A DNA stretch of 64,000 nucleotides, from the sequence record OR880646.1. One strand, written 5' to 3'. This document shows positions 1 through 64,000 of this stretch, one piece after another. The notes under the pieces are model-generated. The model was not told where the DNA came from, did no database searches, and saw only the letters and a list, made by a program, of their open reading frames with translations. Positions within the stretch are counted from its first letter, which is position 1; each line of letters starts with the position of its first letter. The DNA is from Escherichia phage ECP2301. The position numbers and the translations under genes are program-made.

Positions 1-804
1 AATTAAAAATGCTTCTTGACCGATTTTATTAAATGCATCAGTCGGGTCTTCATCCAAAACAATATTAACTAATCTTTCATTAGCTTCTTCTATTTCCGAT
101 TTTAACGTTCTAGCTTCTTTTGCCAAATCATCATACATATTCTGCAGACGAGTAAGGTTATCACCAGTTAATTTTTTCTGGCGTTCAACGTTATCATTAT
201 ATATTTTAATTTGTTGGATAATACTATCTTTTTTAACATCAAGCACTTGGTTTTGTGAATTTAATTCACGTATTAGTGCTTTATTAAGCTTATCCATTTC
301 AGCTAATGTTCCTACCTCGAGCAGGTCTTCCACAAGCTTTCTTCGTGCAGGGGTCGACAAACCCATGAAAGGGGTATACCCTGCTGTACCAAGGACAACA
401 ATCTGCTTGAAACTGGCATATGACATTCCGATAAGCTGTTCAAATTCTGCTTGGAAATCTTTACTGCTGGCAGATTCATTAAGACGTGTACCGTTAACGG
501 TGATTTCGAAAACGTTTGGTTTTTGTCCTCTTTTGATATAGTACTTTTTCTCATCATATTCCATCCACAATTCAACTAAAAGTTCTTTCTTATTCGTGCT
601 GTTTATTAATTGACCTTTCTTTACATCACGGAATGGCTTGCCAAAAAGCCCAAATGTGATGGCTTCTAACATAGTAGACTTACCACCGCCATTTCGTCCA
701 GTAATAAGAGTTTTTTGAACCTTATCTAGTTGAATGTCAATAGGATTTCCACCTACTGACATTATATTTTGATACCTAACTCGGTTTAGTTTAAAATTCT
801 TCAC
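1..804 (-). CDS. 46: recombination nuclease subunit gp46 (Rad50/SbcC-like ATPase); C-terminal part cut by window edge
   Basis: Minus frame open from base 1 to probable GTG start at 802-804 (AAGGAA upstream); N-terminus VKNFKLNRVRYQNIMSVGG...GRNGGGKST (Walker A) matches T4 gp46 from memory. Confidence 0.85.
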   Translation of the reverse strand, partial: MKNFKLNRVRYQNIMSVGGNPIDIQLDKVQKTLITGRNGGGKSTMLEAITFGLFGKPFRDVKKGQLINSTNKKELLVELWMEYDEKKYYIKRGQKPNVFEITVNGTRLNESASSKDFQAEFEQLIGMSYASFKQIVVLGTAGYTPFMGLSTPARRKLVEDLLEVGTLAEMDKLNKALIRELNSQNQVLDVKKDSIIQQIKIYNDNVERQKKLTGDNLTRLQNMYDDLAKEARTLKSEIEEANERLVNIVLDEDPTDAFNKIGQEAFLI

Positions 805-1064
805 AAAAGATTCCTTTTAATGTATCTTTTAGACCATTCTATCATATCATCATAATCTAAAAAGTATTCATCAAATTCAGCCATGCAAACAACGCCTTGT
901 GCTGCTTTTGATGTGATATAAATTATTCCAACATATCTAGAATCTTCTTCGGTGTAATCAATATTTGCTACGAATTCATCGTTAATGTCAAATGTCGAAA
1001 ACTTCACAGTATGCATCCTTAATACAAGATACAGCCATATCTTGTAATGATTTAGGTGTATCAT
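801..1064 (-). CDS. small hypothetical protein (46.1-like position)
   Basis: 87-aa ORF between 46 and 47; true start may be internal (overlaps next ORF). Confidence 0.4.
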   Translation of the reverse strand: MIHLNHYKIWLYLVLRMHTVKFSTFDINDEFVANIDYTEEDSRYVGIIYITSKAAQGVVCMAEFDEYFLDYDDMIEWSKRYIKRNLL

Positions 1065-1251
1065 TATCTAAAATGTTGAAGTTAAAAGATACAGCCCAGT
1101 CAGTGCAGACCGTAACCTTTTTAATACAATTATCTTCAACCTCTAGCGGTTCAAACCAATATTCAATAATTTCTTTATGCCCAATATCATCTTTTACTTC
1201 GCATTCAAAATGCTGACTCATCATAACATTTTTAAATTCATCAAAAGTCAT
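988..1251 (-). CDS. small hypothetical protein (46.2-like position)
   Basis: 87-aa ORF immediately downstream of gene 47, stop/start junction with 47. Confidence 0.45.
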   Translation of the reverse strand: MTFDEFKNVMMSQHFECEVKDDIGHKEIIEYWFEPLEVEDNCIKKVTVCTDWAVSFNFNILDNDTPKSLQDMAVSCIKDAYCEVFDI

Positions 1252-2267
1252 TGTGTTGCCTCTACATATAACTGATTTGCATATTGAATAAGTGCTTCGC
1301 GGTCAGAATCAGTGATGTCTGGAATTGCATTAATGTATTCTTCCATCAACGTCTGAAGAGATTGAACTTCAACTTCTTCACTATCATCTGACTCGACAGA
1401 GTTATCAATCTTTGACACAACTCGTAATGAATGCACAACTTTTTCTAGTTCAGATTCGAACTTCGTTAGATTTTTGTCTACTTCAGTTACTATAACACGT
1501 ACTGATAGATTTGTAAAATCTTTATAGTCAATTTTTCCCTTAAATGGATATTGAATTCGACGATGCCAGGTGGTGTTGTTTGGAATAAATTCCATTCGTT
1601 CTGTTTCTGTATCAAACATCCAGAACCCACGAGGGTCATTCTCGTCACCTGCAGTTAGTGTCCATGGTGTCCCAATATATCTGACGTTAGCAGCCTCAGA
1701 GATAGTATGGAAGTGACCAGACCACACCTCTTTATAAGTCTTAAGGAAATCAGGTTCAAGACCGTGAGATTTCATTCCTTTATAAAAATAAAATCCATTC
1801 AGTTCCCAGTGACCAACACAAAAAGAAGCAGATGAAGTTTTAATGTGTTCAAGAATTTCACCAGTATTTTCTTCACACATCCAAGGAATTAAATCAATCA
1901 AACATCCGTCAAAATCTACTGTAGTAGGCTTATCATATACTTTAACATTAGGATATTTAGCCAAAAGTTCAGTAGAAGCATTTGGAGTTAAAGTATTTTT
2001 AAAGTGCATATCATGGTTTCCTACAACAGTATGTAGGGTAATACCAGCATCATCAAGCATTTGAACTATTTCACGAGCGAACTCCATAGTTTTATGCGTG
2101 ATTGCTTTTCGCACATCAAAAATATCGCCGTATTGAATCCATACAGTAATTCCATTTTTCTTAGAATATTCTATTGCTTGTTTAATTCCATCCAACTGAA
2201 TAGATTGAACCCACTCATCATCGGCTTTAACACCTAAATGCCAATCACCTAAATTTAAAATTTTCAT
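1248..2267 (-). CDS. 47: recombination endonuclease subunit gp47 (Mre11-like calcineurin-fold phosphoesterase)
   Basis: 339 aa; MKILNLGDWHLG...GNHD metallophosphatase motifs; size and N-terminus as T4 gp47. Confidence 0.92.
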   Translation of the reverse strand: MKILNLGDWHLGVKADDEWVQSIQLDGIKQAIEYSKKNGITVWIQYGDIFDVRKAITHKTMEFAREIVQMLDDAGITLHTVVGNHDMHFKNTLTPNASTELLAKYPNVKVYDKPTTVDFDGCLIDLIPWMCEENTGEILEHIKTSSASFCVGHWELNGFYFYKGMKSHGLEPDFLKTYKEVWSGHFHTISEAANVRYIGTPWTLTAGDENDPRGFWMFDTETERMEFIPNNTTWHRRIQYPFKGKIDYKDFTNLSVRVIVTEVDKNLTKFESELEKVVHSLRVVSKIDNSVESDDSEEVEVQSLQTLMEEYINAIPDITDSDREALIQYANQLYVEATQ

Positions 2268-2427
2268 ATATCAAGAACCGTCATTGAAATGCAAAATAAA
2301 ATTATTGAAATAAATCCGTCCGGAGTGCTAAAGAACCCAATCCAACATGCTCTGGTGAACAGATAAAACGCTAGAAAAAGTATCACATATCCAAGAAATA
2401 TCATTATATCAAACTCCGTATAAAGCT

Positions 2428-2449
2428 AAAGGGCCGAAGCCCTTTATTT
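2428..2449 (-). other. RNA hairpin with UUCG tetraloop (GGGC-UUCG-GCCC) between a-gt and 47
   Basis: Plus strand aaagggccgaagcccttt; on minus-strand RNA forms a GC stem with UUCG loop; no clean U-run. Confidence 0.5.
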
Positions 2450-3646
2450 TGTAATAATGTCAAACTGTTCTTTAAAGCAGAAGCTTGAATCTTGATGCTG
2501 ATACAAAAATTCATAAGCTTTTTCGCGTTCACGGTCATAAAGAGTTCGGTCAGATGACAGTTCTTTAATACGCTCAAATGTTGATTCCATGTCATTTTCA
2601 TCAAACCAAACGATACCGCTATCATGAGAAATTAACGGAGTATTATCAACGCGGAATTTTAAATTTTCGCCAGTAGATTTCCAAAATACTGGAATTGTTC
2701 CGCATGCACCAAGCTCGAGATGAGTATATTCTAAAGAACGTTGTAGATATTTTTTGTCCAACTTACTCAGCTGATAACCAAATCCAGATTTACTCATGCG
2801 TTCAAGCATTTCGCTATTTACATAACGGTCAAGAATTTGCGTTGGCAAATTAGGAGCAATTTTAATTTGGTCTACTTGATGAAGACGATAATACTCGTAT
2901 GGAATTCCTTTTTCTTTAATAGGAATGAACGCTGGAGAACGTTCCAGACCTTCCATAATAGTACTTAGTCCTGCAGGTTTAAGATGTTTTTCGTGAAAAT
3001 CAAACATCTGATAAAAACCTTTCCATGTAGTCGTACGACCAATCCAACGGTTGACATTCATGTTAATTTCAGAAACATCTTTCCAGTAGTTTGATCGAAC
3101 CTTCGCAATATCCATAGGAGGCTGAAAGTTGTATACAGTCGGTGCTTCTTCAATATCATCAAACAGAGAAACCGTTTCTGGATACCATTCTTTCATCAAA
3201 ACTTTATTAAAATCGCCATTATCAGAATGACTAAAAATAACATCAGCTCGACGAACAGTTTCTTCTAATCCCAAATTTCGGCGTAAAGAAAGAGAAGAAT
3301 GGTCATGTTGATAAACTACAACACGAACTGAAGGTTTAATGTTATCAATAATTTTTTTATAGTTATTAATAGTGTCTTCTTCGACTGAAGTAGCAGGAAC
3401 TGAATTGATAATTAGAATATCACAATCATTTACCAGCTTAAGTGTTTTATCGTATTCTTTTGCCAATAAAACCGGAATTGAAAATGATTTATAATCATGC
3501 GCGCAATTACGAGTAAATGATTTATCTTTAGCATAAACCAAAATTACTTCATGACCATTTTTAATAAACCAATCACGCTGCTCGAGAGAAAATTTAGTTA
3601 CACCGCAACCTTCAAGACCTCGAGCCATAAAAATGCATACTTTCAT
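2444..3646 (-). CDS. a-gt: DNA alpha-glucosyltransferase
   Basis: 400 aa, N-terminus MKVCIFMARGLEGCGVTKFSLEQRDWFIKNGHEV closely matches T4 AGT as recalled. Confidence 0.92.
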   Translation of the reverse strand: MKVCIFMARGLEGCGVTKFSLEQRDWFIKNGHEVILVYAKDKSFTRNCAHDYKSFSIPVLLAKEYDKTLKLVNDCDILIINSVPATSVEEDTINNYKKIIDNIKPSVRVVVYQHDHSSLSLRRNLGLEETVRRADVIFSHSDNGDFNKVLMKEWYPETVSLFDDIEEAPTVYNFQPPMDIAKVRSNYWKDVSEINMNVNRWIGRTTTWKGFYQMFDFHEKHLKPAGLSTIMEGLERSPAFIPIKEKGIPYEYYRLHQVDQIKIAPNLPTQILDRYVNSEMLERMSKSGFGYQLSKLDKKYLQRSLEYTHLELGACGTIPVFWKSTGENLKFRVDNTPLISHDSGIVWFDENDMESTFERIKELSSDRTLYDREREKAYEFLYQHQDSSFCFKEQFDIITK

Positions 3647-3692
3647 TTAATATCCTCATTGTTTTGGTTTATTTTACCAAAAATTTATAAAG

Positions 3693-3714
3693 CAATATAG
3701 GAGCCGAAGCTCCT
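3693..3714 (-). other. RNA hairpin with UUCG tetraloop upstream of a-gt
   Basis: Plus strand ataggagccgaagctcctat; minus RNA AUAGGAGC-UUCG-GCUCCUAU. Confidence 0.45.
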
Positions 3715-3889
3715 ATCCGCATAATACACCATACAGAGGCTCATTAGAGCTTCTAAATTTTATACGCTTATATGTTATAGTTCCTTCTGCTTTAGCTTTA
3801 TCATGAGACGCTTTAAAGCGTCTCATCATTTCTACTTTAGAGGAACGAATTTTATTATAATCTATTTCAGAAGTCTGGGTGTTCATCTT

Positions 3890-4096
3890 TCACAGCTGCC
3901 ACCATTTTTTGACTTGATAAGAATCAACCCACACTTTCATATTAGGGTCTGCTCTTACAATAGGAGGATTAACTTCTTTAATTGAACTATCATGGTATTC
4001 TTTTTCAGAAATTTTCACACAAAGATGACCATTCAAAGATTCAGTAAATCCTGCATTAATTTTAAGACGCTTGAATTTTACGTGTGTAAGCATCAA
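3890..4096 (-). CDS. small hypothetical protein
   Basis: 68-aa ORF in early minus-strand operon. Confidence 0.35.
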   Translation of the reverse strand: MMLTHVKFKRLKINAGFTESLNGHLCVKISEKEYHDSSIKEVNPPIVRADPNMKVWVDSYQVKKWWQL

Positions 4097-4379
4097 TCAT
4101 ATCCTCAATCTGCGATCTAGTAGTCTTCCAAAGAATACTAATGAGTTCATCGTTATATGGCTGTTTTAGAATATCCCGACTTTTCTTGATAGCATATTCG
4201 TATTGAGCAAAATTATTGTTTTCAGCTGCAATCTGAGCGTGCTTATAAAGACGGTTCAGTTCGCGTTTGTTTTTAGACAATAACTTATTTGCTTTTCTTT
4301 CTGCTTCAAGACGGTTCTTTTCTTCAATAGAAGAAATAAGCTTTTCCACTTCATCATTAATTTCGGGTTTATCAGTCAT
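4062..4379 (-). CDS. hypothetical protein (coiled-coil rich)
   Basis: 105-aa ORF, charged helical sequence, tightly packed with neighbours. Confidence 0.5.
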   Translation of the reverse strand: MTDKPEINDEVEKLISSIEEKNRLEAERKANKLLSKNKRELNRLYKHAQIAAENNNFAQYEYAIKKSRDILKQPYNDELISILWKTTRSQIEDMIDAYTRKIQAS

Positions 4380-4380
4380 A

Positions 4381-4599
4381 TTATTTCTCTAATATAAAAT
4401 AAAAATCATCATCTGTTAAATGATACCGATAGTTTAATTCTACACCATTAGATTTAAAAGCGGTATCATACGGATTTTCTGGATCAATATCAATGTCAAG
4501 AGCTAAAACTTCCCTGAGATACATTTTAAGTAAATAGGGAATAGCTTCAACTTCAGGTATTTCTTCCAAGAATCCGGAGAGGTTAATCGTTAGCCTCAT
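4381..4599 (-). CDS. small hypothetical protein
   Basis: 72-aa ORF, start overlaps end of gene 55. Confidence 0.5.
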
Positions 4600-5140
4600 A
4601 TAAAAAATCCAAACTAGGAGAATCGTCTACAACACTTTTCTTTTCAGCCCCCGGTGTTCTATAGGTTGATTCTTCGTAATGCGTCATTTTATCGTAGATG
4701 TCTTGAATAAAAGTTTCATCTACTAACGCAACCATATCGTCGTCACGACTGTCATAGACATTGTGAACGAAGTAACTGTATTTCTTTGCAACTTCCTTAC
4801 GTTCTTTTTTAATACGTTGGACGAATGCATTAAAACAAGCTTGAGTTATATATGCATGTGGGTTTTTATATTTCGTTTCATCAAAATTATGAAGCCCCTT
4901 AATAGAAGCTTCTATACCATCTGCAATCATTTCTTGTTTCCAGGATTGGGTGTATCCTGAAAAGTTGAAACGTTTAGATAAGCCTTCTGCAATAAGCATA
5001 ATGGCCAATCCGATAGTATCATTCTGACGAACTACTTTATTTGGGTCTTTATTATTTGCTAATTCTGTTTTCCAATCAATAATAGCTTGTAAAAGCTCTT
5101 TATTGTTTACGTAATTATATTTAGGCTTAGTTTCTGACAT
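4583..5140 (-). CDS. 55: late-transcription sigma factor gp55
   Basis: ORF track gives [26 protein letters not shown]; T4 gp55 begins [10 protein letters not shown] (185 aa), so start taken at second Met. Confidence 0.9.
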
Positions 5141-5218
5141 TTTCACCTCTTAGCTCAATTCATAGATCTATTATATCATAATATTTGAAGATCTATCTTA
5201 AAGCATAGAGGATATCAG

Positions 5219-5488
5219 TTATCTAAGTAAGCAGTATGCTTGGAACACTTTTTCCATCATCTTTTTAAATTCATGAATATCTATATAATGACTAGTTAAA
5301 TCAGCATGATATAAAAAGTCTAAAAACTTTTCATGTGTGCTAGCATATTCACTTTCATTTAATTCAGAAACATGGCTTTCCCAATATCCAACACCAGTCT
5401 TATTTGGGAAAAATGAAATTTTCATGTATTGATCAACATAGAAAATGCCATAATTTTCAATAGTAATAGAAATATTAATAAATTTCAT
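5219..5488 (-). CDS. hypothetical protein
   Basis: 89-aa ORF upstream of 55 in same orientation. Confidence 0.5.
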   Translation of the reverse strand: MKFINISITIENYGIFYVDQYMKISFFPNKTGVGYWESHVSELNESEYASTHEKFLDFLYHADLTSHYIDIHEFKKMMEKVFQAYCLLR

Positions 5489-5706
5489 ACATTCATCAAC
5501 TTAGCCGCTTCAAGAGCTGCATCTAGTGAATCAAACTGGTCAACGTATTCAATCAATTCGCCATAATTAGCGTATAACCACCATTGGCTAAATTCATACT
5601 CAAGGATGAATCCATTTCCTTCAATTTGAGTTAAACCAATGCCGTTTGTATTTACTTCATATCCGGCAAGACGCAAATCGTTAATAAGAGCTTCGTTCAT
5701 ATTCAT
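5485..5706 (-). CDS. hypothetical protein
   Basis: 73-aa ORF, stop/start overlap with neighbours. Confidence 0.5.
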   Translation of the reverse strand: MNMNEALINDLRLAGYEVNTNGIGLTQIEGNGFILEYEFSQWWLYANYGELIEYVDQFDSLDAALEAAKLMNV

Positions 5707-6029
5707 ACCTTAGCAATTTTCAGGTCAGCAAATTTTTTCTTGCGTTGATTTTTCATACGACGAATAGTTTTATCGGAAATTTCATGCTTTTGATAAGCTT
5801 TAGATTCTACACCAAAAGCTTTAACATCAAATTCTGACAAGATATATTGAACCAACAATTCACGAACAGTATTGCGTCCAATCTTCTGATCATTCTGTTT
5901 CATCGTCTGATGAAGCTCTTTTTCCCATTTATCCAAAATTTGAGGAGTTACAATATCGCCTTTTTCTAGCAAAGAAACTACTTTATCATATGCATAAGAA
6001 TTGATGGCGTTTTTAATTTGAATAGTCAT
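5703..6029 (-). CDS. hypothetical protein
   Basis: 108-aa ORF, basic C-terminus. Confidence 0.5.
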   Translation of the reverse strand: MTIQIKNAINSYAYDKVVSLLEKGDIVTPQILDKWEKELHQTMKQNDQKIGRNTVRELLVQYILSEFDVKAFGVESKAYQKHEISDKTIRRMKNQRKKKFADLKIAKV

Positions 6030-6067
6030 ACATTATCCTCAATTGCGTTAAAATTTTATTATCCAAA

Positions 6068-6090
6068 AAGGGCCGAAGCCCTTAGCTAAA
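6068..6090 (-). terminator. intrinsic terminator / stabilising hairpin (GGGC-UUCG-GCCC + U5)
   Basis: Plus aaaaagggccgaagccc; minus RNA GGGCUUCGGCCCUUUUU. Confidence 0.55.
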
Positions 6091-6282
6091 CTGTTTGGCA
6101 CCCTTCCAGCCTTCGTACATCATTGCGGCTGATATTAATATTGCTCCTGCGCATTTTGAATATTTGTGATTCCAAAACCAGTTTAGAAAAACTTCGTCAT
6201 CAATACCCTGGGCTATCATATTTTCAAAGAACTGGCGACGAGCTTCAGCAATTCGTTGCGATAATTTAGATTCAGGATTCAT
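6082..6282 (-). CDS. small hypothetical protein
   Basis: 66-aa ORF. Confidence 0.45.
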   Translation of the reverse strand: MNPESKLSQRIAEARRQFFENMIAQGIDDEVFLNWFWNHKYSKCAGAILISAAMMYEGWKGAKQFS

Positions 6283-6498
6283 TTAAATTTTCCAATTACC
6301 ATTTTCATCAATAAATTTAATCCAGTCATTTACTGACCACTTGGTCGTATCGCCTTTTGGAGCAACATTTAAAGTATATAATCCCTGTTTAAAAAGCATG
6401 CGTTTGATATTCATATTTTCCTCAGCTATAACGATAACACTCGTTTGATTTGCGCTTAGCAACTCGTTGAGAAGTATTATAATCAAAATCATCATCAA
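6283..6498 (-). CDS. small hypothetical protein
   Basis: 71-aa ORF; N-terminus is hydrophobic low complexity, true start may be internal Met (MNIKRMLF). Confidence 0.4.
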   Translation of the reverse strand: MMMILIIILLNELLSANQTSVIVIAEENMNIKRMLFKQGLYTLNVAPKGDTTKWSVNDWIKFIDENGNWKI

Positions 6499-6760
6499 TG
6501 TAAACTGATTTTTTCAACTTTCTTACTTCACCGCGTAATTGGCGATTTAGCTCATCTTTAACTTCTGAATCAATGCCTTTCATTCTACGCCATTTATCAG
6601 AGCGAAAAATGTTTTCAACCATATCTTTATGACTTACACCATCAGGAGCTTTACGCTTTCCGAAATAGTCATAATCACGAACTTTTAAGTCTTTACGACG
6701 ATACGTTTTACCCATGGAGTTTAATTTCCTTAGCAACTGAACTAAATACGGCACGATCAC
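6422..6760 (-). CDS. hypothetical basic protein
   Basis: 112-aa ORF rich in K/R; start possibly at internal Met. Confidence 0.45.
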   Translation of the reverse strand: MIVPYLVQLLRKLNSMGKTYRRKDLKVRDYDYFGKRKAPDGVSHKDMVENIFRSDKWRRMKGIDSEVKDELNRQLRGEVRKLKKSVYIDDDFDYNTSQRVAKRKSNECYRYS

Positions 6761-6909
6761 AAATCATCTGTTTATTCCATTTAAGTACAGTATAATGAAC
6801 ATCTAGATCATCTACTGCTGTAACAATAACAATATGTCCATTAACACGATAATACTGATCCCTTTTAATCTCTTTATCAACCATATCAAATCCTCAAAGG
6901 CAATTCATA

Positions 6910-6950
6910 TGTTAATAATACCACAGTTTGAACTTCTTGTAAACAACTTT
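6910..6950 (-). promoter_or_regulatory. early sigma70-type promoter (GTTTAC -35, TGgTATTAT -10)
   Basis: Minus-strand GTTTACa at 6939-6944 (plus gtaaac), 18-nt spacer, TGGTATTAT; member of recurring promoter family. Confidence 0.6.
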
Positions 6951-7017
6951 GTGAAAATTATTTTAGGGAACGATAAGAAGGGAACGATAGCTTAGAATGG
7001 TAATATACAGAATGTGA

Positions 7018-7040
7018 GAAAGAAAGGCCCAGAGGGCCCG
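7018..7040 (-). terminator. intrinsic terminator downstream of nrdH
   Basis: Plus aggcccagagggccc; minus RNA GGCCC-loop-GGGCC followed by U-rich tract. Confidence 0.5.
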
Positions 7041-7042
7041 TC

Positions 7043-7351
7043 TTAATCTTCTATGATATCTCTATCATATCCAAGTGAAATGAGAGTTTCTTTGAAGTGT
7101 TTAATGTTCTTTTGTCTAGAATCATTGATGAAAATGACTGGATAACGAATGTTAAGAGATGTGAATCCAGCGCGTTTAGCAAGAGATACAATCAGTGGAC
7201 GATCATACTCAATCTTACCATTATTTGTAAGAACTTTATAGAAAGTAAAAGGAGCATTGAGCTCCTTTAGAAGTTTTGTAACTGATTGACATCCAGGACA
7301 ACGACCTACTTCATCTGGAATTCCATAGACTTCAATCTTGTTTTGTTTCAC
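7043..7351 (-). CDS. nrdH: glutaredoxin-like protein NrdH
   Basis: 102 aa with CPGC redox motif; position next to nrdG/nrdD as in T4. Confidence 0.85.
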   Translation of the reverse strand: MKQNKIEVYGIPDEVGRCPGCQSVTKLLKELNAPFTFYKVLTNNGKIEYDRPLIVSLAKRAGFTSLNIRYPVIFINDSRQKNIKHFKETLISLGYDRDIIED

Positions 7352-7353
7352 AA

Positions 7354-7566
7354 CTATTCCTTACTAAGAGCAGCATTCAGCTTATTAGTAATTTTATCCA
7401 GACGCTCATTGAACTCGCTAGAAGACAGTCCTTTTTCTGGAGAAATCAAACTAATCACGAAAAATATAGCAATAAAAGGAATAAGAAAAATAGCTCCAAC
7501 TGCCATAAACAAAAAGAATGTTACAGTTGTAAGAAAATCAGCTAAACCTTTGCGAAATTTATACAT
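7354..7566 (-). CDS. small membrane protein
   Basis: 70-aa ORF with long hydrophobic segment (FFLFMAVGAIFLIPFIAIFFVISLI). Confidence 0.5.
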   Translation of the reverse strand: MYKFRKGLADFLTTVTFFLFMAVGAIFLIPFIAIFFVISLISPEKGLSSSEFNERLDKITNKLNAALSKE

Positions 7567-7681
7567 ATTTTACCCTTAATTGATTAACCAAGCATTGATA
7601 AGCACTAAACTATATTGCGAATAAAATTCTGGACCAAAATGAAAAATCATATCATTTATAGTGTCCATAATATAATTCAAT

Positions 7682-8152
7682 TTAATCATGTTTCCACACC
7701 CCATCGGTATTTGACCAAAGTCGCTGATTATCTGATCCTCGCCATAGCTTTTTGGTCGGAAGATTTTTCTCATACTTCCCATCAATAATAACATCAACAT
7801 ATTTAAGCATTTCTAGTTGTTTAATATCTTCAAATTTATATCCTGTCCACAACCAAATGCTTTTATTGGGATAAAGATTTTTTACTGTTTGAACAATGCA
7901 ATGAACAACATCTCTATTATCAGGATAGAGGGGGTCTCCCCCAGTTATAGTTAATCCTTCTATATAATCATTATTCAAACATTCAATTAATTGTTCCAGT
8001 GTTTCACCAGTGAATGGAACGCCATTTCTAGCGTTCCATGTTGATTTATTATAACACCCTTCGCATTTATGCAAACAACCTGTAACGAAAAGAACGACCC
8101 TGCATCCAGGGCCATTCACAAAATCGCAAGGATAAAATCTATCATAATTCAT
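7682..8152 (-). CDS. nrdG: anaerobic ribonucleotide reductase activating protein (radical SAM)
   Basis: 156 aa; CLHKCEGC radical-SAM cysteine cluster; overlaps nrdD stop. Confidence 0.9.
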   Translation of the reverse strand: MNYDRFYPCDFVNGPGCRVVLFVTGCLHKCEGCYNKSTWNARNGVPFTGETLEQLIECLNNDYIEGLTITGGDPLYPDNRDVVHCIVQTVKNLYPNKSIWLWTGYKFEDIKQLEMLKYVDVIIDGKYEKNLPTKKLWRGSDNQRLWSNTDGVWKHD

Positions 8153-9966
8153 TGGTGTTTAACCCTATGCATGATTTCTTTATTTTTGCCAAGATTAAAT
8201 CCACGTTCGTTCGGATTTCCCAAATAACCACAAGTTCTTCTTATTGTGTTCATCTTTTTAGGATCAGTTTCTCCACAAATAGAACAAACAAACCCGTTTT
8301 CAGTAGGAGTCATTTCATGGGTACTTCCACACGTAAAACATTTATCTACTGGCATATTAACGCCAAAATAATCTAAATGTTGTGCAGCATAATCCCATAC
8401 AGCCTCAAGACCCTTTAGGTTATTTTTCATATCAGGAAGTTCAACATAAGAAATGTGACCACCTGTCGCAATGAAATGATATGGTGCTTCGCGAGAAATC
8501 TTTTCAAACGGTGTGATATTTTCTTCTACTGAAACGTGGAAACTATTAGTGTACCAGCCTTTATCAGTAACATCTTTTACACTTCCATATTTTTCAGTAT
8601 CAAGTTTACAGAAGCGATAGCACAGGTTTTCAGCAGGAGTAGAATACAAGCTAAAAGCAAAACCGGTTCTTTCAGTCCACTGCTTAAGACGAGCATTCAT
8701 TTTAGTTAAAATTTCCTGTCCAATATCACGACCGACAAGAATATTCAATTCGTGAATACCAATGTATCCTAGGGACACTGAACTTCTACCGTTTTTAAAT
8801 AACTCAATTATGTCGTCATCGGGTTTAAGACGAACCCCGAATGCACCTTCTTGGTAAAGAATAGGAGCAACAGTCGCTTTAACTCCTTTTAAGGAACTAA
8901 TTCTACACATCAAAGCTTCAAAACACAAATCCATTCGTTCATTGAACAATTCGGCAAATTTCTGTTCATTGAATTGTGTTCCAATATAAGAATCTAACGC
9001 AATACGAGGAAGATTCAGTGTTACAACGCCAAGATTATTACGTCCATCAAGAATTTCATTACCAGTCGAATCTTTCCATACGCTTAAGAAACTACGGCAA
9101 CCCATTGGAGAAACAGGAATAGATGAACCGGTGATAGCTTTATTGTTCTTAGCTGAAATAATATCAGGATACATTCTTTTGCTTGCACACTCTAGAGCAA
9201 GCTGCTTAATATCATAGTTCGGATCGTCTTTATAAAGATTAACACCTTCTTCAACGAACATAACAAGCTTAGGGAAAATAGGAGTTATCCCATCGCGACC
9301 AAGGCCTTTAATGCGATTTTTCAGAATTGCTTTCTGAATCATTCGTTCAGTCCAGTCAGTTCCCGTACCAAATGTAATTGTTACAAAAGGCGTTTGTCCG
9401 TTTGAACTAAAGAGAGTATTTACTTCATATTCATAAGCTTGGAATGCGTCGTATACATCTTTTTCTGTTTTAGATTGGGCATAATTCAACGCATCAGCGA
9501 TTTGCCATTTTTCTGCATCCTCAATATGTTTTGCATAGGTGCGTTTAACATAAGGAGAAAGTACTTTATCTACATTCGCAAAAGTCGTTCCGCCATATTG
9601 ATGGGAAGCAACCTGTGCAGTAATTTGTGCCATAATTGCAGTAGCAACGCCGATTGATTTAGGAGTTTCAATCTGTGCATTACCGAGCTTAAATCCGTTT
9701 TCAAGCATTCCTTTTAAATCTACTAAACAGCAATTAGTAAATGGAAGAGCAGGGGAATAATCAATATCATGGAAATGGATAATTCCGCTTTCATGCGCTT
9801 TCATAATAAAAGACGGGACCATATTTTTGGCAATGTGTTTAGACACAATACCAGCCATAAGGTCCCGTTGAGTTGGAAAAACACGAGAATCTTTATTAGC
9901 ATTCTCGTTCAAAAGGTCTTTATTAGTTTTATGAATCAATCCTTCAATTTCTTTTTCAATTGTCAT
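8149..9966 (-). CDS. nrdD: anaerobic ribonucleoside-triphosphate reductase (class III, glycyl radical)
   Basis: 605 aa uninterrupted; C-terminal glycyl-radical motif RRTCGYLG; zinc-ribbon CxxC..CxxC. Confidence 0.93.
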   Translation of the reverse strand: MTIEKEIEGLIHKTNKDLLNENANKDSRVFPTQRDLMAGIVSKHIAKNMVPSFIMKAHESGIIHFHDIDYSPALPFTNCCLVDLKGMLENGFKLGNAQIETPKSIGVATAIMAQITAQVASHQYGGTTFANVDKVLSPYVKRTYAKHIEDAEKWQIADALNYAQSKTEKDVYDAFQAYEYEVNTLFSSNGQTPFVTITFGTGTDWTERMIQKAILKNRIKGLGRDGITPIFPKLVMFVEEGVNLYKDDPNYDIKQLALECASKRMYPDIISAKNNKAITGSSIPVSPMGCRSFLSVWKDSTGNEILDGRNNLGVVTLNLPRIALDSYIGTQFNEQKFAELFNERMDLCFEALMCRISSLKGVKATVAPILYQEGAFGVRLKPDDDIIELFKNGRSSVSLGYIGIHELNILVGRDIGQEILTKMNARLKQWTERTGFAFSLYSTPAENLCYRFCKLDTEKYGSVKDVTDKGWYTNSFHVSVEENITPFEKISREAPYHFIATGGHISYVELPDMKNNLKGLEAVWDYAAQHLDYFGVNMPVDKCFTCGSTHEMTPTENGFVCSICGETDPKKMNTIRRTCGYLGNPNERGFNLGKNKEIMHRVKHQ

Positions 9967-10436
9967 TTTAAACTCTTTCTAAGCTGCTTCTTAAATGAAG
10001 CTATTAATTGTGTTTTAGTGTCAGATTCATTATATTCAAATCCTCTTTGAAGCATCTCAGCCATCATTTCCTCTTTTCCTAAACGAGAAAATTCCTTTGA
10101 TTTATCTCCAACGAAGTTAGGGTGAATATTATTTTGGGTGTAATCGGATTTTAAATAAGTAAGTAAATTTTCTAACCATTCAAGATAATCAACGCCTTGT
10201 CCCTTTAAGCCAGAACGATTAAATTTGTGCTTCATTTGACCTTCCGCTGCATTGCAAAGATTACAGAGCAATCCACGCACCTTTCCTGCTTTTGGTCCAT
10301 TTAATTCATGGTCATGGTCAAGGTGATTAGCTTGAACATCAGGATTTAATTCTCGTTGGCAAATTAAGCATTTACCGTTTTGTGCATCATAAAATTTCTG
10401 TTTTTCTTCTTTATATAATTTGCCAGTCAATAACAT
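9963..10436 (-). CDS. 49: endonuclease VII (Holliday junction resolvase) gp49
   Basis: 157 aa; CLIC...HLDHDH...CNLCN His-Cys box; length and sequence as T4 endo VII. Confidence 0.9.
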   Translation of the reverse strand: MLLTGKLYKEEKQKFYDAQNGKCLICQRELNPDVQANHLDHDHELNGPKAGKVRGLLCNLCNAAEGQMKHKFNRSGLKGQGVDYLEWLENLLTYLKSDYTQNNIHPNFVGDKSKEFSRLGKEEMMAEMLQRGFEYNESDTKTQLIASFKKQLRKSLK

Positions 10437-10485
10437 AATAAAACCCTTACCTTAAATAGATAAGGGTATTTATTATTTTCAAGTA

Positions 10486-10950
10486 TTAAAACGCTCGGTC
10501 AGAAAAAGAAATTTGAGTTTCAAGCCATTCAATGTATTCTGCCGCAGCTTGCATCAAATTTCCTTCATAACCATCGTTATTTTCTTGTGCAGCTAATTTA
10601 GCTAATGCATATGAAATGCGTTCACCTTGAAAAGCGGCTTTAGGTTTATGAATAACTTGATCAACTCGTTCTACGACCTCTTCAATTTCGCCATTTTCTA
10701 CTGATTCAGTATTCCACAAGCACCAATACGTAATTGGCTTATCGTAGATGTTAATAACCTTTCCGCCAGAAAGTTCAATTTCAATAATTCCAGTATCAGG
10801 TTCTATATCATCTTCGCATTCTTTTGCAAGTTCACGAACTTTAAAGACAGTACCTGCACTAAGTTCCGGCCAATAATTACACAGCCCTTTATCAGCACGA
10901 TTAATTCTAAACCACTTATCTACTGTAATCATGTCCCATCTCCATATCAA
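10486..10950 (-). CDS. hypothetical acidic protein (pin/49.x region of T4 map)
   Basis: 154-aa ORF between 49 and nrdC; identity as protease inhibitor Pin not verifiable from memory. Confidence 0.5.
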   Translation of the reverse strand: MIWRWDMITVDKWFRINRADKGLCNYWPELSAGTVFKVRELAKECEDDIEPDTGIIEIELSGGKVINIYDKPITYWCLWNTESVENGEIEEVVERVDQVIHKPKAAFQGERISYALAKLAAQENNDGYEGNLMQAAAEYIEWLETQISFSDRAF

Positions 10951-11055
10951 TTAAGTCATTTATCGTTGGTTCATTATATACTGTTTCTTCATCAGTGTAA
11001 ACCGGTTCTTCCGGCTCTGGCTCTACTGTTTCCCATCTAGCCGCCCACCAAGGTT

Positions 11056-11376
11056 TTATAGCGTAATCCATTCTCGTATTGTCTGAGTTACTACACGTTC
11101 ACGGGGCTCGACTAGTTCAACAGTCGGAACTGCATAATACCAGTCAGAATGGTAAGAACCTGAGCGAGATTCATTTACAGACACATGAACGTTATGTTTT
11201 GGACTAAAATAAACACACTGACGATATTGGCATTTACCATCTTGCACCCAGTCTTCTATTTCGATAGGTTTAAGATAATCCGAAAAATCGAAATCATAAT
11301 TTTCTGAAAATGCATCATGGTCTTCGATGATTTCGCTCAGAACTGCATCAACATCTAATTTATTTTCAATAGTCAT
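11056..11376 (-). CDS. hypothetical protein
   Basis: 106-aa acidic ORF. Confidence 0.5.
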   Translation of the reverse strand: MTIENKLDVDAVLSEIIEDHDAFSENYDFDFSDYLKPIEIEDWVQDGKCQYRQCVYFSPKHNVHVSVNESRSGSYHSDWYYAVPTVELVEPRERVVTQTIREWITL

Positions 11377-11386
11377 TTGTCACCAA

Positions 11387-11596
11387 TTAATTTCGCAATT
11401 TATTAAGTTCTTCGTAATCAATCCAGGATTCTAGTCCTGATGGCAAATCAGATTCAATTTCCCAAAGAAGCTCTTCAATTTTCTGAAGACGATCTAATTC
11501 TTCAGCTGGAATAGTAACCATTGACGGAGTTCTTGATACGCTAATATCGTAAATCATATTTACCCCAGTTTGACCATACAATCGCCATATTTCCAT
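11387..11596 (-). CDS. small hypothetical protein
   Basis: 69-aa ORF. Confidence 0.4.
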   Translation of the reverse strand: MEIWRLYGQTGVNMIYDISVSRTPSMVTIPAEELDRLQKIEELLWEIESDLPSGLESWIDYEELNKLRN

Positions 11597-11775
11597 TTAG
11601 AAATAGACTTTTCACCATTAGAATAATAAACTTCAAGTTTAGCACGGTTATTTTTAATTTGAATAACTTTGGCTGTCATCAAAGTTCCATAACCATAGTA
11701 AACTGCGACTTCATCACCTACATATACCGCGCTTCCGCGGTAGTCATGGATATAATCAGTCCCTTCGAGCATCAT
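11560..11775 (-). CDS. small hypothetical protein
   Basis: 71-aa ORF overlapping nrdC stop. Confidence 0.4.
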   Translation of the reverse strand: MMLEGTDYIHDYRGSAVYVGDEVAVYYGYGTLMTAKVIQIKNNRAKLEVYYSNGEKSISKWKYGDCMVKLG

Positions 11776-12035
11776 TTAAAGTATTCCCGCAATTGGTCAA
11801 ATCCACCAATATGACTTCCATCAGGAGCAAATACTTGTGGCATCGTCAAACCAATTTGAGTATCACGACCTAGTTTCGTCAGAAGCTCAGCGATTTTCTC
11901 ATCATCAAAAACACCTTTTTCCGGCATAATGTTGATAAATTCAAATGGCTGTTTCTTTACAGTCAAAAGACGTTTTGCATTATCGCAATACACGCATTTA
12001 TGGATGTTGCTATCATAACCATATACTTTAAACAT
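11772..12035 (-). CDS. nrdC: thioredoxin/glutaredoxin NrdC
   Basis: 87 aa, CVYC active site, MFKVYGYDSNIHKCVYCDNAKRLL as T4 thioredoxin. Confidence 0.9.
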   Translation of the reverse strand: MFKVYGYDSNIHKCVYCDNAKRLLTVKKQPFEFINIMPEKGVFDDEKIAELLTKLGRDTQIGLTMPQVFAPDGSHIGGFDQLREYFK

Positions 12036-12036
12036 A

Positions 12037-12278
12037 TTATTCCTTAATTCCTAGTACTTGTTTAAAAGTCTCATCGTAATCAAGACTTTGGCCAGTTTGT
12101 TCTTTATGTTTGTATATAATATCACTTACTTCTGATAGCATATTTTTATATGAACGGGTTATAGCAGATTTAAGCACGCTGTATCTATCAGGAAATTTAC
12201 CATGTTCATTATAATACGCTATTGCTAATTCACGGACTGCTTTTTCAGCAGTCTCCATATATTCTTTACGCTTGGTCA
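12037..12278 (-). CDS. small hypothetical protein
   Basis: ORF track 125 aa; upstream part overlaps next gene, start moved to [10 protein letters not shown] (about 80 aa). Confidence 0.45.
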
Positions 12279-12280
12279 TT

Positions 12281-12649
12281 TTAATCCAAAATATTATTAG
12301 GCATTGGTTGAACACTCGCAAGTTCTTTAAAGAACTCAGTAGAGTCAGGTAATTTAACCATTTCCGGAGCATGCTTGCTAAATTTGTGTTTACAATGACG
12401 GCATTTATATTCAAGTTCCGGTTTACGCCAGTTAATCAATTGAACCTGTTCAGTACCGCATTCAGGACAATTAGGAACGTTTTTAGAAGCCCTTTCGCGA
12501 CGTTCAACCATAGCCATAATAGCATCCCAGGCTGGAGGTTTAAAATCTAAATCGTCAGTAACTAACAGTCCTTTATCAAACCCAGCGCATGGAGTCCATT
12601 CAGGAAAATCTGAAGCTTCGGCAATATCTTCTAATAGACGCTTTTTCAT
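12281..12649 (-). CDS. zinc-ribbon protein (CPEC...CRHC)
   Basis: 122 aa; two CxxC pairs 20 residues apart. Confidence 0.55.
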
Positions 12650-13575
12650 TTCAATACCTCAATAGCATTACGTAAACCATTTGCTTTTGCATTAAGAGCT
12701 TTTAACAATTTGGTGTGTTCGGCAATCTGGGCTTCAACTTCAATCAAACGAGCATTGAGATATTCACGTTCTTCGCTCAAGTTATCAATCTTTTCTACTT
12801 TAGGCTCTTTTACAACTGTCTTATATGTATTAGGGTTCTTCAGTTTAATTAGAATACGTGAACTGTATAACATTGAACCATTATCTTCGATTTCGTCATA
12901 CATTTCTACTACGTCCATGATTTTTAACATCATGCGGAGTTTATAAGACAACGAACGAATAGTTTTGTTGTGCTTATTAATTTCTTTAGAGTTCATGGTG
13001 CCAAGATTACGTGAGTAATAATAAGGAACCTGGATATTAATTAACACTGATGAACCACCTGGCTTGTGTGTTACTTCATCAGCAATAACCCAATCCTTAA
13101 CATGAACTGTATTTGTACGGTCATCACCAGCAGTAAATAGTTTGCGAGCATGCTTAAAAAGCATATTCACTTGGTCATTGAATTGACAAGCAAATTTATC
13201 AGCAAATTTAGTTTCAGGAATGGTAGATAACCAATCAGCCAAGTGGGTCTTTTTAACATCGTTAACAATAGTAAATTCAACCAAATCGGTTATAGATGTT
13301 GCAGATTTAATGAAGCTCGGCTTCATAAAGTTTTTAATGTTATCGCGAGCTACAGTAGAAGATAACATACGAGAACGTTTAAACCATTCAAGCAAATTGC
13401 CCAATGAATGAGAATAGGCGTTTTGAGTATCTTTACAGATATGATTTTCCTGGCCAACATATTGAAGGAAATCACGAAGAATATTATTGATTACTGCTCT
13501 GTGTCCGATCTGATAATTACGGTGTTTAGTAATAAGACTGTCAAAATAATCAATATAATGTTTACGAGTTTTCAT
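12646..13575 (-). CDS. modular protein, member 1 of coiled-coil-tailed tandem family
   Basis: 309 aa; globular N-domain, KEPKVEK linker, C-terminal amphipathic heptad helix ending NAIEVLK. Confidence 0.7.
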   Translation of the reverse strand: MKTRKHYIDYFDSLITKHRNYQIGHRAVINNILRDFLQYVGQENHICKDTQNAYSHSLGNLLEWFKRSRMLSSTVARDNIKNFMKPSFIKSATSITDLVEFTIVNDVKKTHLADWLSTIPETKFADKFACQFNDQVNMLFKHARKLFTAGDDRTNTVHVKDWVIADEVTHKPGGSSVLINIQVPYYYSRNLGTMNSKEINKHNKTIRSLSYKLRMMLKIMDVVEMYDEIEDNGSMLYSSRILIKLKNPNTYKTVVKEPKVEKIDNLSEEREYLNARLIEVEAQIAEHTKLLKALNAKANGLRNAIEVLK

Positions 13576-13627
13576 GTTCTTCTCACTTGGTTAATGATTT
13601 ATACTCCGAGCCATCCTTGGCTTTAAA

Positions 13628-14629
13628 TTACTTAATTAACTGTAAAGCTTGTTCAAGACGATCCAGGCGATTAACAGATTCTTCCCAAATCCTTTTAGCC
13701 TGCTCATATTCTTTCTGCGCTTTATTAGAAATTTCTAGAACTTCTTTATAAGCTTTTTCTAGTGCAATAACTTCTGGACGAATTTCTACCGGTTCAGGTG
13801 AATCGTCAAGACATTCCATTAGTTCCTCAAGGGTAGTTTCTTCTTTAGGAGTATTCACAATTTCTTCACATTTTTGTTGGTAAATTTCTTTATCAGTCGG
13901 TGAGTACGCACATTTCACTTCACGAAGGCTAATTATAATTTTATATCCTTCCCAACCACACATATTTTTGAAAGGATATGTATGAATACTTTTTACAGTT
14001 TCCATACAGCCCAAAGCCGCCTCTAATTGATAAGTTATAGTGCTAGCAATTGAGAAAAATTTATTAATATTCTTTTGGTTAGCGTTTGGTGTAAAAAATC
14101 CATAATTCACAAAAATAGCTACTTTATTTTTATCAAGCTCATATTCTTTTACGATAATCATATCAGAAGCCAAAGGATGAATTTGACGATAATCGCCATA
14201 ACATAATTTAGAAGCGGATTTTAGAAGTTGCTTCTTGAAAAGTCTGAAATTACTAATCCAACGACGAGTAAAAATATTCTCAGGGTCTTCTTTATTATTA
14301 AGATGATAAGAATTAACATCACCGAACCAATTATATCCTACTACATCTTTAGTTCGTTTAATTTCTTTCCCAAATTTACTAAGAATATCTCTGTTGACTA
14401 AGTATGAAAGAAGACGAGAACCTTTAAAGGTTTCCTTAATATCATCTTTATATTCGCAACTAGAAATTTTATGAACTTCATGAATAAATTTGCCGGAAGA
14501 AACAATACTTGCATCAGTATTGTTGAGCCACTGATTGATAATAGAAAGAACACTATTCTGACTAGACATAGATTTAACTTTATCATCAATAACGCTATTG
14601 AATGATTTGATATATTCGTTACGAGTCAT
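13628..14629 (-). CDS. modular protein, member 2 of coiled-coil-tailed tandem family
   Basis: Start moved to MTRNEYIK (SD GAGGAG upstream; ORF-track Met lies in the -10 box); PEPVEI linker and C-terminal coiled coil ending LEQALQLIK. Confidence 0.7.
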   Translation of the reverse strand: MTRNEYIKSFNSVIDDKVKSMSSQNSVLSIINQWLNNTDASIVSSGKFIHEVHKISSCEYKDDIKETFKGSRLLSYLVNRDILSKFGKEIKRTKDVVGYNWFGDVNSYHLNNKEDPENIFTRRWISNFRLFKKQLLKSASKLCYGDYRQIHPLASDMIIVKEYELDKNKVAIFVNYGFFTPNANQKNINKFFSIASTITYQLEAALGCMETVKSIHTYPFKNMCGWEGYKIIISLREVKCAYSPTDKEIYQQKCEEIVNTPKEETTLEELMECLDDSPEPVEIRPEVIALEKAYKEVLEISNKAQKEYEQAKRIWEESVNRLDRLEQALQLIK

Positions 14630-14654
14630 ATTAATCTCCTCAGTAGAAAGTAAG

Positions 14655-14690
14655 AACATTATACCACATCCTTGTGGCGAAGTAAACTAG
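14655..14690 (-). promoter_or_regulatory. early promoter (GTTTAC -35, TGgTATAAT -10)
   Basis: Minus strand GTTTACttcgccacaaggatgTGgTATAATg. Confidence 0.65.
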
Positions 14691-15706
14691 TTTAGTGCAT
14701 TTAGTGCATTGTTCAGTTTAGAACGTTGCTTCGTGAGATTTTTGACTTTTTCTTGAGCTTTTTCTAGCATCTTTTCAGCTTCTAACACTTCATTAGTTGC
14801 TTTAACGAGTTCATCATCTACTGCCTTGATAGACTTCTCAATCGCATCCGCGTGCCATTTTTCAACAGGTTTAAGACTCGGATTTTCAACAGGAAGAAAA
14901 TTCACTTTATTGAATTTCCATGCATCCTTATTACCTGAACTATACATCCAAAATTTAGGATCGTTTGATGAGTAATTGGATAAATTTAAAATATCTTGCA
15001 CTTCCTGCTTTTTCTCTTGCGGGATTTCGTCCTTTCTCAAAAAATCGTATTTAAATGAAACGATCATATCAAGTTCATATGTTGTTGTGTCTAATTTAAA
15101 TCGCTCAAAACGAGGTAAAATCTTAGACTGAACAGCGGCAACAACATCCATATACTTAAATGCTTCTGTCAACTGCGATTTAAGGCATTCGCAAATTGAA
15201 AGAGAATTTTTTGTATTAGGTTTAAAGCTAATTCGTGCAGTTCTGTTATTTTCTTTTAATGGTCTTACTTCCATCTGAAGAGTATAACCATCAAATTTCA
15301 GGTTCTTTAAGTTAATGTCAGAACCTTTTAATCGACTAGCCGTCGACAAAATTTGCTTTAATTGCTTACGGAATAGAGCAATAAATCTCCATTCAATACG
15401 ATAATGATTTGGATTGAAAAATCCAGATGATAAATCGACCTTACTCTGACCAACGCCTTGAACAAATAGAGGATTTTTATAATCAATAGTTTTACAGAAA
15501 TCGGTGAGTTGCTCACGAGCAGTCATTTGTGTAATATACCCCGCTTTACTAAAATGACGTAACCATTCACTGCTATTCATATATTTAAAGTGAATATCAC
15601 GATTAACTTTATCAGGGTCTAAATTATTTTGGCACAAAAATGTCATAACATCACGAGTATAGCTGGCATTACGAACCATATCTTCAATTTGAGAACGAGT
15701 TTTCAT
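14687..15706 (-). CDS. modular protein, member 3 of coiled-coil-tailed tandem family
   Basis: 339 aa; LKPVEK linker then coiled coil ending LNNALNALN. Confidence 0.7.
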   Translation of the reverse strand: MKTRSQIEDMVRNASYTRDVMTFLCQNNLDPDKVNRDIHFKYMNSSEWLRHFSKAGYITQMTAREQLTDFCKTIDYKNPLFVQGVGQSKVDLSSGFFNPNHYRIEWRFIALFRKQLKQILSTASRLKGSDINLKNLKFDGYTLQMEVRPLKENNRTARISFKPNTKNSLSICECLKSQLTEAFKYMDVVAAVQSKILPRFERFKLDTTTYELDMIVSFKYDFLRKDEIPQEKKQEVQDILNLSNYSSNDPKFWMYSSGNKDAWKFNKVNFLPVENPSLKPVEKWHADAIEKSIKAVDDELVKATNEVLEAEKMLEKAQEKVKNLTKQRSKLNNALNALN

Positions 15707-15714
15707 GGTGTTCC

Positions 15715-16626
15715 TTAAGATTTAAGTAAATCGACAATTTTAATTAACTTTTCACGCTCAGATTTAGCTTTACTACTCAGTCCAGATAGTCTGAAAATTT
15801 CATCATCATATTGTTGAATAGAAATATTCAGCTCTTCAATCTGTTTATTAAAATAATCAATTTGTTCAGAATGTTTTTCGTTACTACGAACTGGTACAGG
15901 TTTCGTAGGCAATGTAGTTGAACTGGATTCATCCGGGCGATAAATTAAAATACAACTTGAACCAATAGGGCATTTTGCACCAGATGAATATTCTAATGTT
16001 CCAGCTTCTTTTAAAACTTCAAAAGCTAAACAGAGATGATGCCCCATATTGACATAATCTGTAGAGCGAGCTCTGATATAATAATCATCGCCACGAATAC
16101 TAAATTTAAAGCATTTAAGGTCTTCTGTATTATTGGTCTTAAAAATCATTTGTTTATCTAGACCTTTAGCTAATCGAGCGCCTAATGCTAATAATCGTCT
16201 TTGATTTTCCCACAAATCCGCAATCATTTGATCGAATGATAATTTTGGCATCAGTCGACCGTAAAGGTCATATCCTTTATTATAATTACGAAGGATTTCA
16301 CTCGCATTAATACGAGATAATGCTCCAATTTTATTAAGGGCTTTCATAATGCGATTAGATAAACTCATTCCAGATCCGTTTGTTCGCTGCAAATGTTTTT
16401 CTAATCCAAATCCAATATCAACTTTAAACTTATCTAAAATTTCTGCATGAACATCTCTGTCGATAACATTCAAATCCAAAGTTGAGTTAAATCTATGAAA
16501 AAATTTATCTGGCTCTGCACTGCGAAATACAGTCCATTCATTCATCATTTTTTTATTAACTAAAGATTTAATTACTGCATTGACATTATTAATTACTACT
16601 GACATATTTTCCTCACTCAATTTCAA
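15715..16626 (-). CDS. modular protein, member 4 of coiled-coil-tailed tandem family
   Basis: 303 aa; TKPVPV linker then C-terminal helix ending KIVDLLKS. Confidence 0.7.
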   Translation of the reverse strand: MKLSEENMSVVINNVNAVIKSLVNKKMMNEWTVFRSAEPDKFFHRFNSTLDLNVIDRDVHAEILDKFKVDIGFGLEKHLQRTNGSGMSLSNRIMKALNKIGALSRINASEILRNYNKGYDLYGRLMPKLSFDQMIADLWENQRRLLALGARLAKGLDKQMIFKTNNTEDLKCFKFSIRGDDYYIRARSTDYVNMGHHLCLAFEVLKEAGTLEYSSGAKCPIGSSCILIYRPDESSSTTLPTKPVPVRSNEKHSEQIDYFNKQIEELNISIQQYDDEIFRLSGLSSKAKSEREKLIKIVDLLKS

Positions 16627-17020
16627 TTTTACTAAATATACAGAATAAGATGGAACAGACTATATAAGCACCACACACAGATTGAACTAATACCATTCCA
16701 AAGAACCAAACAATATTATCAAACAATGTCTGTTTTACGTCGAAAGGACGTAAACTTACAGTAATATTATCACCTTTTTCTATTGAAGAATACATCTCTG
16801 GGGAAATATATTCACTAAATCTATAACCGTCTTTGAGTTCATATACGGCAATAAACGATAAACTAGACCCTTTTCCTTGTGTTCCTGTAATGGTATTAAC
16901 TACAGTAACATCATAATCTTTATAATGCATATAATCATTAATTGCGTAATAACCATATGCAACTACTACACATAAACAACATATCAATAAATTCAATCTT
17001 TTAATTATCAACTGTTTCAT
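16613..17020 (-). CDS. membrane protein (2 predicted TM helices)
   Basis: 135 aa; N- and C-terminal hydrophobic helices. Confidence 0.55.
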   Translation of the reverse strand: MKQLIIKRLNLLICCLCVVVAYGYYAINDYMHYKDYDVTVVNTITGTQGKGSSLSFIAVYELKDGYRFSEYISPEMYSSIEKGDNITVSLRPFDVKQTLFDNIVWFFGMVLVQSVCGAYIVCSILFCIFSKIEIE

Positions 17021-17075
17021 AATAATCTCAATTAAAAGGGCTTAGAACCATTATACCATCCTTGGTATAAAGCGG

Positions 17076-17603
17076 TTATGCGAGTACCGTCTTTAACCGT
17101 TCTTCAAACTTCCGAAGAGTATTTTGGCGTTCAGCTCTTTGCTTTTTGTAAGTTTCAATACGCTCTGAAATGAGAGTGTATCGTTCATTTACTGATTCTT
17201 TCATAAAATCAGGAATTTCACGAGAAGCTTTAATCTCGTCAAATTTATCAATAACAGCTTGCTCTTCAGCAATTAAGTTATCATACATTAAAATATCTTT
17301 CTTGATGAACTCAATATCTTCTTGAGTTACACGAGATAATTTAGATGCTTTATCCTTTTTGTACTGTTCATTAGTATCACGAGACCAGTGTAATGTACGA
17401 TTTTTATTCGTATTCTTGTAAATTTCTACAATACCGATCTCATCAATAATAACGATCCAATTCCAACGGGATTTGTAAATTTGTCCTCCATCAACAGTGA
17501 TTTCACCTCCGATTGAGATGTCATTAAAGAACTTGCTTTGTGCTTCAGATTTAAATTTACCATCGTTGTAATTTACCAAGTTGAAAATATCTTTAGCGTT
17601 CAT
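17076..17603 (-). CDS. hypothetical protein with C-terminal coiled coil
   Basis: 175-aa ORF preceded by early promoter. Confidence 0.6.
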   Translation of the reverse strand: MNAKDIFNLVNYNDGKFKSEAQSKFFNDISIGGEITVDGGQIYKSRWNWIVIIDEIGIVEIYKNTNKNRTLHWSRDTNEQYKKDKASKLSRVTQEDIEFIKKDILMYDNLIAEEQAVIDKFDEIKASREIPDFMKESVNERYTLISERIETYKKQRAERQNTLRKFEERLKTVLA

Positions 17604-17624
17604 TTTGTGTTCCTCCGTAGTTGA

Positions 17625-17665
17625 TAGTTGTATAGTACCACAGAGGAACAGTCTTGTAAACCACT
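17625..17665 (-). promoter_or_regulatory. early promoter, TACTAT variant of the family
   Basis: Minus strand GTTTACaagactgttcctctgTGgTACTATacaactatcaact then SD GGAGG. Confidence 0.55.
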
Positions 17666-17978
17666 AAAAGAAACTTCTTTCACAATTTTTTCCACTGAAC
17701 CAGGCGCTCACTGCTTTCTTGGTCTCAGGAGCAGTGTTATCCATAAACCATTCAAAGGCAGCCTTTTTGTGATTCTGGAGGGCTTCTCGGGCTTTAATCT
17801 GCTCACGGTCTATTAACACTAACATATGAGCCTTTCTTGTCACCATGGGCTTCTTATGATTTTTTGAATACTCCCAGTCATTTGTCCATCGCATTGTCGT
17901 TGCGAACTGAAATACTGCTTCTTTAATTTTAGTTTCGTAAATTTCACGAGCCTTTGAGTATAACATCATTACCTCCAT
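17664..17978 (-). CDS. hypothetical protein
   Basis: 104-aa ORF. Confidence 0.5.
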   Translation of the reverse strand: MEVMMLYSKAREIYETKIKEAVFQFATTMRWTNDWEYSKNHKKPMVTRKAHMLVLIDREQIKAREALQNHKKAAFEWFMDNTAPETKKAVSAWFSGKNCERSFF

Positions 17979-18067
17979 TCACCAGTTTAATTCTAGTCAT
18001 CTTTTTAATGGCAGTCCATATAATCTATTTCTGAACTGCCTTTTTGTTATAGAAGTCCTCTTATGAA

Positions 18068-19036
18068 TTATTTCAGAAGAGTAACCTCAGCGATTTCTTC
18101 CCAACCGTTTTTGTCGGTCATAATAAAGTCAGCAAGATAAAGAGCAGTACGCAGTGAAACATTGCGTAAACGATTAACATTAACTTTCATCCATGATAAT
18201 GCTTTATAAGTTTCTTCATCAGAAAGACCGCGCTTTTGCATCATGTCAGTTGAAAGAATAACATCTTCAACTCTGACCATAATTTCTTCATTAGTGTGAA
18301 CACCCAGATCTAAATAAACCGAGCGGGACACTAATGCTTGTAAATGTGGAGCAAGTTTAGTACCACGGTCTAATTCGCGGTCAATGTCAACGTTTGTGAT
18401 AAAAACAATCGTTCCTTTAAATTCAAACTCACGCTCAATGCCTTTTTCTTCTAAGTAAGAAGACGCAGTGCTCCAGCAGACTTTACGGGTCTCTCCAGTG
18501 TCCAGAGCGGCTTTTAGAAGATTAAGAATGTCCATATCAGAGAAAACATCCACATCATCAATCAAAAGGACAGAATTCTCTTCACGATTATTCCAAAGCT
18601 GCTCATAAAGACCAATACCAGAGATTTTACCATTAATGCTTTTATATTCAATGTATCCAATATCATTTGCTTTATTTAAAGCTTTATCTAAAGAATACGT
18701 TTTACCAATACCTGCTGCGCCAGAGATAATCAATGAACGAATATTTCCATTAATAATACCATTCGTCATCATTCCCATAACATTAAATCTTTTATTAATG
18801 CGGGTTTTCATATCTTCATATGATTCTTTAACTTCTTCAACTTTTACACCATCATATGAAATATCTGATTTGTAAACCCAAACACCGCGACGCTTACCGT
18901 CAATTTCAACAAAAACTTTACCATCTCCTTGTGCATCTACCGGAGCATTATCTGGGAACCATTCGCCTAAGAGTTCAAAAGTTCCAGAGATTTCTTTACC
19001 GAAGTAGATACCCTTATTGATAGTTACAGTTTTCAT
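18068..19036 (-). CDS. AAA+ ATPase (Walker A GAAGIGKT, Walker B LLIDDVD)
   Basis: Start set at MKTVTINK (SD GGAG upstream); ORF-track N-terminal extension runs through the promoter leader. Confidence 0.75.
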   Translation of the reverse strand: MKTVTINKGIYFGKEISGTFELLGEWFPDNAPVDAQGDGKVFVEIDGKRRGVWVYKSDISYDGVKVEEVKESYEDMKTRINKRFNVMGMMTNGIINGNIRSLIISGAAGIGKTYSLDKALNKANDIGYIEYKSINGKISGIGLYEQLWNNREENSVLLIDDVDVFSDMDILNLLKAALDTGETRKVCWSTASSYLEEKGIEREFEFKGTIVFITNVDIDRELDRGTKLAPHLQALVSRSVYLDLGVHTNEEIMVRVEDVILSTDMMQKRGLSDEETYKALSWMKVNVNRLRNVSLRTALYLADFIMTDKNGWEEIAEVTLLK

Positions 19037-19054
19037 TTTATTCTCCAAATCCGT

Positions 19055-19105
19055 ATCAGTTGATAGTTGTATAGTACCATAAAGCTTTATGCTTGTAAAC
19101 CGTTT
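19055..19105 (-). promoter_or_regulatory. early promoter, TACTAT variant with conserved leader
   Basis: Minus strand GTTTACaagcataaagctttaTGgTACTATacaactatcaactgatacgg; near-identical copies at 17625-17665 and 34150-34186. Confidence 0.55.
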
Positions 19106-19128
19106 TGTGAAAAAATTTTTGAAATAAA

Positions 19129-19151
19129 AAAGGGAGCCCGAAGGCTCCCTA
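19129..19151 (-). terminator. intrinsic terminator (GGGAGCC-UUCG-GGCUCCC + U5)
   Basis: Plus aaaagggagcccgaaggctccc; minus RNA hairpin followed by UUUUU. Confidence 0.6.
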
Positions 19152-20165
19152 TCATTTATAATAACTTCGATGGTTTTCAAGATAAACCCTCTCAAGGAAG
19201 TCATCCCAGAAACCCATGTCTACTTTTTGCTGCATACCGTTCTTAGAAGCTTCAATGGATGCTGCTTCTACTTGATCGACCACATCTTCCAAAAACTCTT
19301 GAACAGTTTTAAATGGATGTTTACCCAACTTCACGTCAAGAATAAATGGAGCGTCTTGAAGTGGATAGACTAAGTCACCAGTTTTGTAAATTTCCAATAG
19401 TTGGAGTCCACCACGGCAAGCATGACTCAGAGCTTTCCAGTCAATGCCCTCATTCGCTTCAGCCTTACGAGCACGTTCGCCGTATTCAGCATCAAGTTTA
19501 TTCAAAGACTGCTTAAGCTCAATAAGAGAAAGCGTTGTTTGATATTTACGACCCAGCACAGTGTAGAACGTTTGTGGACCTGTTTTCTCATGATTATGGA
19601 ATACCCATTCACAGAATTCGTTCTCTGGAAGACGATGCTTAATATCTTCAACTTTAGTTCGACGCTGCTTAATGGAACCGTCTTCTTGGTAATCAACCCA
19701 TTGCTCAGGGATTTGATTAACTACTTTCAATACATCACGTAATGCGGCCAAACGAGAACCCTTGACGCCGTATTTAGAAGCTTGCTTGCGAACATATCCT
19801 AAATAGGATTTCATGTTAGTCGTATAAAAACGAGAACGGTTGTCTTGAATAAACTTCCATACATCAGGCAAATCAGATTTAACTACCAGTTCAGGTGGAG
19901 TGTGGAGCATATCCAATGCTACAGTTTCACCATCTGCTGCTAATTTAAAGAAATACTTAAGACTGTATAGTTCATGGTCAATATCATCTTTAGTGTTTTT
20001 AGATGATGTGTTGTTAGTGTTTTTACTCATATGCTCTTTAACATTTCCTATAAGAATATCACGAGCAGGAGGAACAAAGATTTCTTTAAAATCTACATCA
20101 GATTCTGGAGTAGAAGTTCCATAAAGATGACTACCAAAATAGCTTTTCATTACTGTTTTCATCAT
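19152..20165 (-). CDS. Pol-beta-superfamily nucleotidyltransferase (resembles the 'predicted nucleotidyltransferase' family associated with RNA-repair loci)
   Basis: 337 aa; N-terminal FGSHLYGTSTPESDVDFKEIFVPP fits GSx(9-13)DxD NTase motif; helical C-terminal domain. Confidence 0.6.
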   Translation of the reverse strand: MMKTVMKSYFGSHLYGTSTPESDVDFKEIFVPPARDILIGNVKEHMSKNTNNTSSKNTKDDIDHELYSLKYFFKLAADGETVALDMLHTPPELVVKSDLPDVWKFIQDNRSRFYTTNMKSYLGYVRKQASKYGVKGSRLAALRDVLKVVNQIPEQWVDYQEDGSIKQRRTKVEDIKHRLPENEFCEWVFHNHEKTGPQTFYTVLGRKYQTTLSLIELKQSLNKLDAEYGERARKAEANEGIDWKALSHACRGGLQLLEIYKTGDLVYPLQDAPFILDVKLGKHPFKTVQEFLEDVVDQVEAASIEASKNGMQQKVDMGFWDDFLERVYLENHRSYYK

Positions 20166-20623
20166 TCAGCCTTATATTCAATAACAGGACATACTTTAGC
20201 TTTACGCGCTTTTAAAAATTCGACGATAATAGATTTCTTGGGTTGAATAGGAGGTAAACCTTTATACGCCCTATCAATATTTTCTACATGTAAAGCATAA
20301 TCCTTTTTCCATTTATAATCTTTATATTTTTCATGCAGTTGTGCAGGAATAACAAATGAACCAATAATAAGTAAAACAAGCAAAATGGCAAGTATAAATG
20401 CTGATGGAATAAGAGTCCATAAACTACCAAAAATAAGCCATTTCTGTATGATTTCTGCGCAGATAATAGTTAGACCTGCGAGCATAGTACATCCGAATAA
20501 AGAAACGAAAAATGTAGGGATAACAATAGACCAAAAATACGCGCACAGTGTCTTAGGTCGTTTCCATTCGTCGTTAAACATTTTGAATAATTTATAATGC
20601 CAAGAGTTTTCATTAATAATCAT
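20162..20623 (-). CDS. integral membrane protein (3-4 TM helices)
   Basis: 153 aa with several long hydrophobic stretches. Confidence 0.6.
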   Translation of the reverse strand: MIINENSWHYKLFKMFNDEWKRPKTLCAYFWSIVIPTFFVSLFGCTMLAGLTIICAEIIQKWLIFGSLWTLIPSAFILAILLVLLIIGSFVIPAQLHEKYKDYKWKKDYALHVENIDRAYKGLPPIQPKKSIIVEFLKARKAKVCPVIEYKAE

Positions 20624-20625
20624 AA

Positions 20626-21147
20626 TTATCCTTTCATTGAAGGTGTAACAGTTGTTAAATACTTAATCATAGCTTCAGCTTCTGATTTTGATAATGAAAT
20701 TTCTCCATTGTTTTGACGAATAGAAATAAAATCCGGATGACGGTCACCACCAGCTTTTAAAATACACATATAAGTATCAGTTTCATCTTCAATATCTGAA
20801 ATAATTGAAGCAGTTCCACATGAATGTGGTTTTTGATAAATCAATGCAGCTTTTCTTCCACCGTTTGACTGTTCATAAACTTTTAACACATCAAACAAAT
20901 CGCTTCTTTTATCAATAGCTAAGATGTTGTTTTCATCTTCAATGTTAAATCCTTCGGATACTTCATAAAGTGTCACCCATAAATCGCCAATATCAATGAC
21001 AGCATTCACCTTTCCATGATTTTCAAGAGCATTACAAATTTTCTTAATTTCATCATAACTCATTTTAATAATATCATCTCCTTGAATAAGGAAGATGTCA
21101 TTTTTAAATTCAACACGAATTAAACCACTTCCACTTGAAATAAACAT
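20626..21147 (-). CDS. hypothetical protein, tandem paralogue A
   Basis: 173 aa; shares GFNIE motif and C-terminal KYLTTVTPSMKG tail with next ORF. Confidence 0.6.
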   Translation of the reverse strand: MFISSGSGLIRVEFKNDIFLIQGDDIIKMSYDEIKKICNALENHGKVNAVIDIGDLWVTLYEVSEGFNIEDENNILAIDKRSDLFDVLKVYEQSNGGRKAALIYQKPHSCGTASIISDIEDETDTYMCILKAGGDRHPDFISIRQNNGEISLSKSEAEAMIKYLTTVTPSMKG

Positions 21148-21153
21148 ATTTCC

Positions 21154-21711
21154 TCACTTTGAAATCATAGTTGGAATGACAGAATCAAGATAAGTCTTTA
21201 GCGCAATAGCTTCGTCTTTGGTAAATGTGACAATATGCGATCGAAAATCATCAATTTGACGAATAGTTAAGACATCACCATCTTCATAGCATTTTGATAC
21301 GTTTAAAACAGTTTCATCATTCTGATTGCAAGCGTTAGTAATAATAGCATTGCAATTTTTGAGCCATTTTAAACTATGTTTTCTTTCATTAGAATAATAA
21401 AAATATTTAATCTTATCTATAAAACTATCCCAATGAATAACTGATAAACATATTGACTCGCTTTCAATATTAAATCCTGGGCATGAAGAATAAAAATGAA
21501 TTTTATGCTCATCATTAATGCTTACAATTTTATCAGTATAAGGATTTTCAATTTGGGTTAAATGAATGATTTCACTAGGCGTAAAATACATCATATCATC
21601 TTCTTGCGTCAAACGATACATATTATTTACTTTTTCTATAGCTAATTCACCAAAAAGTGAACTAACTTCTAATACTAATCGTTTCATATTGATTCTCTTC
21701 GACTCACTCAC
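21154..21711 (-). CDS. hypothetical protein, tandem paralogue B
   Basis: 185 aa; GFNIESES and C-terminal KTYLDSVIPTMISK resemble previous ORF. Confidence 0.6.
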   Translation of the reverse strand: MSESKRINMKRLVLEVSSLFGELAIEKVNNMYRLTQEDDMMYFTPSEIIHLTQIENPYTDKIVSINDEHKIHFYSSCPGFNIESESICLSVIHWDSFIDKIKYFYYSNERKHSLKWLKNCNAIITNACNQNDETVLNVSKCYEDGDVLTIRQIDDFRSHIVTFTKDEAIALKTYLDSVIPTMISK

Positions 21712-21844
21712 AATTACATACTCCTTTGAATAATATCAATAATGTTGTTCACCAGATTATAAGTAAACATTGGGTAATTATATTGAATCATCACATACAC
21801 AACAAACAAAACTTTCATTCTCTTCTCCTTGGCAGTTGACAAGA

Positions 21845-21880
21845 TTACTATATCATAACCTTGCCAACTTGTAAACCATT
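21845..21880 (-). promoter_or_regulatory. early promoter (GTTTACa -35, TGaTATAGT -10)
   Basis: Minus strand GTTTACaagttggcaaggttaTGaTATAGTaatc. Confidence 0.45.
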
Positions 21881-22051
21881 AAATGACGTTTTCAATAAAA
21901 TTCTGAAGCTTTGTGTGAGCATCAACCATGATTTTCATTTCTTCCTTTGCGAAAGCTGTACCTCTTTCTCGAGCAGAATACTCATAGTCAGAAACTGCAT
22001 TAGCATATTCTTCAATTAGCTTCATTAAAAACATCTGCTTTTCAGTTTTCA
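21878..22051 (-). CDS. small hypothetical protein (not in ORF track, <60 aa)
   Basis: Hand-translated 57-aa ORF MKTEKQMFLMKLIEEYANAVSDYEYSARERG... Confidence 0.3.
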
Positions 22052-22236
22052 TTATTCCACCTAATCATTTCAAGATATTGAACTAACTTAGCTTTGGATT
22101 TATCCAAATCCTTTTTAGCTGCTTCTATACCATCGTATGAGTATCCTTCACAATGCTCAACTGCCAATTGGTATGAATCTATTTCAATATCACGTGCTAA
22201 TTTAATGATTTTTTCAAACTGTTCACGTGTTAACAT
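22042..22236 (-). CDS. small hypothetical protein
   Basis: 64-aa ORF. Confidence 0.45.
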   Translation of the reverse strand: MLTREQFEKIIKLARDIEIDSYQLAVEHCEGYSYDGIEAAKKDLDKSKAKLVQYLEMIRWNNEN

Positions 22237-22238
22237 AC

Positions 22239-22478
22239 TTAAACTCTCGTATTATGATCGATAATTTCATCAAGAAACATATCTAAAGCTTCTACAGCAT
22301 TATCAACTTTAGCTTCAAGTTCTTCGGCACCTTTATTTGCAATGCCTGACGAAAACCAAGCAAAGTCACTAAGTTCCTCATCTGCTTTGCGAATTAAAGC
22401 TACCAATTCTTTAATTTTATCTGCTTGTTCAATGCTAATCATTATTCCACCACATATGAAAGAGAAAATATTGCACAC
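22239..22478 (-). CDS. small hypothetical acidic protein
   Basis: 79-aa ORF. Confidence 0.45.
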
Positions 22479-22630
22479 GCCATATGAGTTGCAGCTTCAT
22501 CACACATACTATAGCGTTTCTTAAGAAATTCTACGAGTTCTTCACTAGTAACTTCATCCATGTCAACGAAAAAATCACCATTAATGATGACGTAGATATT
22601 TCCTTCTTGATTGAGTGCTTCAATTTTCAT
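22442..22630 (-). CDS. small hypothetical protein
   Basis: Start moved to [10 protein letters not shown] (SD GGAG); ORF-track extension covers promoter. Confidence 0.45.
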
Positions 22631-22654
22631 GATGTTCTCCTCTTTATCCGATGG

Positions 22655-22690
22655 TTGTATAGTATCACAGCTCAAATGGAAAGTAAACCG
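22655..22690 (-). promoter_or_regulatory. early promoter, TACTAT variant
   Basis: Minus strand GTTTACtttccatttgagctgTGaTACTATacaacc. Confidence 0.5.
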
Positions 22691-22699
22691 GTAAAATGA

Positions 22700-22725
22700 A
22701 AAAAGTCTCCCGAAGGAGACTAATG
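22700..22725 (-). terminator. intrinsic terminator (GUCUCC-UUCG-GGAGAC + U6)
   Basis: Plus aaaaaagtctcccgaaggagac directly after stop of 22726-23112 gene. Confidence 0.6.
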
Positions 22726-23112
22726 TTATTCGAGGGAAAGAAGATATTTACTCTGGTAAAACATCCCAGTAATATCATCTATCGTGCTTTGAATGGCTGG
22801 AGGCATTTCTTTATAAATGCTGTTAGATTGGTCTAGTATGCGATCAATCATTTTAATTGTGTCGGTAGGAAGTTTACTGGCATCTGGAATAGAAGGCGTG
22901 TATTTTCTACCAGAATACCCCAAATATTGCTCACCAAATTTATCAATCAAATCTGGCAACTCAGAGAAAATAAAATCGTATGCTTTGTGTCTAGCATAAC
23001 TTTTAGTTTCAAAATGTGCAGAATGAAAATAAGCTTGTGCAGCCATTAATAAACCTAAGTATTCATCTGCCTTTGAAGGTTTTCCACTTTGTGAAAAGTC
23101 GCTGAATTTCAT
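22726..23112 (-). CDS. hypothetical protein
   Basis: 128-aa ORF downstream of rI. Confidence 0.5.
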
Positions 23113-23402
23113 TCAGTCTCCAATTTAATGTTCATAATTCTAGCGTATGATTGTGCCATCTCCGCGCCTCGCTCTATACATTCAAAATCGGAAGAGCACG
23201 GGTCATTTTTATAAGTCGTTCGCATAAAACTATAGAACTGTTCAGATGATTCTACGCTTTTATTTTCAAAAAGCATATAAACGTGTCTAATACCAGATTC
23301 CATAAATTTATCAAAATGAGGATCGACATTCGCTTCAATCGGTGGAGATAAAGCAAACGCTAATCCTAGCATGGCAAATAGTGCCGTTGCTTTTAAGGCC
23401 AT
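23109..23402 (-). CDS. rI: lysis-inhibition regulator rI (periplasmic, N-terminal signal/anchor)
   Basis: 97 aa, MALKATALFAMLGLAFALSPPIEA signal-like N-terminus; size and position next to tk as T4 rI. Confidence 0.75.
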   Translation of the reverse strand: MALKATALFAMLGLAFALSPPIEANVDPHFDKFMESGIRHVYMLFENKSVESSEQFYSFMRTTYKNDPCSSDFECIERGAEMAQSYARIMNIKLETE

Positions 23403-23414
23403 AAAGGCCTCCTA

Positions 23415-23627
23415 TCATTTTTGTCCTGTATTTACTTTATGCCGATGCACGGCCTTAACTTTATCAAGGTATTTTTCAAAATTTCGCAATCTAGTATAGT
23501 CTGCCGGAGATTGGTTGAGTGATACTTCTCGACGCAAAGCTGAAATGATATTTCCAACTTCCCTACGAATTTCATCTAATTGAAGAACAGTAAGATTGCG
23601 AAGTTGCTTTTCAGTTAATTGTAGCAT
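23415..23627 (-). CDS. small basic protein
   Basis: 70-aa ORF with SD, preceded by late promoter. Confidence 0.5.
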
Positions 23628-23652
23628 ATATACCCCTTTAGTTAGATAAACC

Positions 23653-23660
23653 TATTTATA
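23653..23660 (-). promoter_or_regulatory. late promoter (TATAAATA) on minus strand
   Basis: Plus tatttata = minus TATAAATA about 25 nt upstream of start at 23627. Confidence 0.5.
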
Positions 23661-23669
23661 ACTTTTGCA

Positions 23670-24251
23670 CTAACCGAGCTTTTTAGTTAATTCATTCCAA
23701 TGTTTTCTACACAAAGAAACATAAATTTCATCACCAATACAGATTTGATTACCTTCTTTAACTGGTGTTCCATCTTCCATTAATCGAGCTGTCATAATAG
23801 CTTTTTTACCACAATGACAAACTGCTTTTAGTTCAATAAGTTTATCTGCAATCGCCAAAAGTTCTTTAGAACCTTCAAATAATTTTCCAGCGAAATCAGT
23901 CCTTAGCCCATAAGCCATAACAGGAACATTATATGTATCAACAATTCGGCTTAATTGATGCACCTGTTCAGTTTTTAAAAACTGGGCTTCATCTACAAAT
24001 ACACAATGAATATCTTTTTGTGCTTCAGCCCATTTATAGAACTCAAAAATATCCATATCATCCGTAATAATATTCGCTTCCTGTTTAATTCCAATGCGAG
24101 AAACGACTTCACAGACAGAATCGCGAGTATCAATAGCAGGCTTAAGAACTAATACACCCATTCCGCGTTCTTTATAATTATGCGCAGCAGTCAAAAGAGA
24201 AGCAGATTTTCCAGCATTCATTGCTGCATAAGTAAAAATTAAACTCGCCAT
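23670..24251 (-). CDS. tk: thymidine kinase
   Basis: 193 aa; P-loop AMNAGKS, C-terminal zinc motif CHCG...C; matches T4 tk length. Confidence 0.9.
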   Translation of the reverse strand: MASLIFTYAAMNAGKSASLLTAAHNYKERGMGVLVLKPAIDTRDSVCEVVSRIGIKQEANIITDDMDIFEFYKWAEAQKDIHCVFVDEAQFLKTEQVHQLSRIVDTYNVPVMAYGLRTDFAGKLFEGSKELLAIADKLIELKAVCHCGKKAIMTARLMEDGTPVKEGNQICIGDEIYVSLCRKHWNELTKKLG

Positions 24252-24260
24252 ATCACCTTC

Positions 24261-24446
24261 TTAAAGCGTATTCACATAAGCTATTAATTCGTTTTCTTTC
24301 TTATCAAACCGATCAGCAAATTCTTCCTGTTGTTCGGGAGATAGCGGGCCGTATTCATCATAAAAGGTGTTTGCTTCTGTATGCTCATCTAGAAGTTCAT
24401 GGATAAGCTCAAACAATTTATCTTTTTGTTCTTTACTCAGACTCAT
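24261..24446 (-). CDS. small acidic protein
   Basis: 61-aa ORF. Confidence 0.4.
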   Translation of the reverse strand: MSLSKEQKDKLFELIHELLDEHTEANTFYDEYGPLSPEQQEEFADRFDKKENELIAYVNTL

Positions 24447-24612
24447 ATATTAATTTCCAGGAGTTTTAAAATAATTCGCTTTTGCTTAAATATTTCCATG
24501 GTTAAATGACCAGTATCTTTTTGACCGATTCCAATGGCAAAACCTTTATTGACAGCGAATTCAATTAAATTATCAAGCTCACGTAACACTTCATATTGTA
24601 ACTCAAAACTAT

Positions 24613-24840
24613 TCATTTTGGTTTACCTTCTTTAACGAAATCAGGATAAGGATAAAATCCTGAATAAAATCCTTCACCTTTATGATTGATGCATCCTTTA
24701 TTAGAACAATAGCACCAATAATCGAAATCACAAGCCATTTCATCATTACATAAAGCAAAAACAACCGGCCATTCACACTTTTCGCAGTGGGCATTTTTAA
24801 GAATACTAGTTTGGCTCATAACCATGTAACCTTTAAGCAA
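24613..24840 (-). CDS. small Cys-rich protein (possible zinc binding)
   Basis: 75 aa with HCEKCEW and CYCSNKGC clusters. Confidence 0.45.
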   Translation of the reverse strand: MLKGYMVMSQTSILKNAHCEKCEWPVVFALCNDEMACDFDYWCYCSNKGCINHKGEGFYSGFYPYPDFVKEGKPK

Positions 24841-25028
24841 TATTCTTCTACGTGCTGTTTACGACCTTTCTTATCTATAAAGGTATATTCAACGAATGTT
24901 CCAATATAGTCTTTATCTACATCATGCGGACTATTAATTGGACATTTAGTACGGCAAATGCGTTCCCATTGACGAATAATTTCCACTTTGTTTTTAGGAT
25001 CAAACGGATGCGGGTAATGTACTTTCAT
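24816..25028 (-). CDS. small hypothetical protein
   Basis: 70-aa ORF. Confidence 0.4.
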   Translation of the reverse strand: MKVHYPHPFDPKNKVEIIRQWERICRTKCPINSPHDVDKDYIGTFVEYTFIDKKGRKQHVEEYCLKVTWL

Positions 25029-25479
25029 AATCCACCACTATTAAATCAATATCAGGAGTAAACATGTCGATTAATTTAGAAACCTTATCCCAATCGCCGC
25101 CAGCAATACCGCAACCTATGCGTGGAATGTAAATTACTGGTTTAAACAAAAGGGTTTCTGCCTGTAGATTTAATTCTATCATGCAGTTTACTAAAGCACC
25201 ATAATCAAGATTAGGACCCGGTTCATATTGCGTATACAGGTTATAGCATATACCAAATCCTGTAGGATTATGTTTAAAAACAATAGACATATCGCCTAAT
25301 TTATCACGAGAACCGTACTCGGTAGTGGTTTTATCTATTTCCAAAATTTTAGGATAGGCTCTTGCTAATTGACCTGCTACGCCAGAGCCCATTGTGTGGA
25401 AGCAATTACACCCGTGCGCAATAATATTACCTTGAAGAAATAGGGCGACAATATCGCCCTTGATATATTTTACAATCAT
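25000..25479 (-). CDS. macro-domain-like protein (ADP-ribose binding/processing fold, tentative)
   Basis: 159 aa; Gly-rich motifs HGCNCFHTMGSGVAGQ and RIGCGIAGG reminiscent of macrodomain phosphate-binding loops. Confidence 0.45.
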   Translation of the reverse strand: MIVKYIKGDIVALFLQGNIIAHGCNCFHTMGSGVAGQLARAYPKILEIDKTTTEYGSRDKLGDMSIVFKHNPTGFGICYNLYTQYEPGPNLDYGALVNCMIELNLQAETLLFKPVIYIPRIGCGIAGGDWDKVSKLIDMFTPDIDLIVVDYESTLPASV

Positions 25480-25817
25480 CTAGTACTCAATCCTCGATTA
25501 TAAGAATCTACTAAACGGTCAACCATTGAATGACAAGCGGCTTTATCTTTCTCCTCCGCAACTGAACATTCTAAGGTATTCCACTTTTTAGCATATCGTT
25601 TTAACAATGTATCATTTTTGTATCTGCTTGATTTATCTCTTTCTCCGTCTTTATATGCATATATTAATTTCTGCGCAAATTCAGCTTGGCATGCTTTATT
25701 TTTCCCACAATAATCCGCGGCAGTACGGTTTACATACTCTCTAATTTCAGTATATGATGTATCTGCTAACGCAGAAAATGAAATTAATCCTATACATAAA
25801 ACCAAAATTTTAGTCAT
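25476..25817 (-). CDS. secreted/periplasmic small Cys-containing protein
   Basis: 113 aa; signal peptide MTKILVLCIGLISFSALA; 4 Cys. Confidence 0.55.
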   Translation of the reverse strand: MTKILVLCIGLISFSALADTSYTEIREYVNRTAADYCGKNKACQAEFAQKLIYAYKDGERDKSSRYKNDTLLKRYAKKWNTLECSVAEEKDKAACHSMVDRLVDSYNRGLSTR

Positions 25818-26355
25818 TTACTATTTCCAAAAGTTTATTATTTTTAAGGTAATTAGCCTTTTCTAGGACTTCAGAAGCATATTTAGAACCTGCTTTAACA
25901 TTCCATCCCGAATTATAAGAGGATATTGCTTTTCTTATATCGCCCTTATGTATATTTAACCAATAAGAAAGTTCAATGTACGCCCAGGAAGCTGAATTGG
26001 ACCGTTTATTCAACATTCTTTTTATTTCAGCATCGGTCATATTATAACCAAGTTCCTTAACTCTTGCTCGCATGGTCGGCAAATAATTTTGGAACATTCC
26101 ATAGGCATGATGCTTTGGTTTAGATTTTAAATTAACTCCGGCAGAGCTTTCTTGCCATAAAATAGCAGCCATTATATGGCCCAATCCGCTCTTGTGGATA
26201 TTTTTGTGTGTTTTATATTTTCCATCCTTAGAAAATTGTTCCCCGAATTGATATGCGTAACGCATGTTATCGAGTTGGACATTACTGAAAGTATGCTCGG
26301 AGCTATGTGCCATCATTGAAATGGCCAATAGACCAGCGAGTAGTGCTTTTCTCAT
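25810..26355 (-). CDS. periplasmic lytic transglycosylase-like protein (SLT domain; T4 vs.1-like)
   Basis: 181 aa; signal peptide; SLT motifs WQESSAG, YGMFQ, SYNSG. Confidence 0.7.
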   Translation of the reverse strand: MRKALLAGLLAISMMAHSSEHTFSNVQLDNMRYAYQFGEQFSKDGKYKTHKNIHKSGLGHIMAAILWQESSAGVNLKSKPKHHAYGMFQNYLPTMRARVKELGYNMTDAEIKRMLNKRSNSASWAYIELSYWLNIHKGDIRKAISSYNSGWNVKAGSKYASEVLEKANYLKNNKLLEIVND

Positions 26356-26362
26356 GCTTACC

Positions 26363-26824
26363 TCATTGAGTTTTAATTACTGCTTTAGAAGCCTTTCCTG
26401 GTAAACGACGACTGTTGATAATTGCCATCCTACATTGAAGCGACGGGTCTTTGAATTTCGCATTAGGTTTACAAACTGTAAATCCAAGCCAAAGATTTCC
26501 ATCTGTGATTTCTAAACGTCCAGGGCGATATTCAACCCCATCAATAAAATCCTCGTCAATGTCAGGACGCGGAGGCATACTCAGGAATTCATTAACTTCT
26601 AAAACATGGTCTTTTATTTTGTGGAATAATTCAAAAACATATGTCTCATCAATCTCCCGTTGAATTGCACGATCAAGAAGATGCTGAGAATATTTTAGAT
26701 GAAACGATGAGACCCCTGCTGCTTTTGATGCCTCACGAATCTCATTGTTAATTTGACGAAACTCCGACTCAAAGTGACGACGAAGCTTATTTCGACGGAT
26801 AAAAACTTCTGTGTTGATAGTCAT
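26363..26824 (-). CDS. regB: site-specific RNA endonuclease RegB
   Basis: 153 aa, MTINTEVFIRRNKLRRHF...; size and position as T4 regB. Confidence 0.85.
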   Translation of the reverse strand: MTINTEVFIRRNKLRRHFESEFRQINNEIREASKAAGVSSFHLKYSQHLLDRAIQREIDETYVFELFHKIKDHVLEVNEFLSMPPRPDIDEDFIDGVEYRPGRLEITDGNLWLGFTVCKPNAKFKDPSLQCRMAIINSRRLPGKASKAVIKTQ

Positions 26825-26849
26825 GTTATTCTCCTCTTAACTGATAGAA

Positions 26850-26885
26850 AAATTATACCACAGTCAAGAGGAAAAGTAAACAGTT
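26850..26885 (-). promoter_or_regulatory. early promoter for regB (GTTTAC -35, TGgTATAAT -10)
   Basis: Minus strand GTTTACttttcctcttgacTGTGGTATAATttttc. Confidence 0.65.
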
Positions 26886-27204
26886 ATTCTTTAAATCTAA
26901 TCAATTTATTCATAGACTTTGAAACTTCTGCACGGACCTCATGTAGGTTTTTAAGCTGTTCAAGACGTTGCTCATAGTAAGCAATTTCATCTTCTTCTAG
27001 ACAGTCCTGTGAATCTTCTTTAAGATAACGTGCATAGTCCTGGAAAGCTTTACGGACTACTTCCTGGAAGTCATCAAGACTTTGAATTTTCTTAGGAGCA
27101 ACAGATACACGACGGTCTGCTGCATAATAATGAGTACCAAAACCTGATAGCAATTGTGCCATTAATATTTTTCCTCTGGTTGGAACACAGCACGACAAGC
27201 CCAC
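26884..27204 (-). CDS. hypothetical protein
   Basis: 106-aa ORF. Confidence 0.5.
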
Positions 27205-27464
27205 ATACTGGCTTCTTTGAGTTTCGTTTTAGCAATAGTTAACTGATCGAGGCTTTCAGCATAATTCTTCGCGAATTCACAGTCTTCACAATTATCCAGT
27301 GCTTCCCAAAATTCATCGTATAAAGCGTCAAAGATAAGTCCTAAACGAACTTCAGCATCTTTGATAGCATTCACTTTACCGATTTTCTCTTCAGTATGTG
27401 GCTTATAACCTTTAATATCTTCAATCATATTTGACTTCCTCACCAGTACATAAATCATATTCAA
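27162..27464 (-). CDS. hypothetical acidic protein
   Basis: 100-aa ORF. Confidence 0.5.
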
Positions 27465-27642
27465 CTAAACGAATAGGTTCATGAATGCCATATCCTTGAA
27501 CAGAAATTTCTGTCGTAGGATAAATTCCATCAATATCACCCATGGTCCACGCTTCATTAAATTGCTGTTCGCCTGAATTACTAAACCACTCGGCGAAAGC
27601 ATTTAACACATCTTTAGAACCTTCAATAATTATCTTTGCCAT
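27421..27642 (-). CDS. small hypothetical protein
   Basis: 73-aa ORF. Confidence 0.45.
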   Translation of the reverse strand: MAKIIIEGSKDVLNAFAEWFSNSGEQQFNEAWTMGDIDGIYPTTEISVQGYGIHEPIRLVEYDLCTGEEVKYD

Positions 27643-28004
27643 TACAGACTCTCAGTAAAGGTACGAGCGATAACGTCGCGCTGCTGTTCCGGAGTCAGAG
27701 AGTTAAAGCGAACTGCATAACCGGATACACGGATGGTCAGCTGCGGATATTTTTCCGGATGCTTAACTGCATCTTCAAGAGTTTCACGACGCAGAACGTT
27801 TACGTTCAAGTGTTGACCACCTTCAATTTTAACTGTAGGCTGTGGTTCAATTTCAATTTCACGGGCATGCAAACCGTAGAAAATTTCTGGGTCTACAAAA
27901 GAGTCCTCTTTAAAGGTTTTAGAAACAATAATTCGTGCTTGAATACCATCTTCAAAATAAATAGTACCTTTATGTGTGCCTTCAAGAATTTGATATGCTT
28001 TCAT
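27642..28004 (-). CDS. autonomous glycyl-radical cofactor (GrcA/YfiD-like; T4 Y06I-like)
   Basis: 120 aa; C-terminal [59 protein letters not shown] carries glycyl-radical signature RVSGYAV and is near-identical to E. coli GrcA as recalled. Confidence 0.85.
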
Positions 28005-28010
28005 ATAACC

Positions 28011-28340
28011 TCAATTAGAAAATAAATTTATCCAAGACTGTTCTTTAATTAAAAATGGCTCAGAATCATATGCCATTAAACTTTGGGTGATTAGTCCTTT
28101 AAAAGGACCATCAATAAATTCCATGGTAAAATATGGAATTTTATTCATTAATCTTGCATTAGGAGCAGTACACAAAACTCTGCATCCTTTGAATACACCT
28201 TTTTGTAATTTGTATTGCTTATGATAAAATTCGCTCAAGACGTTGTTATTTGCCAAAATTTCAAAATGATTCACCAATTTATTTTTAATAGTTTTTGGCG
28301 AAAAATAAAGATATTCGAAAAGCTGTGTGTCTGTCATCAT
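28011..28340 (-). CDS. hypothetical protein
   Basis: ORF track 126 aa; start moved to internal Met to avoid overlap. Confidence 0.45.
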   Translation of the reverse strand: MMTDTQLFEYLYFSPKTIKNKLVNHFEILANNNVLSEFYHKQYKLQKGVFKGCRVLCTAPNARLMNKIPYFTMEFIDGPFKGLITQSLMAYDSEPFLIKEQSWINLFSN

Positions 28341-28924
28341 TGCATTCCGATTACGAAAAACTGCGGACGAGTAATACCACCAATGCAACATTTAATATTA
28401 CAGCAGTAGTGTACAGTGTCAATATGGACGCTATAAATCTTATCCATATCAGGAGATTTAACAGGCTCATCGATTATATACAAAATCCGCGAAAGCGATA
28501 AACCTCTGAACTTGCTTCCTTTATTACCGATAAAACTACGGACAGAATCAGTAAATAAGCGGAATCGAATATCATCACTAGAATAACGAGAAAATTCTTT
28601 TTTAATGTGGCCTGCAGAAATTTTAGCGTAAGCTGAAGTATTAGAAAGAACAATAACTGTTCCACCATCATACAGCCAATTAGCAGCAAAGTTAGTCACA
28701 GCAGTTGATTTACCAGATTGACGTCCACCATCTAGTCGAAGTGTACAATATTGTTTAAGCAAGTCTTCAAATGGTGGGATATAATCGTTTTTACAAATTT
28801 CTTCTACTCTAGCATCAGAATGGTGTGTAAAAGCATTCATCAGGGATAGATAAGGGCCAGTTAAAAATGTTCTCATTTTATTATCTCTAAATTTGGGCCA
28901 TTCCATGGCGCATGAATTGTCCAT
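28337..28924 (-). CDS. P-loop NTPase-like protein
   Basis: 195 aa; Walker A GGRQSGKST and Walker B-like ILYIIDE. Confidence 0.5.
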   Translation of the reverse strand: MDNSCAMEWPKFRDNKMRTFLTGPYLSLMNAFTHHSDARVEEICKNDYIPPFEDLLKQYCTLRLDGGRQSGKSTAVTNFAANWLYDGGTVIVLSNTSAYAKISAGHIKKEFSRYSSDDIRFRLFTDSVRSFIGNKGSKFRGLSLSRILYIIDEPVKSPDMDKIYSVHIDTVHYCCNIKCCIGGITRPQFFVIGMQ

Positions 28925-29030
28925 TTTCTGTATTTACCCATTACCGCACTCAGGCTCGACCTTATTACAGGTTGGCGGGAATCCCTCATAGAATCATGAG
29001 GTCCAGCTTGTTCCCATATTTCTTATTTGC

Positions 29031-29504
29031 TTATTTGAATGATTTGACGTACTGAATAGAGCCTTTGCTATTCACGAAAGCGATTTTACCATTTTTGTTA
29101 TACATGGTAGCAGTACGCTGATAACCATAAGTTTGCTTACCAGATTGATAACCAACTAATGCAAAATTATCTTCACCCATTTTATTCTGCTTCGCGCGGA
29201 TACGTTCATGACCGTGCGCCATAAGAACCTTAGCATCGCCAGTTGAAATTGATCTACGAGTTTTTTCATCTTCAACTGTACTAACAAAGTCGTCAAATGA
29301 ATCAAATTTAGCATGAGATTTATTATACAGTTTTCCATCTACTGCATAATTATATCCCTGTACATCCATCTCAACTTCTGTACCATCATCCAATACAGCA
29401 GTGATTTTTTGACCTTTTTTAAATTTCAAAAGATCAGTAAAAGATTCAGCAATAATTTGAGAATTAATAGCTGCTTCAGTGATAAATTCTTGATATGTTT
29501 TCAT
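29031..29504 (-). CDS. internal-protein candidate with capsid targeting sequence
   Basis: 157 aa beginning MKTYQEFITEA, matching the T4 IPIII CTS MKTYQEFIAE as recalled; late promoter upstream. Confidence 0.6.
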   Translation of the reverse strand: MKTYQEFITEAAINSQIIAESFTDLLKFKKGQKITAVLDDGTEVEMDVQGYNYAVDGKLYNKSHAKFDSFDDFVSTVEDEKTRRSISTGDAKVLMAHGHERIRAKQNKMGEDNFALVGYQSGKQTYGYQRTATMYNKNGKIAFVNSKGSIQYVKSFK

Positions 29505-29513
29505 GTGTTTCCT

Positions 29514-29930
29514 TTAAATGTAAATATTTTTACCGTAGTATTTATACCAGTGTGGCTTCATTAAAATTTTTTCATCGAGTCGTTGTTGACTCAATTTAAT
29601 AGCTGATTTGCATGGATTATAATCATTTTTCCATTCTGCTGGAATATCGCTGATGTCAGGAACTTCAGTATCTTTTATACTAAACCCACGTTTTAAGCAT
29701 TCCGTTATAATGTCTGATTGACGCTTTCGCAAAAATTCTAACTTATCATAAAAGAACGTAACATGACCAGAACCTAAAATAAACTCGGAAGATATTTTAA
29801 AATCTTTAACCCGTTTACCATTTGCAACATGTTTACGAACTATACCAAAAACACGCGGCAGTTCACGGTATTCTGCGATTAAATGTTGATCAGCAAGTTC
29901 AGATACTAAAGTCAAATTAATACGAGTCAT
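29514..29930 (-). CDS. denV: endonuclease V (pyrimidine-dimer DNA glycosylase)
   Basis: 138 aa; [17 protein letters not shown]...[10 protein letters not shown] as T4 endo V. Confidence 0.93.
29539..29546 (-). promoter_or_regulatory. late promoter (TATAAATA) inside 3' end of denV, upstream of internal-protein gene
   Basis: Plus tatttata; minus TATAAATA about 35 nt upstream of start at 29504. Confidence 0.45.
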
Positions 29931-29953
29931 TTTATCCCTCCAAGTAACTGTGA

Positions 29954-29988
29954 ATATATTATCACAATTCTAGGAGAAAGTAAACAAC
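29954..29988 (-). promoter_or_regulatory. early promoter for denV
   Basis: Minus strand GTTTACtttctcctagaattgTGaTAATAT. Confidence 0.55.
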
Positions 29989-29989
29989 T

Positions 29990-30520
<531 letters not shown>

Positions 30521-30962
30521 TTAAAAGAGGCTGTTCATTATTCGGTAAAGTGAAGGGCCCATCACATATTGCCACTGAGTACGAGGAATAAGAGCAAAAG
30601 CATCCATCTCTGGAATCATAACGCCATCTTTATTTTCAAAATAAGACTCACAACGGCAATTTCTAAACATCTCATGCTCTACTGGAATCGTATAATAAAA
30701 TAACTGTAAGTCTTTATTACTAGAATATTTAAATACACCTAGGTCTTCTATAAGGTCTGGATTATAATTGCTAAAGCCAGTCTCTTCTAAGCATTCTCTT
30801 CGTGCTGCATCTAGTGCGCTTAAATCAGAACTTTCTACACGCCCCCTTTGGAATATCCCAGCGATGTGTCATCATTCCAGGCTTACGAGAACCAGTAACT
30901 CGTCCCATAAATAAATCTTTATCTTCTGTCATAAAGATAATACCAGCTGATAGTGTTTTCAT
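30521..30962 (-). pseudogene. nudE: Nudix hydrolase gene (nudE / e.1-like) interrupted by +1 frameshift in a homopolymer
   Basis: ATG at 30962 gives MKTLSAGIIFMTEDKDLFMGRVTGSRKPGMMTHRWDIPKG then stop; removing one C from the CCCCC run at 30843-30847 restores ...RVESSDLSALDAARRECLEETGF... (Nudix box) to a stop at 30521. Confidence 0.7.
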
Positions 30963-31447
30963 TTTAATTTCCTGCATTCAGTGATAAAGTTATTTAAATT
31001 TTGAGTATATTTCTTTTCATCAAAAATCTTTTGCTGCCTACGTAACCGCCATGGCATTTCAATGAACACGCACCATATTCCTGATAGTACTGCTGCTGTA
31101 AAAATATTAACAAGTATAATTAAAAGAATCCAATCTTCCGTTCTGCCTACTGGACTTTCTCCAAAGAAGCAAAATACAAATGATGTCACAGGAAAACTAA
31201 TAATATACCACAGAATAACCTTCTTATCTGTGAACCAATCAGCGTTCGTTAACTTAGCACGACCATTTTGAATACACACGAATTTATCATCTGTTACAGT
31301 AGATGGCTTAACTGCTTGATATCCCATTCTAAACTCCCTAATTAATCGTTTCTTTGTATCTTCAGAACAGCCGCTCCAGTCAACTCTATCAACTGAAATG
31401 CCATCGTCCCCATCATCTAAATCATACCAGCGAGTTTTTAAAATCAT
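30959..31447 (-). CDS. membrane protein, paralogue 1 of 3 (2 TM helices, C-terminal CRK tail)
   Basis: 162 aa; hydrophobic helices; ends ...ITECRKLK. Confidence 0.6.
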   Translation of the reverse strand: MILKTRWYDLDDGDDGISVDRVDWSGCSEDTKKRLIREFRMGYQAVKPSTVTDDKFVCIQNGRAKLTNADWFTDKKVILWYIISFPVTSFVFCFFGESPVGRTEDWILLIILVNIFTAAVLSGIWCVFIEMPWRLRRQQKIFDEKKYTQNLNNFITECRKLK

Positions 31448-31806
31448 TTAATTTTCCTACAATCACTCACAAACTCTTCCATTGATTCTTTTTCAATATA
31501 AGACATGTAGTTATTATATTCCTTTAATTGTATTTTGTAATCCTTTTTTCTTTGCCAATTTATTTTAAAATTATCATAATGAAAATATAACATGGTACCA
31601 AAGAATGAAAATAATGAAATCGCTATAGTATAATGAAGTTCACTCCAAACTTCTATTATATTTACTGTGCCGTCGATATTTAAAATAAGACAGTCAATTA
31701 ACAATCCAATAAGACTACCCGCAAGAGCTGCAGCCAACGCCACAGCAAAAATTAAAAATGACTCAGGAAGCGAATATTTGACTTTATTTAGTTTTGGCTT
31801 TTGCAT
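31444..31806 (-). CDS. membrane protein, paralogue 2 of 3
   Basis: 120 aa; 2 hydrophobic helices; ends ...FVSDCRKIK. Confidence 0.6.
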   Translation of the reverse strand: MQKPKLNKVKYSLPESFLIFAVALAAALAGSLIGLLIDCLILNIDGTVNIIEVWSELHYTIAISLFSFFGTMLYFHYDNFKINWQRKKDYKIQLKEYNNYMSYIEKESMEEFVSDCRKIK

Positions 31807-32201
31807 CGTGATTCCTTAACAAATTTCATAATTTCATCAAATTCATACGCAGCAAGTTTAAGCTGGTGTTCCTTTTTAATCTTTTTACACTGTGCTTTCC
31901 AATCACGTACGCGTTTACGATAATGTCTTCCTTGATACCAGTATCCTACCCAATTTACGGGTACTAATAAAAGTGGAACTATTAATGGAAGAATTAGCAT
32001 TAACACAAGTATTTCGCCAGAATTAATATCAGTCATAACATCTAAAACACCTCCAATAATCAGTAGAATTACAAATGATATAAGTATTACAGGACCTATT
32101 AATACATCAGTAGAAATTATCTGGCGCTTTAATTCATACTTTAAGGGTTTACTTGGAAGATACATTGATGGCTTTGACATATTCTCTACATTCCTTAACA
32201 A
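31788..32201 (-). CDS. membrane protein, paralogue 3 of 3
   Basis: 137 aa; 2 hydrophobic helices; ends ...FVKESRCKSQN. Confidence 0.6.
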   Translation of the reverse strand: MLRNVENMSKPSMYLPSKPLKYELKRQIISTDVLIGPVILISFVILLIIGGVLDVMTDINSGEILVLMLILPLIVPLLLVPVNWVGYWYQGRHYRKRVRDWKAQCKKIKKEHQLKLAAYEFDEIMKFVKESRCKSQN

Positions 32202-32763
32202 ATTTTTCTAATAATAAATCGCTTTCAAAATTAGGATTTTCCACGAATTTATCAAAAAGATCATCAACAATAGTTAAGATATTCTTTTTACTAAGAATAC
32301 GTTTATTTTCATATTTTGTTTCAGAATCAACTATAAGAGTAAAGAAATATTTCTTTCCCTGAAATTTTACCGTAGTATCAATATAGAACAAATTTGACTT
32401 TTGTAAATTACGTTTAAACCATGCGTCACTTAAACTATAAACGCCAAGATAATCATAATCGTCATTTAAATAACAAACTGTCCATTCAGGAGAAATGAAA
32501 TCAGTAAATTCAACATCAAAATCACATGTCAATGAATGAATTGATTCAATACTTTTAATGAGTATTCCAGGACGTATTAAAGACTTTTTACCTCTAGAAA
32601 ATCTTCCAGAAAGACTTTCATCAGTTTCATATGAAGACCCCCAATAGTAATTACGTCCTTCTGCCATGCGTTTAAGAGCATTTAGTAATTGGTCTGGAAC
32701 ATCAACCTGTCTTTGGAACTCTTCAAACATTGAATTGAAATCACTTTGCATTTTCATTTTCAT
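32149..32763 (-). CDS. hypothetical protein
   Basis: 204-aa ORF; 5' end overlaps neighbour so start may be internal. Confidence 0.5.
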   Translation of the reverse strand: MKMKMQSDFNSMFEEFQRQVDVPDQLLNALKRMAEGRNYYWGSSYETDESLSGRFSRGKKSLIRPGILIKSIESIHSLTCDFDVEFTDFISPEWTVCYLNDDYDYLGVYSLSDAWFKRNLQKSNLFYIDTTVKFQGKKYFFTLIVDSETKYENKRILSKKNILTIVDDLFDKFVENPNFESDLLLEKFVKECREYVKAINVSSK

Positions 32764-32780
32764 TCCTATTTACTCCAAGT

Positions 32781-32802
32781 AATAGGGGCCGAAGCCCCTT
32801 AT
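32781..32802 (-). other. intergenic RNA hairpin with UUCG tetraloop
   Basis: Plus aggggccgaagcccct; minus RNA AGGGGC-UUCG-GCCCCU; no U-run. Confidence 0.45.
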
Positions 32803-32804
32803 CA

Positions 32805-33398
32805 TTATTTCAGGGAATTAATGTATTCCTGAACATCGGCAGAGGTAGTTTCAACCCCAGAAATATTACCGTTAAAGGTTTCAACTCGAGCAAGGGTATC
32901 TTCAATATCAACCTTAGTCAGTGCTGCAATTTCAACTACATCATCGGCAGTACTAATTCCAAGGGCATTTGCCGCACGAGTTTCACGGATATATTCCAAT
33001 TTAACTGCAAGCTCTTGACGAGCATCATCTAACTCAACTACTTTCTTAGCGATTTCAATTCGCATTTCAGCATAACCGTCAGCCTTAGTAGTCAACTGCT
33101 CAGCCGTTCGACGATATAGTAAACCGAGTTTAGCATGCATTGTTACATCTTGACCTTCGGAAAGAAGTTTACGAATTTCACGCTCTTTTGATTCAGCCTG
33201 TCGATTCTTTTCGACAATAAGTTCACGAATACGTTTTTCTTCATTAATAGATTTAACAGAAGCAGTTTTTAGATCTTTAATTTTATCAAGTAGTTTTGCT
33301 GCAGCAGCAGTATACTGTTCTTCAACAGATAGATTTTTAGCCATAGCAGAACCAAGTTTAGTGCGAATAAACTCAACAATTTTCTTCAGTGTGTTCAT
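32805..33398 (-). CDS. coiled-coil protein (PspA/IM30-like helical architecture, tentative)
   Basis: 197 aa, almost entirely heptad-rich charged helices. Confidence 0.4.
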
Positions 33399-33455
33399 AG
33401 TATTTCCTTAGGTTGATACAATTAGATAATATCACGTTTTTAATAGATTGTAAAC

Positions 33456-33791
33456 TTATTCTTCGTCTATCTCATCGATAAAGACGTCAATGGCCTCGAT
33501 AACGGCATCATTGATAGCCAATAAAGTAAAATCATCGTCAGTGCCTTTAGAAGATTCTAAAGCATTGATATATGCTTGGTTAGCAAGTTCCCAAGCCTTT
33601 TTAAAATAAGGAGCTTCATCATCAGGGCCAACGAAACGTACACCTTCAAAGATACGGTTAGCATAATCCAATACCCACTGTACAGGCATGTTTTGAGAGC
33701 GTTCGTTAAACTCTTTAAATTCCTTAGATTCAAAAAGCTCTTCGGGATAATAATTTCGATTACAAAAAGCTTTACTAAAGTTACGTTTCAT
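33456..33791 (-). CDS. hypothetical acidic protein
   Basis: 111-aa ORF. Confidence 0.5.
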   Translation of the reverse strand: MKRNFSKAFCNRNYYPEELFESKEFKEFNERSQNMPVQWVLDYANRIFEGVRFVGPDDEAPYFKKAWELANQAYINALESSKGTDDDFTLLAINDAVIEAIDVFIDEIDEE

Positions 33792-33816
33792 AATGTTCTC
33801 CTCAAGTTACAGGCTC

Positions 33817-33846
33817 ATAATATCTCAATCATGAGCCTGTGTAAAC
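33817..33846 (-). promoter_or_regulatory. possible early promoter (GTTTAC -35, TATTAT -10, no TGn)
   Basis: Plus ataata at 33817-33822 and gtaaac at 33841-33846 with the family 18-nt spacing. Confidence 0.35.
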
Positions 33847-34110
33847 TTATTTCATATTATTGAAATATTCTTCTGCGATTTCGTCGTTATCGTGGTAAAC
33901 TTTAGAAGACAGTTTAACATAACCTTCAGCAGCGAACATGTTAATCACAACCTTTACAGTATACCACTGACCATCTTCATTACCCATTACTGCGTAAGTT
34001 TCAAACATCGGATGGTCAGGACCGATAACTTTAATATCATTCACTGTACGACCGAAATCTTCTGAAACACATTTCATAAAGAAGTTGAACAGTTCGCCGT
34101 AATTATCCAT
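33847..34110 (-). CDS. hypothetical protein
   Basis: Start moved to MDNYGELF (SD GGAG); ORF-track extension translates promoter leader. Confidence 0.5.
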   Translation of the reverse strand: MDNYGELFNFFMKCVSEDFGRTVNDIKVIGPDHPMFETYAVMGNEDGQWYTVKVVINMFAAEGYVKLSSKVYHDNDEIAEEYFNNMK

Positions 34111-34149
34111 TTCATTCTCCAAGTTGTTTTCTGTATCAGTAGTTGATAG

Positions 34150-34186
34150 TTGTATAGTACCATGGAAGAACAGGGGTGTAAACCGT
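34150..34186 (-). promoter_or_regulatory. early promoter, TACTAT variant
   Basis: Minus strand GTTTACacccctgttcttccaTGgTACTATacaactatcaact. Confidence 0.55.
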
Positions 34187-34339
34187 TTTGTGAAAAAATT
34201 TTTAGGGAATTCTGGGGCAGGGAGGGGCAATTAAAAGGTAGGATAATATATTATAAAGGGTATAAACTAAATGATGCCTAGAGAGGCCCAGAAAGGCCTA
34301 GATGCCAAAAAGCCCTATCATTTAGATAGGGATTTAAAA

Positions 34340-34903
34340 TTATTTATCTAGTTTAGTTATTATAGCTTCTGCAGCAGCTTTTAGCTTAGATGCGGTGTTA
34401 ATACGATTTTTAATTTCAGTATACGCATCGCCAAGAACATCAAGGCTATCAGAATAAACACTTACACTATTGCGTTCGCTATTTGAAATAGAACCTTTAG
34501 TTTTGCGGTCAAAATCGGTGTACACGTCTTGAAGATCGCGGGCTGCCTTCTTTGCATCATCCAATGCATCAAGAGCTTTATTCAAAGCATTAACGTATTT
34601 TTTAGTGTCGAACATATTCTTAGAAATTTTAACAGGTGCGCGTTCAGGAGTAGCTAACACAGATTTAGGAACCTGAGCGCCAGATGCCAATTTCTTAGAA
34701 ATTTTGAAAAATGCTTTATTGAATTTATTTTCTTGACTCATTGTAAAAGAACTATTATCGATGTTGTACATTTCAATAGCTTTAGCTTTCCACTTAAGAA
34801 AATCGCCGCGGTCTTTTGGGTCCAATTGGAAGAATACTTTAGTAAGATCTGCTTCAGATGGTAATTTTGCTGCTTCGGTTAAAAATTCGGCATAGGTTTT
34901 CAT
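34340..34903 (-). CDS. internal-protein candidate with capsid targeting sequence
   Basis: 187 aa beginning MKTYAEFLTEA. Confidence 0.55.
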   Translation of the reverse strand: MKTYAEFLTEAAKLPSEADLTKVFFQLDPKDRGDFLKWKAKAIEMYNIDNSSFTMSQENKFNKAFFKISKKLASGAQVPKSVLATPERAPVKISKNMFDTKKYVNALNKALDALDDAKKAARDLQDVYTDFDRKTKGSISNSERNSVSVYSDSLDVLGDAYTEIKNRINTASKLKAAAEAIITKLDK

Positions 34904-34990
34904 TTAAAATCCTTGAAATAATTTATCGGTTGGTTATTAATTATTTATTACTTTGTTACTATCCGTAGCAGCATTCTCTATGTGATTCAA

Positions 34991-35020
34991 ACTAAAAAGC
35001 CCCGACCGAAAGGTTGGGGC
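34991..35020 (-). terminator. intrinsic terminator (9-bp GC stem + U5), partner of 35550-35579
   Basis: Plus actaaaaagccccgaccgaaaggttggggctaag. Confidence 0.6.
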
Positions 35021-35028
35021 TAAGAATG

Positions 35029-35502
35029 TTATTTGATTTGTTTAGCAGACCAAATGCGGTCTTTAATAATTTTTTGGATGTCTTCAACATACTCAAGAGA
35101 GTGAACATGTGGATTATCTTTGAAACTATAAGCACGGGCTAACTTTTGGCCTTCGGTTTTGATTACTAAAAGCTCTTTAAGGATAGCTTCATATTTAGCG
35201 ATAATTCCTTTAACGATATTTTTTTCTTGTGCCGCTTTAGGATCTGCTTTAGGAGCAGGTTTACCCGAAGGCTTTGCAAAAGCAGCGCCAGTAGCAACTA
35301 AACTTTTCCAGGCCATACTAACTGCATTTCCCGTAAATCCTTCTGCTTTCATGTCGCGAGCAAATTGGAATCGTGATTCGTCAGAAGCATCTTTATAAGA
35401 ATATTTACCCGCTGCAATGGCTGCTTTTGCGACAGCTTGAATTTCGGTGCTAGATGCTTCATTTAACACCGCTTCATTTAAAAATTGAGCATATGATTTC
35501 AT
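35029..35502 (-). CDS. internal-protein candidate with capsid targeting sequence
   Basis: 157 aa beginning MKSYAQFLNEA; Ala/Lys-rich. Confidence 0.55.
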   Translation of the reverse strand: MKSYAQFLNEAVLNEASSTEIQAVAKAAIAAGKYSYKDASDESRFQFARDMKAEGFTGNAVSMAWKSLVATGAAFAKPSGKPAPKADPKAAQEKNIVKGIIAKYEAILKELLVIKTEGQKLARAYSFKDNPHVHSLEYVEDIQKIIKDRIWSAKQIK

Positions 35503-35542
35503 CTTATTTCCTGTTTTAATTCGTGGATTTAATATACTACTA

Positions 35543-35550
35543 TATTTATA
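35543..35550 (-). promoter_or_regulatory. late promoter (TATAAATA) upstream of internal-protein gene
   Basis: Plus tatttata. Confidence 0.5.
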
Positions 35551-35579
35551 CTAAAAAGCCCCAACCTTTCGGTCGGGGC
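35550..35579 (-). terminator. intrinsic terminator ending the tRNA/stable-RNA transcript
   Basis: Plus ctaaaaagccccaacctttcggtcggggctaag; stem-loop is the reverse complement of the copy at 34999-35020 with identical flanks. Confidence 0.6.
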
Positions 35580-35631
35580 TAAGCCTTGCGGCAACCTTGT
35601 CGGGGTTCCACCTGCTAAGGCAAGTGTTTGT

Positions 35632-35723
35632 ACGAAACGCCGGGATTCGAACCCGGTTATTAAGCAGTTGACGCTACTCAATATTTTTAAAAGGCCATAT
35701 CTCGACCATATCCGAACGTTCCG
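35632..35723 (-). ncRNA. tRNA-like stable RNA element (possible homologue of T4 species 1/2 RNAs rnaC/rnaD)
   Basis: Perfect T-arm CCGGG-TTCGAAT-CCCGG and 7-bp acceptor-like helix, but no canonical D-arm or anticodon arm; ORF-free region 35583-35890. Confidence 0.3.
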
Positions 35724-35891
35724 TCAAAAACGCTACTCGGCTTACGGCAAAGATATTTCCTCGAATCGATAATTCGGTGCGCCGTTTCTGCTGTGATGTA
35801 AGAGGGAATCAACAAATCATAAAGATTTATTAACACAATTCCTTACCCAGGGAACATCAGTCCGACGACTTACCGGTAGCGACCCGGTTTC

Positions 35892-36242
35892 TTAATATTC
35901 TTTTAAAGCATCAATCTGTTCACGACGTTTACGCCATAAATCAATTACTTCATACGCAGATTCAGCATTTCGAATTGGACGGCATTTATATAAAGACTTG
36001 TGATTTTGATATTGCGTAGATAATGGAATTTTATCTAAAAGGTCTTTACGTTCAAAGTATTCGTAACCATCTAAGCCAAATGAACGATTTTTGAGAAATT
36101 GCCAATGACCATATTCGTTTTCGACATAAACATAATCTGCGTGCTGATAAAGCAAATTAATTACACGTTCAGAAATAACAGTGTCATTATGATTAAAATA
36201 GAATGTTAAATCATGAACTACTAAATAAACATTACCTTTCAT
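35892..36242 (-). CDS. hypothetical protein in tRNA region
   Basis: 116-aa ORF between stable-RNA region and tRNA-Arg. Confidence 0.5.
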   Translation of the reverse strand: MKGNVYLVVHDLTFYFNHNDTVISERVINLLYQHADYVYVENEYGHWQFLKNRSFGLDGYEYFERKDLLDKIPLSTQYQNHKSLYKCRPIRNAESAYEVIDLWRKRREQIDALKEY

Positions 36243-36259
36243 ATTTTCCTCACTTAATT

Positions 36260-36335
36260 GGTCGAGGCAGTAGGGATCGAACCTACGACCTAGGACTTAG
36301 AAGGTCCTTGCTCTTCCTTCTGAGCTATGCCCCGT
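36260..36335 (-). tRNA. tRNA-Arg (anticodon UCU)
   Basis: Hand-folded cloverleaf: anticodon loop CUUCUAA, T-loop GGTTCGATCC, CCA encoded. Confidence 0.8.
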
Positions 36336-36339
36336 AATT

Positions 36340-36415
36340 GGGGTGACCGATGGGAGTCGAACCCATGACTACGAGAATCACAATCTCGAGTTCTACCAAC
36401 TGAACTACGGCCACA
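36340..36415 (-). tRNA. tRNA-His (anticodon GUG), no encoded G-1
   Basis: Acceptor GTGGCCG/CGGTCAC, anticodon loop TTGTGAT, discriminator C73, CCA encoded; base at -1 is U. Confidence 0.7.
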
Positions 36416-36529
36416 TTAATACCTACTCCAACAATCAAGATGTCTTCACACGAAATTAAGAGAAGAGTGATCAGTTCAACCCCTATAATCGCGTCAAGTA
36501 GATATTAATGTGACAGTTGTCACAAATTT

Positions 36530-36604
36530 GGCGGACGTGATAGGATTCGAACCTATAACCAATCGCTTAACAGGCGATCGCTCTGCCATTGAGCTACACA
36601 TCCA
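36530..36604 (-). tRNA. tRNA-Asn (anticodon GUU)
   Basis: Acceptor GGATGTG/CACGTCC, anticodon loop CTGTTAA, T-loop GGTTCGAATCC, CCA encoded. Confidence 0.75.
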
Positions 36605-36608
36605 AATT

Positions 36609-36695
36609 GGTGGGGAGTGGTGGAGTCGAACCACCCGAGTCGCAATGACAATGGATTTACAGTCCACACCGCTACCTATACGGGATAACTCCCCA
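36609..36695 (-). tRNA. tRNA-Tyr (anticodon GUA), type II with long variable arm
   Basis: Acceptor GGGGAGT/ACTCCCC, anticodon loop CTGTAAA, T-loop GGTTCGACTCC, CCA encoded, 87 nt. Confidence 0.7.
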
Positions 36696-36704
36696 AATTA
36701 ATTT

Positions 36705-36779
36705 GGTGGCCCTGGGTGGAATTGAACCACCATCTGGCGATTATGAGTCGCTTGCTTGAACCTTCCAGCTACAGGGCCT
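36705..36779 (-). tRNA. tRNA with anticodon CAU (Ile2-type as in T4, or Met)
   Basis: Acceptor GGCCCTG/CAGGGCC, anticodon loop CTCATAA, T-loop GGTTCAATTCC, CCA encoded. Confidence 0.7.
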
Positions 36780-36780
36780 T

Positions 36781-36856
36781 GGTGCTGATTGACGGAATTG
36801 AACCGCCGACCTTCTCATTACAAGTGAGTTGCTCTACCTACTGAGCTAAATCAGCA
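36781..36856 (-). tRNA. tRNA-Thr (anticodon UGU)
   Basis: Acceptor GCTGATT/AATCAGC, anticodon loop CTTGTAA, CCA encoded. Confidence 0.8.
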
Positions 36857-36861
36857 AAACT

Positions 36862-36951
36862 GGCGGAGGCGATAGGATTTGAACCTATGAGTCGCCGGAG
36901 CGACTGCCGGTTTTCAAGACCGGTGCATTAAACCACTCTGCCACGCCTCCA
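36862..36951 (-). tRNA. tRNA-Ser (anticodon UGA), type II
   Basis: Acceptor GGAGGCG/CGCCTCC, anticodon loop CTTGAAA, long variable arm, CCA encoded, 90 nt. Confidence 0.8.
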
Positions 36952-36953
36952 GT

Positions 36954-37027
36954 CTCCATACAAGGATTTGAACCTTGGACCTCCTGATCCCAAATCAGGC
37001 GCTCTACCAAACTGAGCTACACGGAGT
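36954..37027 (-). tRNA. tRNA-Pro (anticodon UGG), CCA not encoded
   Basis: Anticodon loop TTTGGGA; 2 nt upstream of tRNA-Ser, forming a Pro-Ser dimer as in T4. Confidence 0.8.
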
Positions 37028-37036
37028 AAATTAAAT

Positions 37037-37111
<75 letters not shown>

Positions 37112-37116
37112 AATTT

Positions 37117-37203
37117 GGTGCGAGAAGTGGGACTCGAACCCACAAGGAAATCATTCCGCAGCATTTTAAGTGCTGTGCCTTTACCAATTTGGCCATTCTC
37201 GCG
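37117..37203 (-). tRNA. tRNA-Leu (anticodon UAA), type II
   Basis: Acceptor GCGAGAA/TTCTCGC, anticodon loop CTTAAAA, long variable arm, CCA encoded. Confidence 0.8.
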
Positions 37204-37204
37204 C

Positions 37205-37277
37205 TGGGAATAAAGGACTCGAACCTTTGCATCCTGGAATCAAAATCCAGTGCCTTACCAACTTGGCTAATTCCCAA
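37205..37277 (-). tRNA. tRNA-Gln (anticodon UUG), CCA not encoded
   Basis: Acceptor TGGGAAT/ATTCCCA, anticodon loop TTTTGAT; 1 nt upstream of tRNA-Leu (Gln-Leu dimer as in T4). Confidence 0.8.
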
Positions 37278-37373
37278 TTATTAACAAAGGCTCTTAAGCA
37301 AGAACCCTTGATGATAGAGGGTATTAATCAGTGCGATATGAGTTAATAATAACAAATAATTCTTAAAGCATAT

Positions 37374-37667
37374 TTACCATTTATGATAATACATATTTAC
37401 GATGCATTCAAGACCCAAAGGATTCTTGAAAATATCATATTCAAGAGGACCTTTTTCTGTTTCAATAAAGAAATCAAAATTTACTGTATTAAATTTACGG
37501 TCTTCCTTTACTAATTTAACTTGAGAAGATGAACGGTCAATGTAAACCTTTTCAACTTCAAAACATGTTAAAATGCCATAATCATCAATCAAGGCTTTAG
37601 CTGCTTCTTGATCATATTTATATCCATTTTCAATGGATGATACTTTCGCATAAAGAATCATTATCAA
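37374..37667 (-). CDS. hypothetical protein
   Basis: 97-aa ORF. Confidence 0.5.
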   Translation of the reverse strand: MIMILYAKVSSIENGYKYDQEAAKALIDDYGILTCFEVEKVYIDRSSSQVKLVKEDRKFNTVNFDFFIETEKGPLEYDIFKNPLGLECIVNMYYHKW

Positions 37668-38044
37668 CCTTCATCAACAATAGTATGCGTATTGGCATTT
37701 ACAATTTGCCACCAATCAAAGCGATTAGAACCATAATCTGGTTTGTTTTCATTTTCTTTGATAATGTCACGGAGTTCATCTTCAGTGGCGGCTTTCGCGA
37801 TTAAATCAGCATATCCACCACGAGGATAATAATTATCACCTGCAAAAAGTAAAAAGTTTGGTTTAATGTTATTGAACTCTTCAAGAGTAATAACTTTTCC
37901 TGACGGTTGAACAATCTCTACATATTTATATCCCAATTTTTGAGCAGCATCTACTGCTTCAAGCAAAGTATCATGAGCCCATCCAATTTGACAACCTGGC
38001 TTTTCAGATGGATTAGCCTGATAATCCGCATACACTTTGTACAT
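37664..38044 (-). CDS. hypothetical protein
   Basis: ORF track 139 aa; start moved to MYKVYADYQ. Confidence 0.5.
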   Translation of the reverse strand: MYKVYADYQANPSEKPGCQIGWAHDTLLEAVDAAQKLGYKYVEIVQPSGKVITLEEFNNIKPNFLLFAGDNYYPRGGYADLIAKAATEDELRDIIKENENKPDYGSNRFDWWQIVNANTHTIVDEG

Positions 38045-38045
38045 T

Positions 38046-38231
38046 CTATTCACCTTTAGAAATTTTATCCATAACGATAGCAATTAAACCAATTAAAAAT
38101 GCTACTACAAGTGAAAAAACATTTTCTGCTGTAGTCAATAATCCACATATAAATCCAACAAACATTGAAAAACTAAAAGCAGAAGCAGAAATTGCAATAG
38201 CAACATTTCGAATTAATTCACAACGTTTCAT
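38046..38231 (-). CDS. small membrane protein
   Basis: 61 aa, two hydrophobic segments; preceded by SD and early promoter. Confidence 0.5.
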   Translation of the reverse strand: MKRCELIRNVAIAISASAFSFSMFVGFICGLLTTAENVFSLVVAFLIGLIAIVMDKISKGE

Positions 38232-38255
38232 TTTATTCTCCTCAGTAGTTGATAG

Positions 38256-38311
38256 GGTAATAGTATCACAACTAAAACCCTATGTAAACAACTTTGTGAA
38301 ATTATTTTAAA
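38256..38311 (-). promoter_or_regulatory. early promoter with duplicated 31-nt upstream block
   Basis: Minus strand GTTTACatagggttttagttgTGaTACTAT; upstream block atgtaaacaactttgtgaaattattttaaatc repeated at 38609-38639. Confidence 0.5.
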
Positions 38312-38559
38312 TCTTCTAATCGTTTCTTCATCTTAGAACCGTTCTTAGCGATTTCGCCTGCATCTGAGCATAATGCTAAAAGTGCTTTAACTTTAGTTTG
38401 GTCTCCTTTAAAAGATGAAGGATCGACTGCAGCAGCAAGTTCTTTAATACGAGAGAAAAGACGCTCAGCTTCAGCTAAAGCCATTCCAAGCTTTACTTCC
38501 ATACCGTGGGAAGATTCAGTGATAGTAGTTTTTGTAGCAAACTCTTTGAAAGTTTTCAT
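38302..38559 (-). CDS. small internal-protein-like ORF (ipI position; weak CTS-like N-terminus)
   Basis: 85 aa beginning MKTFKEFATK; sits between tRNA cluster and 57B where T4 has ipI. Confidence 0.4.
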   Translation of the reverse strand: MKTFKEFATKTTITESSHGMEVKLGMALAEAERLFSRIKELAAAVDPSSFKGDQTKVKALLALCSDAGEIAKNGSKMKKRLEDLK

Positions 38560-38585
38560 TTTATTTTCCTAATTAATTTTGATGA

Positions 38586-39328
<743 letters not shown>

Positions 39329-39329
<1 letters not shown>

Positions 39330-40042
39330 TATAGTACCTTTAGTGTATTTTTAATTTTAGAAAAAAGTTCTTCAAGAGAACCATCGTTTGTAATTACTAA
39401 ATCGCCATCACGAATTGGCAATCCAGCTTCTGTAATATGTGTATCATTGGATTTTTGACCAGGACGAACTACATGAATTACTGTAGCACCCATCGCCCTA
39501 GCCGCATCCATTTCATGATCTTGACGAGTATCAGGAACGATATAATAATCATAACCTGAGTTAAATTTATCAAGATAATCTAAAGCAAATAATTTTACCC
39601 AATACATGCGGTCGAAGTTATTAACAATCAAATCCGTACCTAGGGCTTGCATCAGACGACGGACTGACCATTGATCTTCAATATTATTTATAACGTCAGC
39701 AATCTTATTAAATGCTACGAAATTAACTGCGTCATCAAAAACAAATACGCCTTTAATTGGGCTTTTACTATTAAGATAGCAAAATGCTTGTTCCATAATC
39801 GTAATTACTTCTAATTTAGTCAGATTTAAATTAGTCTCACGATCATAGTCAATTCCTTCAAACTCTTTACGAGTTAAGCAAGGATAGTCAGTGTTTGCTG
39901 CAAATACACCCCATGCATAAGCCAATGCATCCTTAATAGGACCAGCAAGTTGATATTTAACTGCAGAATAATTATTCATGATAAAATCTGCAGTAGTATC
40001 TTTTCCACTACGCTTTACACCACTTAAAAAGATTAGTTTCAT
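39329..40042 (-). CDS. 1: deoxynucleoside monophosphate kinase
   Basis: 237 aa; MKLIFLSGVKRSGKDTTADFI P-loop; matches T4 gp1. Confidence 0.92.
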
Positions 40043-40091
40043 ATGTTTCTCCTCAAATTTAGTTAAGATTATAACACATGAAACTGAAGCA

Positions 40092-40622
40092 TTAAACTTC
40101 TGCTATAATTTTGCCATCTTTTTCTACTTGAAAATACGTATAAGGAATCGTTGCTGTGCATACTAAAGCTGGGTCTGAATCTTCCGTGTAGCTAAATTCT
40201 ACTTCAGACAGGTCAGAAACCCAGGGCTTATAAAAATTTATTGACATCACGATTTCAGTTTTACTATTATCTAAAATGTAAAGCGTAATGTATTCAGGAC
40301 CTGTTTTTTGGGCAGTATTTTCGCCTGTAAGATAGTTACTAGTTCCTAGCATCCATTCATACATTCCTATCCATGACTTAAGCTCTTCATCAACTATAAA
40401 TCTCACGATGAGTGGATCATACTCAAATGTAACTCCTGGACGCTGTGCTCGGCCTAGTCCAAACGGTCCAGTCACGGTATCAGTAACAGGTATCCTAATT
40501 CCTGGAATAGGAACTGACTGAGCATTTAAAGTAAAAGCAGATGTAGTATTACTATGTGGTATTGATACTACAAAGTTAGTTGTATTTGCTTGGTTAAAAA
40601 TTTGTTGTAGTGCTTGCGACAT
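40092..40622 (-). CDS. 3: tail sheath stabiliser / tail completion protein gp3
   Basis: Start set at MSQALQQIF to give 176 aa as T4 gp3; ORF track extends 27 codons upstream. Confidence 0.8.
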   Translation of the reverse strand: MSQALQQIFNQANTTNFVVSIPHSNTTSAFTLNAQSVPIPGIRIPVTDTVTGPFGLGRAQRPGVTFEYDPLIVRFIVDEELKSWIGMYEWMLGTSNYLTGENTAQKTGPEYITLYILDNSKTEIVMSINFYKPWVSDLSEVEFSYTEDSDPALVCTATIPYTYFQVEKDGKIIAEV

Positions 40623-40728
40623 ATATTCCTCATAATGCTTCATAAATGTTGGTGGTATAATGGGTCTAAGTCCCTTCCATTCAATTCCAATTAGAACAAA
40701 CAATAGAAAAGAATGGAAGATAATAGAA

Positions 40729-41553
40729 TTAGATATTTGACCAGACTTTGTTTGCAGAGAAACGTTTTCCTTTTGAAACGAACTGCTGAAGTGGCATTAA
40801 CACAACGTTCGCCCAGTCTTTCGGGGCGATTTCAACAAGGCTACCCATGATATTACCGGGTATATATGCCTTAATCATTTGATCTGCACCCCTAAATCCT
40901 TTCACTTGACTCCAATCAATTTTTAATTTCGTTTTATTAGTAATAGTAGGTGTATTTGAATATTGCTTTAAAAGCTCTTCTAGAAATTGCTGACGAGCTT
41001 TAGGTGGAATATAGTGCAAGTTCAATCCGTACATTAAATTATGTTTACCTAAACCAAGATAAATTATCAAAGGAAATTTATCCCAGTAAGGAAGAGTTTC
41101 CTTGTGTTTAGCATCATAAGCAAAAGCATATATTCGTCCCGGCTGCGGGCGAACAACTTTATGTCCTTTTACTTGTTTAATAGTTTCAGCAAACCACTTT
41201 TTGGTTTTATTATTAATTGCTGCACCTTCATTACGAATTTTATCACGCAATGTTTGCCTGAATGAATTTATCATAAGCAGTTGTCTTTCTTGCTTATTGA
41301 GTTTATTCATTGGTTTTGATTCAAGCTTTTGAATCTTTTCAGCTGTTTTAATTCCTGAAGCATATTTTGACATTGCTGAAGTAAACGTAGAGTATTTGAT
41401 TCCTCTTTCTTCGGCAAATTGCTTTCCTGTCATTCCTTTTGCTTTGGCCTTTTTGTATTCAAGACCTATCTGAATCCATTTCTTTTCGTTTAATGATTGC
41501 TTAACCTTTGGAACTTGGGGAGTGCTTTCATTAATTATTTGAAAAATAGCCAT
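40729..41553 (-). CDS. 2: DNA end protector protein gp2
   Basis: 274 aa, same length as T4 gp2; basic protein. Confidence 0.85.
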
Positions 41554-42005
41554 TATGCCCCCTTAAAGCCAAGAGCTCGTAATCCATCTTCTGTTAGAAT
41601 TCTAAATTTTATTCCACGCTTTTCAGCTAAAGCTTGCGCTGCTTTCCATTTGTCAGTATTAACGGAATATGTATAAATTTCATTCATAAATCTTTTCTTC
41701 GCTGCAGTTGTTAGATGTGCTGGTTTAACTGGTGGTTGTGTTTCTTTTTTAGGTTTTATTTCAATAAAAAATTCTTGTCCAGAAGAATCTTTCATCCAAA
41801 TATCCATGAAGTATCTACGTTTTTTCCCTTCTGCATTACAAAAATAAGGAATTACTGCTGTTTCACTACCCCATGCAATAATTTCTGGATTTTTATCTAA
41901 CCATTCAAAAAAGAATTTTTCCCAATTTGATCTATACGTAATTTTTTTAGGGTCACCTCTATATTTTGATATATTTTTAGGAACCCATTTTCCAGAATAT
42001 GCCAT
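41553..42005 (-). CDS. 4: head completion protein gp4
   Basis: 150 aa, same length as T4 gp4; divergent from gene 53. Confidence 0.85.
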
Positions 42006-42016
42006 TGGATTCTCCT

Positions 42017-42024
42017 TATAAATA
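42017..42024 (+). promoter_or_regulatory. late promoter TATAAATA for gene 53
   Basis: Exact TATAAATA 29 nt upstream of the 53 start codon. Confidence 0.7.
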
Positions 42025-42052
42025 GATAATATATTTATAAACAGGAGGGCCC

Positions 42053-42643
42053 ATGCTCTTTACATTTTTTGATCCGATTGAATATGCGGCCAAAACGGTG
42101 AATAAAAACGCGCCGACTATTCCTATGACAGATATTTTTAGAAACTATAAAGACTATTTCAAACGTGCTCTTGCGGGATACCGCTTACGTACTTATTATA
42201 TTAAAGGTTCACCACGCCCGGAAGAATTAGCAAATGCTATATATGGAAATCCGCAGTTGTATTGGGTTTTATTGATGTGTAATGATAATTATGATCCGTA
42301 TTATGGATGGATTACTTCGCAAGAAGCTGCTTATCAAGCATCTATACAAAAATACAAAAACGTAGGTGGAGACCAAATAGTATATCATGTGAATGAAAAT
42401 GGTGAAAAATTTTATAATTTAGTATCATATGATGATAATCCATATGTTTGGTATGACAAAGGCGATAAAGCTAGAAAATATCCTCAATATGAAGGAGCAC
42501 TTGCTGCGGTCGATACGTATGAAGCTGCTGTTCTTGAAAATGAAAAACTTCGTCAAATAAAAATAATAGCAAAATCAGACATCAATTCATTTATGAACGA
42601 CCTTATACGTATAATGGAGAAATCTTATGGAAATGATAAGTAA
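42053..42643 (+). CDS. 53: baseplate wedge protein gp53
   Basis: 196 aa; first gene of plus-strand late module. Confidence 0.85.
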   Translation: MLFTFFDPIEYAAKTVNKNAPTIPMTDIFRNYKDYFKRALAGYRLRTYYIKGSPRPEELANAIYGNPQLYWVLLMCNDNYDPYYGWITSQEAAYQASIQKYKNVGGDQIVYHVNENGEKFYNLVSYDDNPYVWYDKGDKARKYPQYEGALAAVDTYEAAVLENEKLRQIKIIAKSDINSFMNDLIRIMEKSYGNDK

Positions 42644-44354
42644 TAACCTTAATTGGTTTGTTGGTGTTGTTGAAGATAGAATGGACCCATTAAAATTAGG
42701 TCGTGTTCGTGTTCGTGTAGTTGGTCTGCATCCACCTCAAAGAGCACAAGGCGACGTAATGGGTATTCCAACTGATAAATTACCATGGATGTCAGTTATT
42801 CAACCTATAACTTCTGCAGCAATGTCTGGAATTGGAGGCTCCGTTACTGGTCCGGTAGAAGGAACTAGAGTTTATGGTCATTTTTTAGACAAATGGAAAA
42901 CTAACGGAATTGTCCTTGGCACGTATGGTGGAATAGTTCGCGAAAAGCCTAATAGACTTGAAGGATTTTCTGACCCGACTGGACAGTATCCTAGACGTCT
43001 AGGAAATGATACTAACGTATTAAACCAAGGCGGAGAAGTAGGATATGATTCGTCTTCTAATATTATCCAAGACAGTAATCTAGACACTGCGATAAATCCT
43101 GATGATAGACCGCTGTCAGAAATTCCAACTGATGATAATCCAAATATGTCAATGGCTGAAATGCTTCGCCGTGATGAAGGATTAAGACTAAAAGTTTATT
43201 GGGATACTGAAGGATATCCGACAATTGGTATTGGTCATCTTATCATGAAGCAGCCAGTTCGTGATATGACTCAAATTAATAAAGTTTTATCAAAACAAGT
43301 TGGTCGTGAAATTACCGGAAATCCAGGTTCTATTACAATGGAAGAAGCGGTAACTTTATTTGAACGTGATTTGGCTGATATGCAACGTGACATTAAATCA
43401 CATTCTAAAGTTGGCCCAGTTTGGCAGGCAGTTAATCGTTCTCGTCAAATGGCATTAGAAAATATGGCATTTCAGATGGGTGTTGGCGGTGTAGCTAAAT
43501 TTAACACAATGTTAACTGCTATGTTAGCCGGAGATTGGGAAAAGGCATATAAAGCTGGTCGTGATTCATTGTGGTATCAACAAACAAAAGGCCGTGCATC
43601 CCGTGTTACCATGATTATTCTTACGGGTAATTTGGAATCATACGGTATTGAAGTGAAAACATCGGCTAGGTCTTTGTCAGCAATGGCTGCTACTGTAGCA
43701 AAGTCTTCTGATCCAGCTGACCCTCCTATTCCGAATGATTCGAGAATTTTATTTAAAGAACCTGTTTCTTCATATAAAGGTGAATATCCGTATGTTCACA
43801 CAATGGAAACTGAAAGCGGTCATATTCAGGAATTTGATGATACCCCTGGGCAAGAACGATACAGATTAGTTCATCCGACTGGAACATATGAGGAAGTATC
43901 ACCGTCAGGAAGAAGAACAAGAAAAACTGTTGATAATTTGTATGATATAACAAATGCTGATGGTAATTTTTTGGTAGCTGGCGATAAAAAGACTAACGTC
44001 GGTGGGTCAGAAATTTATTACAACATGGATAATCGTCTCCACCAAATAGATGGAAGCAATACAATATTTGTGCGTGGCGATGAAACTAAGACGGTTGAAG
44101 GTAATGGAACTATCCTAGTAAAAGGTAATGTTACTATTGTAGTTGAAGGTAATGCTGACATTACAGTTAAAGGAGATGCTACCACTTTAGTTGAAGGAAA
44201 TCAGACTAATACAGTAAATGGAAATCTTTCTTGGAAAGTTGCTGGGACAGTTGATTGGGACGTTGGTGGTGATTGGACAGAAAAAATGGCATCTATGAGT
44301 TCTATTTCATCTGGTCAATACACAATTGATGGATCGAGGATTGACATTGGCTAA
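42627..44354 (+). CDS. 5: baseplate hub subunit and tail lysozyme gp5
   Basis: 575 aa; internal lysozyme domain MAEMLRRDEGLRLKVYWDTEGYPTIGIGHL; C-terminal VxGxxxxx beta-helix repeats. Confidence 0.95.
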   Translation: MEMISNNLNWFVGVVEDRMDPLKLGRVRVRVVGLHPPQRAQGDVMGIPTDKLPWMSVIQPITSAAMSGIGGSVTGPVEGTRVYGHFLDKWKTNGIVLGTYGGIVREKPNRLEGFSDPTGQYPRRLGNDTNVLNQGGEVGYDSSSNIIQDSNLDTAINPDDRPLSEIPTDDNPNMSMAEMLRRDEGLRLKVYWDTEGYPTIGIGHLIMKQPVRDMTQINKVLSKQVGREITGNPGSITMEEAVTLFERDLADMQRDIKSHSKVGPVWQAVNRSRQMALENMAFQMGVGGVAKFNTMLTAMLAGDWEKAYKAGRDSLWYQQTKGRASRVTMIILTGNLESYGIEVKTSARSLSAMAATVAKSSDPADPPIPNDSRILFKEPVSSYKGEYPYVHTMETESGHIQEFDDTPGQERYRLVHPTGTYEEVSPSGRRTRKTVDNLYDITNADGNFLVAGDKKTNVGGSEIYYNMDNRLHQIDGSNTIFVRGDETKTVEGNGTILVKGNVTIVVEGNADITVKGDATTLVEGNQTNTVNGNLSWKVAGTVDWDVGGDWTEKMASMSSISSGQYTIDGSRIDIG

Positions 44355-44388
44355 TATACTTCCAATGAGCGCTGATTTAGGAGAATCC

Positions 44389-44883
44389 ATGGAAGGTTCT
44401 TCTATCGACGTCACCTTTACCGCTCAATTAGAAACAGGTGAAACGTTAGTATCTATAAATATAACTAGTTACGAAGAAACTCCTGGGGTTTTAGTAGAAG
44501 AAAATCGTTTATATGGAACGTATGAATCTGTATTTGGATTTGGAAATGATGCATTGAAATATCGTTTAGATAATGAATTTAAAACTGCTGCTTCATGGGA
44601 AGACCTTCCAACTGATTCTAATACTCAGTTATATTTATGGAAAGCTCCTCAAAACCTCCAGAAGACATTCACTTACGAAGTAACATTAATATATGACTAC
44701 CAAGAACAAGGTGAATCTGGAGGTTCTGGCAGTAATTCTAGGTCATCTTCTGATACTACTGAACCGACGAATCCTCCAGCTCCAATAAGAAAAACTCTTG
44801 TTAAAAATTATACAAAAACTATAGTTGGAAATTGGAGTCGTTGGGCTAATAAATTGAGAAGCTACGTGTATGAGAGGCCATAA
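44389..44883 (+). CDS. 5.1: baseplate-associated protein gp5.1
   Basis: Start set at MEGSSIDV (AGGAG 6 nt upstream); ORF track extends into gene 5. Confidence 0.6.
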
Positions 44884-45177
44884 ATGTCAGGATTAAGTTA
44901 TGATAAGTGTGTTACTGCCGGCCATGAAGCATGGCCTCCAACAGTTGTGAATGCTACGCAAAGTAAAGTATTCACTGGAGGAATTGCTGTTCTCGTAGCA
45001 GGCGATCCAATTACAGAACATACAGAAATTAAAAAGCCATATGAAACACATGGCGGAGTGACACAACCTAGAACTTCTAAGGTATATGTCACTGGAAAGA
45101 AAGCTGTTCAAATGGCTGATCCAATATCATGCGGTGATACAGTGGCTCAGGCATCATCTAAAGTATTCATTAAATAG
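44884..45177 (+). CDS. 5.4: PAAR-repeat spike tip protein gp5.4
   Basis: 97 aa, small PAAR-like protein directly after 5.1. Confidence 0.8.
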
Positions 45178-45185
45178 GATTTAAA

Positions 45186-47168
45186 ATGGCAAATACCCCT
45201 GTAAATTATCAATTAACAAGAACAGCAAATGCTATTCCCGAGATATTCGTCGGGGGTACATTTGCTGAAATAAAACAAAACCTCATTGAATGGCTTAATG
45301 GTCAAAATGAATTTTTGGATTATGATTTTGAAGGCTCAAGATTAAACGTTCTGTGCGACCTTTTGGCTTATAATACATTATACATTCAGCAGTTTGGTAA
45401 TGCTGCCTTGTATGAAAGCTTTATGCGTACTGCTAATTTGCGTAGTTCAGTAGTTCAAGCTGCACAAGATAATGGATATTTACCTACTTCAAAATCAGCT
45501 GCTCAAACTGAAATTATGCTAACTTGCACAGACGCATTGAATAGAAATTACATTACTATTCCTCGTGGTACTCGCTTTTTAGCATATGCAAAAGATACTT
45601 CAGTTAATCCTTACAACTTTGTATCTACCGAAGATGTTATTGCTATTCGCGATAAAAATAACCAATATTTTCCACGTTTAAAATTAGCCCAGGGGCGTAT
45701 AGTAAGAACTGAAATCATTTATGATAAATTAACACCTATTATCATTTATGACAAAAATATAGATAGAAACCAAGTTAAACTATACGTTGATGGAGCAGAA
45801 TGGATTAACTGGACAAGAAAGTCAATGGTTCATGCTGGTTCTACATCGACAATTTACTACATGCGTGAAACTATTGATGGAAATACTGAGTTTTATTTTG
45901 GTGAAGGTGAGATTTCTGTTAATGCGGCAGAAGGAGCATTGACTGCTAATTATATTGGAGGTCTTAAACCTACCCAGAACTCTACGATTGTTATTGAGTA
46001 CATCAGTACTAACGGTGCAGATGCGAATGGTGCAGTCGGATTTTCATACGCAGATACATTGACAAATATAACTGTCATTAACATTAATGAAAATCCAAAC
46101 GATGACCCAGATTTTGTTGGGGCAGATGGCGGCGGTGATCCAGAAGATATTGAACGTATTCGCGAATTGGGTACTATTAAACGCGAAACCCAGCAACGCT
46201 GCGTAACTGCGACTGACTATGATACATTCGTTTCAGAGAGATTTGGTTCTATTATTCAAGCAGTTCAGACGTTCACTGATTCTACTAAACCTGGTTATGC
46301 ATTTATTGCTGCTAAACCTAAATCAGGTCTGTATTTAACTACCGTACAGCGCGAAGATATTAAAAATTATCTCAAAGACTATAATTTAGCTCCTATTACA
46401 CCGTCAATTATTTCTCCTAATTATCTTTTTATTAAGACTAATTTAAAAGTCACATATGCTTTAAATAAGCTGCAAGAATCCGAACAGTGGCTCGAAGGTC
46501 AAATAATTGATAAAATTGATCGTTATTATACCGAAGATGTAGAAATTTTTAACTCGTCTTTCGCTAAATCTAAGATGTTGACATATGTAGATGATGCAGA
46601 TCATTCTATCATTGGCTCATCAGCGACAATTCAAATTGTTCGTGAAGTACAAAACTTCTATAAAACGCCTGAAGCAGGTATTAAATACAATAATCAAATA
46701 AAAGATCGTTCTATGGAATCTAATACGTTTTCATTTAATTCTGGACGAAAGGTTGTAAATCCTGATACTGGTTTAGAAGAAGATGTATTATATGACGTTC
46801 GCATAGTATCAACAGACCGAGATTCTAAAGGAATTGGTAAAGTTATTATTGGTCCATTTGCTTCTGGCGATGTTACAGAAAATGAAAACATTCAACCATA
46901 TACAGGCAACGATTTTAACAAATTAGCAAATTCTGATGGACGCGACAAATACTATGTTATCGGTGAAATAAATTATCCAGCTGATGTGATTTATTGGAAT
47001 ATCGCTAAAATTAATTTAACATCTGAAAAATTTGAAGTTCAGACTATCGAATTATATTCTGACCCAACCGATGATGTTATTTTTACTCGCGACGGTTCAC
47101 TGATTGTATTTGAAAATGACTTACGTCCACAATACTTAACTATCGATTTGGAGCCTATATCACAATGA
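45186..47168 (+). CDS. 6: baseplate wedge protein gp6
   Basis: 660 aa as T4 gp6. Confidence 0.92.
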   Translation: MANTPVNYQLTRTANAIPEIFVGGTFAEIKQNLIEWLNGQNEFLDYDFEGSRLNVLCDLLAYNTLYIQQFGNAALYESFMRTANLRSSVVQAAQDNGYLPTSKSAAQTEIMLTCTDALNRNYITIPRGTRFLAYAKDTSVNPYNFVSTEDVIAIRDKNNQYFPRLKLAQGRIVRTEIIYDKLTPIIIYDKNIDRNQVKLYVDGAEWINWTRKSMVHAGSTSTIYYMRETIDGNTEFYFGEGEISVNAAEGALTANYIGGLKPTQNSTIVIEYISTNGADANGAVGFSYADTLTNITVININENPNDDPDFVGADGGGDPEDIERIRELGTIKRETQQRCVTATDYDTFVSERFGSIIQAVQTFTDSTKPGYAFIAAKPKSGLYLTTVQREDIKNYLKDYNLAPITPSIISPNYLFIKTNLKVTYALNKLQESEQWLEGQIIDKIDRYYTEDVEIFNSSFAKSKMLTYVDDADHSIIGSSATIQIVREVQNFYKTPEAGIKYNNQIKDRSMESNTFSFNSGRKVVNPDTGLEEDVLYDVRIVSTDRDSKGIGKVIIGPFASGDVTENENIQPYTGNDFNKLANSDGRDKYYVIGEINYPADVIYWNIAKINLTSEKFEVQTIELYSDPTDDVIFTRDGSLIVFENDLRPQYLTIDLEPISQ

Positions 47169-50100
47169 CAGTAAAAGCACCTTCAGTCACTAGTCTCAGA
47201 ATTTCCAAGTTATCCGCAAATCAGGTGCAAGTACGCTGGGATGACGTTGGTGCTAATTTCTACTATTTTGTAGAAATCGCTGAGACAAAAACAAACTCGG
47301 GGGAAAATCTCCCGAGTAATCAATACAGATGGATTAACTTAGGATATACTGCAAATAACAGCTTCTTTTTTGATGATGCTGACCCATTGACATCATACGT
47401 TATTAGAGTAGCTACAGCTGCACAAGATTTTGAGCAGTCTGATTGGATTTATACCGAAGAGTTTGAAACTTTTGCTACAAATGCTTATACATTTCAAAAC
47501 ATGATTGAAATGCAATTAGCCAATAAATTCATTCAGGAAAAATTTACTCTTAATAATTCTGATTATGTTAATTTTAATAATGACACTATAATGGCTGCAT
47601 TGATGAATGAATCATTTCAGTTCAGCCCATCATATGTTGATGTTTCATCAATAAGCAATTTTATTATTGGTGAAAATGAGTATCATGAAATACAAGGTTC
47701 TATTCAGCAAGTATGTAAGGATATTAACCGAGTTTATTTGATGGAATCAGAAGGGATTCTATACCTTTTTGAGCGCTATCAACCTGTAGTTAAAGTATCC
47801 AATGATAAAGGACAAACTTGGAAAGCTGTAAAGCTCTTCAATGACCGTGTAGGATATCCTTTATCTAAGACAGTATATTACCAATCTGCGAACACAACAT
47901 ACGTTCTAGGATACGACAAGATTTTCTATGGCCGCAAATCGACTGATGTTAGATGGTCAGCTGATGATGTCAGATTTAGTTCTCAGGATATAACATTTGC
48001 TAAACTTGGCGACCAATTACATTTAGGATTTGATGTAGAAATTTTTGCCACTTACGCGACTTTACCAGCGAATGTATATCGCATTGCAGAAGCTATTACT
48101 TGTACCGATGATTACATTTACGTTGTCGCCAGAGACAAAGTTAGATACATAAAAACGAGCAATGCACCTATAGATTCTGATCCATTATCTCCAACATATT
48201 CGGAAAGGCTTTTTGAACCTGATACAATGACTATAACTGGAAATCCTAAAGCAGTATGCTATAAAATGGATTCTATCGGTGATAAAGTTTTTGCTCTTAT
48301 TATTGGTGAAGTTGAAACATTAAATGCTAATCCCAGAACATCAAAAATAATTGATTCTGCTGATAAAGGAATATATGTTTTAAATCATGACACAAAAACA
48401 TGGAAAAGAGTTTTTGGCAACACTGAAGAAGAAAGAAGACGTATTCAACCAGGGTACGCGAATATGTCAACTGATGGTAAATTAGTTTCTCTATCATCGA
48501 GTAATTTTAAATTTTTAAGTGATAATGTTGTTAATGACCCTGAAACTGCAGCAAAATATCAGTTAATCGGTGCTGTTAAATATGAATTTCCTCGTGAATG
48601 GTTAGCTGATAAGCATTATCATATGATGGCATTTATAGCAGATGAAAAGTCTGATTGGGAAACTTTTACTCCTCAGCCGATGAAATACTACGCAGAACCG
48701 TTCTTTAACTGGTCTAAAAAATCTAACACACGTTGTTGGATAAACAACTCTGATAGGGTTGTAGTAGTTTATGCTGATTTAAAATACACTAAAGTTATAG
48801 AAAATATTCCTGAAACATCACCAGATAGATTAGTTCATGAATACTGGGATGATGGCGATTGTACTATAGTAATGCCAAATGTTAAATTCACTGGATTTAA
48901 AAAATATGCATCTGGGATGCTTTTCTATAAAGCCTCTGGTGAAATAATTTCTTACTATGATTTTAACTATCGTGTTAGAGACACCGTCGAAATTATTTGG
49001 AAGCCAACTGAAGTATTTTTAAAAGCATTTTTACAAAACCAAGAGCATGAAACTCCTTGGTCGCCCGAAGAAGAGCGTGGATTAGCTGACCCTGATTTAA
49101 GACCATTGATTGGCACAATGATGCCTGATTCTTATTTGTTGCAGGATTCGAATTTTGAGGCATTTTGCGAAGCATATATTCAGTATCTTTCTGATGGATA
49201 TGGAACTCAGTATAACAATTTACGAAATTTAATTCGTAACAAATATCCACGAGAAGAGCATGCATGGGAATATTTGTGGTCAGAGATATATAAAAGAAAC
49301 ATTTATTTAAATGCTGACAAACGTGATGCTGTTGCAAGATTTTTCGAATCACGTAGCTATGATTTTTATTCTACTAAAGGAATTGAAGCATCATACAAAT
49401 TTCTTTTTAAAGTTCTTTATAATGAAGAAGTTGAAATTGAAATTGAATCTGGGGCTGGTACTGAATATGATATAATCGTCCAATCTGATTCTTTGACTGA
49501 AGACTTAGTAGGACAAACGATTTATACAGCTACAGGAAGATGTAATGTTACTTATATAGAAAGAAGCTATTCTAATGGTAAATTGCAATGGACCGTAACT
49601 ATTCATAATCTTTTGGGAAGATTGATTGCCGGTCAAGAAGTTAAAGCAGAAAGACTTCCTAGTTTTGAAGGCGAAATTATTCGTGGGGTCAAAGGAAAGG
49701 ATTTGCTTCAAAATAATATAGACTATATTAATAGAAGTCGATCATATTATGTAATGAAAATTAAATCCAATTTACCTTCTTCCCGCTGGAAATCTGACGT
49801 TATTCGTTTTGTTCATCCAGTAGGATTTGGATTTATAGCAATTACCCTTTTAACTATGTTTATTAATGTTGGTTTAACTCTTAAACATACAGAGACCATA
49901 ATTAATAAATACAAAAACTATAAATGGGATTCTGGATTGCCTACTGAATATGCTGATAGAGTAGCTAAATTAACTCCGACTGGTGAAATTGAGCATGATT
50001 CGGTAACAGGCGAAGCAATTTATGAGCCTGGCCCAATGGCTGGTGTAGAATATCCTCTTCCTGATGACTATAATGCTGAAAATAACAATTCAATATTTCA

Positions 50101-50263
50101 AGGTCAATTGCCGTCTGAACGACGTAAATTAATGAGTCCTCTATTTGACGCATCTGGAACAACATTTGCACAATTTAGGGATTTAGTTAATAAACGTCTA
50201 AAAGATAATATAGGAAATCCAAGAGACCCTGAAAATCCAACACAGGTTAAAATAGATGAATGA
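47165..50263 (+). CDS. 7: baseplate wedge initiator gp7
   Basis: 1032 aa as T4 gp7. Confidence 0.92.
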   Translation: MTVKAPSVTSLRISKLSANQVQVRWDDVGANFYYFVEIAETKTNSGENLPSNQYRWINLGYTANNSFFFDDADPLTSYVIRVATAAQDFEQSDWIYTEEFETFATNAYTFQNMIEMQLANKFIQEKFTLNNSDYVNFNNDTIMAALMNESFQFSPSYVDVSSISNFIIGENEYHEIQGSIQQVCKDINRVYLMESEGILYLFERYQPVVKVSNDKGQTWKAVKLFNDRVGYPLSKTVYYQSANTTYVLGYDKIFYGRKSTDVRWSADDVRFSSQDITFAKLGDQLHLGFDVEIFATYATLPANVYRIAEAITCTDDYIYVVARDKVRYIKTSNAPIDSDPLSPTYSERLFEPDTMTITGNPKAVCYKMDSIGDKVFALIIGEVETLNANPRTSKIIDSADKGIYVLNHDTKTWKRVFGNTEEERRRIQPGYANMSTDGKLVSLSSSNFKFLSDNVVNDPETAAKYQLIGAVKYEFPREWLADKHYHMMAFIADEKSDWETFTPQPMKYYAEPFFNWSKKSNTRCWINNSDRVVVVYADLKYTKVIENIPETSPDRLVHEYWDDGDCTIVMPNVKFTGFKKYASGMLFYKASGEIISYYDFNYRVRDTVEIIWKPTEVFLKAFLQNQEHETPWSPEEERGLADPDLRPLIGTMMPDSYLLQDSNFEAFCEAYIQYLSDGYGTQYNNLRNLIRNKYPREEHAWEYLWSEIYKRNIYLNADKRDAVARFFESRSYDFYSTKGIEASYKFLFKVLYNEEVEIEIESGAGTEYDIIVQSDSLTEDLVGQTIYTATGRCNVTYIERSYSNGKLQWTVTIHNLLGRLIAGQEVKAERLPSFEGEIIRGVKGKDLLQNNIDYINRSRSYYVMKIKSNLPSSRWKSDVIRFVHPVGFGFIAITLLTMFINVGLTLKHTETIINKYKNYKWDSGLPTEYADRVAKLTPTGEIEHDSVTGEAIYEPGPMAGVEYPLPDDYNAENNNSIFQGQLPSERRKLMSPLFDASGTTFAQFRDLVNKRLKDNIGNPRDPENPTQVKIDE

Positions 50264-51260
50264 TTCAAGTGTTATCTATCGTGCGATAGTTACTTCAAAA
50301 TTTAGAACAGAAAAAATGTTGAATTTTTATAATTCAATTGGAAGTGGTCCGGATAAAAACACTATCTTTATCACATTTGGAAGATCAGAACCGTGGTCAT
50401 CAAATGAAAATGAGGTGGGCTTTGCTCCACCTTATCCTACCGATTCCGTATTAGGTGTAACTGACATGTGGACTCATATGATGGGAACCGTAAAGGTTCT
50501 TCCATCTATGCTTGATGCAGTTATTCCTCGTAGAGATTGGGGAGATACTAGATATCCGGATCCATACACATTTAGAATTAACGATATTGTAGTGTGTAAC
50601 TCAGCTCCTTACAATGCTACTGAATCAGGCGCAGGCTGGTTAGTATATCGTTGTTTAGATGTTCCTGATACCGGAATGTGTTCAATAGCATCTTTAACTG
50701 ATAAAGATGAATGCCTTAAGTTAGGTGGAAAATGGACCCCTTCTGTTAGGTCAATGACTCCTCCTGAAGGTCGAGGAGATGCGGAAGGAACAATTGAGCC
50801 TGGAGACGGATATGTTTGGGAATATCTTTTTGAGATTCCGCCTGATGTATCTATAAATAGATGCACGAATGAATATATCGTGGTTCCTTGGCCTGAGGAA
50901 TTAAAAGAAGACCCGGCTAGATGGGGGTATGAAGATAATCTTACTTGGCAACAAGATGATTTTGGATTAATTTACCGTGTTAAGGCAAATACTATCCGTT
51001 TTAAAGCATATTTAGATTCAGTTTATTTTCCTGAGGCTGCATTGCCGGGAAATAAAGGATTTAGACAAATATCAATAATCACGAATCCTCTTGAAGCTAA
51101 AGCTCATCCAAATGACCCAAACGTTAAAGCTGAAAAGGATTATTATGATCCGGAAGATTTAATGAGGCATTCGGGCGAAATGATTTATATGGAAAATAGG
51201 CCACCTATTATCATGGCAATGGATCAAACAGAAGAAATCAATATTCTGTTTACATTTTAA
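50256..51260 (+). CDS. 8: baseplate wedge protein gp8
   Basis: 334 aa as T4 gp8. Confidence 0.92.
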   Translation: MNDSSVIYRAIVTSKFRTEKMLNFYNSIGSGPDKNTIFITFGRSEPWSSNENEVGFAPPYPTDSVLGVTDMWTHMMGTVKVLPSMLDAVIPRRDWGDTRYPDPYTFRINDIVVCNSAPYNATESGAGWLVYRCLDVPDTGMCSIASLTDKDECLKLGGKWTPSVRSMTPPEGRGDAEGTIEPGDGYVWEYLFEIPPDVSINRCTNEYIVVPWPEELKEDPARWGYEDNLTWQQDDFGLIYRVKANTIRFKAYLDSVYFPEAALPGNKGFRQISIITNPLEAKAHPNDPNVKAEKDYYDPEDLMRHSGEMIYMENRPPIIMAMDQTEEINILFTF

Positions 51261-51265
51261 CTTAA

Positions 51266-51290
51266 GGGAGCCCATGGGCTCCCTTTTTCT
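51266..51290 (+). terminator. intrinsic terminator after gene 8
   Basis: gggagcccatgggctccc hairpin followed by TTTTT. Confidence 0.65.
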
Positions 51291-51291
51291 T

Positions 51292-51299
51292 TATAAATA
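51292..51299 (+). promoter_or_regulatory. late promoter TATAAATA for gene 9
   Basis: Exact TATAAATA 25 nt upstream of gene 9 start. Confidence 0.7.
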
Positions 51300-51323
51300 C
51301 TATAAACTCATAAGGAAACCGCT

Positions 51324-52190
51324 ATGTTCATTCAAGAACCAAAGAAATTGATTGATACCGGCGAAATTGGTAACGCTTCTACTGGTGATATCTTATTCGA
51401 CGGTGGTAATAAAATTAATAGTGATTTTAACGCAATTTATAATGCGTTTGGCGATCAACGTAAAATGGCAGTAGCAAATGGAACTGGAGCAGATGGCCAA
51501 ATTATCCATGCTACTGGATATTATCAAAAACACTCTATTGCAGAGTACGCAACTCCAGTAAAAGTTGGCACTAGGCATGATATTGATACCTCTACTGTAG
51601 GTGTTAAAGTTATCATTGAAAGAGGCGAACTTGGCGACTGTGTTGAATTTATTAACTCAAATGGATCTATATCAGTTACTAATCCTTTAACGATTCAAGC
51701 GATTGATTCAATTAAAGGTGTTTCTGGTAATTTAGTAGTGACTAGCCCATACAGTAAAGTAACTTTACGCTGTATTTCATCTGATAATTCTACATCGGTT
51801 TGGAATTATTCTATTGAAAGCATGTTTGGACAAAAGGAATCACCAGCTGAAGGTACATGGAATATTTCTACATCCGGATCAGTTGATATTCCACTATTTC
51901 ATCGCACTGAATACAATATGGCTAAATTGCTAGTTACATGCCAATCAGTAGATGGAAGAAAAATTAAAACAGCAGAAATAAATATTCTTGTGGATACTGT
52001 TAATTCAGAGGTCATTTCTTCTGAATATGCTGTCATGCGAGTTGGGAATGAAACCGAAGAAGACGAAATCGCTAATATTGCATTTAGTATTAAAGAAAAT
52101 TATGTAACGGCGACTATAAGTTCTCCAACTGTCGGTATGAGAGCAGCAGTTAAAGTTATCGCTACGCAGAAAATCGGGGTGGCTCAATAA
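51324..52190 (+). CDS. 9: baseplate wedge / long tail fibre socket protein gp9
   Basis: 288 aa as T4 gp9. Confidence 0.92.
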   Translation: MFIQEPKKLIDTGEIGNASTGDILFDGGNKINSDFNAIYNAFGDQRKMAVANGTGADGQIIHATGYYQKHSIAEYATPVKVGTRHDIDTSTVGVKVIIERGELGDCVEFINSNGSISVTNPLTIQAIDSIKGVSGNLVVTSPYSKVTLRCISSDNSTSVWNYSIESMFGQKESPAEGTWNISTSGSVDIPLFHRTEYNMAKLLVTCQSVDGRKIKTAEINILVDTVNSEVISSEYAVMRVGNETEEDEIANIAFSIKENYVTATISSPTVGMRAAVKVIATQKIGVAQ

Positions 52191-53998
52191 TGAAACAAAA
52201 TATTAATATCGGTAATGTTGTTGATGATGGTACCGGTGACTACCTGCGTAAAGGTGGTATAAAAATAAATGAAAACTTTGATGAGCTTTATTATGAGCTT
52301 GGTGATGGAGATGTTCCATATTCAGCCGGTGCCTGGAAAACTTATGATGCTTCATCTGGCCAAACACTAAAAGCTGAGTGGGGGAAATCATACGCTATTA
52401 ATACCTCTTCTGGAAGAGTAACTATAAATCTTCCAAAAGGAACTGTCAATGATTACAACAAGGTAATTAGAGCTAGAGACGTATTTGCTACATGGAACGT
52501 CAACCCAGTTACATTAGTAGCTGCTTCCGGCGATACGATTAAAGGGTCTGCAGTACCAGTTGAAATTAATGTTCAATTCAGCGATTTGGAATTAGTGTAT
52601 TGCGCTCCAGGACGTTGGGAATATGTCAAAAATAAGCAAATTGACAAAATTACCAGTTCAGACATCAGTAATGTAGCTCGTAAAGAATTTTTAGTCGAAG
52701 TCCAAGGGCAAACAGACTTTTTAGATGTTTTCCGTGGAACTAGTTATAATGTAAATAACATCAGAGTAAAACATCGTGGTAACGAATTGTATTATGGCGA
52801 TGTATTTAGTGAAAACAGCGATTTTGGCTCTCCGGGCGAAAACGAAGGTGAATTAGTTCCTCTTGATGGATTTAATATTCGATTAAGACAGCCTTGTAAT
52901 ATTGGTGATACTGTTCAAATTGAAACATTTATGGATGGCGTATCACAGTGGAGAAGTTCATATACAAGACGTCAAATTAGATTGTTAGATTCAAAATTAA
53001 CGTCAAAGACTTCTTTAGAAGGAAGCATTTACGTTACTGATTTATCAACAATGAAATCAATTCCGTTTTCAGCTTTTGGATTAATTCCAGGTGAACCTAT
53101 TAATCCTAACTCTCTCGAGGTCCGTTTTAATGGAATTTTACAAGAATTGGCTGGAACAGTTGGAATGCCATTATTTCATTGTGTTGGTGCCGATTCAGAC
53201 GATGAAGTAGAATGCTCTGTTTTAGGTGGAACCTGGGAACAGTCTCACACAGACTATTCAGTTGAAACTGATGAAAACGGCATACCAGAAATTTTACATT
53301 TCGATAGAGTATTTGAGCATGGCGACATTATCAATATCACCTGGTTTAATAATGATTTAGGTACATTATTAACAAAAGATGAGATTATTGATGAAACTGA
53401 TAATCTCTATGTATCGCAAGGACCAGGAGTAGATATTTCCGGTGATGTAAATTTAACAGACTTCGATAAAATTGGTTGGCCAAATGTAGAAGCAGTTCAA
53501 TCTTATCAACGTGAATTTAATGCTGTTTCAAATATCTTTGATACGATTTATCCTATTGGAACTATATATGAAAACGCTGTTAATCCAAATAACCCTGTTA
53601 CATATATGGGATTCGGCTCATGGAAATTATTTGGGCAAGGAAAAGTTTTAGTTGGATGGAATGAAGATATTTCGGACCCTAACTTTGCTCTAAATAACAA
53701 CGATTTAGATTCGGGTGGAAATCCTTCACATACTGCAGGCGGAACTGGTGGTTCTATTTCTGTTACATTGGAAAATGCTAATCTTCCTGCAACTGAGACA
53801 GATGAAGAAGTTCTAATAGTTGATGAAAATGGATCAGTCATTGTTGGTGGATGTCAATACGATCCAGATGAATCTGGTCCAGTTTACACGAAATACCGTG
53901 AAGCTAAAGCATCTACTAACTCTACTCACACTCCGCCAACATCAATAACTAACATTCAACCATATATTACAGTTTATCGTTGGATAAGGATTGCATAA
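52190..53998 (+). CDS. 10: baseplate wedge protein gp10
   Basis: 602 aa as T4 gp10. Confidence 0.92.
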
Positions 53999-54657
53999 TG
54001 AGTTTACTTAATAATAAAGCGGGAGTTATTTCCCGCTTAGCCGATTTTCTTGGTTTTAGACCTAAAACTGGCGACATCGATGTAATGAATCGTCAATCGG
54101 TTGGGTCAGTGACAATTTCTCAATTAGCGAAAGGATTTTATGAACCAAACGTAGAATCAGCTATTAATGATGTTCATAATTTTTCTATAAAAGACGTTGG
54201 TACAATTATTACTAATAAAACCGGCGTTTCTCCTGAAGGTGTTTCTCAAACTGATTATTGGGCATTTTCAGGAACTGTGACAGATGATTCGCTTCCTCCT
54301 GGTTCTCCTGTTACTGTATTAGTATTTGGTCTTCCGGTTTCAGCAACAACCGGAATGACAGCTATCGAGTTTGTTGCCAAAGTTCGCGTTGCACTACAAG
54401 AAGCTATTGCGTCATTTACTGCTATCAATTCATATAAAGACCATCCAACTGACGGTAGTAAATTAGAAGTTACTTATTTAGATAATCAGAAACATGTATT
54501 AAGCACATATTCCACATATGGAATAACTATTTCCCAAGAAATTATTTCAGAATCTAAGCCCGGATATGGCACATGGAATTTGCTTGGTGCACAAACTGTA
54601 ACTTTAGATAATCAGCAAACTCCAATAGTACTTTATCATTTTGAGAGAACAGCATGA
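53998..54657 (+). CDS. 11: baseplate wedge / short-fibre attachment protein gp11
   Basis: Start at ATG overlapping gp10 stop (TAATG) gives 219 aa as T4 gp11. Confidence 0.88.
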
Positions 54658-56237
54658 GTAATAATACATATCAACACGTTTCTAATGAATCTCGCTATGT
54701 GAAATTTGATCCAACCGGTACAAATTTTCCGGCAGAGATTACTGATGTTCAGGCTGCTATAGCAGCCATTTCTCCTGCTGGTGTAAATGGAGTTCCTGAC
54801 GCATCATCAACAACAAAGGGAATTTTATTTCTTGCCACTGAACAGGAAGTTATCGACGGAACTGATAATACCAAAGCAGTTACACCAGCAACGTTGGCAA
54901 CAAGATTATCTTATCCAAACGCAACTGAAACTGTTTATGGATTAACAAGATATTCAACCAATGATGAAGCAATTGCCGGAGTTAATAATGAATCTTCTAT
55001 AACTCCCGCTAAATTTACTGTTGCCCTTAATAATGCCTTTGAAACTCGTGTTTCAACTGAATCATCAAATGGAGTTATTAAAATTTCATCTCTACCGCAA
55101 GCATTAGCTGGCGCAGATGATACTACTGCAATGACTCCGTTAAAAACGCAGCAGTTAGCTATTAAATTAATTGCGCAAATCGCTCCTTCTGAAACCACAG
55201 CTACCGAATCTGACCAAGGTGTTGTTCAATTAGCGACAGTAGCTCAAGTTCGTCAAGGAACATTAAGAGAAGGCTATGCAATTTCTCCTTATACGCTAAT
55301 GAATTCTACTGCTACTGAAGAATATAAAGGCGTAATTAAATTAGGAACACAATCAGAAGTTAACTCGAATAATGCTTCTGTTGCGGTTACTGGCGCAACT
55401 CTTAATGGTCGTGGTTCTACAACGTCAATGAGAGGCGTAGTTAAATTAACTACAACCGCCGGCTCACAGAGTGGAGGTGATGCTTCATCAGCACTAGCTT
55501 GGAATGCTGACGTTATCCACCAAAGAGGTGGTCAAACGATTAATGGAACACTTCGCATTAATAATACGCTCACAATAGCTTCAGGCGGAGCAAATATTAC
55601 CGGAACAGTTAACATGACCGGTGGTTATATTCAAGGTAAGCGTGTTGTAACGCAGAATGAAATAGATAGAACTATTCCTGTCGGAGCTATTATGATGTGG
55701 GCGGCTGATAGCCTTCCTAGTGATGCTTGGCGCTTCTGTCATGGCGGAACTGTTTCAGCATCAGATTGTCCATTATATGCTTCTAGAATTGGAACAAGAT
55801 ACGGCGGAAGTTCATCAAATCCTGGATTACCTGATATGCGTGGCCTTTTTGTTCGCGGCTCTGGTCGTGGCTCTCACTTAACAAATCCAAACGTTAATGG
55901 TAATGACCAATTTGGCAAGCCTAGATTAGGCGTAGGTTGTACCGGTGGATATGTTGGCGAAGTACAAAAACAGCAGATGTCTTATCATAAACACGCTGGC
56001 GGATTCGGTGAGCATGATGATTCTGGAGCATTCGGTAATACCCGCAGATCAAATTTTGTTGGTACACGTAAAGGACTTGACTGGGATAACCGTTCATACT
56101 TCACCAATGACGGTTATGAAATTGACCCAGCATCACAACGAAATTCCAAATATACATTAAATCGTCCTGAATTAATTGGAAATGAAACACGTCCATGGAA
56201 CATTTCTTTAAACTACATAATTAAGGTAAAAGAATGA
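54654..56237 (+). CDS. 12: short tail fibre protein gp12
   Basis: 527 aa as T4 gp12; repetitive Thr/Gly-rich fibre sequence. Confidence 0.92.
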
Positions 56238-57697
56238 CAGATATTGTACTGAATGACTTACCATTCGTTGACGGCCCTCCTGCAGAGGGCCAGAGCCGCA
56301 TTTCCTGGATTAAAAACGGCGAAGAAATATTAGGAGCTGACACACAGTATGGAAGCGAAGGTTCAATGAATAGACCTACAGTTTCTGTACTAAGAAATGT
56401 TGAAGTTCTTGATAAAAACATTGGAATACTTAAAACATCTTTAGAATCCGCGAATAGTGATATTAAAACAATTCAGGGCATCTTAGATGTATCTGGTGAT
56501 ATTGAAGCTTTGGCCCAAATAAGTATCAATAAAAATGATATTTCTGACCTTAAAACGCTAACCAGTGAACATACAGAAATATTAAATGGAACTAATAGTA
56601 CAGTTGACAGCATTCTTGCTGATATTGGTCCATTTAACTCCGAGGCAAACTCTGTATACAGAACGATCAGAAATGATTTACTATGGATAAAGCGTGAACT
56701 TGGACAATACACAGGTCAAGATATTAATGGTCTTCCTGTTGTAGGAAATCCTAGCACAGGAATGAAGCATCGCATTATTAATAATACTGATGTCATCACT
56801 TCACAGGGAATACGTTTAAGCGAATTAGAAACAAAATTCATTGAATCTGATGTAGGTTCTTTAACTATTGAAGTTGGTAATCTTCGCGAAGAGCTTGGAC
56901 CGAAACCACCGTCATTTTCACAAAACATCTACAGTCGTTTAAATGAAATTGACACTAAACAGACAACAGTTGAATCTGACATTAGTGCTATTAAGACCTC
57001 AATAGGATATCCAGGAAATAATTCGATTATTACGAGTGTTAATACAAACACTGATAATATTGCATCTATTAATTTAGAGCTAAATCAAAGTGGAGGTATT
57101 AAACAGCGTTTAACCGTTATTGAAACTTCTATTGGTTCAGATGATATTCCTTCGAGTATTAAAGGCCAAATCAAAGATAATACAACTTCAATCGAATCTC
57201 TAAATGGAATCGTCGGTGAAAACACTTCATCTGGTTTAAGAGCGAATGTTTCATGGTTAAACCAAATTGTTGGAACTGATTCTAGCGGTGGACAACCTTC
57301 TCCTCCTGGGTCTCTTTTAAACCGAGTTTCTACAATTGAAACTTCTGTTTCAGGCTTGAATAACGATGTTCAAAACCTACAAGTAGAGATTGGTAATAAC
57401 AGCACAGGAATTAAAGGGCAAGTTGTAGCGTTAAATACTTTAGTAAATGGAACTAATCCAAACGGTTCAACTGTTGAAGAACGCGGATTAACCAATTCAA
57501 TAAAAGCTAACGAAACCAACATCGCATCAGTTACACAAGAAGTGAATACAGCCAAAGGTAGTATATCTTCTCTGCAAGGTGATGTTCAAGCTCTACAAGA
57601 AGCAGGTTATATTCCTGAAGCTCCAAAAGATGGTCAAGCTTACGTTCGTAAAGACGGCGAATGGGTATTACTTTCTACCTTTTTATCACCAGCATAA
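56234..57697 (+). CDS. wac: fibritin (whiskers)
   Basis: 487 aa; heptad coiled coil and C-terminal foldon [27 protein letters not shown]. Confidence 0.95.
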
Positions 57698-57700
57698 CAT

Positions 57701-57720
57701 GGGGCCGCAAGGCCCCAAAG
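57701..57720 (+). terminator. RNA hairpin after wac (GGGGCC-GCAA-GGCCCC), possible terminator
   Basis: GC stem with GNRA-type loop; no immediate U-run. Confidence 0.4.
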
Positions 57721-57729
57721 GATTTTTAA

Positions 57730-59428
<1,699 letters not shown>

Positions 59429-59431
<3 letters not shown>

Positions 59432-59437
59432 TAAATA
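59429..59437 (+). promoter_or_regulatory. possible late promoter (TAATAAATA, 7/8 match)
   Basis: Imperfect TATAAATA about 35 nt upstream of gene 15. Confidence 0.3.
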
Positions 59438-59472
59438 TTATAAACTAATTAAAGCCCAGATTAGGAGAAATC

Positions 59473-62613
<3,141 letters not shown>

Positions 62614-62641
62614 TATTAAAGCATATTAAAGAGGATTAAAA

Positions 62642-64000
62642 ATGACTTTATTATCTCCGGGCATTGAGCTCAAAGAAACTACGGTTCAAAGCACCGTGGT
62701 TAATAACTCTACTGGTACAGCAGCTTTGGCCGGTAAATTCCAGTGGGGTCCTGCTTTTCAAATTAAACAGGTTACGAATGAAGTAGATTTAGTTAATACT
62801 TTTGGTCAACCTACAGCTGAAACTGCTGACTATTTTATGTCTGCAATGAATTTCTTACAATACGGAAATGATTTGCGAGTTGTGCGTGCTGTCGATAGAG
62901 ATACCGCTAAAAACTCATCTCCGATTGCCGGTAATATTGAATACACTATTTCTACCCCAGGTAGTAACTACGCGGTTGGAGATAAAATCACGGTTAAGTA
63001 TGTTTCAGAAGATGTTGAAACAGAATGTAAAGTTACCGAAGTAGATGCTGATGGAAAAATTAAGAAAATTAATATTCCTACCGCAAAAATTATCGCTAAA
63101 GCGAAAGAAGTAGGCGAATATCCAGAATTAGGTTCTAACTGGACCGCGGAAATTTCTTCGTCTTCCTCTGGTTTAGCTGCAGTAATAACTCTTGGAAAAA
63201 TTATTACCGATTCTGGTATTTTATTAGCTGAAATTGAAAATGCCGAAGCTGCCATGACAGCTGTTGACTTTCAAGCAAATCTCGAAAAATATGGAATTCC
63301 AGGAGTAGTAGCTCTTTATCCAGGCGAGTTGGGCGATAAAATCGAAATTGAAATCGTATCTAAAGCTGACTACGCAAAAGGTGCTTCTGCATTACTCCCA
63401 ATTTATCCAGGTGGCGGAACACGCGCATCTACTGCCAAAGCAGTGTTTGGATATGGACCACAAACTGATTCACAATACGCTATTATAGTTCGTCGCAACG
63501 ATGCTATTGTTCAAAGCGTTGTTCTTTCAACAAAGCGTGGTGAAAAAGATATTTACGATAGTAACATCTATATTGATGACTTTTTCGCAAAAGGTGGTTC
63601 AGAATATATTTTTGCAACTGCACAAAACTGGCCAGAAGGCTTCTCTGGAATTTTAACTCTGTCTGGTGGTTTATCATCAAATGCTGAAGTAACAGCAGGA
63701 GATTTGATGGAAGCTTGGGACTTCTTTGCTGACCGTGAATCTGTTGATGTTCAGTTGTTTATTGCGGGTTCTTGTGCCGGTGAATCTTTAGAAACAGCAT
63801 CTACTGTCCAAAAACACGTCGTTTCAATTGGGGATGCTCGCCAAGATTGCTTAGTACTGTGCTCACCACCGCGTGAAACTGTAGTTGGAATTCCTGTAAC
63901 TCGTGCTGTTGATAACTTAGTCAATTGGAGAACCGCAGCAGGTTCATACACTGATAATAACTTTAATATCAGTTCAACCTACGCAGCAATTGATGGTAAC
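62642..64000 (+). CDS. 18: tail sheath protein gp18 (N-terminal 453 codons; continues beyond window)
   Basis: Open frame from ATG 62642 (SD GAGG) to window end: MTLLSPGIELKETTVQSTVVNNSTGTAALAGKFQWGP... Confidence 0.9.
   Translation, partial: MTLLSPGIELKETTVQSTVVNNSTGTAALAGKFQWGPAFQIKQVTNEVDLVNTFGQPTAETADYFMSAMNFLQYGNDLRVVRAVDRDTAKNSSPIAGNIEYTISTPGSNYAVGDKITVKYVSEDVETECKVTEVDADGKIKKINIPTAKIIAKAKEVGEYPELGSNWTAEISSSSSGLAAVITLGKIITDSGILLAEIENAEAAMTAVDFQANLEKYGIPGVVALYPGELGDKIEIEIVSKADYAKGASALLPIYPGGGTRASTAKAVFGYGPQTDSQYAIIVRRNDAIVQSVVLSTKRGEKDIYDSNIYIDDFFAKGGSEYIFATAQNWPEGFSGILTLSGGLSSNAEVTAGDLMEAWDFFADRESVDVQLFIAGSCAGESLETASTVQKHVVSIGDARQDCLVLCSPPRETVVGIPVTRAVDNLVNWRTAAGSYTDNNFNISSTYAAIDGN

What the first reader, a model, noticed from the sequence alone, without database searches (positions are those of the whole stretch)
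30521..30962. Nudix hydrolase gene (nudE-like) disrupted by a +1 frameshift in a C5 homopolymer
Translation from the ATG at 30962 (which overlaps the upstream gene stop as ATGA) gives 41 residues and then a stop. Deleting one C from the CCCCC run at 30843-30847 restores a reading frame that continues through a recognisable Nudix box (G-x5-D-x7-REcLEEtGf) to a stop at 30521. This is either a real pseudogene, a programmed frameshift or slippage site, or a homopolymer sequencing error.
Basis: seen in the sequence. Interest (0 to 1): 0.55.

Follow-up and report, generated by a model that had tools for sequence, protein, structure and literature searches.

The report
Frameshifted T4-type nudE (Nudix) gene
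A T4-like coliphage carries one extra G in a short G-run of its well-known, dispensable Nudix hydrolase gene nudE; this cuts the protein off before its catalytic motif and is an ordinary loss-of-function allele or, less likely, a sequencing error, not a new mechanism.

Summary
On the minus strand, 30521-30962 is the orthologue of phage T4 nudE (e.1/NudE.1). Removing one base gives a protein 146/151 identical to T4 NudE with a clear Pfam NUDIX hit.

The window is Escherichia phage ECP2301, where GenBank annotates the two halves as separate CDSs. Of 104 reference CDSs mapped onto the window, only nudE is split.

The G5 allele is absent from 50,697 phage records (the G4 version with the same flanks is in 166), from IMG/VR, from JGI metagenomes and from GTDB genomes. 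The same extra G does occur in an independent read set (ERR6109018), on a different, otherwise clean T4-like contig. Other nudE lesions exist in REP2/REP3, BYEP02 and several Logan contigs.

I found no recoding signal. T4 with catalytically dead NudE.1 is viable.

Best reading: a genuine replication-slippage null allele of a non-essential accessory gene (about 0.7). Sequencing artefact about 0.2, recoding about 0.03. Ordinary; low interest.

The parts
30521..30962 (-). nudE (T4 e.1/NudE.1 orthologue), 442 nt with one extra base. Intact relatives are 441 nt / 146 aa.
   Evidence: The repaired product is 146/151 identical to T4 NudE. Pfam NUDIX 52.2 bits.
30842..30846 (-). G5 run on the coding strand (C5 on +). 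Site of the +1 insertion, reading ...CCA AAG GGG GCG TGT AGA AAG TTC TGA. Relatives have AAG GGG CGT (G4), AAG GGC CGT (G3) or AAA GGC CGT (G2).
   Evidence: The insertion is private to the window against all 12 covering relatives. The G5 36-mer hits 0 phage records and the G4 36-mer hits 166.
30825..30962 (-). ORF as written: 45 aa (MKTL...WDIPKG + ACRKF) plus TGA. Identical to GenBank WVH02128.1 'hypothetical protein [Escherichia phage ECP2301]'. Has no NUDIX hit.
30825..30827 (-). Premature TGA stop in the shifted frame, five codons after the run.
30773..30845 (-). Nudix box GRVESSDLSALDAARRECLEETGF. It can only be read after a +1 shift at the run. The catalytic EE (E59/E60, = E64/E65 in T4 numbering) is at 30782-30787.
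   Evidence: E64,65Q abolishes activity of T4 NudE.1 (bioRxiv 10.1101/2024.04.04.588121).
30521..30670 (-). Orphan 49-aa C-terminal ORF from an internal Met, downstream of the Nudix box. Identical to WVH02127.1, which GenBank names 'nudix hydrolase [Escherichia phage ECP2301]'.
30970..30973 (-). AGGA Shine-Dalgarno, 7 nt upstream of the nudE ATG. The alternative in-frame ATG at 30975-30977, which T4 annotation uses, has no such element.
   Evidence: T4 annotates 151 aa from the upstream ATG.
30959..31447 (-). Upstream gene e.2 (162 aa, intact). Its TGA overlaps the nudE ATG (ATGA).
30498..30518 (-). Two TATAAATA T4 late-promoter motifs (30498-30505 and 30511-30518) in the 36-nt nudE-e spacer. 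Lysozyme expression therefore does not depend on nudE translation (inference).
   Evidence: sequence. That TATAAATA is the T4 late promoter consensus is established knowledge.
29990..30484 (-). Downstream gene e (T4 lysozyme, 164 aa, intact). Identical to WVH02126.1 of phage ECP2301.

Best explanation
The region is the phage's orthologue of T4 nudE (e.1/NudE.1). That enzyme is a Nudix pyrophosphohydrolase acting on ADP-ribose, Ap3A, FAD, NAD and NAD-capped RNA.

In this genome (Escherichia phage ECP2301) one G was added to a G4 run (AAG GGG CGT became AAG GGG GCG T). The most likely cause is strand slippage during DNA replication. Translation now leaves the native frame after Gly40, adds ACRKF and stops.

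The 45-aa product lacks the whole Nudix box, including the catalytic Glu-Glu, so the allele is a null. No start codon allows re-initiation upstream of the box.

The phage tolerates the loss because NudE is auxiliary. Lysozyme, downstream, has its own late promoters.

Shown: the lesion, its uniqueness among relatives, the cleanliness of the rest of the assembly, and its presence in a second data set. Inferred: the slippage mechanism, that the allele is null, and that the fitness cost is small.
For: - Lesion and repair.
- Orthology: 146/151 identity to T4 NudE, and the same position between e.2 and e. Pfam NUDIX hits the repaired protein only.
- Clean assembly: of 104 ime09 CDSs mapped onto the window, only nudE is split over two frames. 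There are only two private single-base homopolymer indels in 64 kb, and the other is intergenic. None of the 53 A/T runs of 6 or more breaks a frame. There are no Ns.
- Independent occurrence: Logan contig ERR6109018_16638 has the same extra G on a haplotype about 5% different from the window. That G is its only non-3n indel in 3.4 kb of coding sequence.
- Other independent nudE lesions show the gene can be lost: REP2/REP3 have lost one G 14 nt upstream. BYEP02 has a 77-bp duplication. Logan contigs carry other indels.
- Dispensability: T4 NudE.1 E64,65Q is viable with normal burst size and about 15 min delay in lysis. Earlier work calls the gene auxiliary (bioRxiv 10.1101/2024.04.04.588121).
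- No secondary decay downstream of the shift, so the event is recent.
Against: - No read-level data could be examined, and a homopolymer is the classic site of base-calling error.
- No truly close sister genome of ECP2301 was found that could show the allele segregating.
- NudE is conserved in 1,261 phage records, nearly all intact, so loss is unusual in nature.
- The same site appearing in two data sets could reflect a context-specific systematic error rather than biology.
- The window's two private nonsynonymous changes (A32T, L71I) do not exceed the background seen in neighbouring genes, so there is no independent sign of relaxed constraint.
Confidence: 0.7

Rival explanations
1. Homopolymer sequencing or assembly error. 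The phage really has G4 and an intact nudE, and the extra base was introduced by base-calling or polishing. Possible contributors include Ion Torrent or Nanopore chemistry, or glucosyl-hydroxymethylcytosine in T-even DNA disturbing the calling of a C run.
For: - The lesion is a single-base length change in a homopolymer.
- All 166 phage records with identical flanks have G4.
- The downstream 106 codons are pristine.
- The window has one other private +1 homopolymer change, T3 to T4 at 28924, intergenic.
- The window encodes alpha-glucosyltransferase by homology to ime09, so modified C is expected (established knowledge).
Against: - None of 104 mapped CDSs other than nudE is frame-broken, despite 53 A/T runs of 6 or more and 69 other G/C runs of 4-5 in the window.
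- The identical insertion is present in an unrelated run (ERR6109018), on a different haplotype and in an otherwise clean contig.
Confidence: 0.22
2. Recoding. Full-length NudE is still made, by +1 ribosomal slippage of peptidyl-tRNA-Gly from GGG to the overlapping GGG in the G5 run (GGG-G). This would be either programmed or a low-level leak that tunes NudE dosage.
For: - Perfect +1 re-pairing is possible on GGG G.
- The +1 frame is open from 9 codons upstream of the run to the native stop.
- The downstream frame is intact in both G5 carriers, and their 7 differences are 4 synonymous to 3 nonsynonymous (binomial p = 0.06 against neutrality).
- AGGGGG resembles the Shine-Dalgarno-like stimulator of prfB (recalled knowledge, not tested here).
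Against: - The site is not conserved. Relatives read in frame with G4, G3 or G2, so the G5 state is derived and rare.
- The A-site codon after the shift site is GCG, which is not a stop. From general knowledge it is a common codon, unlike the slow or stop codons used in known +1 sites. The stop lies five codons further on.
- The Shine-Dalgarno-like AGGGGG overlaps the shift codon instead of lying 3 nt upstream as in prfB.
- There is no Rfam element, and the downstream RNA is no more stable than shuffles (z = +1.1).
- G5 is too short for transcriptional slippage (established knowledge).
Confidence: 0.03
3. Selected loss. NudE inactivation is favoured in some hosts or during laboratory propagation, and the G-rich stretch of codons 35-41 is the easiest place to break the gene, so null alleles recur there.
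For: - Three different frameshifts fall within about 20 nt just upstream of the Nudix box. These are +G (ECP2301 and ERR6109018), -G in TGG GAT (REP2/REP3), and a product ending ...IPKGV* (P0018).
- Further lesions lie elsewhere in the gene.
- NudE acts on NAD, ADP-ribose and NAD-capped RNA, molecules central to phage-defence conflicts (PMC9503650 listed).
Against: - No control census of neighbouring accessory genes was possible, so enrichment is unproven.
- Disrupted copies are a small minority; for comparison, about 500 Tequatrovirus records carry the gene.
- Several carriers are low-quality or redundant assemblies. REP2 and REP3 are one lineage, and the SRR22877639 contig also splits e.2.
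- I found no literature report.
Confidence: 0.08

Closest known systems
Bacteriophage T4 NudE / NudE.1 (gene e.1; NP_049737; Xu et al. 2002 as cited in bioRxiv 10.1101/2024.04.04.588121)
   Same: - 146/151 amino-acid identity after repair.
- The same variant Nudix box (G-x5-D-x8-RE-x2-EE-x-GF) and the same catalytic Glu-Glu.
- The same position immediately upstream of lysozyme gene e, with the two late-promoter motifs in the spacer.
   Different: The reading frame is broken after Gly40 by one extra G, so the catalytic half is not translated. The upstream neighbour e.2 is a longer 162-aa gene that overlaps nudE as ATGA; in T4, e.2 lies 160 nt away.
Streisinger-type frameshift mutations at short homopolymer runs in T4 (classical model, first worked out on the adjacent lysozyme gene e; established knowledge)
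   Same: A single-base gain in a run of identical bases, giving a short out-of-frame tail and an early stop.
   Different: Here it is a naturally deposited genome, not an acridine-induced mutant. Whether the event is biological at all still needs read-level proof.
prfB (RF2) programmed +1 frameshift of E. coli (established knowledge)
   Same: A P-site codon that can re-pair in the +1 frame, and an AGGGGG string nearby.
   Different: There is no in-frame stop or slow codon in the A site. AGGGGG overlaps the shift codon rather than lying 3 nt upstream. There is no conservation among homologues.
Other disrupted nudE copies in public T4-like genomes (REP2/REP3 OQ174501/OQ174502; BYEP02 OR757454; Logan contigs of ERR6109018, ERR1857061, ERR14760525, SRR22877639)
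   Same: The same gene and synteny, with the same annotation outcome of split ORFs. The ERR6109018 contig has the identical G4-to-G5 change.
   Different: The other lesions differ: -1 G, a 77-bp tandem duplication, a single-base T deletion, 2-nt duplications, and +A.

Membership tests
Nudix hydrolase superfamily (Pfam PF00293) | Sequence match to the NUDIX domain above the curated threshold | tested here: met
   The repaired 146-aa protein scores 52.2 bits against a cut-off of 21.1, E = 8.4e-14. The 45-aa product as written has no hit.
Nudix hydrolase superfamily (Pfam PF00293) | Nudix box GX5EX7REUXEEXGU with catalytic glutamates | tested here: met
   The core RE-CL-EE-T-G-F is present. The first E is D and the loop is x8, not x7. 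Both deviations are also in biochemically active T4 NudE. The box is encoded only in the +1 frame.
Nudix hydrolase superfamily (Pfam PF00293) | An uninterrupted reading frame that encodes the fold | tested here: not met
   The frame breaks after residue 40 and stops at 30825-30827. The only downstream ORF (49 aa) starts after the box. The locus is therefore a disrupted copy, not a functional member as written.
T4 NudE.1 (e.1) orthologous group | High full-length identity to T4 NudE and conserved position between e.2 and e | tested here: met
   146/151 identity to NP_049737. The order e.2-nudE-e is shared with 16 loci from other T4-like genomes.
T4 NudE.1 (e.1) orthologous group | Hydrolysis of ADP-ribose, Ap3A, FAD and NAD, and NAD-RNA decapping | not testable with these tools
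   These activities are known for the T4 enzyme only. The 45-aa product lacks the catalytic motif, so no activity is expected (inference).
Programmed +1 ribosomal frameshift site | P-site codon able to re-pair in the +1 frame | tested here: met
   GGG followed by G (AAG GGG GCG).
Programmed +1 ribosomal frameshift site | Slow, rare or stop codon in the A site, and/or a correctly spaced upstream stimulator | tested here: not met
   The A-site codon is GCG. The stop is five codons downstream. AGGGGG overlaps the shift codon. There is no Rfam element and no stable downstream structure (z = +1.1).
Programmed +1 ribosomal frameshift site | Conservation of the shift site and of the two-frame arrangement among homologues | tested here: not met
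   0 of 50,697 phage records carry G5, and 166 with identical flanks carry G4. All other fetched loci carry G2, G3 or G4, except one G5 contig.
Sequencing/assembly artefact | Other frame-breaking homopolymer errors in the same assembly | tested here: not met
   Of 104 mapped CDSs, only nudE is split. The only other private homopolymer indel is intergenic.
Sequencing/assembly artefact | Allele confined to this one assembly | tested here: not met
   The same G5 is in Logan contig ERR6109018_16638.
Sequencing/assembly artefact | Read-level support for G4 against G5 | not testable with these tools

The most novel reading that the evidence does not exclude
The G-rich stretch of codons 35-41, just upstream of the Nudix box, is a recurrent break-point at which T4-like phages switch NudE off. 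The same +G appears in two lineages, with -G and another lesion within about 20 nt. The loss would be favoured in some hosts or in culture, for example because NudE's hydrolysis of NAD, ADP-ribose or NAD-capped RNA is costly or is sensed by a defence system. Low-level +1 slippage at GGG-G might leave a trickle of enzyme.
Probability: 0.08. Interest if true: 0.5.

Novelty: already known. Interest (0 to 1): 0.17.

Why it matters
The value is mainly for annotation. In GenBank, phage ECP2301 carries the two halves of nudE as separate genes: a 45-aa 'hypothetical protein' and a 49-aa 'nudix hydrolase'. They should be one pseudogene, or one repaired gene if reads show G4.

If the allele is real, ECP2301 is a natural NudE-null T4-like phage. 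It could be compared with a repaired isogenic phage to test the proposed roles of NudE.1 in NAD-cap turnover and lysis timing.

The scattered independent nudE lesions in public genomes suggest a cheap follow-up: is this accessory gene lost more often than its neighbours? Nothing here points to a new mechanism.

Tried and rejected
1. Looking for the G5 allele elsewhere. All of these found nothing:
- a 21-mer in IMG/VR, JGI metagenomes and GTDB genomes;
- a 36-mer megablast on the phage collection, with the positive control;
- exact look-ups of the 45-aa and 50-aa products in the gene-position index.
The allele was only found indirectly, through the orphan 49-aa ORF cluster.

2. Records whose match spanned 701 bases looked as if they might share the insertion. 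Their extra base is in the nudE-e spacer.

3. Phage LH2 looked like another disrupted copy. Its record simply starts inside nudE.

4. Sister-genome test. Six contigs with the window's exact lysozyme protein all have intact nudE. They are only 94-96% identical in DNA, so they are not true sisters and the test is not decisive.

5. Relaxed-constraint test. The window's nudE has 2 private nonsynonymous and 0 private synonymous changes, and neither variant occurs in any phage record. Neighbouring genes show equal or higher private counts, so I rejected this as evidence.

6. IMG/VR census with neighbour controls. Only 4 loci were returned, all intact, which is too few.

7. Recoding signals. The Rfam scan gave only a chance sub-threshold snoRNA hit, and the RNA fold is no better than shuffles.

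8. Literature on ECP2301, REP2, the run accessions, or nudE escape mutants. Nothing relevant was found.

9. I ran no further search on a fragment census. Contig-end truncations would swamp true disruptions.

Full report
**What is in the sequence**

The minus strand of 30300-31300 reads ...AGGAAATTAAAATGAAAACACTA..., followed by CCA AAG GGG GCG TGT AGA AAG TTC TGA.
- The ATG at 30960-30962 overlaps the TGA of the upstream 162-aa ORF (30959-31447) as ATGA, and it is preceded by AGGA at a 7-nt spacing.
- From this ATG the frame gives 45 residues, MKTL...WDIPKG plus ACRKF, and stops at 30825-30827. It gives 50 residues from the in-frame ATG at 30977, which T4 annotation uses.
- Deleting one base gives a 441-nt ORF that ends at the TAA at 30521-30523.
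The box is G-x5-D-x8-RE-x2-EE-x-GF.

**What the gene is**

The neighbourhood is that of a T-even phage: e.2, this gene, lysozyme e (29990-30484) and denV (29514-29930). The region is 97-98% identical to Tequatrovirus genomes such as ime09, Sf25 and KIT03, all of which annotate an intact nudix hydrolase here.
- The repaired protein is 146/151 identical to T4 NudE NP_049737.
- It hits Pfam NUDIX at 52.2 bits against a threshold of 21.1. The 45-aa product hits nothing.
- The catalytic Glu-Glu, E64/E65 in T4 numbering, lies at 30782-30787, downstream of the shift.
- T4 NudE.1 hydrolyses ADP-ribose, Ap3A, FAD and NAD, and it decaps NAD-RNA in vitro. The E64,65Q phage is viable with normal burst size but lyses about 15 min late, and earlier work calls the gene auxiliary (bioRxiv 10.1101/2024.04.04.588121).
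- Homologues occur in 1,261 phage records, almost all as a single uninterrupted match.

**Provenance**

Exact protein look-ups identify the window as Escherichia phage ECP2301 (166,439 bp).
- The Ip4-like protein is WVH02124.1 and the lysozyme is WVH02126.1.
- The 49-aa C-terminal ORF is WVH02127.1, named 'nudix hydrolase'.
- The 45-aa N-terminal fragment is WVH02128.1, named 'hypothetical protein'.

So the deposited record carries the frameshift and annotates the halves as two genes. ECP2301 is not in the phage collection searched here, and I found no paper on it.

**Is the lesion shared?**

- All 32 records found with a 71-mer across the site are one base shorter than the window there.
- Records whose 701-base span suggested an extra base carry it in the nudE-e spacer instead.
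- With a 36-mer centred on the run, every megablast seed must span the G5. It finds no record among 50,697, while the G4 version of the same 36-mer finds 166.
- The G5 21-mer is absent from IMG/VR, JGI metagenomes and GTDB genomes.
- Relatives read AAG GGG CGT, AAG GGC CGT or AAA GGC CGT, that is G4, G3 or G2.
- Ten loci with an identical e.2 protein, and six with an identical lysozyme protein, all have an intact 146-aa NUDIX gene. The latter six are only 94-96% identical in DNA, so they are not true sister genomes.

**An independent carrier**

The orphan 49-aa ORF turned out to be called in other genomes. One of them, Logan contig ERR6109018_16638 (10,163 bp), has the same CCAAAGGGGGCGTG and a 45-aa product ending in the same out-of-frame tail, IPKGACRKF.
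- It is about 5% different from the window overall and differs at 7 sites within nudE.
- Against ime09 and Sfk20, the extra G is its only non-3n indel in 3.4 kb of coding sequence.
- At nudE the two G5 alleles are mutual co-nearest neighbours: 7 differences, 4 synonymous and 3 nonsynonymous. ime09 is equally close to the window.

One origin followed by recombination and two origins on related haplotypes both remain possible.

**Other lesions in the same gene**

- REP2 and REP3, which have the same genome length and are effectively one lineage, have lost one G in TGG GAT, 14 nt upstream.
- A 41-aa product ending ...IPKGV* implies a third lesion at the same run. This is inferred from the protein only.
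- BYEP02 has a 77-bp tandem duplication.
- Logan contigs from ERR1857061, ERR14760525 and SRR22877639 carry a 1-nt deletion, two 2-nt duplications and a +A respectively. The SRR22877639 contig also has a split e.2.
- LH2 is a false positive, because its record starts inside nudE.

I could not run a controlled census, since IMG/VR yielded only four loci, all intact. Whether nudE is hit more often than its neighbours is therefore unknown.

**Error or mutation?**

- I mapped 104 annotated ime09 CDSs onto the window by tblastn. Only nudE is split between frames.
- Compared with ime09, Sfk20 and ten shorter loci, the window has just two private single-base homopolymer changes in 64 kb. One is this insertion, and the other is T3 to T4 at 28924 in an intergenic spacer.
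- The last 14.6 kb of the window has no indel at all relative to ime09.
- The window contains 53 A/T runs of 6 or more, and 69 other G/C runs of 4-5. None is frame-breaking in a CDS.

An error-prone platform is therefore unlikely, and the second data set argues against a one-off error. A context-specific systematic error remains possible, and only reads can exclude it.

The window's nudE has two private nonsynonymous changes, A32T and L71I, found in no phage record. Neighbouring genes show equal or higher private counts, so this is not evidence of relaxed constraint. The absence of any secondary lesion in the 106 downstream codons means the event is recent or artefactual.

**Recoding?**

A +1 shift of tRNA-Gly from GGG to the overlapping GGG would restore the frame, and the +1 frame is open across the site. 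The other expected features are missing.
- The next codon is GCG, and the stop is five codons away.
- AGGGGG overlaps the shift codon rather than lying 3 nt upstream of it as in prfB.
- No other codon between the run and the stop can re-pair in +1.
- There is no Rfam element, and the downstream RNA folds no better than shuffles (z = +1.1).
- The site is derived and rare rather than conserved.
- G5 is too short for transcriptional slippage (established knowledge).
- No ATG, GTG or TTG in the native frame precedes the Nudix box, so re-initiation cannot rescue it.

At most a sub-percent leak is expected (inference).

**Consequences**

The allele is best read as a null. Two TATAAATA late-promoter motifs (30498-30505 and 30511-30518) and a strong GGAGG Shine-Dalgarno lie in the 36-nt spacer before gene e. 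Lysozyme expression should therefore be unaffected (inference from established T4 biology).

**Verdict**

- Most likely (about 0.7): a genuine slippage-type +1 insertion that makes a recent null allele of a conserved but dispensable accessory gene.
- About 0.2: a homopolymer artefact.
- About 0.03: recoding.
- A small chance that the clustering of lesions reflects selected loss.

This is a known gene with an ordinary kind of lesion. Its practical value is in annotation and as a possible natural NudE-null phage.

Noticed in passing
L023/L038 (Logan ERR6109018_16638), nudE at L038 7440-7881; G-run near L038 7556: An independent public read set holds a different T4-like phage (about 95% identical to the window) with exactly the same G4-to-G5 insertion in nudE. 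The contig is otherwise clean.
   Followed up: yes
L022 (REP2 OQ174501.1) 1711-2150; also REP3 OQ174502.1: nudE is broken by loss of one G in TGG GAT, 14 nt upstream of the window's site, giving a 41-aa product. REP2 and REP3 have the same length and the same lesion, so they probably represent one phage.
   Followed up: yes
P0018 (41 aa, NCBI contig of 1,604 nt): An N-terminal NudE fragment ending ...WDIPKGV* implies a third kind of frameshift at the same G-run, probably loss of the C after GGGG. Only the protein was seen, not the DNA.
   Followed up: partly
L019 (BYEP02 OR757454.1), locus about 669-745: A 77-bp tandem duplication inside nudE splits it into 96-aa and 49-aa CDSs. It could be real or an assembly artefact.
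   Followed up: partly
L026 (ERR1857061), L027 (ERR14760525), L025 (SRR22877639): Further disrupted nudE copies: a 1-nt deletion in GACCTAGG, two 2-nt duplications, and a +A in AGTAAT. L025 also has a split e.2, which suggests a noisy assembly.
   Followed up: partly
window 28924-28927: The only other single-base homopolymer change private to the window: T3 to T4, seen against all 11 covering relatives. It lies in the intergenic spacer between the vs.8-like and Ip4-like genes.
   Followed up: partly
window 30498-30518: Two TATAAATA late-promoter motifs and a GGAGG Shine-Dalgarno in the 36-nt nudE-e spacer, as known for T4 gene e. Some relatives have a 37-nt spacer.
   Followed up: partly
L038 8472-9023 (denV of the ERR6109018 phage): denV is called at 183 aa instead of 138. 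The stop codon is replaced (…NIYIQ…), and the Ip4-like gene that follows in the window (29031-29504) is missing at this junction.
   Followed up: no
window 29986-30001 against ime09 L001 30419-30700: ime09 has an extra small internal-head-protein gene between denV and e that the window lacks. One ime09 hypothetical gene (L001 34176-34574) has no counterpart in the window.
   Followed up: no
window 12374-12600 (nrdC.2 region): The N-terminal part of the nrdC.2 homologue is strongly divergent from ime09 and Sfk20, with several mutually compensating small indels. I did not check whether the window's ORF is intact there.
   Followed up: no
window 36344-36348 (tRNA cluster edge): A compensating +T/-G pair, private to the window relative to ime09 and Sfk20, at the boundary of the tRNA-Arg and tRNA-Asn genes.
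   Followed up: no
L024 (LH2 OQ378934.1) 1-153: The deposited LH2 genome is linearised inside nudE, so a 49-aa 'gene' is annotated at the record start. This is an annotation artefact, not a disruption.
   Followed up: yes

Follow-up and report, generated by a model that had tools for sequence, protein, structure and literature searches.

Background

About 130 T4 ORFs still lack a function, and e.2, e.3 and e.4 are three of them. The label "predicted membrane protein" has been attached to these genes (Y06M_BPT4, Y06N_BPT4 and Y06O_BPT4; formerly msp7, msp6 and msp5, GenBank L13089) ever since the genome papers on T4 and RB69. The T4 annotation reads "conserved hypothetical, predicted membrane protein", and RB69 e.3 is likewise a "predicted membrane protein". 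Their RNA belongs to the early class in T4, and mass spectrometry has detected the proteins, with accumulation times that differ though the RNA class is the same (PMC9697503 supplement). Knock-down of each of the three genes in T4 had no measurable fitness effect (PMC11879866 supplement). The literature searched held no paper on the function of e.2-e.4, and the HIDEN-SEQ preprint does not mention them. The genes are thus already catalogued, and the C-terminal tag that their products share, described below, appears to be undescribed in that literature.

Several known systems resemble this locus in part. T4 Imm, like the products of e.2-e.4, is a small, early inner-membrane protein with two predicted TM helices and is non-essential in single infection; to our knowledge it has neither a long conserved cytoplasmic C-domain nor an F-I-x-x-C-R-K tail. 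Two TM helices, N-in/C-in topology and a charged C-terminus, encoded near an endolysin gene, form the textbook profile of a class II holin such as S68 of phage 21. From such holins e.2-e.4 differ in being early, dispensable, present in three or four copies and conserved in the tail rather than in the TM helices; they also differ from t, the holin of T4. The likeness to the E. coli Psp system is one of architecture only: a conserved coiled-coil gene (e.6, ~200 aa) is followed by small membrane-protein genes, whose products could bind e.6 through their cytoplasmic helices, but the two-TM family of the window has no real similarity to PspB or PspC. Finally, the internal proteins of T4 carry an N-terminal capsid targeting sequence, MKTYQEFI(A/T)E, likewise a short end peptide on otherwise unrelated, fast-evolving proteins. 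The tag on e.2-e.5, in contrast, is C-terminal, occurs on early membrane and soluble proteins, and has a candidate reader only.

Identity and organization of the gene block

The window analyzed here is a 64,000-nucleotide stretch (64 kb) of Escherichia phage ECP2301 (OR880646.1). DNA identity to Tequatrovirus genomes is 94-99%, and the gene order is syntenic with T4 e.2-e.8. The block comprises the following features.

30521..30977, minus strand: nudE; the 3' end of e.2 overlaps it by 19 nt
30959..31447, minus strand: e.2 orthologue, 162 aa; 75-residue soluble N-domain, predicted TM1 76-96, short loop, TM2 104-131, basic tail ending NNFITECRKLK
31444..31806, minus strand: e.3 orthologue, 120 aa; MQKPK N-terminus, predicted TM1 17-43, acidic loop, TM2 57-76, 44-residue cytoplasmic domain ending EEFVSDCRKIK
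31788..32180, minus strand: e.4 orthologue, 130 aa; MSKPS N-terminus, predicted TM1 26-47, acidic loop, TM2 57-81, 49-residue basic cytoplasmic domain ending MKFVKESRCKSQN
32149..32763, minus strand: e.5, 204 aa, soluble, directly upstream of e.4; tail KFVKECREY at 32185-32202; PF26876 Phage_T4_Y06P
32784..32799, minus strand: tetraloop hairpin AGGGGC-UUCG-GCCCCU between e.6 and e.5; no U tract on the coding strand
32805..33398, minus strand: e.6, 197 aa, coiled-coil, near-invariant; first gene of the block
33426..33454, minus strand: sigma-70-like early promoter TTTACA-17-TATTAT, extended TG, upstream of e.6

An earlier reading made from the sequence alone had described three consecutive, overlapping genes of 162, 120 and 137 aa. 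Three such ORFs are indeed present on the minus strand, at 30959-31447, 31444-31806 and 31788-32201. The first two lengths stand, but the third, counted from a TTG at 32201, is almost certainly 130 aa from the ATG at 32180 (MSKPS...), because the TTG lies inside an AAGGAA Shine-Dalgarno sequence, the T4 gene is annotated at 393 bp, and residue 8 is where the PHROG alignment starts. The sequence-only reading also placed the genes directly downstream of lysozyme, which reverses the direction of transcription: the order is e.6-e.5-e.4-e.3-e.2-nudE-e, with all three genes upstream of nudE and e. Its suggestion of translational coupling was borne out, as e.2, e.3 and e.4 lie in one translationally coupled block with nudE (overlaps of 32 nt for e.5/e.4, 19 nt for e.4/e.3, 4 nt for e.3/e.2 and 19 nt for e.2/nudE). 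The site at 33426..33454 is the nearest promoter-like sequence that could drive e.6 through nudE; the T4 record L13089 has -35/-10 signals marked at the corresponding position and labels the equivalent of the e.6/e.5 hairpin as a putative stem-loop. Two late promoters for e, both TATAAATA, can be read directly from the sequence of the nudE-e spacer. An additional base within a C5 run (30842-30846, + strand) shifts the frame of nudE in the window, through either a sequencing error or a pseudogene.

Matches and gene order identify the three ORFs as orthologues of the T4 early genes, in the same order and with the same overlaps and lengths. The e.4 product (phrog_2604, E 1.6e-70, from residue 8; 90% identical to the T4 protein) matches its family over the full length and is encoded between e.5 and e.3. 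The e.3 product (phrog_2330, UniProt Y06N, E 8e-61; 87% identical to T4) also matches over its full length, and its gene lies between e.4 and e.2. The e.2 product matches phrog_2203 "membrane protein" (E 9e-78), the match including the invariant columns W-x-x-x-D-x-G-D-x-G-I of the N-domain, and its gene lies beside nudE. Homologs of e.2 carry PF26896 Phage_T4_Y06M, and all close homologs of e.4 carry PF26873 Phage_T4_Y06O. The e.2 gene is intact in the window (162 aa), whereas the T4 reference copy has a -1/+1 double frameshift that destroys TM2.

Homologs of e.2, e.3 and e.4 were found only in T-even-type phages. Apart from fragments and chimeras, searches of 5.8 billion proteins recovered T-even homologs alone, at >=69% identity, and an IMG/VR scan with the e.4 alignment returned six loci, of which Mosigvirus was the most distant. 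HMMER searches with e.5 against 1.84 billion representatives gave six matches, all T-even fragments except one spurious repeat protein. The e.3 gene occurs in 631 phage records, and e.4 and e.5 have the same distribution, with 643 records each.

Scans of e.2-e.5 at E<=1 against Pfam (a set without the PF26873 model), NCBIfam and PADLOC found nothing. These scans contain no enzyme domain, in agreement with the earlier proposal that the products are not metabolic enzymes. When 12 members of the two-TM family were scanned against Pfam at E<=10, no family recurred, and PDB sequence searches with e.2 and e.5 gave no match. Some NCBI records label e.3/e.4 as sulfurtransferases; no rhodanese or TusA-type domain was found in Pfam or NCBIfam at E<=1, and the label looks like a propagated misannotation.

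Membrane topology and relationships among e.2, e.3 and e.4

Two hydrophobic helices per protein had been noted previously, and both hydropathy (Kyte-Doolittle, 19-residue windows, cut-off >=1.6) and AF2 models place helices at the same positions. The hydrophobic segments are residues 76-96 and 104-131 in e.2, 17-43 and a weaker 57-76 in e.3, and 26-47 and 57-81 in e.4. AF2 predicts, at modest confidence, helices 24-48, 54-108 and 111-128 for e.4 (pLDDT 68) and, at low confidence, 69-95 and 103-161 for e.2 (pLDDT 50). The charge distribution fits N-in/C-in topology under the positive-inside rule. The proteins are therefore predicted, from hydropathy, charge balance and AF2 helices, to be small membrane-embedded hairpins, as the sequence-only reading had proposed, with both ends cytoplasmic and a short acidic periplasmic loop; the location in the inner membrane is inferred. 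A fold search with the e.4 model recovered only orthologues in BFVD and nothing in the PDB; it was useful only as a pointer to Klebsiella phage KP179. A pLDDT of 50 makes the e.2 model too poor for such a search.

That the three are paralogs, as also claimed earlier, holds for the cytoplasmic C-domains of e.3 and e.4 but is an overstatement for e.2, which shares only topology and the last ~16 residues. With cross-genus profiles, hhalign aligned e.3 and e.4 over 40 columns (Prob 93.5%, E 2.4e-7) and e.2 and e.3 over 16 tail columns (E 4e-5); e.2 and e.4 gave no match that would link them beyond the tail. An earlier comparison with shallow within-genus alignments had seen the tails only. The TM segments of the three proteins could not be aligned. 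When 823 ORFs were ranked by an HMM seeded with e.4, the best matches other than e.4 itself were e.3 and two-TM proteins from other genera, aligned over nearly their full length at E 0.003-0.006. Iteration joined e.3 and these two-TM proteins and recruited no established unrelated membrane protein; all recruits that were checked lay in the e.6-to-e interval, and one further late, weak match was ORF L019 7255-7512 (E 0.008). On these profile comparisons e.3 and e.4 are diverged paralogues in their cytoplasmic C-domain, and e.2 is probably a different protein, which has an extra N-terminal soluble domain but agrees with them in topology and in its last ~16 residues.

The genes are real and under purifying selection, with dN/dS of 0.28 for e.2, 0.32 for e.3 and 0.36 for e.4, compared with 0.03 for e.6. 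Within the proteins the membrane hairpins have dN/dS of 0.44-0.73 versus 0.08-0.23 for the cytoplasmic tails, and the entropy profile agrees. Fast-evolving hairpins fit an arms race at the envelope, but relaxed constraint explains them equally well, and the high values may reflect relaxed constraint on lipid-facing residues. The absence of effect on knock-down in T4, the loss of TM2 from T4 e.2 and the loss of e.3 from UFV phages together argue that any function is conditional or redundant.

A common C-terminal motif

The relatedness of the three tails, which had also been pointed out, is real and non-random. The pattern F[IV]x[ED]CR occurs three times in the six-frame translation of the 64-kb window, at the C-termini of e.2, e.3 and e.5, versus 0.13 expected. 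The presence of the same tail on soluble e.5 was absent from the sequence-only reading. The tails of the three membrane proteins are as follows.

30971..30988, minus strand: e.2 tail F-I-T-E-C-R; conserved in the e.2 homologs of RB69, UP19 and CHI14
31456..31473, minus strand: e.3 tail F-V-S-D-C-R; RB69 e.3 has FIKECRK at 39% overall identity
31803..31823, minus strand: e.4 variant tail F-V-K-E-S-R-C; overlaps the e.3 Shine-Dalgarno sequence (AAGGAA) and ATG

We scanned for the looser pattern F-[IV]-x-x-C-[RK] in the 64 kb of the window and ~8-10 kb of each comparison genome, covering nine Straboviridae genera. Among 474 ORFs, 25 of the 26 occurrences fall within the last 25 residues, and all 25 are encoded between e.6 and e. 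The motif is kept at overall identities of 31-39%, despite different Arg codons and Shine-Dalgarno placement: the e.2 homologs of RB69, UP19 and CHI14 are ~31-35% identical overall and their tail Arg codon varies among CGT, AGG and AGA. In e.4-type proteins the Cys is replaced by S, I, V or M, so that the tag is looser than the strict pattern; the "RC" of the e.4 tail in the window is forced by the overlapping ATG-C of e.3, and the orthologous tails are FVKEIRC in Mosigvirus and FVKEVRRK in Klebsiella phage KP179. We conclude that e.2, e.3, e.4 and soluble e.5 share a single helical motif at the C-terminus, F-[IV]-x-x-[C or small hydrophobic]-[RK]-[RK]. A repeated DNA element does not account for this as the primary feature, since a 14-nt junction motif, with mismatches allowed, occurs 13 times in the window against 16 expected.

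In all Straboviridae genera examined, the same motif marks a set of proteins whose genes directly follow e.6. The e.6 gene, present in 1106 phage records, lies immediately upstream of a tail-tagged e.5-type protein in nine of nine genera sampled. In eight of these the protein belongs to a divergent e.5 family; the RB43 protein has the tail but was not recruited. In e.5-type proteins 5-26 residues follow the motif: it stands 14 codons before the stop in Karamvirus and 26 residues before it in RB43, and in Aeromonas phage avDM7 it is followed by an 85-nt gap. Both avDM7 and RB43 have the soluble, tail-tagged e.5-type protein without a two-TM partner. In RB69, e.2, and with it e, is set apart from e.3/e.4 by ~3 kb of other genes. 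Two natural rearrangements, an in-frame e.4::e.2 chimera with its junction inside TM1 and an e.5-e.4 fusion in phage vB_SsoM_113, indicate modularity, which supports a shared tag.

Possible functions of the block

In all the Straboviridae genera sampled, a near-invariant e.6 precedes fast-diverging proteins that keep one C-terminal motif, and in the enterobacterial T-evens one to three membrane hairpins have come to carry it. The common tail of e.2-e.4 and of several proteins encoded nearby in T4-like phages suggests a shared docking tag. We tentatively prefer, at somewhat less than even confidence, a reading in which these proteins combine a variable membrane anchor with an unchanging helix that docks onto a partner common to them all, perhaps e.6. 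Each hairpin would act as a variable anchor or contact surface, and the tail would link e.2-e.5 to a single partner on the cytoplasmic side of the inner membrane, for which gene neighbourhood makes the invariant e.6 the best candidate. Together they might form an accessory complex, synthesized early in infection and directed at the envelope rather than at lysis, that could help to maintain the membrane, to compete with other phages or to take over the host; growth on laboratory E. coli would not require it. A docking or targeting role for the motif would open a way into four or five orphan T4 genes together and would make it a second T-even case, beside the capsid targeting sequence, of a constant terminal peptide on interchangeable cargo.

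Alternatively, each protein could be an independent, Imm-like envelope factor in the inner membrane that blocks either DNA entry by superinfecting T-even phages or a membrane-acting abortive-infection effector, its tail being simply a structural end inherited through duplication. Small size, early expression, two TM helices and a short loop in the periplasm, a hairpin and loop that evolve fastest, a distribution restricted to closely related, mutually competing coliphages and dispensability in single infection all fit such a role. We nevertheless consider it unlikely: exclusion in T4 is attributed to Imm and Sp, the most conserved part of the proteins is cytoplasmic rather than periplasmic, e.2, e.3 and e.4 match no PADLOC defence or anti-defence model at E<=1, and the same tail on the soluble e.5-type proteins of avDM7 and RB43, which lack a two-TM partner, is left unexplained. 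The tail could instead be a signal for turnover or modification, either a protease degron or a site at which Arg or Cys is modified, for example by the T4 ADP-ribosyltransferases. One phage or host enzyme reading the tag could switch off or alter a group of early proteins together. Soluble and membrane-bound proteins that otherwise differ do carry the tail at their extreme C-terminus, its Arg/Lys is invariant and Cys frequent, and the T4 proteins accumulate at different times despite one RNA class. However, the Cys is not conserved in e.4-type tails, the 5-26 residues beyond the motif in e.5-type proteins are unusual for a C-terminal degron, and we know of no degron or modification consensus that fits; this explanation seems to us quite unlikely.

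The tail likeness could also be a by-product of overlap with the next gene's ribosome-binding site and start codon, recurring at each junction of a coupled operon, the three membrane proteins being unrelated. In the window every tail does overlap a downstream Shine-Dalgarno sequence and ATG, a 16-nt stretch, AAATTTGTTAAGGAAT, is identical at the e.5/e.4 and e.4/e.3 junctions, and the e.3 ATG-C dictates the "RC" of e.4. Yet the Shine-Dalgarno sequence, which has the Phe and Ile/Val codons upstream of it, meets the motif at positions that vary between junctions, the Arg codons differ (CGT, AGG and AGA), and the homology of e.3 and e.4 over 40 columns reaches well beyond the junction. The motif persists where no downstream gene overlaps it (avDM7, RB43 and Karamvirus) and therefore is not such a by-product; this very improbable explanation is already largely refuted. 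A role for e.2-e.4 as holin- or antiholin-like lysis regulators acting with the endolysin e is likewise highly improbable. The proteins are small, and prediction gives them the class II structural features of two TM, N-in/C-in topology and a charged C-terminus; their genes lie at least two genes (~0.5 kb or more) from the endolysin gene. Against this role, T4 lysis is controlled by t, rI and rIII, e has late promoters of its own, and in RB69 e.3/e.4 lie ~3 kb from e.2 and e. Late expression and a requirement for lysis, which would define a class II holin functionally, are contradicted by literature and comparative data: the T4 RNA is early, not late, knock-down has no fitness effect and e.2 is broken in T4. 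For the same three reasons lysis timing is the least likely of the functions suggested earlier, namely superinfection exclusion, lysis timing and anti-defence.

A more specific version of the docking-tag reading would make e.6 a phage PspA/Vipp1 membrane remodeller of the ESCRT-III superfamily, the F-I-x-x-C-R-K tail the docking peptide of its fast-evolving adaptors, and e.6-e.2 a viral counterpart of Psp, a membrane-stress system. We regard this as improbable. The resemblance of e.6 to PspA/Vipp1 is weak and below database significance (E 7.5 versus PDB; hhalign probability 3-21%), and no paper on phage PspA homologs was found in the literature searched. Homology of the hairpins to PspB or PspC was rejected: hhalign of a 12-member two-TM alignment with E. 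coli PspB covered 24 TM columns at Prob 32% and with PspC gave nothing, and no two-TM family member has a PspB or PspC Pfam match. Were it true, soluble e.5 would be the adaptor in all Straboviridae sampled, with e.4, e.3 and e.2 added in the enterobacterial T-evens; e.6-e.2 would keep the inner membrane tight or reshape it during infection, the variable hairpins choosing the site.

The "FITE" of the e.2 tail recalls the "EFITE" of the capsid targeting sequence, a possible gp21 protease site, but the likeness covers four residues and e.3 has Asp for Glu; early membrane proteins are unlikely as capsid cargo. The window itself carries two proteins with the capsid targeting sequence, at 29031-29504 and 34340-34903.

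Organization of the e.2-e.4 region

The sequenced phage is a Tequatrovirus (T4-like), and the 3.6 kb around e.2, e.3 and e.4 are 94-99% identical to hundreds of Tequatrovirus genomes. Every gene in this stretch lies on the minus strand, in the transcription order e.8, e.7, e.6, e.5, e.4, e.3, e.2, nudE, e (lysozyme), denV. An initial sequence-only reading of three consecutive, overlapping ORFs was borne out, but its placement of them downstream of lysozyme was not: in the transcriptional sense they precede nudE and e. The nudE-e spacer contains two late-promoter boxes, read from the sequence, that belong to the lysozyme gene itself.

Genes and overlaps in the e.2-e.4 region
30959-31447, minus, e.2, 162 aa
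31444-31806, minus, e.3, 120 aa
From TTG 32201 (ORF as listed, 137 aa) or ATG 32180 (130 aa, MSKPS...), minus, e.4
Overlap e.5/e.4, 32 nt
Overlap e.4/e.3, 19 nt
Overlap e.3/e.2, 4 nt (ATGA)
Overlap e.2/nudE, 19 nt

The TTG at 32201 sits within an AAGGAA Shine-Dalgarno sequence. In the T4 annotation, in the PHROG alignment and in every orthologue the protein starts at ATG 32180, almost certainly the real start of e.4. In nudE (30521-30977, minus) an additional base within a C5 run at 30842-30846 divides the gene between two frames; the homopolymer reads CCAAAGGGGGCG in the window, GGGG in phage ESh26 (98.9% identical) and GGGCC in T4. This frameshift is either a sequencing error or the mark of a nudE pseudogene.

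The three ORFs are real genes and already known T4 orphans. Comparison of six to seven Tequatrovirus sequences gave dN/dS values of 0.28 for e.2, 0.32 for e.3 and 0.36 for e.4, and for the neighbouring genes 0.10 for e.5, 0.06 for e and 0.03 for e.6. In T4, transcripts of e.2-e.5 are all classed as early RNA, and mass spectrometry has detected the proteins (PMC9697503, supplementary files 4 and 6). Knocking down the genes one by one with CRISPRi-ART caused no fitness defect in laboratory E. coli (PMC11879866, supplementary file 15). In the annotations of T4 and RB69, e.2-e.4 are already described as "conserved hypothetical, predicted membrane protein", and recent Pfam releases hold name-only families for e.2 (Phage_T4_Y06M), e.4 (Y06O) and e.5 (Y06P). 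Several NCBI records name e.3/e.4 homologs "sulfurtransferase", probably a propagated misannotation, since neither a rhodanese nor a TusA domain turned up when e.3 and e.4 were scanned with Pfam and NCBIfam. In the T4 reference (NC_000866, locus L003), e.2 (5480-5965) has lost 1 nt from an A run and gained a compensating 1 nt some 70 nt further on. Stops lie between the two changes, so that the annotated 102-aa T4 e.2 is a truncated remnant with neither TM2 nor tail.

Membrane topology and paralogy

Kyte-Doolittle windows support the two hydrophobic helices originally read in each protein, at residues 76-96 and 104-131 of e.2, 17-43 and (weaker) 57-76 of e.3, and 26-47 and 57-81 of e.4. AF2 models place matching helices at 69-95 and 103-161 in e.2 (pLDDT 50) and at 24-48 and 54-108 in e.4 (pLDDT 68), the latter with a terminal helix at 111-128. 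Net charge is +3 at the N-termini of e.3 and e.4, 0 to -3 in the loops and +2 to +9 in the C-tails; by the positive-inside rule, this distribution puts both ends in the cytoplasm and the 7-13-residue loop in the periplasm. Hydropathy, AF2 and charge thus agree in predicting that e.2-e.4 are membrane proteins. Only e.2 begins with a conserved soluble domain, 75 residues long.

The suggestion that all three are paralogous is supported in part, for e.3 and e.4. Single-sequence Smith-Waterman comparisons gave a weak positive signal between e.2 and e.3 (z 3.7) and between e.3 and e.4 (z 3.8) but not between e.2 and e.4, and within-genus profiles matched only in the tails. An e.4 HMM built from Tequatro-, Mosig- and Jiaodavirus was searched against 823 ORFs from the window and ten loci of other T4-like genomes. 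Directly below its own orthologues ranked e.3, matched over nearly its whole length at E 0.003-0.006, together with the two-TM proteins of Moon- and Winklervirus; iteration collected every two-TM protein of the locus from seven genera and recruited no established unrelated membrane protein from these 823 ORFs, with one late, weak ORF match (L019 7255-7512, E 0.008). With cross-genus profiles, hhalign joined e.3 and e.4 over a 40-column cytoplasmic domain (Prob 93.5%, E 2.4e-7) and e.2 and e.3 over 16 tail columns (70%, E 4e-5), and gave no match for e.2/e.4; the TM helices could not be aligned with one another. From the HMM and hhalign results, e.3 and e.4 are old paralogues, and e.2 shares only architecture and tail with them.

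The TM1-loop-TM2 portion is the variable part of all three proteins (dN/dS 0.44-0.73, entropy 0.3-1.0 bit), and their cytoplasmic ends hardly vary (dN/dS 0.08-0.23, entropy about 0.15 bit). UFV phages (P0144, vB_EcoM-UFV05 and relatives) carry an in-frame chimera, e.4(1-31)::e.2(87-162), joined inside TM1 with e.3 deleted, and in phage vB_SsoM_113 (L001 4388-5362) a 1-nt deletion in GAAAAAT fuses e.5 to e.4. These arrangements, which may be real or assembly errors, suggest that parts of e.2-e.5 are interchangeable.

A shared C-terminal motif

The strongest signal in the region is the tail, the statistical core of the initial reading and stronger than that reading recognized. In a six-frame translation of the 64-kb window F[IV]x[ED]CR occurs three times against 0.13 expected, each time at a protein's C-terminus (e.2, e.3 and soluble e.5). 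The e.4 tail reads FVKESRC, its Cys displaced because these codons double as the ATG-C of e.3; e.4-type proteins have S, I, V or M in place of the Cys. We scanned the looser F[IV]xxC[RK] in 474 ORFs of at least 60 aa from the window and the ten loci. Of 26 occurrences, 25 fall within the last 25 residues of their ORF, and all 25 lie between e.6 and e; the remaining one belongs to an antisense ORF. The consensus is hydrophobic at i, i+1 and i+4, followed by basic residues, within a helix predicted by AF2.

A soluble tail-ending protein of 178-289 aa follows e.6 in Tequatro-, Mosig-, Dhaka-, Jiaoda-, Karam-, Winkler-, Moon-, Biquarta- and Pseudotevenvirus. With tails trimmed, eight of these nine still group with e.5 in a single, highly diverged family; the ninth, from RB43 (Pseudotevenvirus), was not recruited (E 0.85). 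Plain phmmer with e.5 against 1.84 billion representatives found no relatives outside the T-evens. In the enterobacterial Tevenvirinae the soluble protein is followed by one to three two-TM proteins, which also bear this tail. RB69 keeps e.5-e.4-e.3 together, with e.2 3 kb away adjoining nudE, and has a further tail-bearing protein, RB69ORF133c, in the e.6-e interval. Within this interval the tail is also carried by annotated hypothetical proteins, each roughly 100 aa long, of Karamvirus phage MY742 and of Moonvirus phage Merlin, and by two unannotated ORFs of Klebsiella phage KP179:

L016 6075-6371, two-TM, 98 aa, tail ...AWIRSCRK
L016 7381-7689, soluble, 102 aa, between nudE and e, tail ...LFIAKCRAK

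The e.6 gene (32805-33398, minus) encodes a near-invariant protein of 197 aa found in 1106 phage records; its RAST name, "host specificity protein", has no visible basis. A seven-orthologue profile searched against PDB gave Synechocystis Vipp1 (sll0617) at a non-significant E of 7.5, colinear over residues 3-136. By hhalign, e.6 matched a Vipp1 fragment over 79 columns (P 0.0011), and Smith-Waterman aligned it end-to-end with E. coli PspA (z 5.2). Reverse searches of the 823 ORFs with Vipp1 and a PspA+Vipp1 HMM ranked e.6 orthologues top (E 0.017-0.6). The Pfam PspA model did not match e.6, and coiled-coil bias could underlie much of the likeness. As a lead from these comparisons, e.6 may be a phage PspA/ESCRT-III-like protein. 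The hairpin proteins were compared with PspB and PspC and are not like either.

Possible roles of the tail and hairpins

Across the window and sampled loci, the sequences show a conserved, locus-specific C-terminal motif that e.2-e.4 share with e.5 and that is constantly linked to e.6. The tail would be a docking helix for a common partner, for which e.6 is the most economical candidate, and the hairpins would be variable anchors holding that helix at the inner membrane; we regard this as plausible, if somewhat short of probable. The window tails do overlap the ribosome-binding site of the next gene, which might by itself have made them alike. However, the Shine-Dalgarno sequence falls downstream of the Phe and Ile/Val codons and covers different tail positions from junction to junction; the Arg codon varies (AGG, AGA, CGT); and the tail persists where no gene overlaps it: in Aeromonas phage avDM7 an 85-nt gap comes after it, and the stop is a further 26 residues away in RB43 and 14 in Karamvirus. 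Such an artefact is thus largely refuted and very improbable.

Besides a docking tail with hairpin anchors, e.2-e.4 could be independent Imm-like exclusion or anti-abortive-infection factors, which we think unlikely, or the tail could be a shared degron or modification tag, which seems a little less likely still. A holin-like role for e.2-e.4 is contradicted by both early expression and dispensability, and we give it very little credence.

Other features of the locus

Mosig-, Karam-, Winkler-, Moon- and Dhakavirus have, after the two-TM genes, a tandem pair of small soluble paralogues that carry GDYGSGRTYYPKG and a C-terminal WVSSSxxC; the pair is missing from the window and from T4.

Tandem soluble paralogues
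L005 3731-4318
L017 5711-6306
L018 5832-6391
L019 6066-6604
L020 5522-6103

The T4 capsid-targeting sequence (MKTYQEFITEAA..., MKTYAEFLTEAA...) starts two window proteins, 29031-29504 (minus) and 34340-34903 (minus). These are internal-protein-type cassettes placed otherwise than T4 ipII/ipIII, which lie between denV and e, an interval with none in the window. Between e.6 and e.5, a GGGGC-UUCG-GCCCC tetraloop hairpin (32784-32799) has no U tract on the coding strand; a part in RNA stability or processing is likelier for it than intrinsic termination.

Follow-up and report, generated by a model that had tools for sequence, protein, structure and literature searches.

Candidate internal-protein genes at a terminator-bounded cassette locus between rnaC and e.8 of T4-like phages, and a recurrent flip of one terminator hairpin

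Variants of the internal proteins of T-even phages were reportedly described by Repoila and co-workers in 1994. Two of these proteins are proven anti-restriction factors: IPI counters GmrS/GmrD, and IPII counters fused GmrSD. IPIII is required on one wild host, through an unassigned defence, and only IPI and IPII among the T-even internal proteins have an identified target. Both IPII and IPIII of T4 begin with MKTYQEFIAE|A, and mutational work on IPIII has assigned residues 4 and 7 to head targeting and residues 8 and 10 to processing (PMC9026906). Earlier literature recognises two internal-protein loci, with internal-protein genes nowhere else (PMC2839356).

PeSL cassettes, described from pseudo-T-even and schizo-T-even phages, are insertions, deletions and replacements of ORF size with a conserved terminator stem-loop at their bounds (Arbiol et al. 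2010; Comeau et al. 2014; PMC2839356). In PeSL, a GGGG/CCCC stem stands beside an early, sigma-70-like promoter, breakpoints coincide with the motif, many copies are spread across hyperplastic regions, and excised mini-circles can be detected in infected cells.

Hairpins may also change internally. Template-switch mutations at quasi-palindromes are accounted for by Ripley's model, which derives from T4 rII, and small hairpin inversions are known from chloroplast spacers. Here, we describe a locus of Escherichia phage ECP2301, a T4-like phage, whose two genes are most fittingly placed in the T-even internal-protein class, as new and so far unannotated members at a third cassette locus; a minor hairpin-flip polymorphism accompanies them. 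Both the cassette locus and the flip are new examples of known phenomena, and not a new kind of system.

The window, by which we mean the whole 64,000-nucleotide stretch analysed (from OR880646.1), is of Tequatrovirus origin, with 96-98% identity to ESh26, ime09, D5505 and many other Tequatrovirus (T4-like) genomes. All genes of the locus region are carried on the minus strand, and are transcribed in the order 11-tRNA cluster (36259-37276), ORF116, rnaD (35776-35892), rnaC (35631..35769), ORF157, ORF187, e.8, e.7 and e.6. The species 1 stable RNA, rnaC, is 98.6% identical to annotated T4 rnaC and is the final gene of the tRNA/rnaD/rnaC cluster; its terminator forms the start of the cassette locus. 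An Rfam search of positions 33000-38000 returned tRNAs only. The downstream boundary is the conserved gene e.8 (33847..34110, minus strand), which has 97% identity to T4 e.8.

In T4, the e.8-rnaC interval is 242 bp long and holds no gene, only the single rnaC terminator. ORF157 and ORF187 are sited within this interval, outside both classical internal-protein loci (denV-e and trna.4-57B). Since it is empty in T4, the interval is a third internal-protein locus; siting in one of the classical loci is a historical description and carries no functional requirement.

The initial annotation had reported two ORFs here, starting MKTYAEFLTEA and MKSYAQFLNEA, and had likened their N-termini to the T4 capsid targeting sequence. 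Both are present on the minus strand: ORF157 (35029-35502, 157 aa, MKSYAQFLNE|A) and ORF187 (34340-34903, 187 aa, MKTYAEFLTE|A). The likeness is also borne out, since Y4, F7, L8 and E10, followed by Ala, are kept in both ORFs when they are compared with IPII and IPIII. The leader pattern common to the two is M-K-[TS]-Y-x-[EQ]-F-L-x-E|A. Residues 8-10 form the prohead-protease (gp21) motif, [L/I]-x-E before a small residue, as LTE|A in ORF187 and as LNE|A in ORF157, where the LNEA site is duplicated. Among ORF157 homologues, position 7 is always F and position 4 either Y or F; in those of Mosigvirus, Jiaodavirus and a Yersinia phage, the leader is conserved while the bodies fall to 38-43% identity. 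A loose form of the pattern is found in four ORFs of the 64-kb window, namely ORF157, ORF187 and two genes annotated as internal proteins, one Ip4-like (29031-29504) and one Ip5-like (38302-38559).

Beyond the leader, neither ORF has similarity to IPI, IPII or IPIII, and none was found directly between the two (hhalign aligned the leader only). Their PHROG family is distinct from those of IPI, IPII, IPIII, Ip4 and Ip5. As the named internal proteins are themselves mutually unrelated, the lack of body homology does not exclude membership of the class. Both proteins are predicted to be all-helical and are basic (pI 9.5 for ORF157 and 9.4 for ORF187), as are IPII and IPIII. The structure model of ORF157 (pLDDT 74) has two helical domains with a Pro/Lys-rich linker between them and matches generic helical hairpins only; neither it nor the model of ORF187 (pLDDT 61) gave a functional lead. 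Searches of Pfam and NCBIfam returned nothing meaningful for either ORF, with only a sub-threshold cytochrome b562 match for ORF187.

ORF157 occurs in 511 phage records and ORF187 in 164, and the annotation is hypothetical in all of them. None of the inspected records, including that of PST (a Krisch laboratory annotation), gives either gene a name of the ip7 or ip8 kind, and the two may be among the 'more than 30' internal-protein variants that have been catalogued. With T4 IPI, IPII and IPIII and with Ip4-Ip6 (Repoila et al. 1994; Mullaney and Black 1996), they share the key leader residues, L-x-E|A and a late promoter, as well as small size, basic character, unrelated bodies and a presence that varies between close relatives. 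They differ in having bodies without homology to the named members, in lying at a third locus and in being annotated as hypothetical.

For ORF157, there is also a proteomic observation. The g140 product of phage fD1 (phiD1), Gp140, is 96.8% identical to ORF157 and is listed as particle-associated after LC-MS/MS of purified virions (PMC8309999 Table S3). That proteome is permissive, containing 137 phage proteins (thymidine kinase and lysozyme included) and 672 host proteins, and the detection is therefore only moderate support for ORF157 in the virion. Virion proteomics was sought for ORF187-bearing phages and none was found; the papers on fPS-65 and Sfk20 contain no mass spectrometry.

The proposal that the two genes encode internal proteins gains from several directions: the leader, the late promoter, the basic pI, the unrelated bodies, the variable presence and the detection of fD1 Gp140. 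The comparison of sequences thus supports the view that ORF157 and ORF187 have the hallmarks of T4-type internal proteins. The two might instead be ordinary late accessory proteins that are not packaged, their first ~30 nt being kept for translation initiation or as recombination homology. Such a reading would suit the want of proteomic detection of ORF187 in the literature, the unspecific nature of the fD1 virion proteome and bodies without homology to any proven internal protein. However, conservation is seen at the amino-acid level and at exactly the four targeting and processing positions, the leader persists across genera while codons and protein bodies diverge, and the motif is confined in the window to these two ORFs and the two annotated internal proteins. 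Unpackaged accessory proteins are therefore quite improbable. By analogy with IPI, IPII and IPIII, an anti-restriction or anti-defence function is what we would best infer for the candidate internal proteins.

The unit of the locus is a cassette in which a leader-bearing ORF stands between a late promoter and a terminator. As the initial annotation had proposed for the second gene, ORF157 is preceded by an exact T4-type late promoter, TATAAATA (35543..35550, minus strand), located 2 nt past the T-run and 41 nt upstream of the ATG. This promoter is conserved in all compared ORF157-bearing Tequatrovirus loci. The octamer is not enriched across the window (14 found against 10 +/- 3 expected), so that only its position carries weight. 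No exact TATAAATA lies upstream of ORF187; a 7/8 match to the consensus, AATAAATA (34942..34949, minus strand), occurs 39 nt before the ATG and, given a spacing similar to that of the ORF157 promoter, is a possible weak late promoter.

Two of the terminators at the locus are related. A terminator scan found a G+C-rich stem-loop and a U-tract on the transcribed strand at both hairpins, which are predicted terminators. The proximal one (35552..35580, minus strand) is the T4 rnaC terminator, AGCCCCGACC-GAAA-GGTTGGGGCT then TTTTT, and its T4 counterpart has the same sequence and orientation (GCCCCGACC-GAAA-GGTTGGGGC-TTTTT on the coding strand). On the coding strand it is strong, with a GNRA loop, a G.U pair and a predicted energy of -24.9 kcal/mol (z = -4.7). 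The distal one (34994..35021, minus strand) is a copy with a flipped core, GCCCCAACC-TTTC-GGTCGGGGC then TTTTT, which has an A.C mismatch and a UUUC loop on the coding strand (-15.8 kcal/mol). On the plus strand, the proximal hairpin (35558-35579) reads GCCCCAACCTTTCGGTCGGGGC and the distal hairpin (34999-35020) reads GCCCCGACCGAAAGGTTGGGGC. These two 22-nt sequences are exact reverse complements within identical flanks (ctaaaaa...taag), just as had been noted from the letters alone, and all six differences between the copies are consistent with reverse complementation. The window contains two matches to the hairpin, against 0 expected in shuffles. ORF187 has a terminator of its own (34308..34331, minus strand; CCCTATC-TAAAT-GATAGGG then CTTTTT), which ends in GGGCTTTTT, the cassette-junction sequence.

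Occupancy of the locus varies among related phages, which have zero, one or two cassettes, or a replacement. Comparison of these phages places the cassette junctions exactly at ...GGGGCTTTTT. On the coding strand, the empty locus of T4 reads rnaC...TTAG-hairpin-TTTTT|GGTATCTA...e.8, and the locus of PST is likewise empty. Phages with ORF157 only (RB33, JK38, GiZh and Lutter) read hairpin-TTTTT|AGTATAAATA...ORF157...CATTC-TTAG-hairpin-TTTTT|GGTATCTA, and so have a 30-nt direct repeat, TTAG-hairpin-TTTTT, on both sides of ORF157. At the same point, the two-ORF phages D5505, ZN18 and ime09 add AGTTTGAATC...ORF187...CCCTATCTAAATGATAGGGCTTTTT|GGCATCTA, where the ORF187 junction has a 9-nt microhomology, GGGCTTTTT. 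Bas46 is another phage that has both genes. T4 is known to recombine at microhomologies of 2-10 bp (PMC9391042).

The same variation extends beyond Tequatrovirus. In a pair of Mosigvirus genomes, O157tp3 carries the ORF157 type and HX01 a 208-aa type, a clean cassette replacement in which homology of 93-96% stops at the rnaC terminator and restarts past the cassette terminator. Another Mosigvirus, ChristianSchoenbein, carries the ORF157 type and ORF187 together. In the Jiaodavirus KpV477, an ORF157 homologue is located at the syntenic position, just downstream of the tRNA cluster. Although the junctions do not tell insertion from deletion, this synteny suggests that the empty state of T4 and PST may have arisen by deletion between direct repeats.

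The breakpoints coincide exactly with the terminator hairpin and T-run in this comparison across T4-like genomes, which had been suggested as a check for cassette swapping, and they support the view that the locus behaves as a cassette-exchange site. The idea that the bracketing repeats mediate exchange stands as regards exchange at the terminators; the inverted core as its device is not supported, since most relatives have direct repeats. The locus resembles PeSL in its insertions, deletions and replacements of ORF length with a terminator stem-loop at the boundary, in a GGGG/CCCC stem beside a promoter, and in breakpoints that coincide with the motif. In contrast to PeSL, the promoter is of the T4 late type (TATAAATA) and the hairpin is not dispersed.

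The occupants of the locus appear to be related. ORF157, ORF187 and the 208-aa protein of HX01 (MYTFNEFLAE...), which occupies the same position, all match phrog_2280, a family without an assigned function. In an exhaustive HMMER search, ORF187 was connected with P0027, to which it is 32% identical along its whole length; P0027 in turn is 37% identical to the HX01 protein, which makes ORF187 a distant homologue of the protein found at this locus in Mosigvirus. Weak similarity also joins the C-terminal halves of ORF157 and the HX01 protein (E = 1e-6). Given these matches and similarities, the two cassettes are best read as a tandem pair of relatives that have diverged deeply.

Taken jointly, a cassette locus for internal-protein genes and a separate, recurrent hairpin flip by template switching is the explanation that we favour, with a probability of roughly 70%. 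The rnaC-e.8 interval would be a variable internal-protein locus of T-even-type phages, with two cassettes in ECP2301, each with a putative late promoter, a ribosome-binding site, an ORF whose product has a capsid-targeting leader, and a predicted intrinsic terminator ending in GGGCTTTTT. The products would be made late in infection, loaded into the prohead core by the 10-residue leader and trimmed by the prohead protease after L-x-E; they would then be injected alongside the DNA to act on the host, with defence systems as the most likely target. The comparison of relatives shows gain, loss, stacking or replacement of cassettes through recombination at the terminator. The flip would be a separate event, in which one of two originally direct terminator copies was inverted, likely by template switching within the quasi-palindrome; it would have been repeated in the group, persisting only at the copy downstream of ORF157.

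That the flip is separate is seen from its distribution. Both hairpins have the same orientation, as direct repeats, in D5505, ZN18, ime09, JK38 and most other genomes. A flipped ORF157-distal copy occurs in about 14 of 470 records, in a search that ranked flipped copies first; among the phages concerned are VIPECOOM01-03, LF73P1, ES12, ES26, T4_ev240, BCH953P4, KAW1E185, a48 and ChristianSchoenbein. No flipped rnaC-proximal copy was found in the full-coverage records, whether ORF157-bearing or T4-type, as all full-length matches have the six expected mismatches. By these comparisons, the inverted core represents one copy that has flipped, a rare and derived state that lies outside the cassette design. 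Because the flip removes most of the direct homology, it should impede exchange or deletion and not favour it.

The flip has arisen more than once. Flipped alleles are the exact reverse complements of three forward alleles: a GAAA loop with stem GA pairs with TTTC and TC, an AAAA loop with TTTT, and stem AG with CT. In a neighbour-joining tree of ORF157, the closest relatives of any flipped phage include a forward one, both orientations occur in each of three deep allele clades, and Fitch parsimony requires 9 changes for 9 flipped taxa. Sampling for this tree was deliberately enriched for flipped loci, and the tree is shallow within the main clade, where nodes are soft; for this reason, only about three flips are counted as secure. 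The tree would therefore put the number of independent flips securely at three or more, that is, at least three with one per deep allele clade, and a higher count is likely.

The exact 22-mer is present in two copies in a complete genome of 167,948 bp, both at the e.8-rnaC locus. As the sequence is confined to this locus, there is no sign of a donor copy farther away. The idea of a hairpin element scattered across the genome was considered and rejected, the hairpin copies being at the e.8-rnaC locus only.

Replication template switching at the quasi-palindrome is the most likely cause of the flip. As in quasi-palindrome mutations and chloroplast inversions, the interior is an exact reverse complement, the flanks are unchanged and the event is repeated in independent lineages; in one variant, a displaced switch point lengthens the stem. 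The differences are that the hairpin here is an intrinsic terminator in a phage, and that the flip is tolerated in one of two identical copies. In LF73P1, the flip is displaced by 3 nt and copies the opposite flank, so that TTTTT becomes TAATT and the U-tract is lost. This favours a template switch, which predicts such a shift, over an arm-to-arm crossover, which does not.

Gene conversion or a double crossover, with the hairpin pairing antiparallel with its sister copy or with the copy 557 bp away, would draw on the very active recombination of T4 and its use of short homologies, and on the observation that flips are seen only in two-copy genomes. However, homology between the arms amounts to only about 9-10 bp, and a crossover within the arms would not yield the shifted product of LF73P1. 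Moreover, a mechanism that uses two copies should flip either of them, yet the proximal copy is never flipped. On balance, a recombinational origin seems unlikely.

With template switching as the preferred mechanism, the restriction of flips to the distal copy still calls for an account, of which the simplest reading is selection on the terminator of the rnaC/tRNA operon. It is tempting to speculate that the flip is instead adaptive, either locking ORF157 in place through loss of the 30-nt direct repeat, which could delete it, or weakening the terminator to raise read-through into ORF187 or e.8. The direct homology left after a flip is 8-10 nt at each end, the predicted hairpin energy changes from -24.9 to -15.8 kcal/mol, LF73P1 also lacks the U-tract, and only the distal copy is flipped, all of which would agree with such a role. 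Only about 3% of records are flipped, however, and the flip occurs both with and without ORF187 downstream. Furthermore, VIPECOOM01 and KAW1E185 regained a perfect stem after flipping, which suggests that terminator strength is still under selection. An adaptive flip is thus doubtful, and both the deletion 'lock' and the read-through tuner are speculative.

A wider combination of these ideas is at best tentative. In it, phrog_2280 would be a new family of injected proteins that spans genera, resides at a third locus and acts on a host defence so far not tied to internal proteins, and the orientation of the distal terminator, as a quasi-palindrome that flips recurrently, would be under selection, serving as a deletion lock or read-through tuner. 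A selected orientation would explain why only one of the two identical copies flips.

Palindromes can confuse assemblers, and the inverted core could in principle be a sequencing or assembly artefact. The arms, at 9-10 nt, are below any assembler k-mer, though, and the flip recurs across independent isolates and laboratories with lineage-specific secondary changes. We have rejected an artefact on these grounds, and give it a negligible chance.

Roughly 500 sequenced T-even phages, therapeutic and environmental, carry the phrog_2280 family, in every case as a hypothetical protein. Should its members be injected effectors, they would be candidate host-range determinants and a means of discovering new defence systems. 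The locus offers a natural series of empty, single-cassette, two-cassette and replaced states, and illustrates how short terminator sequences function as joints for recombination in the genomes of T-even phages. The flip polymorphism provides a natural example of probable template-switch mutagenesis on a terminator, with the never-flipping identical copy as a built-in control.

Elsewhere in the window, at the classical ipI locus, the Ip5-like gene is bracketed by a 20-nt direct repeat that resembles an early promoter.

Two kinds of sequence appear to serve as joints of internal-protein cassettes in this phage. An Ip5-like internal-protein gene occupies the classical ipI locus (38302-38559, minus strand), and a 20-nt direct repeat, TTTCACAAAGTTGTTTACAT, lies on either side of it in the window sequence, in two perfectly matching copies on the minus strand (38282-38301 and 38612-38631). 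The repeat resembles a T4 early promoter, so that the putative cassette joints at the ipI locus are early-promoter repeats, whereas those at the rnaC locus, the interval between rnaC and e.8, are terminator hairpins.

The window encodes a fourth ORF with a capsid-targeting leader (MKTYQEFITEA; 157 aa, 29031-29504, minus strand), which is the counterpart of the annotated Ip4/IpIV of ime09 and PST. It is flanked by vs.8 and denV, and an exact late promoter, TATAAATA, is found 35 nt upstream (29539-29546, minus strand). ORF157, a candidate internal protein of the rnaC locus, has a tandem LNEA-V-LNEA at residues 8-16 (window 35455-35502), so that the protease could cut at either of two candidate positions, behind E10 or behind E15. 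The Mosigvirus homologues of ORF157 lack this 5-residue repeat.

The flipped form of the ORF157-distal terminator hairpin carries secondary changes in some related phages. In LF73P1 (L011, 2523-2555) the flip is shifted by 3 nt, which destroys the U-tract. The flipped hairpins of VIPECOOM01 (L010, 2530-2551) and KAW1E185 (L020, about 1506-1527) have perfect stems, reflecting either compensation or further templated correction. T4_ev240 also has the flipped hairpin; here the annotated CDS of the ORF157 homologue (L019, 1536-2010) is only 294 nt, and our own ORF extraction gave a length different from the expected 157 aa. This homologue seems to be disrupted, which suggests that a phage with the flipped hairpin carries a frameshifted gene or a pseudogene. 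A hairpin identical to the 22-nt one of the rnaC locus, followed by a T-run, is also encountered in a 251-kb viral contig (IMGVR_UViG_3300045125_000071; L007, 8608-8629). The flanking sequence differs, and the identity may be due to either convergence or shared origin.

Between rnaD and tRNA-Arg, a position where T4 has no gene, is a 116-aa ORF of the uncharacterised family phrog_3355 (35892-36242, minus strand). The tRNA set numbers 11, with His, Asn, Tyr and Met among them, and segB is missing. A protein from a 2898-nt Logan contig (P0014), compared with window positions 37664-38083 and 35029-35100, has the N-terminal part of the trna.3-like protein fused to the 28 C-terminal residues of ORF157. 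The fusion either arose naturally, through an in-frame deletion that removed the entire tRNA/rnaD/rnaC block, or reflects chimeric assembly. Two further proteins, P0024 and P0025, are similar mosaics that involve ORF187, the second candidate internal protein of the rnaC locus.

Follow-up and report, generated by a model that had tools for sequence, protein, structure and literature searches.

A conserved, phage-specific tRNA-His without an encoded G-1 in the tRNA cluster of a T4-like coliphage

A guanosine at position -1 (G-1) is a textbook and nearly universal identity element of tRNA-His, and the known exceptions involve either a co-evolved histidyl-tRNA synthetase (HisRS) or the protein Thg1. 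How, then, is a tRNA-His gene to be understood that encodes U in this position, and in which form would its product be matured and charged? The question is raised by a gene of Escherichia phage ECP2301 (sequence record OR880646.1), of which one stretch of 64,000 nucleotides, here called the window, was analysed. A sequence-only reading of the same DNA had noticed the absence of G-1 and had offered three explanations: charging of the tRNA despite this absence, unusual processing of the 5' end, or a gene that is not functional as His.

The tRNA-His gene and its cluster

The tRNA-His gene (76 nt, anticodon GUG) occupies positions 36339-36414 of the minus strand, with G1 at 36414 and A76 at 36339. 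ARAGORN reports isoacceptor His with anticodon GTG on the minus strand, the Rfam tRNA model (RF00005) gives a score of 65.1 bits (gathering score, 29), and the covariation of 21 sequences described below supports the same gene. The range 36340-36415, which had first been assigned to it, is one base off, since it takes in the -1 base and leaves A76 out. In minus-strand orientation, the 5' part is ...gguauuaaU / GUGGCCG UA GUUC AGUUGGUA GAAC U CGAGA UUGUGAU UCUCG UAGUC and the 3' part is AUGGG UUCGACU CCCAU CGGUCAC C CCA / auua, after which tRNA-Arg begins. The acceptor stem has 7 bp (G1-U2-G3-G4-C5-C6-G7 with C66-G67-G68-U69-C70-A71-C72), with a wobble pair at G4.U69. Position -1 (36415) is U, where bacterial tRNA-His genes have G, and it is also the 3'-terminal base of a leader hairpin; position -2 (36416) is A. 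The discriminator C73 (36342), invariant in the lineage, is unable to pair with U-1 and is followed directly by an encoded CCA. The anticodon (positions 34-36) lies at 36379-36381, as called by ARAGORN and read in the sequence, within a loop (UUGUGA) that is invariant across the alignment. The two basic observations of the sequence-only reading, that U and not an encoded G precedes G1 and that the acceptor stem is followed by C73 and CCA of the bacterial type, are therefore borne out by direct reading of the bases. Among the bacterial-type features, C73 and CCA are present while the G-1:C73 pair and U-2 are absent; in every respect save the G-1 feature the gene is a tRNA-His.

An alternative cloverleaf with an encoded G-1 was sought among slid registers and in the 8/4 fold, and none of them yields G-1. 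Sliding the 3' partners by one to three columns in either direction leaves 32-48% of the alignment paired, as against 95.7% in the standard register. In an 8/4 fold the eighth pair would be U8.U65, the 7/5 fold being fully paired instead. Finally, reading G36414 as G-1 would turn the 3' tail into the four nucleotides CCCA.

Over 2 kb around the cluster, the sequence shares 96-98% identity with many T4-type coliphages, its best match being Shigella phage SH7 of the genus Tequatrovirus (98%); judged by its sequence, the source phage is a Tequatrovirus, a T4-like coliphage. The Pfam domains of the window ORFs agree with the T4 map (genes 46/47, alpha-glucosyltransferase, nrdG/nrdD, endonuclease VII, and further on tk, regB, denV, lysozyme, Acb1/57B, 57A, and gene 1), and the large plus-strand ORFs from 42053 onward, outside the Pfam scans, are presumed from the same map to be baseplate and tail genes. 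The recorded hosts of the relatives include E. coli, Shigella, Klebsiella, and others. Among the other genes of the window, all on the minus strand, are the anti-defence gene Acb1 (anti-CBASS, PF23474, E = 8e-59; 38632-39087), a small anti-defence protein with an Acb2/Tad1 hairpin domain (PF24729, E = 4e-18; 27162-27464), and a 159-aa ORF with a Macro domain (PF01661, E = 1.5e-6; 25000-25479).

The tRNA cluster (36259-37276, minus strand) comprises 11 tRNAs called by ARAGORN and annotated in relatives too (Gln, Leu, Gly, Pro, Ser, Thr, Met/Ile(CAU), Tyr, Asn, His, and Arg), ten of which reach the Rfam tRNA gathering score. The upstream neighbour of tRNA-His is tRNA-Asn(GUU) (36529-36603, minus strand, ARAGORN), separated from it by a 114-nt spacer. 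Only 4 nt downstream, tRNA-Arg(UCU) (36259-36334, minus strand, found by ARAGORN and in the sequence) probably forms a dimeric precursor with tRNA-His. The cluster resembles that of T4 in its genomic position, in the order Gln-Leu-Gly-Pro-Ser-Thr-Ile(CAU)...Arg, in the closely spaced dimeric precursors, and in the presence of some tRNAs without an encoded CCA. In this sense, tRNA-Pro (36952-37026) and tRNA-Gln (37203-37276), both on the minus strand, do not encode CCA, the other nine do, and the next tRNA begins 1-2 nt after each of these two, as in the T4 dimeric precursors. The tRNA called Met (CAU; 36704-36778, minus strand) occupies the position of T4 tRNA-Ile(CAU) and, by this position alone, probably serves as an Ile tRNA once modified with lysidine. 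Unlike this cluster, that of T4 lacks Tyr, Asn, and His and carries segB, rnaC, and rnaD instead. The tRNAs beyond the T4 set, Tyr(GUA), Asn(GUU), and His(GUG), lie within 36339-36694 (minus strand) and are members of the four-member GUN (queuosine-34) family, a coincidence with a probability of about 0.02 if they were drawn at random from the 12 amino acids that remain. Colicin E5-type anticodon nucleases target the same family.

Conservation in phages and comparison with cellular genes

A BLAST search with the tRNA-His gene gave matches in 635 phage records. For comparison, representatives were taken from eight Straboviridae genera, two Vequintavirinae, and one Bixzunavirus mycobacteriophage, together with 24 viral contigs carrying the D arm of the lineage. 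U at -1 and C73 are shared by all 19 homologous phage sequences that were compared, and these derive from Moonvirus, Jiaodavirus, Gelderlandvirus, Roskildevirus, Kanagawavirus, Winklervirus, Gualtarvirus, Karamvirus, and Bixzunavirus, from the two Vequintavirinae, and from uncultured contigs. The single exception among the D-arm relatives, with G at -1, is a viral-contig tRNA-His (L151, 5160-5235, minus strand) whose acceptor stem is GUGAAUA, and which may represent the ancestral G-1-containing state.

The covariation alignment comprised 20 phage sequences and E. coli hisR (n = 21). Pairing of the cloverleaf is found in 95.7% of its cells, and 15 of the 22 cloverleaf pairs show compensatory double changes, spread over all four stems, a result equalled by none of 500 shuffles. 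The -1:73 pair, on the contrary, forms in two of the 21 sequences, E. coli hisR and L151, and in none of the U-1 members. Since compensatory changes at this many pairs point to selection, the gene is, as far as the alignment can tell, a canonical tRNA under selection and no decaying copy. The suggestion that it is not functional as His is consequently disfavoured, given its retention in many phage genera, the compensatory changes in all four stems, and the invariance of C73 and of the anticodon loop. Compared with E. coli hisR, the phage gene is alike in the GUG anticodon, C73, encoded CCA, the 76-nt architecture, and the pairs G1-C72, U2-A71, and G3-C70, with 61 of 76 positions shared. It differs in positions -1 (U in the phage, G in hisR) and -2 (A in the phage, U in hisR), and thus in lacking a -1:73 pair. 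These comparisons indicate that in the phage lineage U has replaced the encoded G-1, with C73, GUG, and (in the enterobacterial phages) the encoded CCA kept.

Cellular genes were surveyed with the D-arm/anticodon pattern of the lineage in one genome per species of 185,579 bacteria and archaea, which returned 49 loci. G at -1 together with C73 is present in all 35 tRNA-His genes called among them, two of which have an acceptor stem identical to that of the phage. For viral contigs, two lineage-neutral scans (IMG/VR loci L159-L404) provided 89 unique tRNA-His(GUG) genes located in tRNA clusters. G is found at -1 in 52 of these, whereas about a quarter (approximately 23) combine a clean G1...C72 and C73 end with a base other than G at -1, mostly U (e.g., L169, L178, L181, L185, L217, L332, L370, and L400). 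A further, smaller group has A73 or U73 and probably stems from phages of hosts with alphaproteobacterial-type rules (cf. PMC5389517). Where a tRNA-His gene stands alone in a viral contig, it is mostly a host gene at the end of a prophage, and 22 of 23 such genes carry G at -1. The contrast between the cellular genes, all 35 with G-1, and the phage-cluster genes, about a quarter without it, points to a trait specific to phage clusters; by these counts, losing the encoded G-1 while keeping C73 is a recurrent trait of phage clusters and not of cells. What had been regarded as the peculiarity of one gene is in consequence a property of a whole phage tRNA-His lineage that recurs in other phage tRNA clusters.

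A compensatory acceptor feature shared by the G-1-less tRNAs was not identified among the two candidates considered: U69 occurs just as often in phage tRNA-His that has G-1, and the excess of C5-G68 is dominated by one lineage. As a separate observation, one viral-contig tRNA-His (L113, 1851-1926, plus strand) has G at -1 and a U1.C72 mismatch.

Leader hairpin, 5'-end maturation and charging

Upstream of the tRNA-His lies a conserved structured spacer of 95 nt (36415-36509, minus strand), detected by folding and by RNAalifold, whose end coincides with the RNase P site. The closing stem of this leader hairpin has 14 bp (36509-36496 with 36428-36415), and the spacer fold reaches -32.7 kcal/mol (z = -4.4). 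From 12 natural Straboviridae spacers, and with no hint given, RNAalifold predicted all 14 stem pairs, four of them with double compensatory changes, and the pair between A36509 and U36415, the -1 base, is retained in 12 of 12. In the Vequintavirinae the stem is kept with a different sequence and its arms covary. The 12-14 nt preceding G1 constitute the 3' arm and are more conserved among genera than the anticodon stem of the tRNA-His; the 5' arm is placed 63-79 nt upstream, or 4-53 nt in some phages (the loop ranging overall from 4 to 79 nt), and begins in most relatives one base past the CCA of the preceding tRNA. An Rfam search of the spacer gave no meaningful match, and the 114-nt spacer has no homology to the T4 stable RNAs rnaC and rnaD. 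Promoter-like sites are no commoner than in shuffles, none of them falling within the spacer on the tRNA strand. The spacer may serve as a processing signal, as an RNase III/E site, or as a stable small RNA.

Folding also predicts a small upstream hairpin, UGUGAC-AACU-GUCACA (36509-36524, minus strand). The 3' half of this hairpin contains GUCAC (36514-36510), the same sequence as in the 3' acceptor strand of the tRNA-His, which can pair with G1-C5 (36410-36414) to form a 19-bp leader helix across the cleavage site, in competition with the acceptor stem. The five extra pairs, which derive from a low-frequency MFE structure, are possible in 11 of the 21 lineage loci (the window phage and 10 of 20 others). 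U at -1 is nonetheless found without any hairpin in several uncultured contigs and in the mycobacteriophage, where it is the 1-nt spacer between two tRNAs, and the hairpin alone does not therefore explain the U.

For the RNase P of E. coli, U-2 and G-1 are positive determinants of cleavage between -2 and -1, and the G-1:C73 pair blocks the canonical site; C73 by itself is a negative determinant for canonical cleavage (PMC5499578). With A-2, U-1, and no -1:73 pair, canonical cleavage of the phage tRNA-His would be expected. Moreover, a count over phage clusters, covering 1419 unique non-His tRNAs, shows T at -1 in 66% and G in 3%; U being the usual base in this position, the tRNA-His looks like a canonical RNase P substrate. 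The proposal of an unusual 5' processing is thus upheld to the extent that a conserved 14-bp leader hairpin ends at U-1, and weakened by the absence of U-2, G-1, and the G-1:C73 pair, from which canonical cleavage is anticipated.

Could G-1 be added after cleavage? The archaeal and eukaryal genes that depend on Thg1 resemble the phage gene in not encoding G-1, C73 serving in some archaea as the template of the added G, and differ from it in that no Thg1-like protein was detected in the scanned phage ORFs. The Thg1 domains (Pfam PF04446/PF14413) have no match in the window ORFs from 1 to 42000 and likewise none in 10 SH7 hypothetical proteins (roughly 120 aa and longer) encoded outside the window; the remainder of the SH7 annotation shows the gene content usual for T4. 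E. coli is not known to have a Thg1-like protein. Thg1 homologues are found sporadically, in a few jumbo phages (PMC7824862). Taken together, the missing Thg1 match, the standard content of SH7, and the sporadic distribution in jumbo phages make a post-transcriptional addition of G unlikely. Two adjacent ORFs on the minus strand (18068-20165) encode an AAA ATPase domain and an RlaP-type Pol-beta nucleotidyltransferase (PF10127, E = 4e-10), and we take them to correspond to T4 nrdC.10 and nrdC.11. The nucleotidyltransferase (19152-20165) was considered as the G-1 adder and is an unlikely one; against it counts that T4, which has no tRNA-His, contains the homologous nrdC.11. In addition, the predicted role of the RlaP family is RNA repair at a step preceding ligation (PMC7824862).

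As regards charging, the efficiency of E. coli HisRS falls more than 100-fold in vitro without G-1 (PMC5499578; PMC3064791), which means that the phage tRNA-His should be a poor substrate, and the literature regards E. coli tRNA-His lacking G-1 as non-functional for charging (PMC5499578). For this enzyme the 5'-phosphate at -1 matters more than the base (PMC9976931; PMC4357726). The alphaproteobacterial tRNA-His (Caulobacter type) shares with the phage gene the lack of an encoded G-1 and, presumably, maturation by canonical RNase P cleavage. However, that type has A73 and U72 and a divergent HisRS recognising the anticodon and U72 (PMC3064791), whereas the phage has C73 and C72 and its hosts (E. 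coli, Shigella, and other Enterobacterales) have, as judged from the E. coli literature, HisRS of the G-1 type (PMC5499578; PMC3064791). Alphaproteobacterial phages encode (8/4) tRNA-His genes in tRNA clusters, also without G-1 (Mukai et al. 2017, PMC5389517); these combine an 8-bp acceptor stem and a 4-bp T stem with A73 or U73 and fit the rules of their hosts, in contrast to the 7/5 structure with C73 found here, which is at odds with the host rules. For Enterobacterales phages no description of a G-1-less C73 tRNA-His was found, only the A73-type (8/4), in a literature search that left most subscription journals outside, so that an earlier mention is possible.

Competing explanations and their significance

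By a modest balance of probability, the locus encodes a genuine, selected tRNA-His(GUG) of a G-1-less phage lineage, which is cut canonically by RNase P, receives no additional G, and is used by HisRS through C73 and the anticodon. The RNase P of the host would cleave at -1/+1 and give a pG1-tRNA-His with a 7-bp acceptor stem and without G-1; nothing would add a G thereafter, and the host HisRS would charge this tRNA poorly, by C73 and the anticodon alone. A loss of more than 100-fold would perhaps be tolerable for an abundant, accessory phage tRNA. Both the mature 5' end without G-1 and the weak charging are steps that we infer. Several points speak against this explanation. A substrate more than 100-fold poorer for HisRS is hard to square with strong purifying selection over many genera; U-1 sits in a leader helix that in this phage can be extended by 5 bp into the acceptor strand, and processing could be non-standard; C73 disfavours the canonical cut (PMC5499578); and a non-homologous G-adding activity, beyond the reach of a Pfam search for Thg1, may exist.

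Alternatively, the tRNA-His might be largely uncharged and not chiefly a histidine donor, acting instead as a decoy or sponge for some host factor, as a spare copy that escapes a host defence directed at the G-1/8-bp end peculiar to the host tRNA-His, or surviving as a slowly decaying passenger in the cluster. This possibility, unlikely though of some weight, agrees with the reported lack of charging of G-1-less E. coli tRNA-His (PMC5499578), with the absence of the gene from T4, which makes it accessory, and with the occurrence of the G-1-less C73 type in about a quarter of the phage-cluster genes and in none of the 35 cellular genes, which suggests a phage-specific selective reason. It is opposed by the maintenance of the anticodon loop, C73, the first three acceptor pairs (those of E. 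coli hisR), and a cloverleaf with compensatory changes, that is, by the conservation expected where HisRS, EF-Tu, and the ribosome must still recognise the tRNA. We know of no defence system that targets G-1, which counts against the idea of escape from a defence. Related to this is the rather improbable joint reading that the loss of G-1 with C73 kept is an adaptive, phage-specific design: a tRNA-His matured by the host as an ordinary tRNA, evolved repeatedly in phages, evading something that recognises the G-1/8-bp end of the host tRNA (possibly a defence nuclease, a toxin, or a quality-control step), and charged during infection by a route around the G-1 requirement of E. coli-type HisRS, the leader hairpin being part of the maturation programme. 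On this reading the loss would not be a defect that is merely tolerated.

The remaining alternatives concern the 5' end itself. Retention of U-1 in the mature tRNA, either by RNase P cleavage at -2/-1 or by another nuclease acting on the leader helix, would leave a 5' strand of 8 nt with a U-1.C73 mismatch and restore charging in part. It would put the 5'-phosphate where HisRS expects it (PMC9976931; PMC4357726), human tRNA-His molecules with U-1 exist (PMC5238791), C73 is unfavourable to the canonical cut (PMC5499578), and U-1 is invariant and placed inside a conserved helix that abuts the cleavage site. Nevertheless, the determinants of the -2/-1 cut (U-2, G-1, and the -1:73 pair) are all replaced or missing, with A-2 and U-1 in their place, U is simply the commonest -1 base among phage tRNAs, and in the mycobacteriophage it is an inter-tRNA spacer of one nucleotide with no hairpin; we regard this retention as quite doubtful. 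Least credible of all, and very improbable, is the addition of G-1 after RNase P cleavage by an unrecognised phage or host enzyme, templated by C73 as in some archaea. The gene, with C73 and no G-1, does match the Thg1-dependent archaeal tRNA-His genes (PMC5499578; PMC9508852), and a few jumbo phages have Thg1 homologues (PMC7824862). This is outweighed by the negative Pfam results in window ORFs 1-42000 and in the 10 SH7 hypothetical proteins, by the ordinary T4 content of the remainder of SH7, and by the occurrence of the tRNA lineage in unrelated phage families that share few genes.

The missing G-1 is thus, by all the comparisons made here, a real, conserved, and phage-specific anomaly. 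A widespread and conserved tRNA-His lineage breaks the G-1 rule in the best-studied system, that of E. coli and the T4-type phages, with neither of the known compensations visible. The interesting part lies in the tension between the predicted poor charging and the strong conservation. It may be that E. coli HisRS usefully charges a G-1-less tRNA-His in vivo, that the 5' end arises by an unexpected route, or that the tRNA has a role other than the delivery of histidine; each of these outcomes would inform the understanding of tRNA identity, of site selection by RNase P, and of the debated purpose of phage tRNAs.
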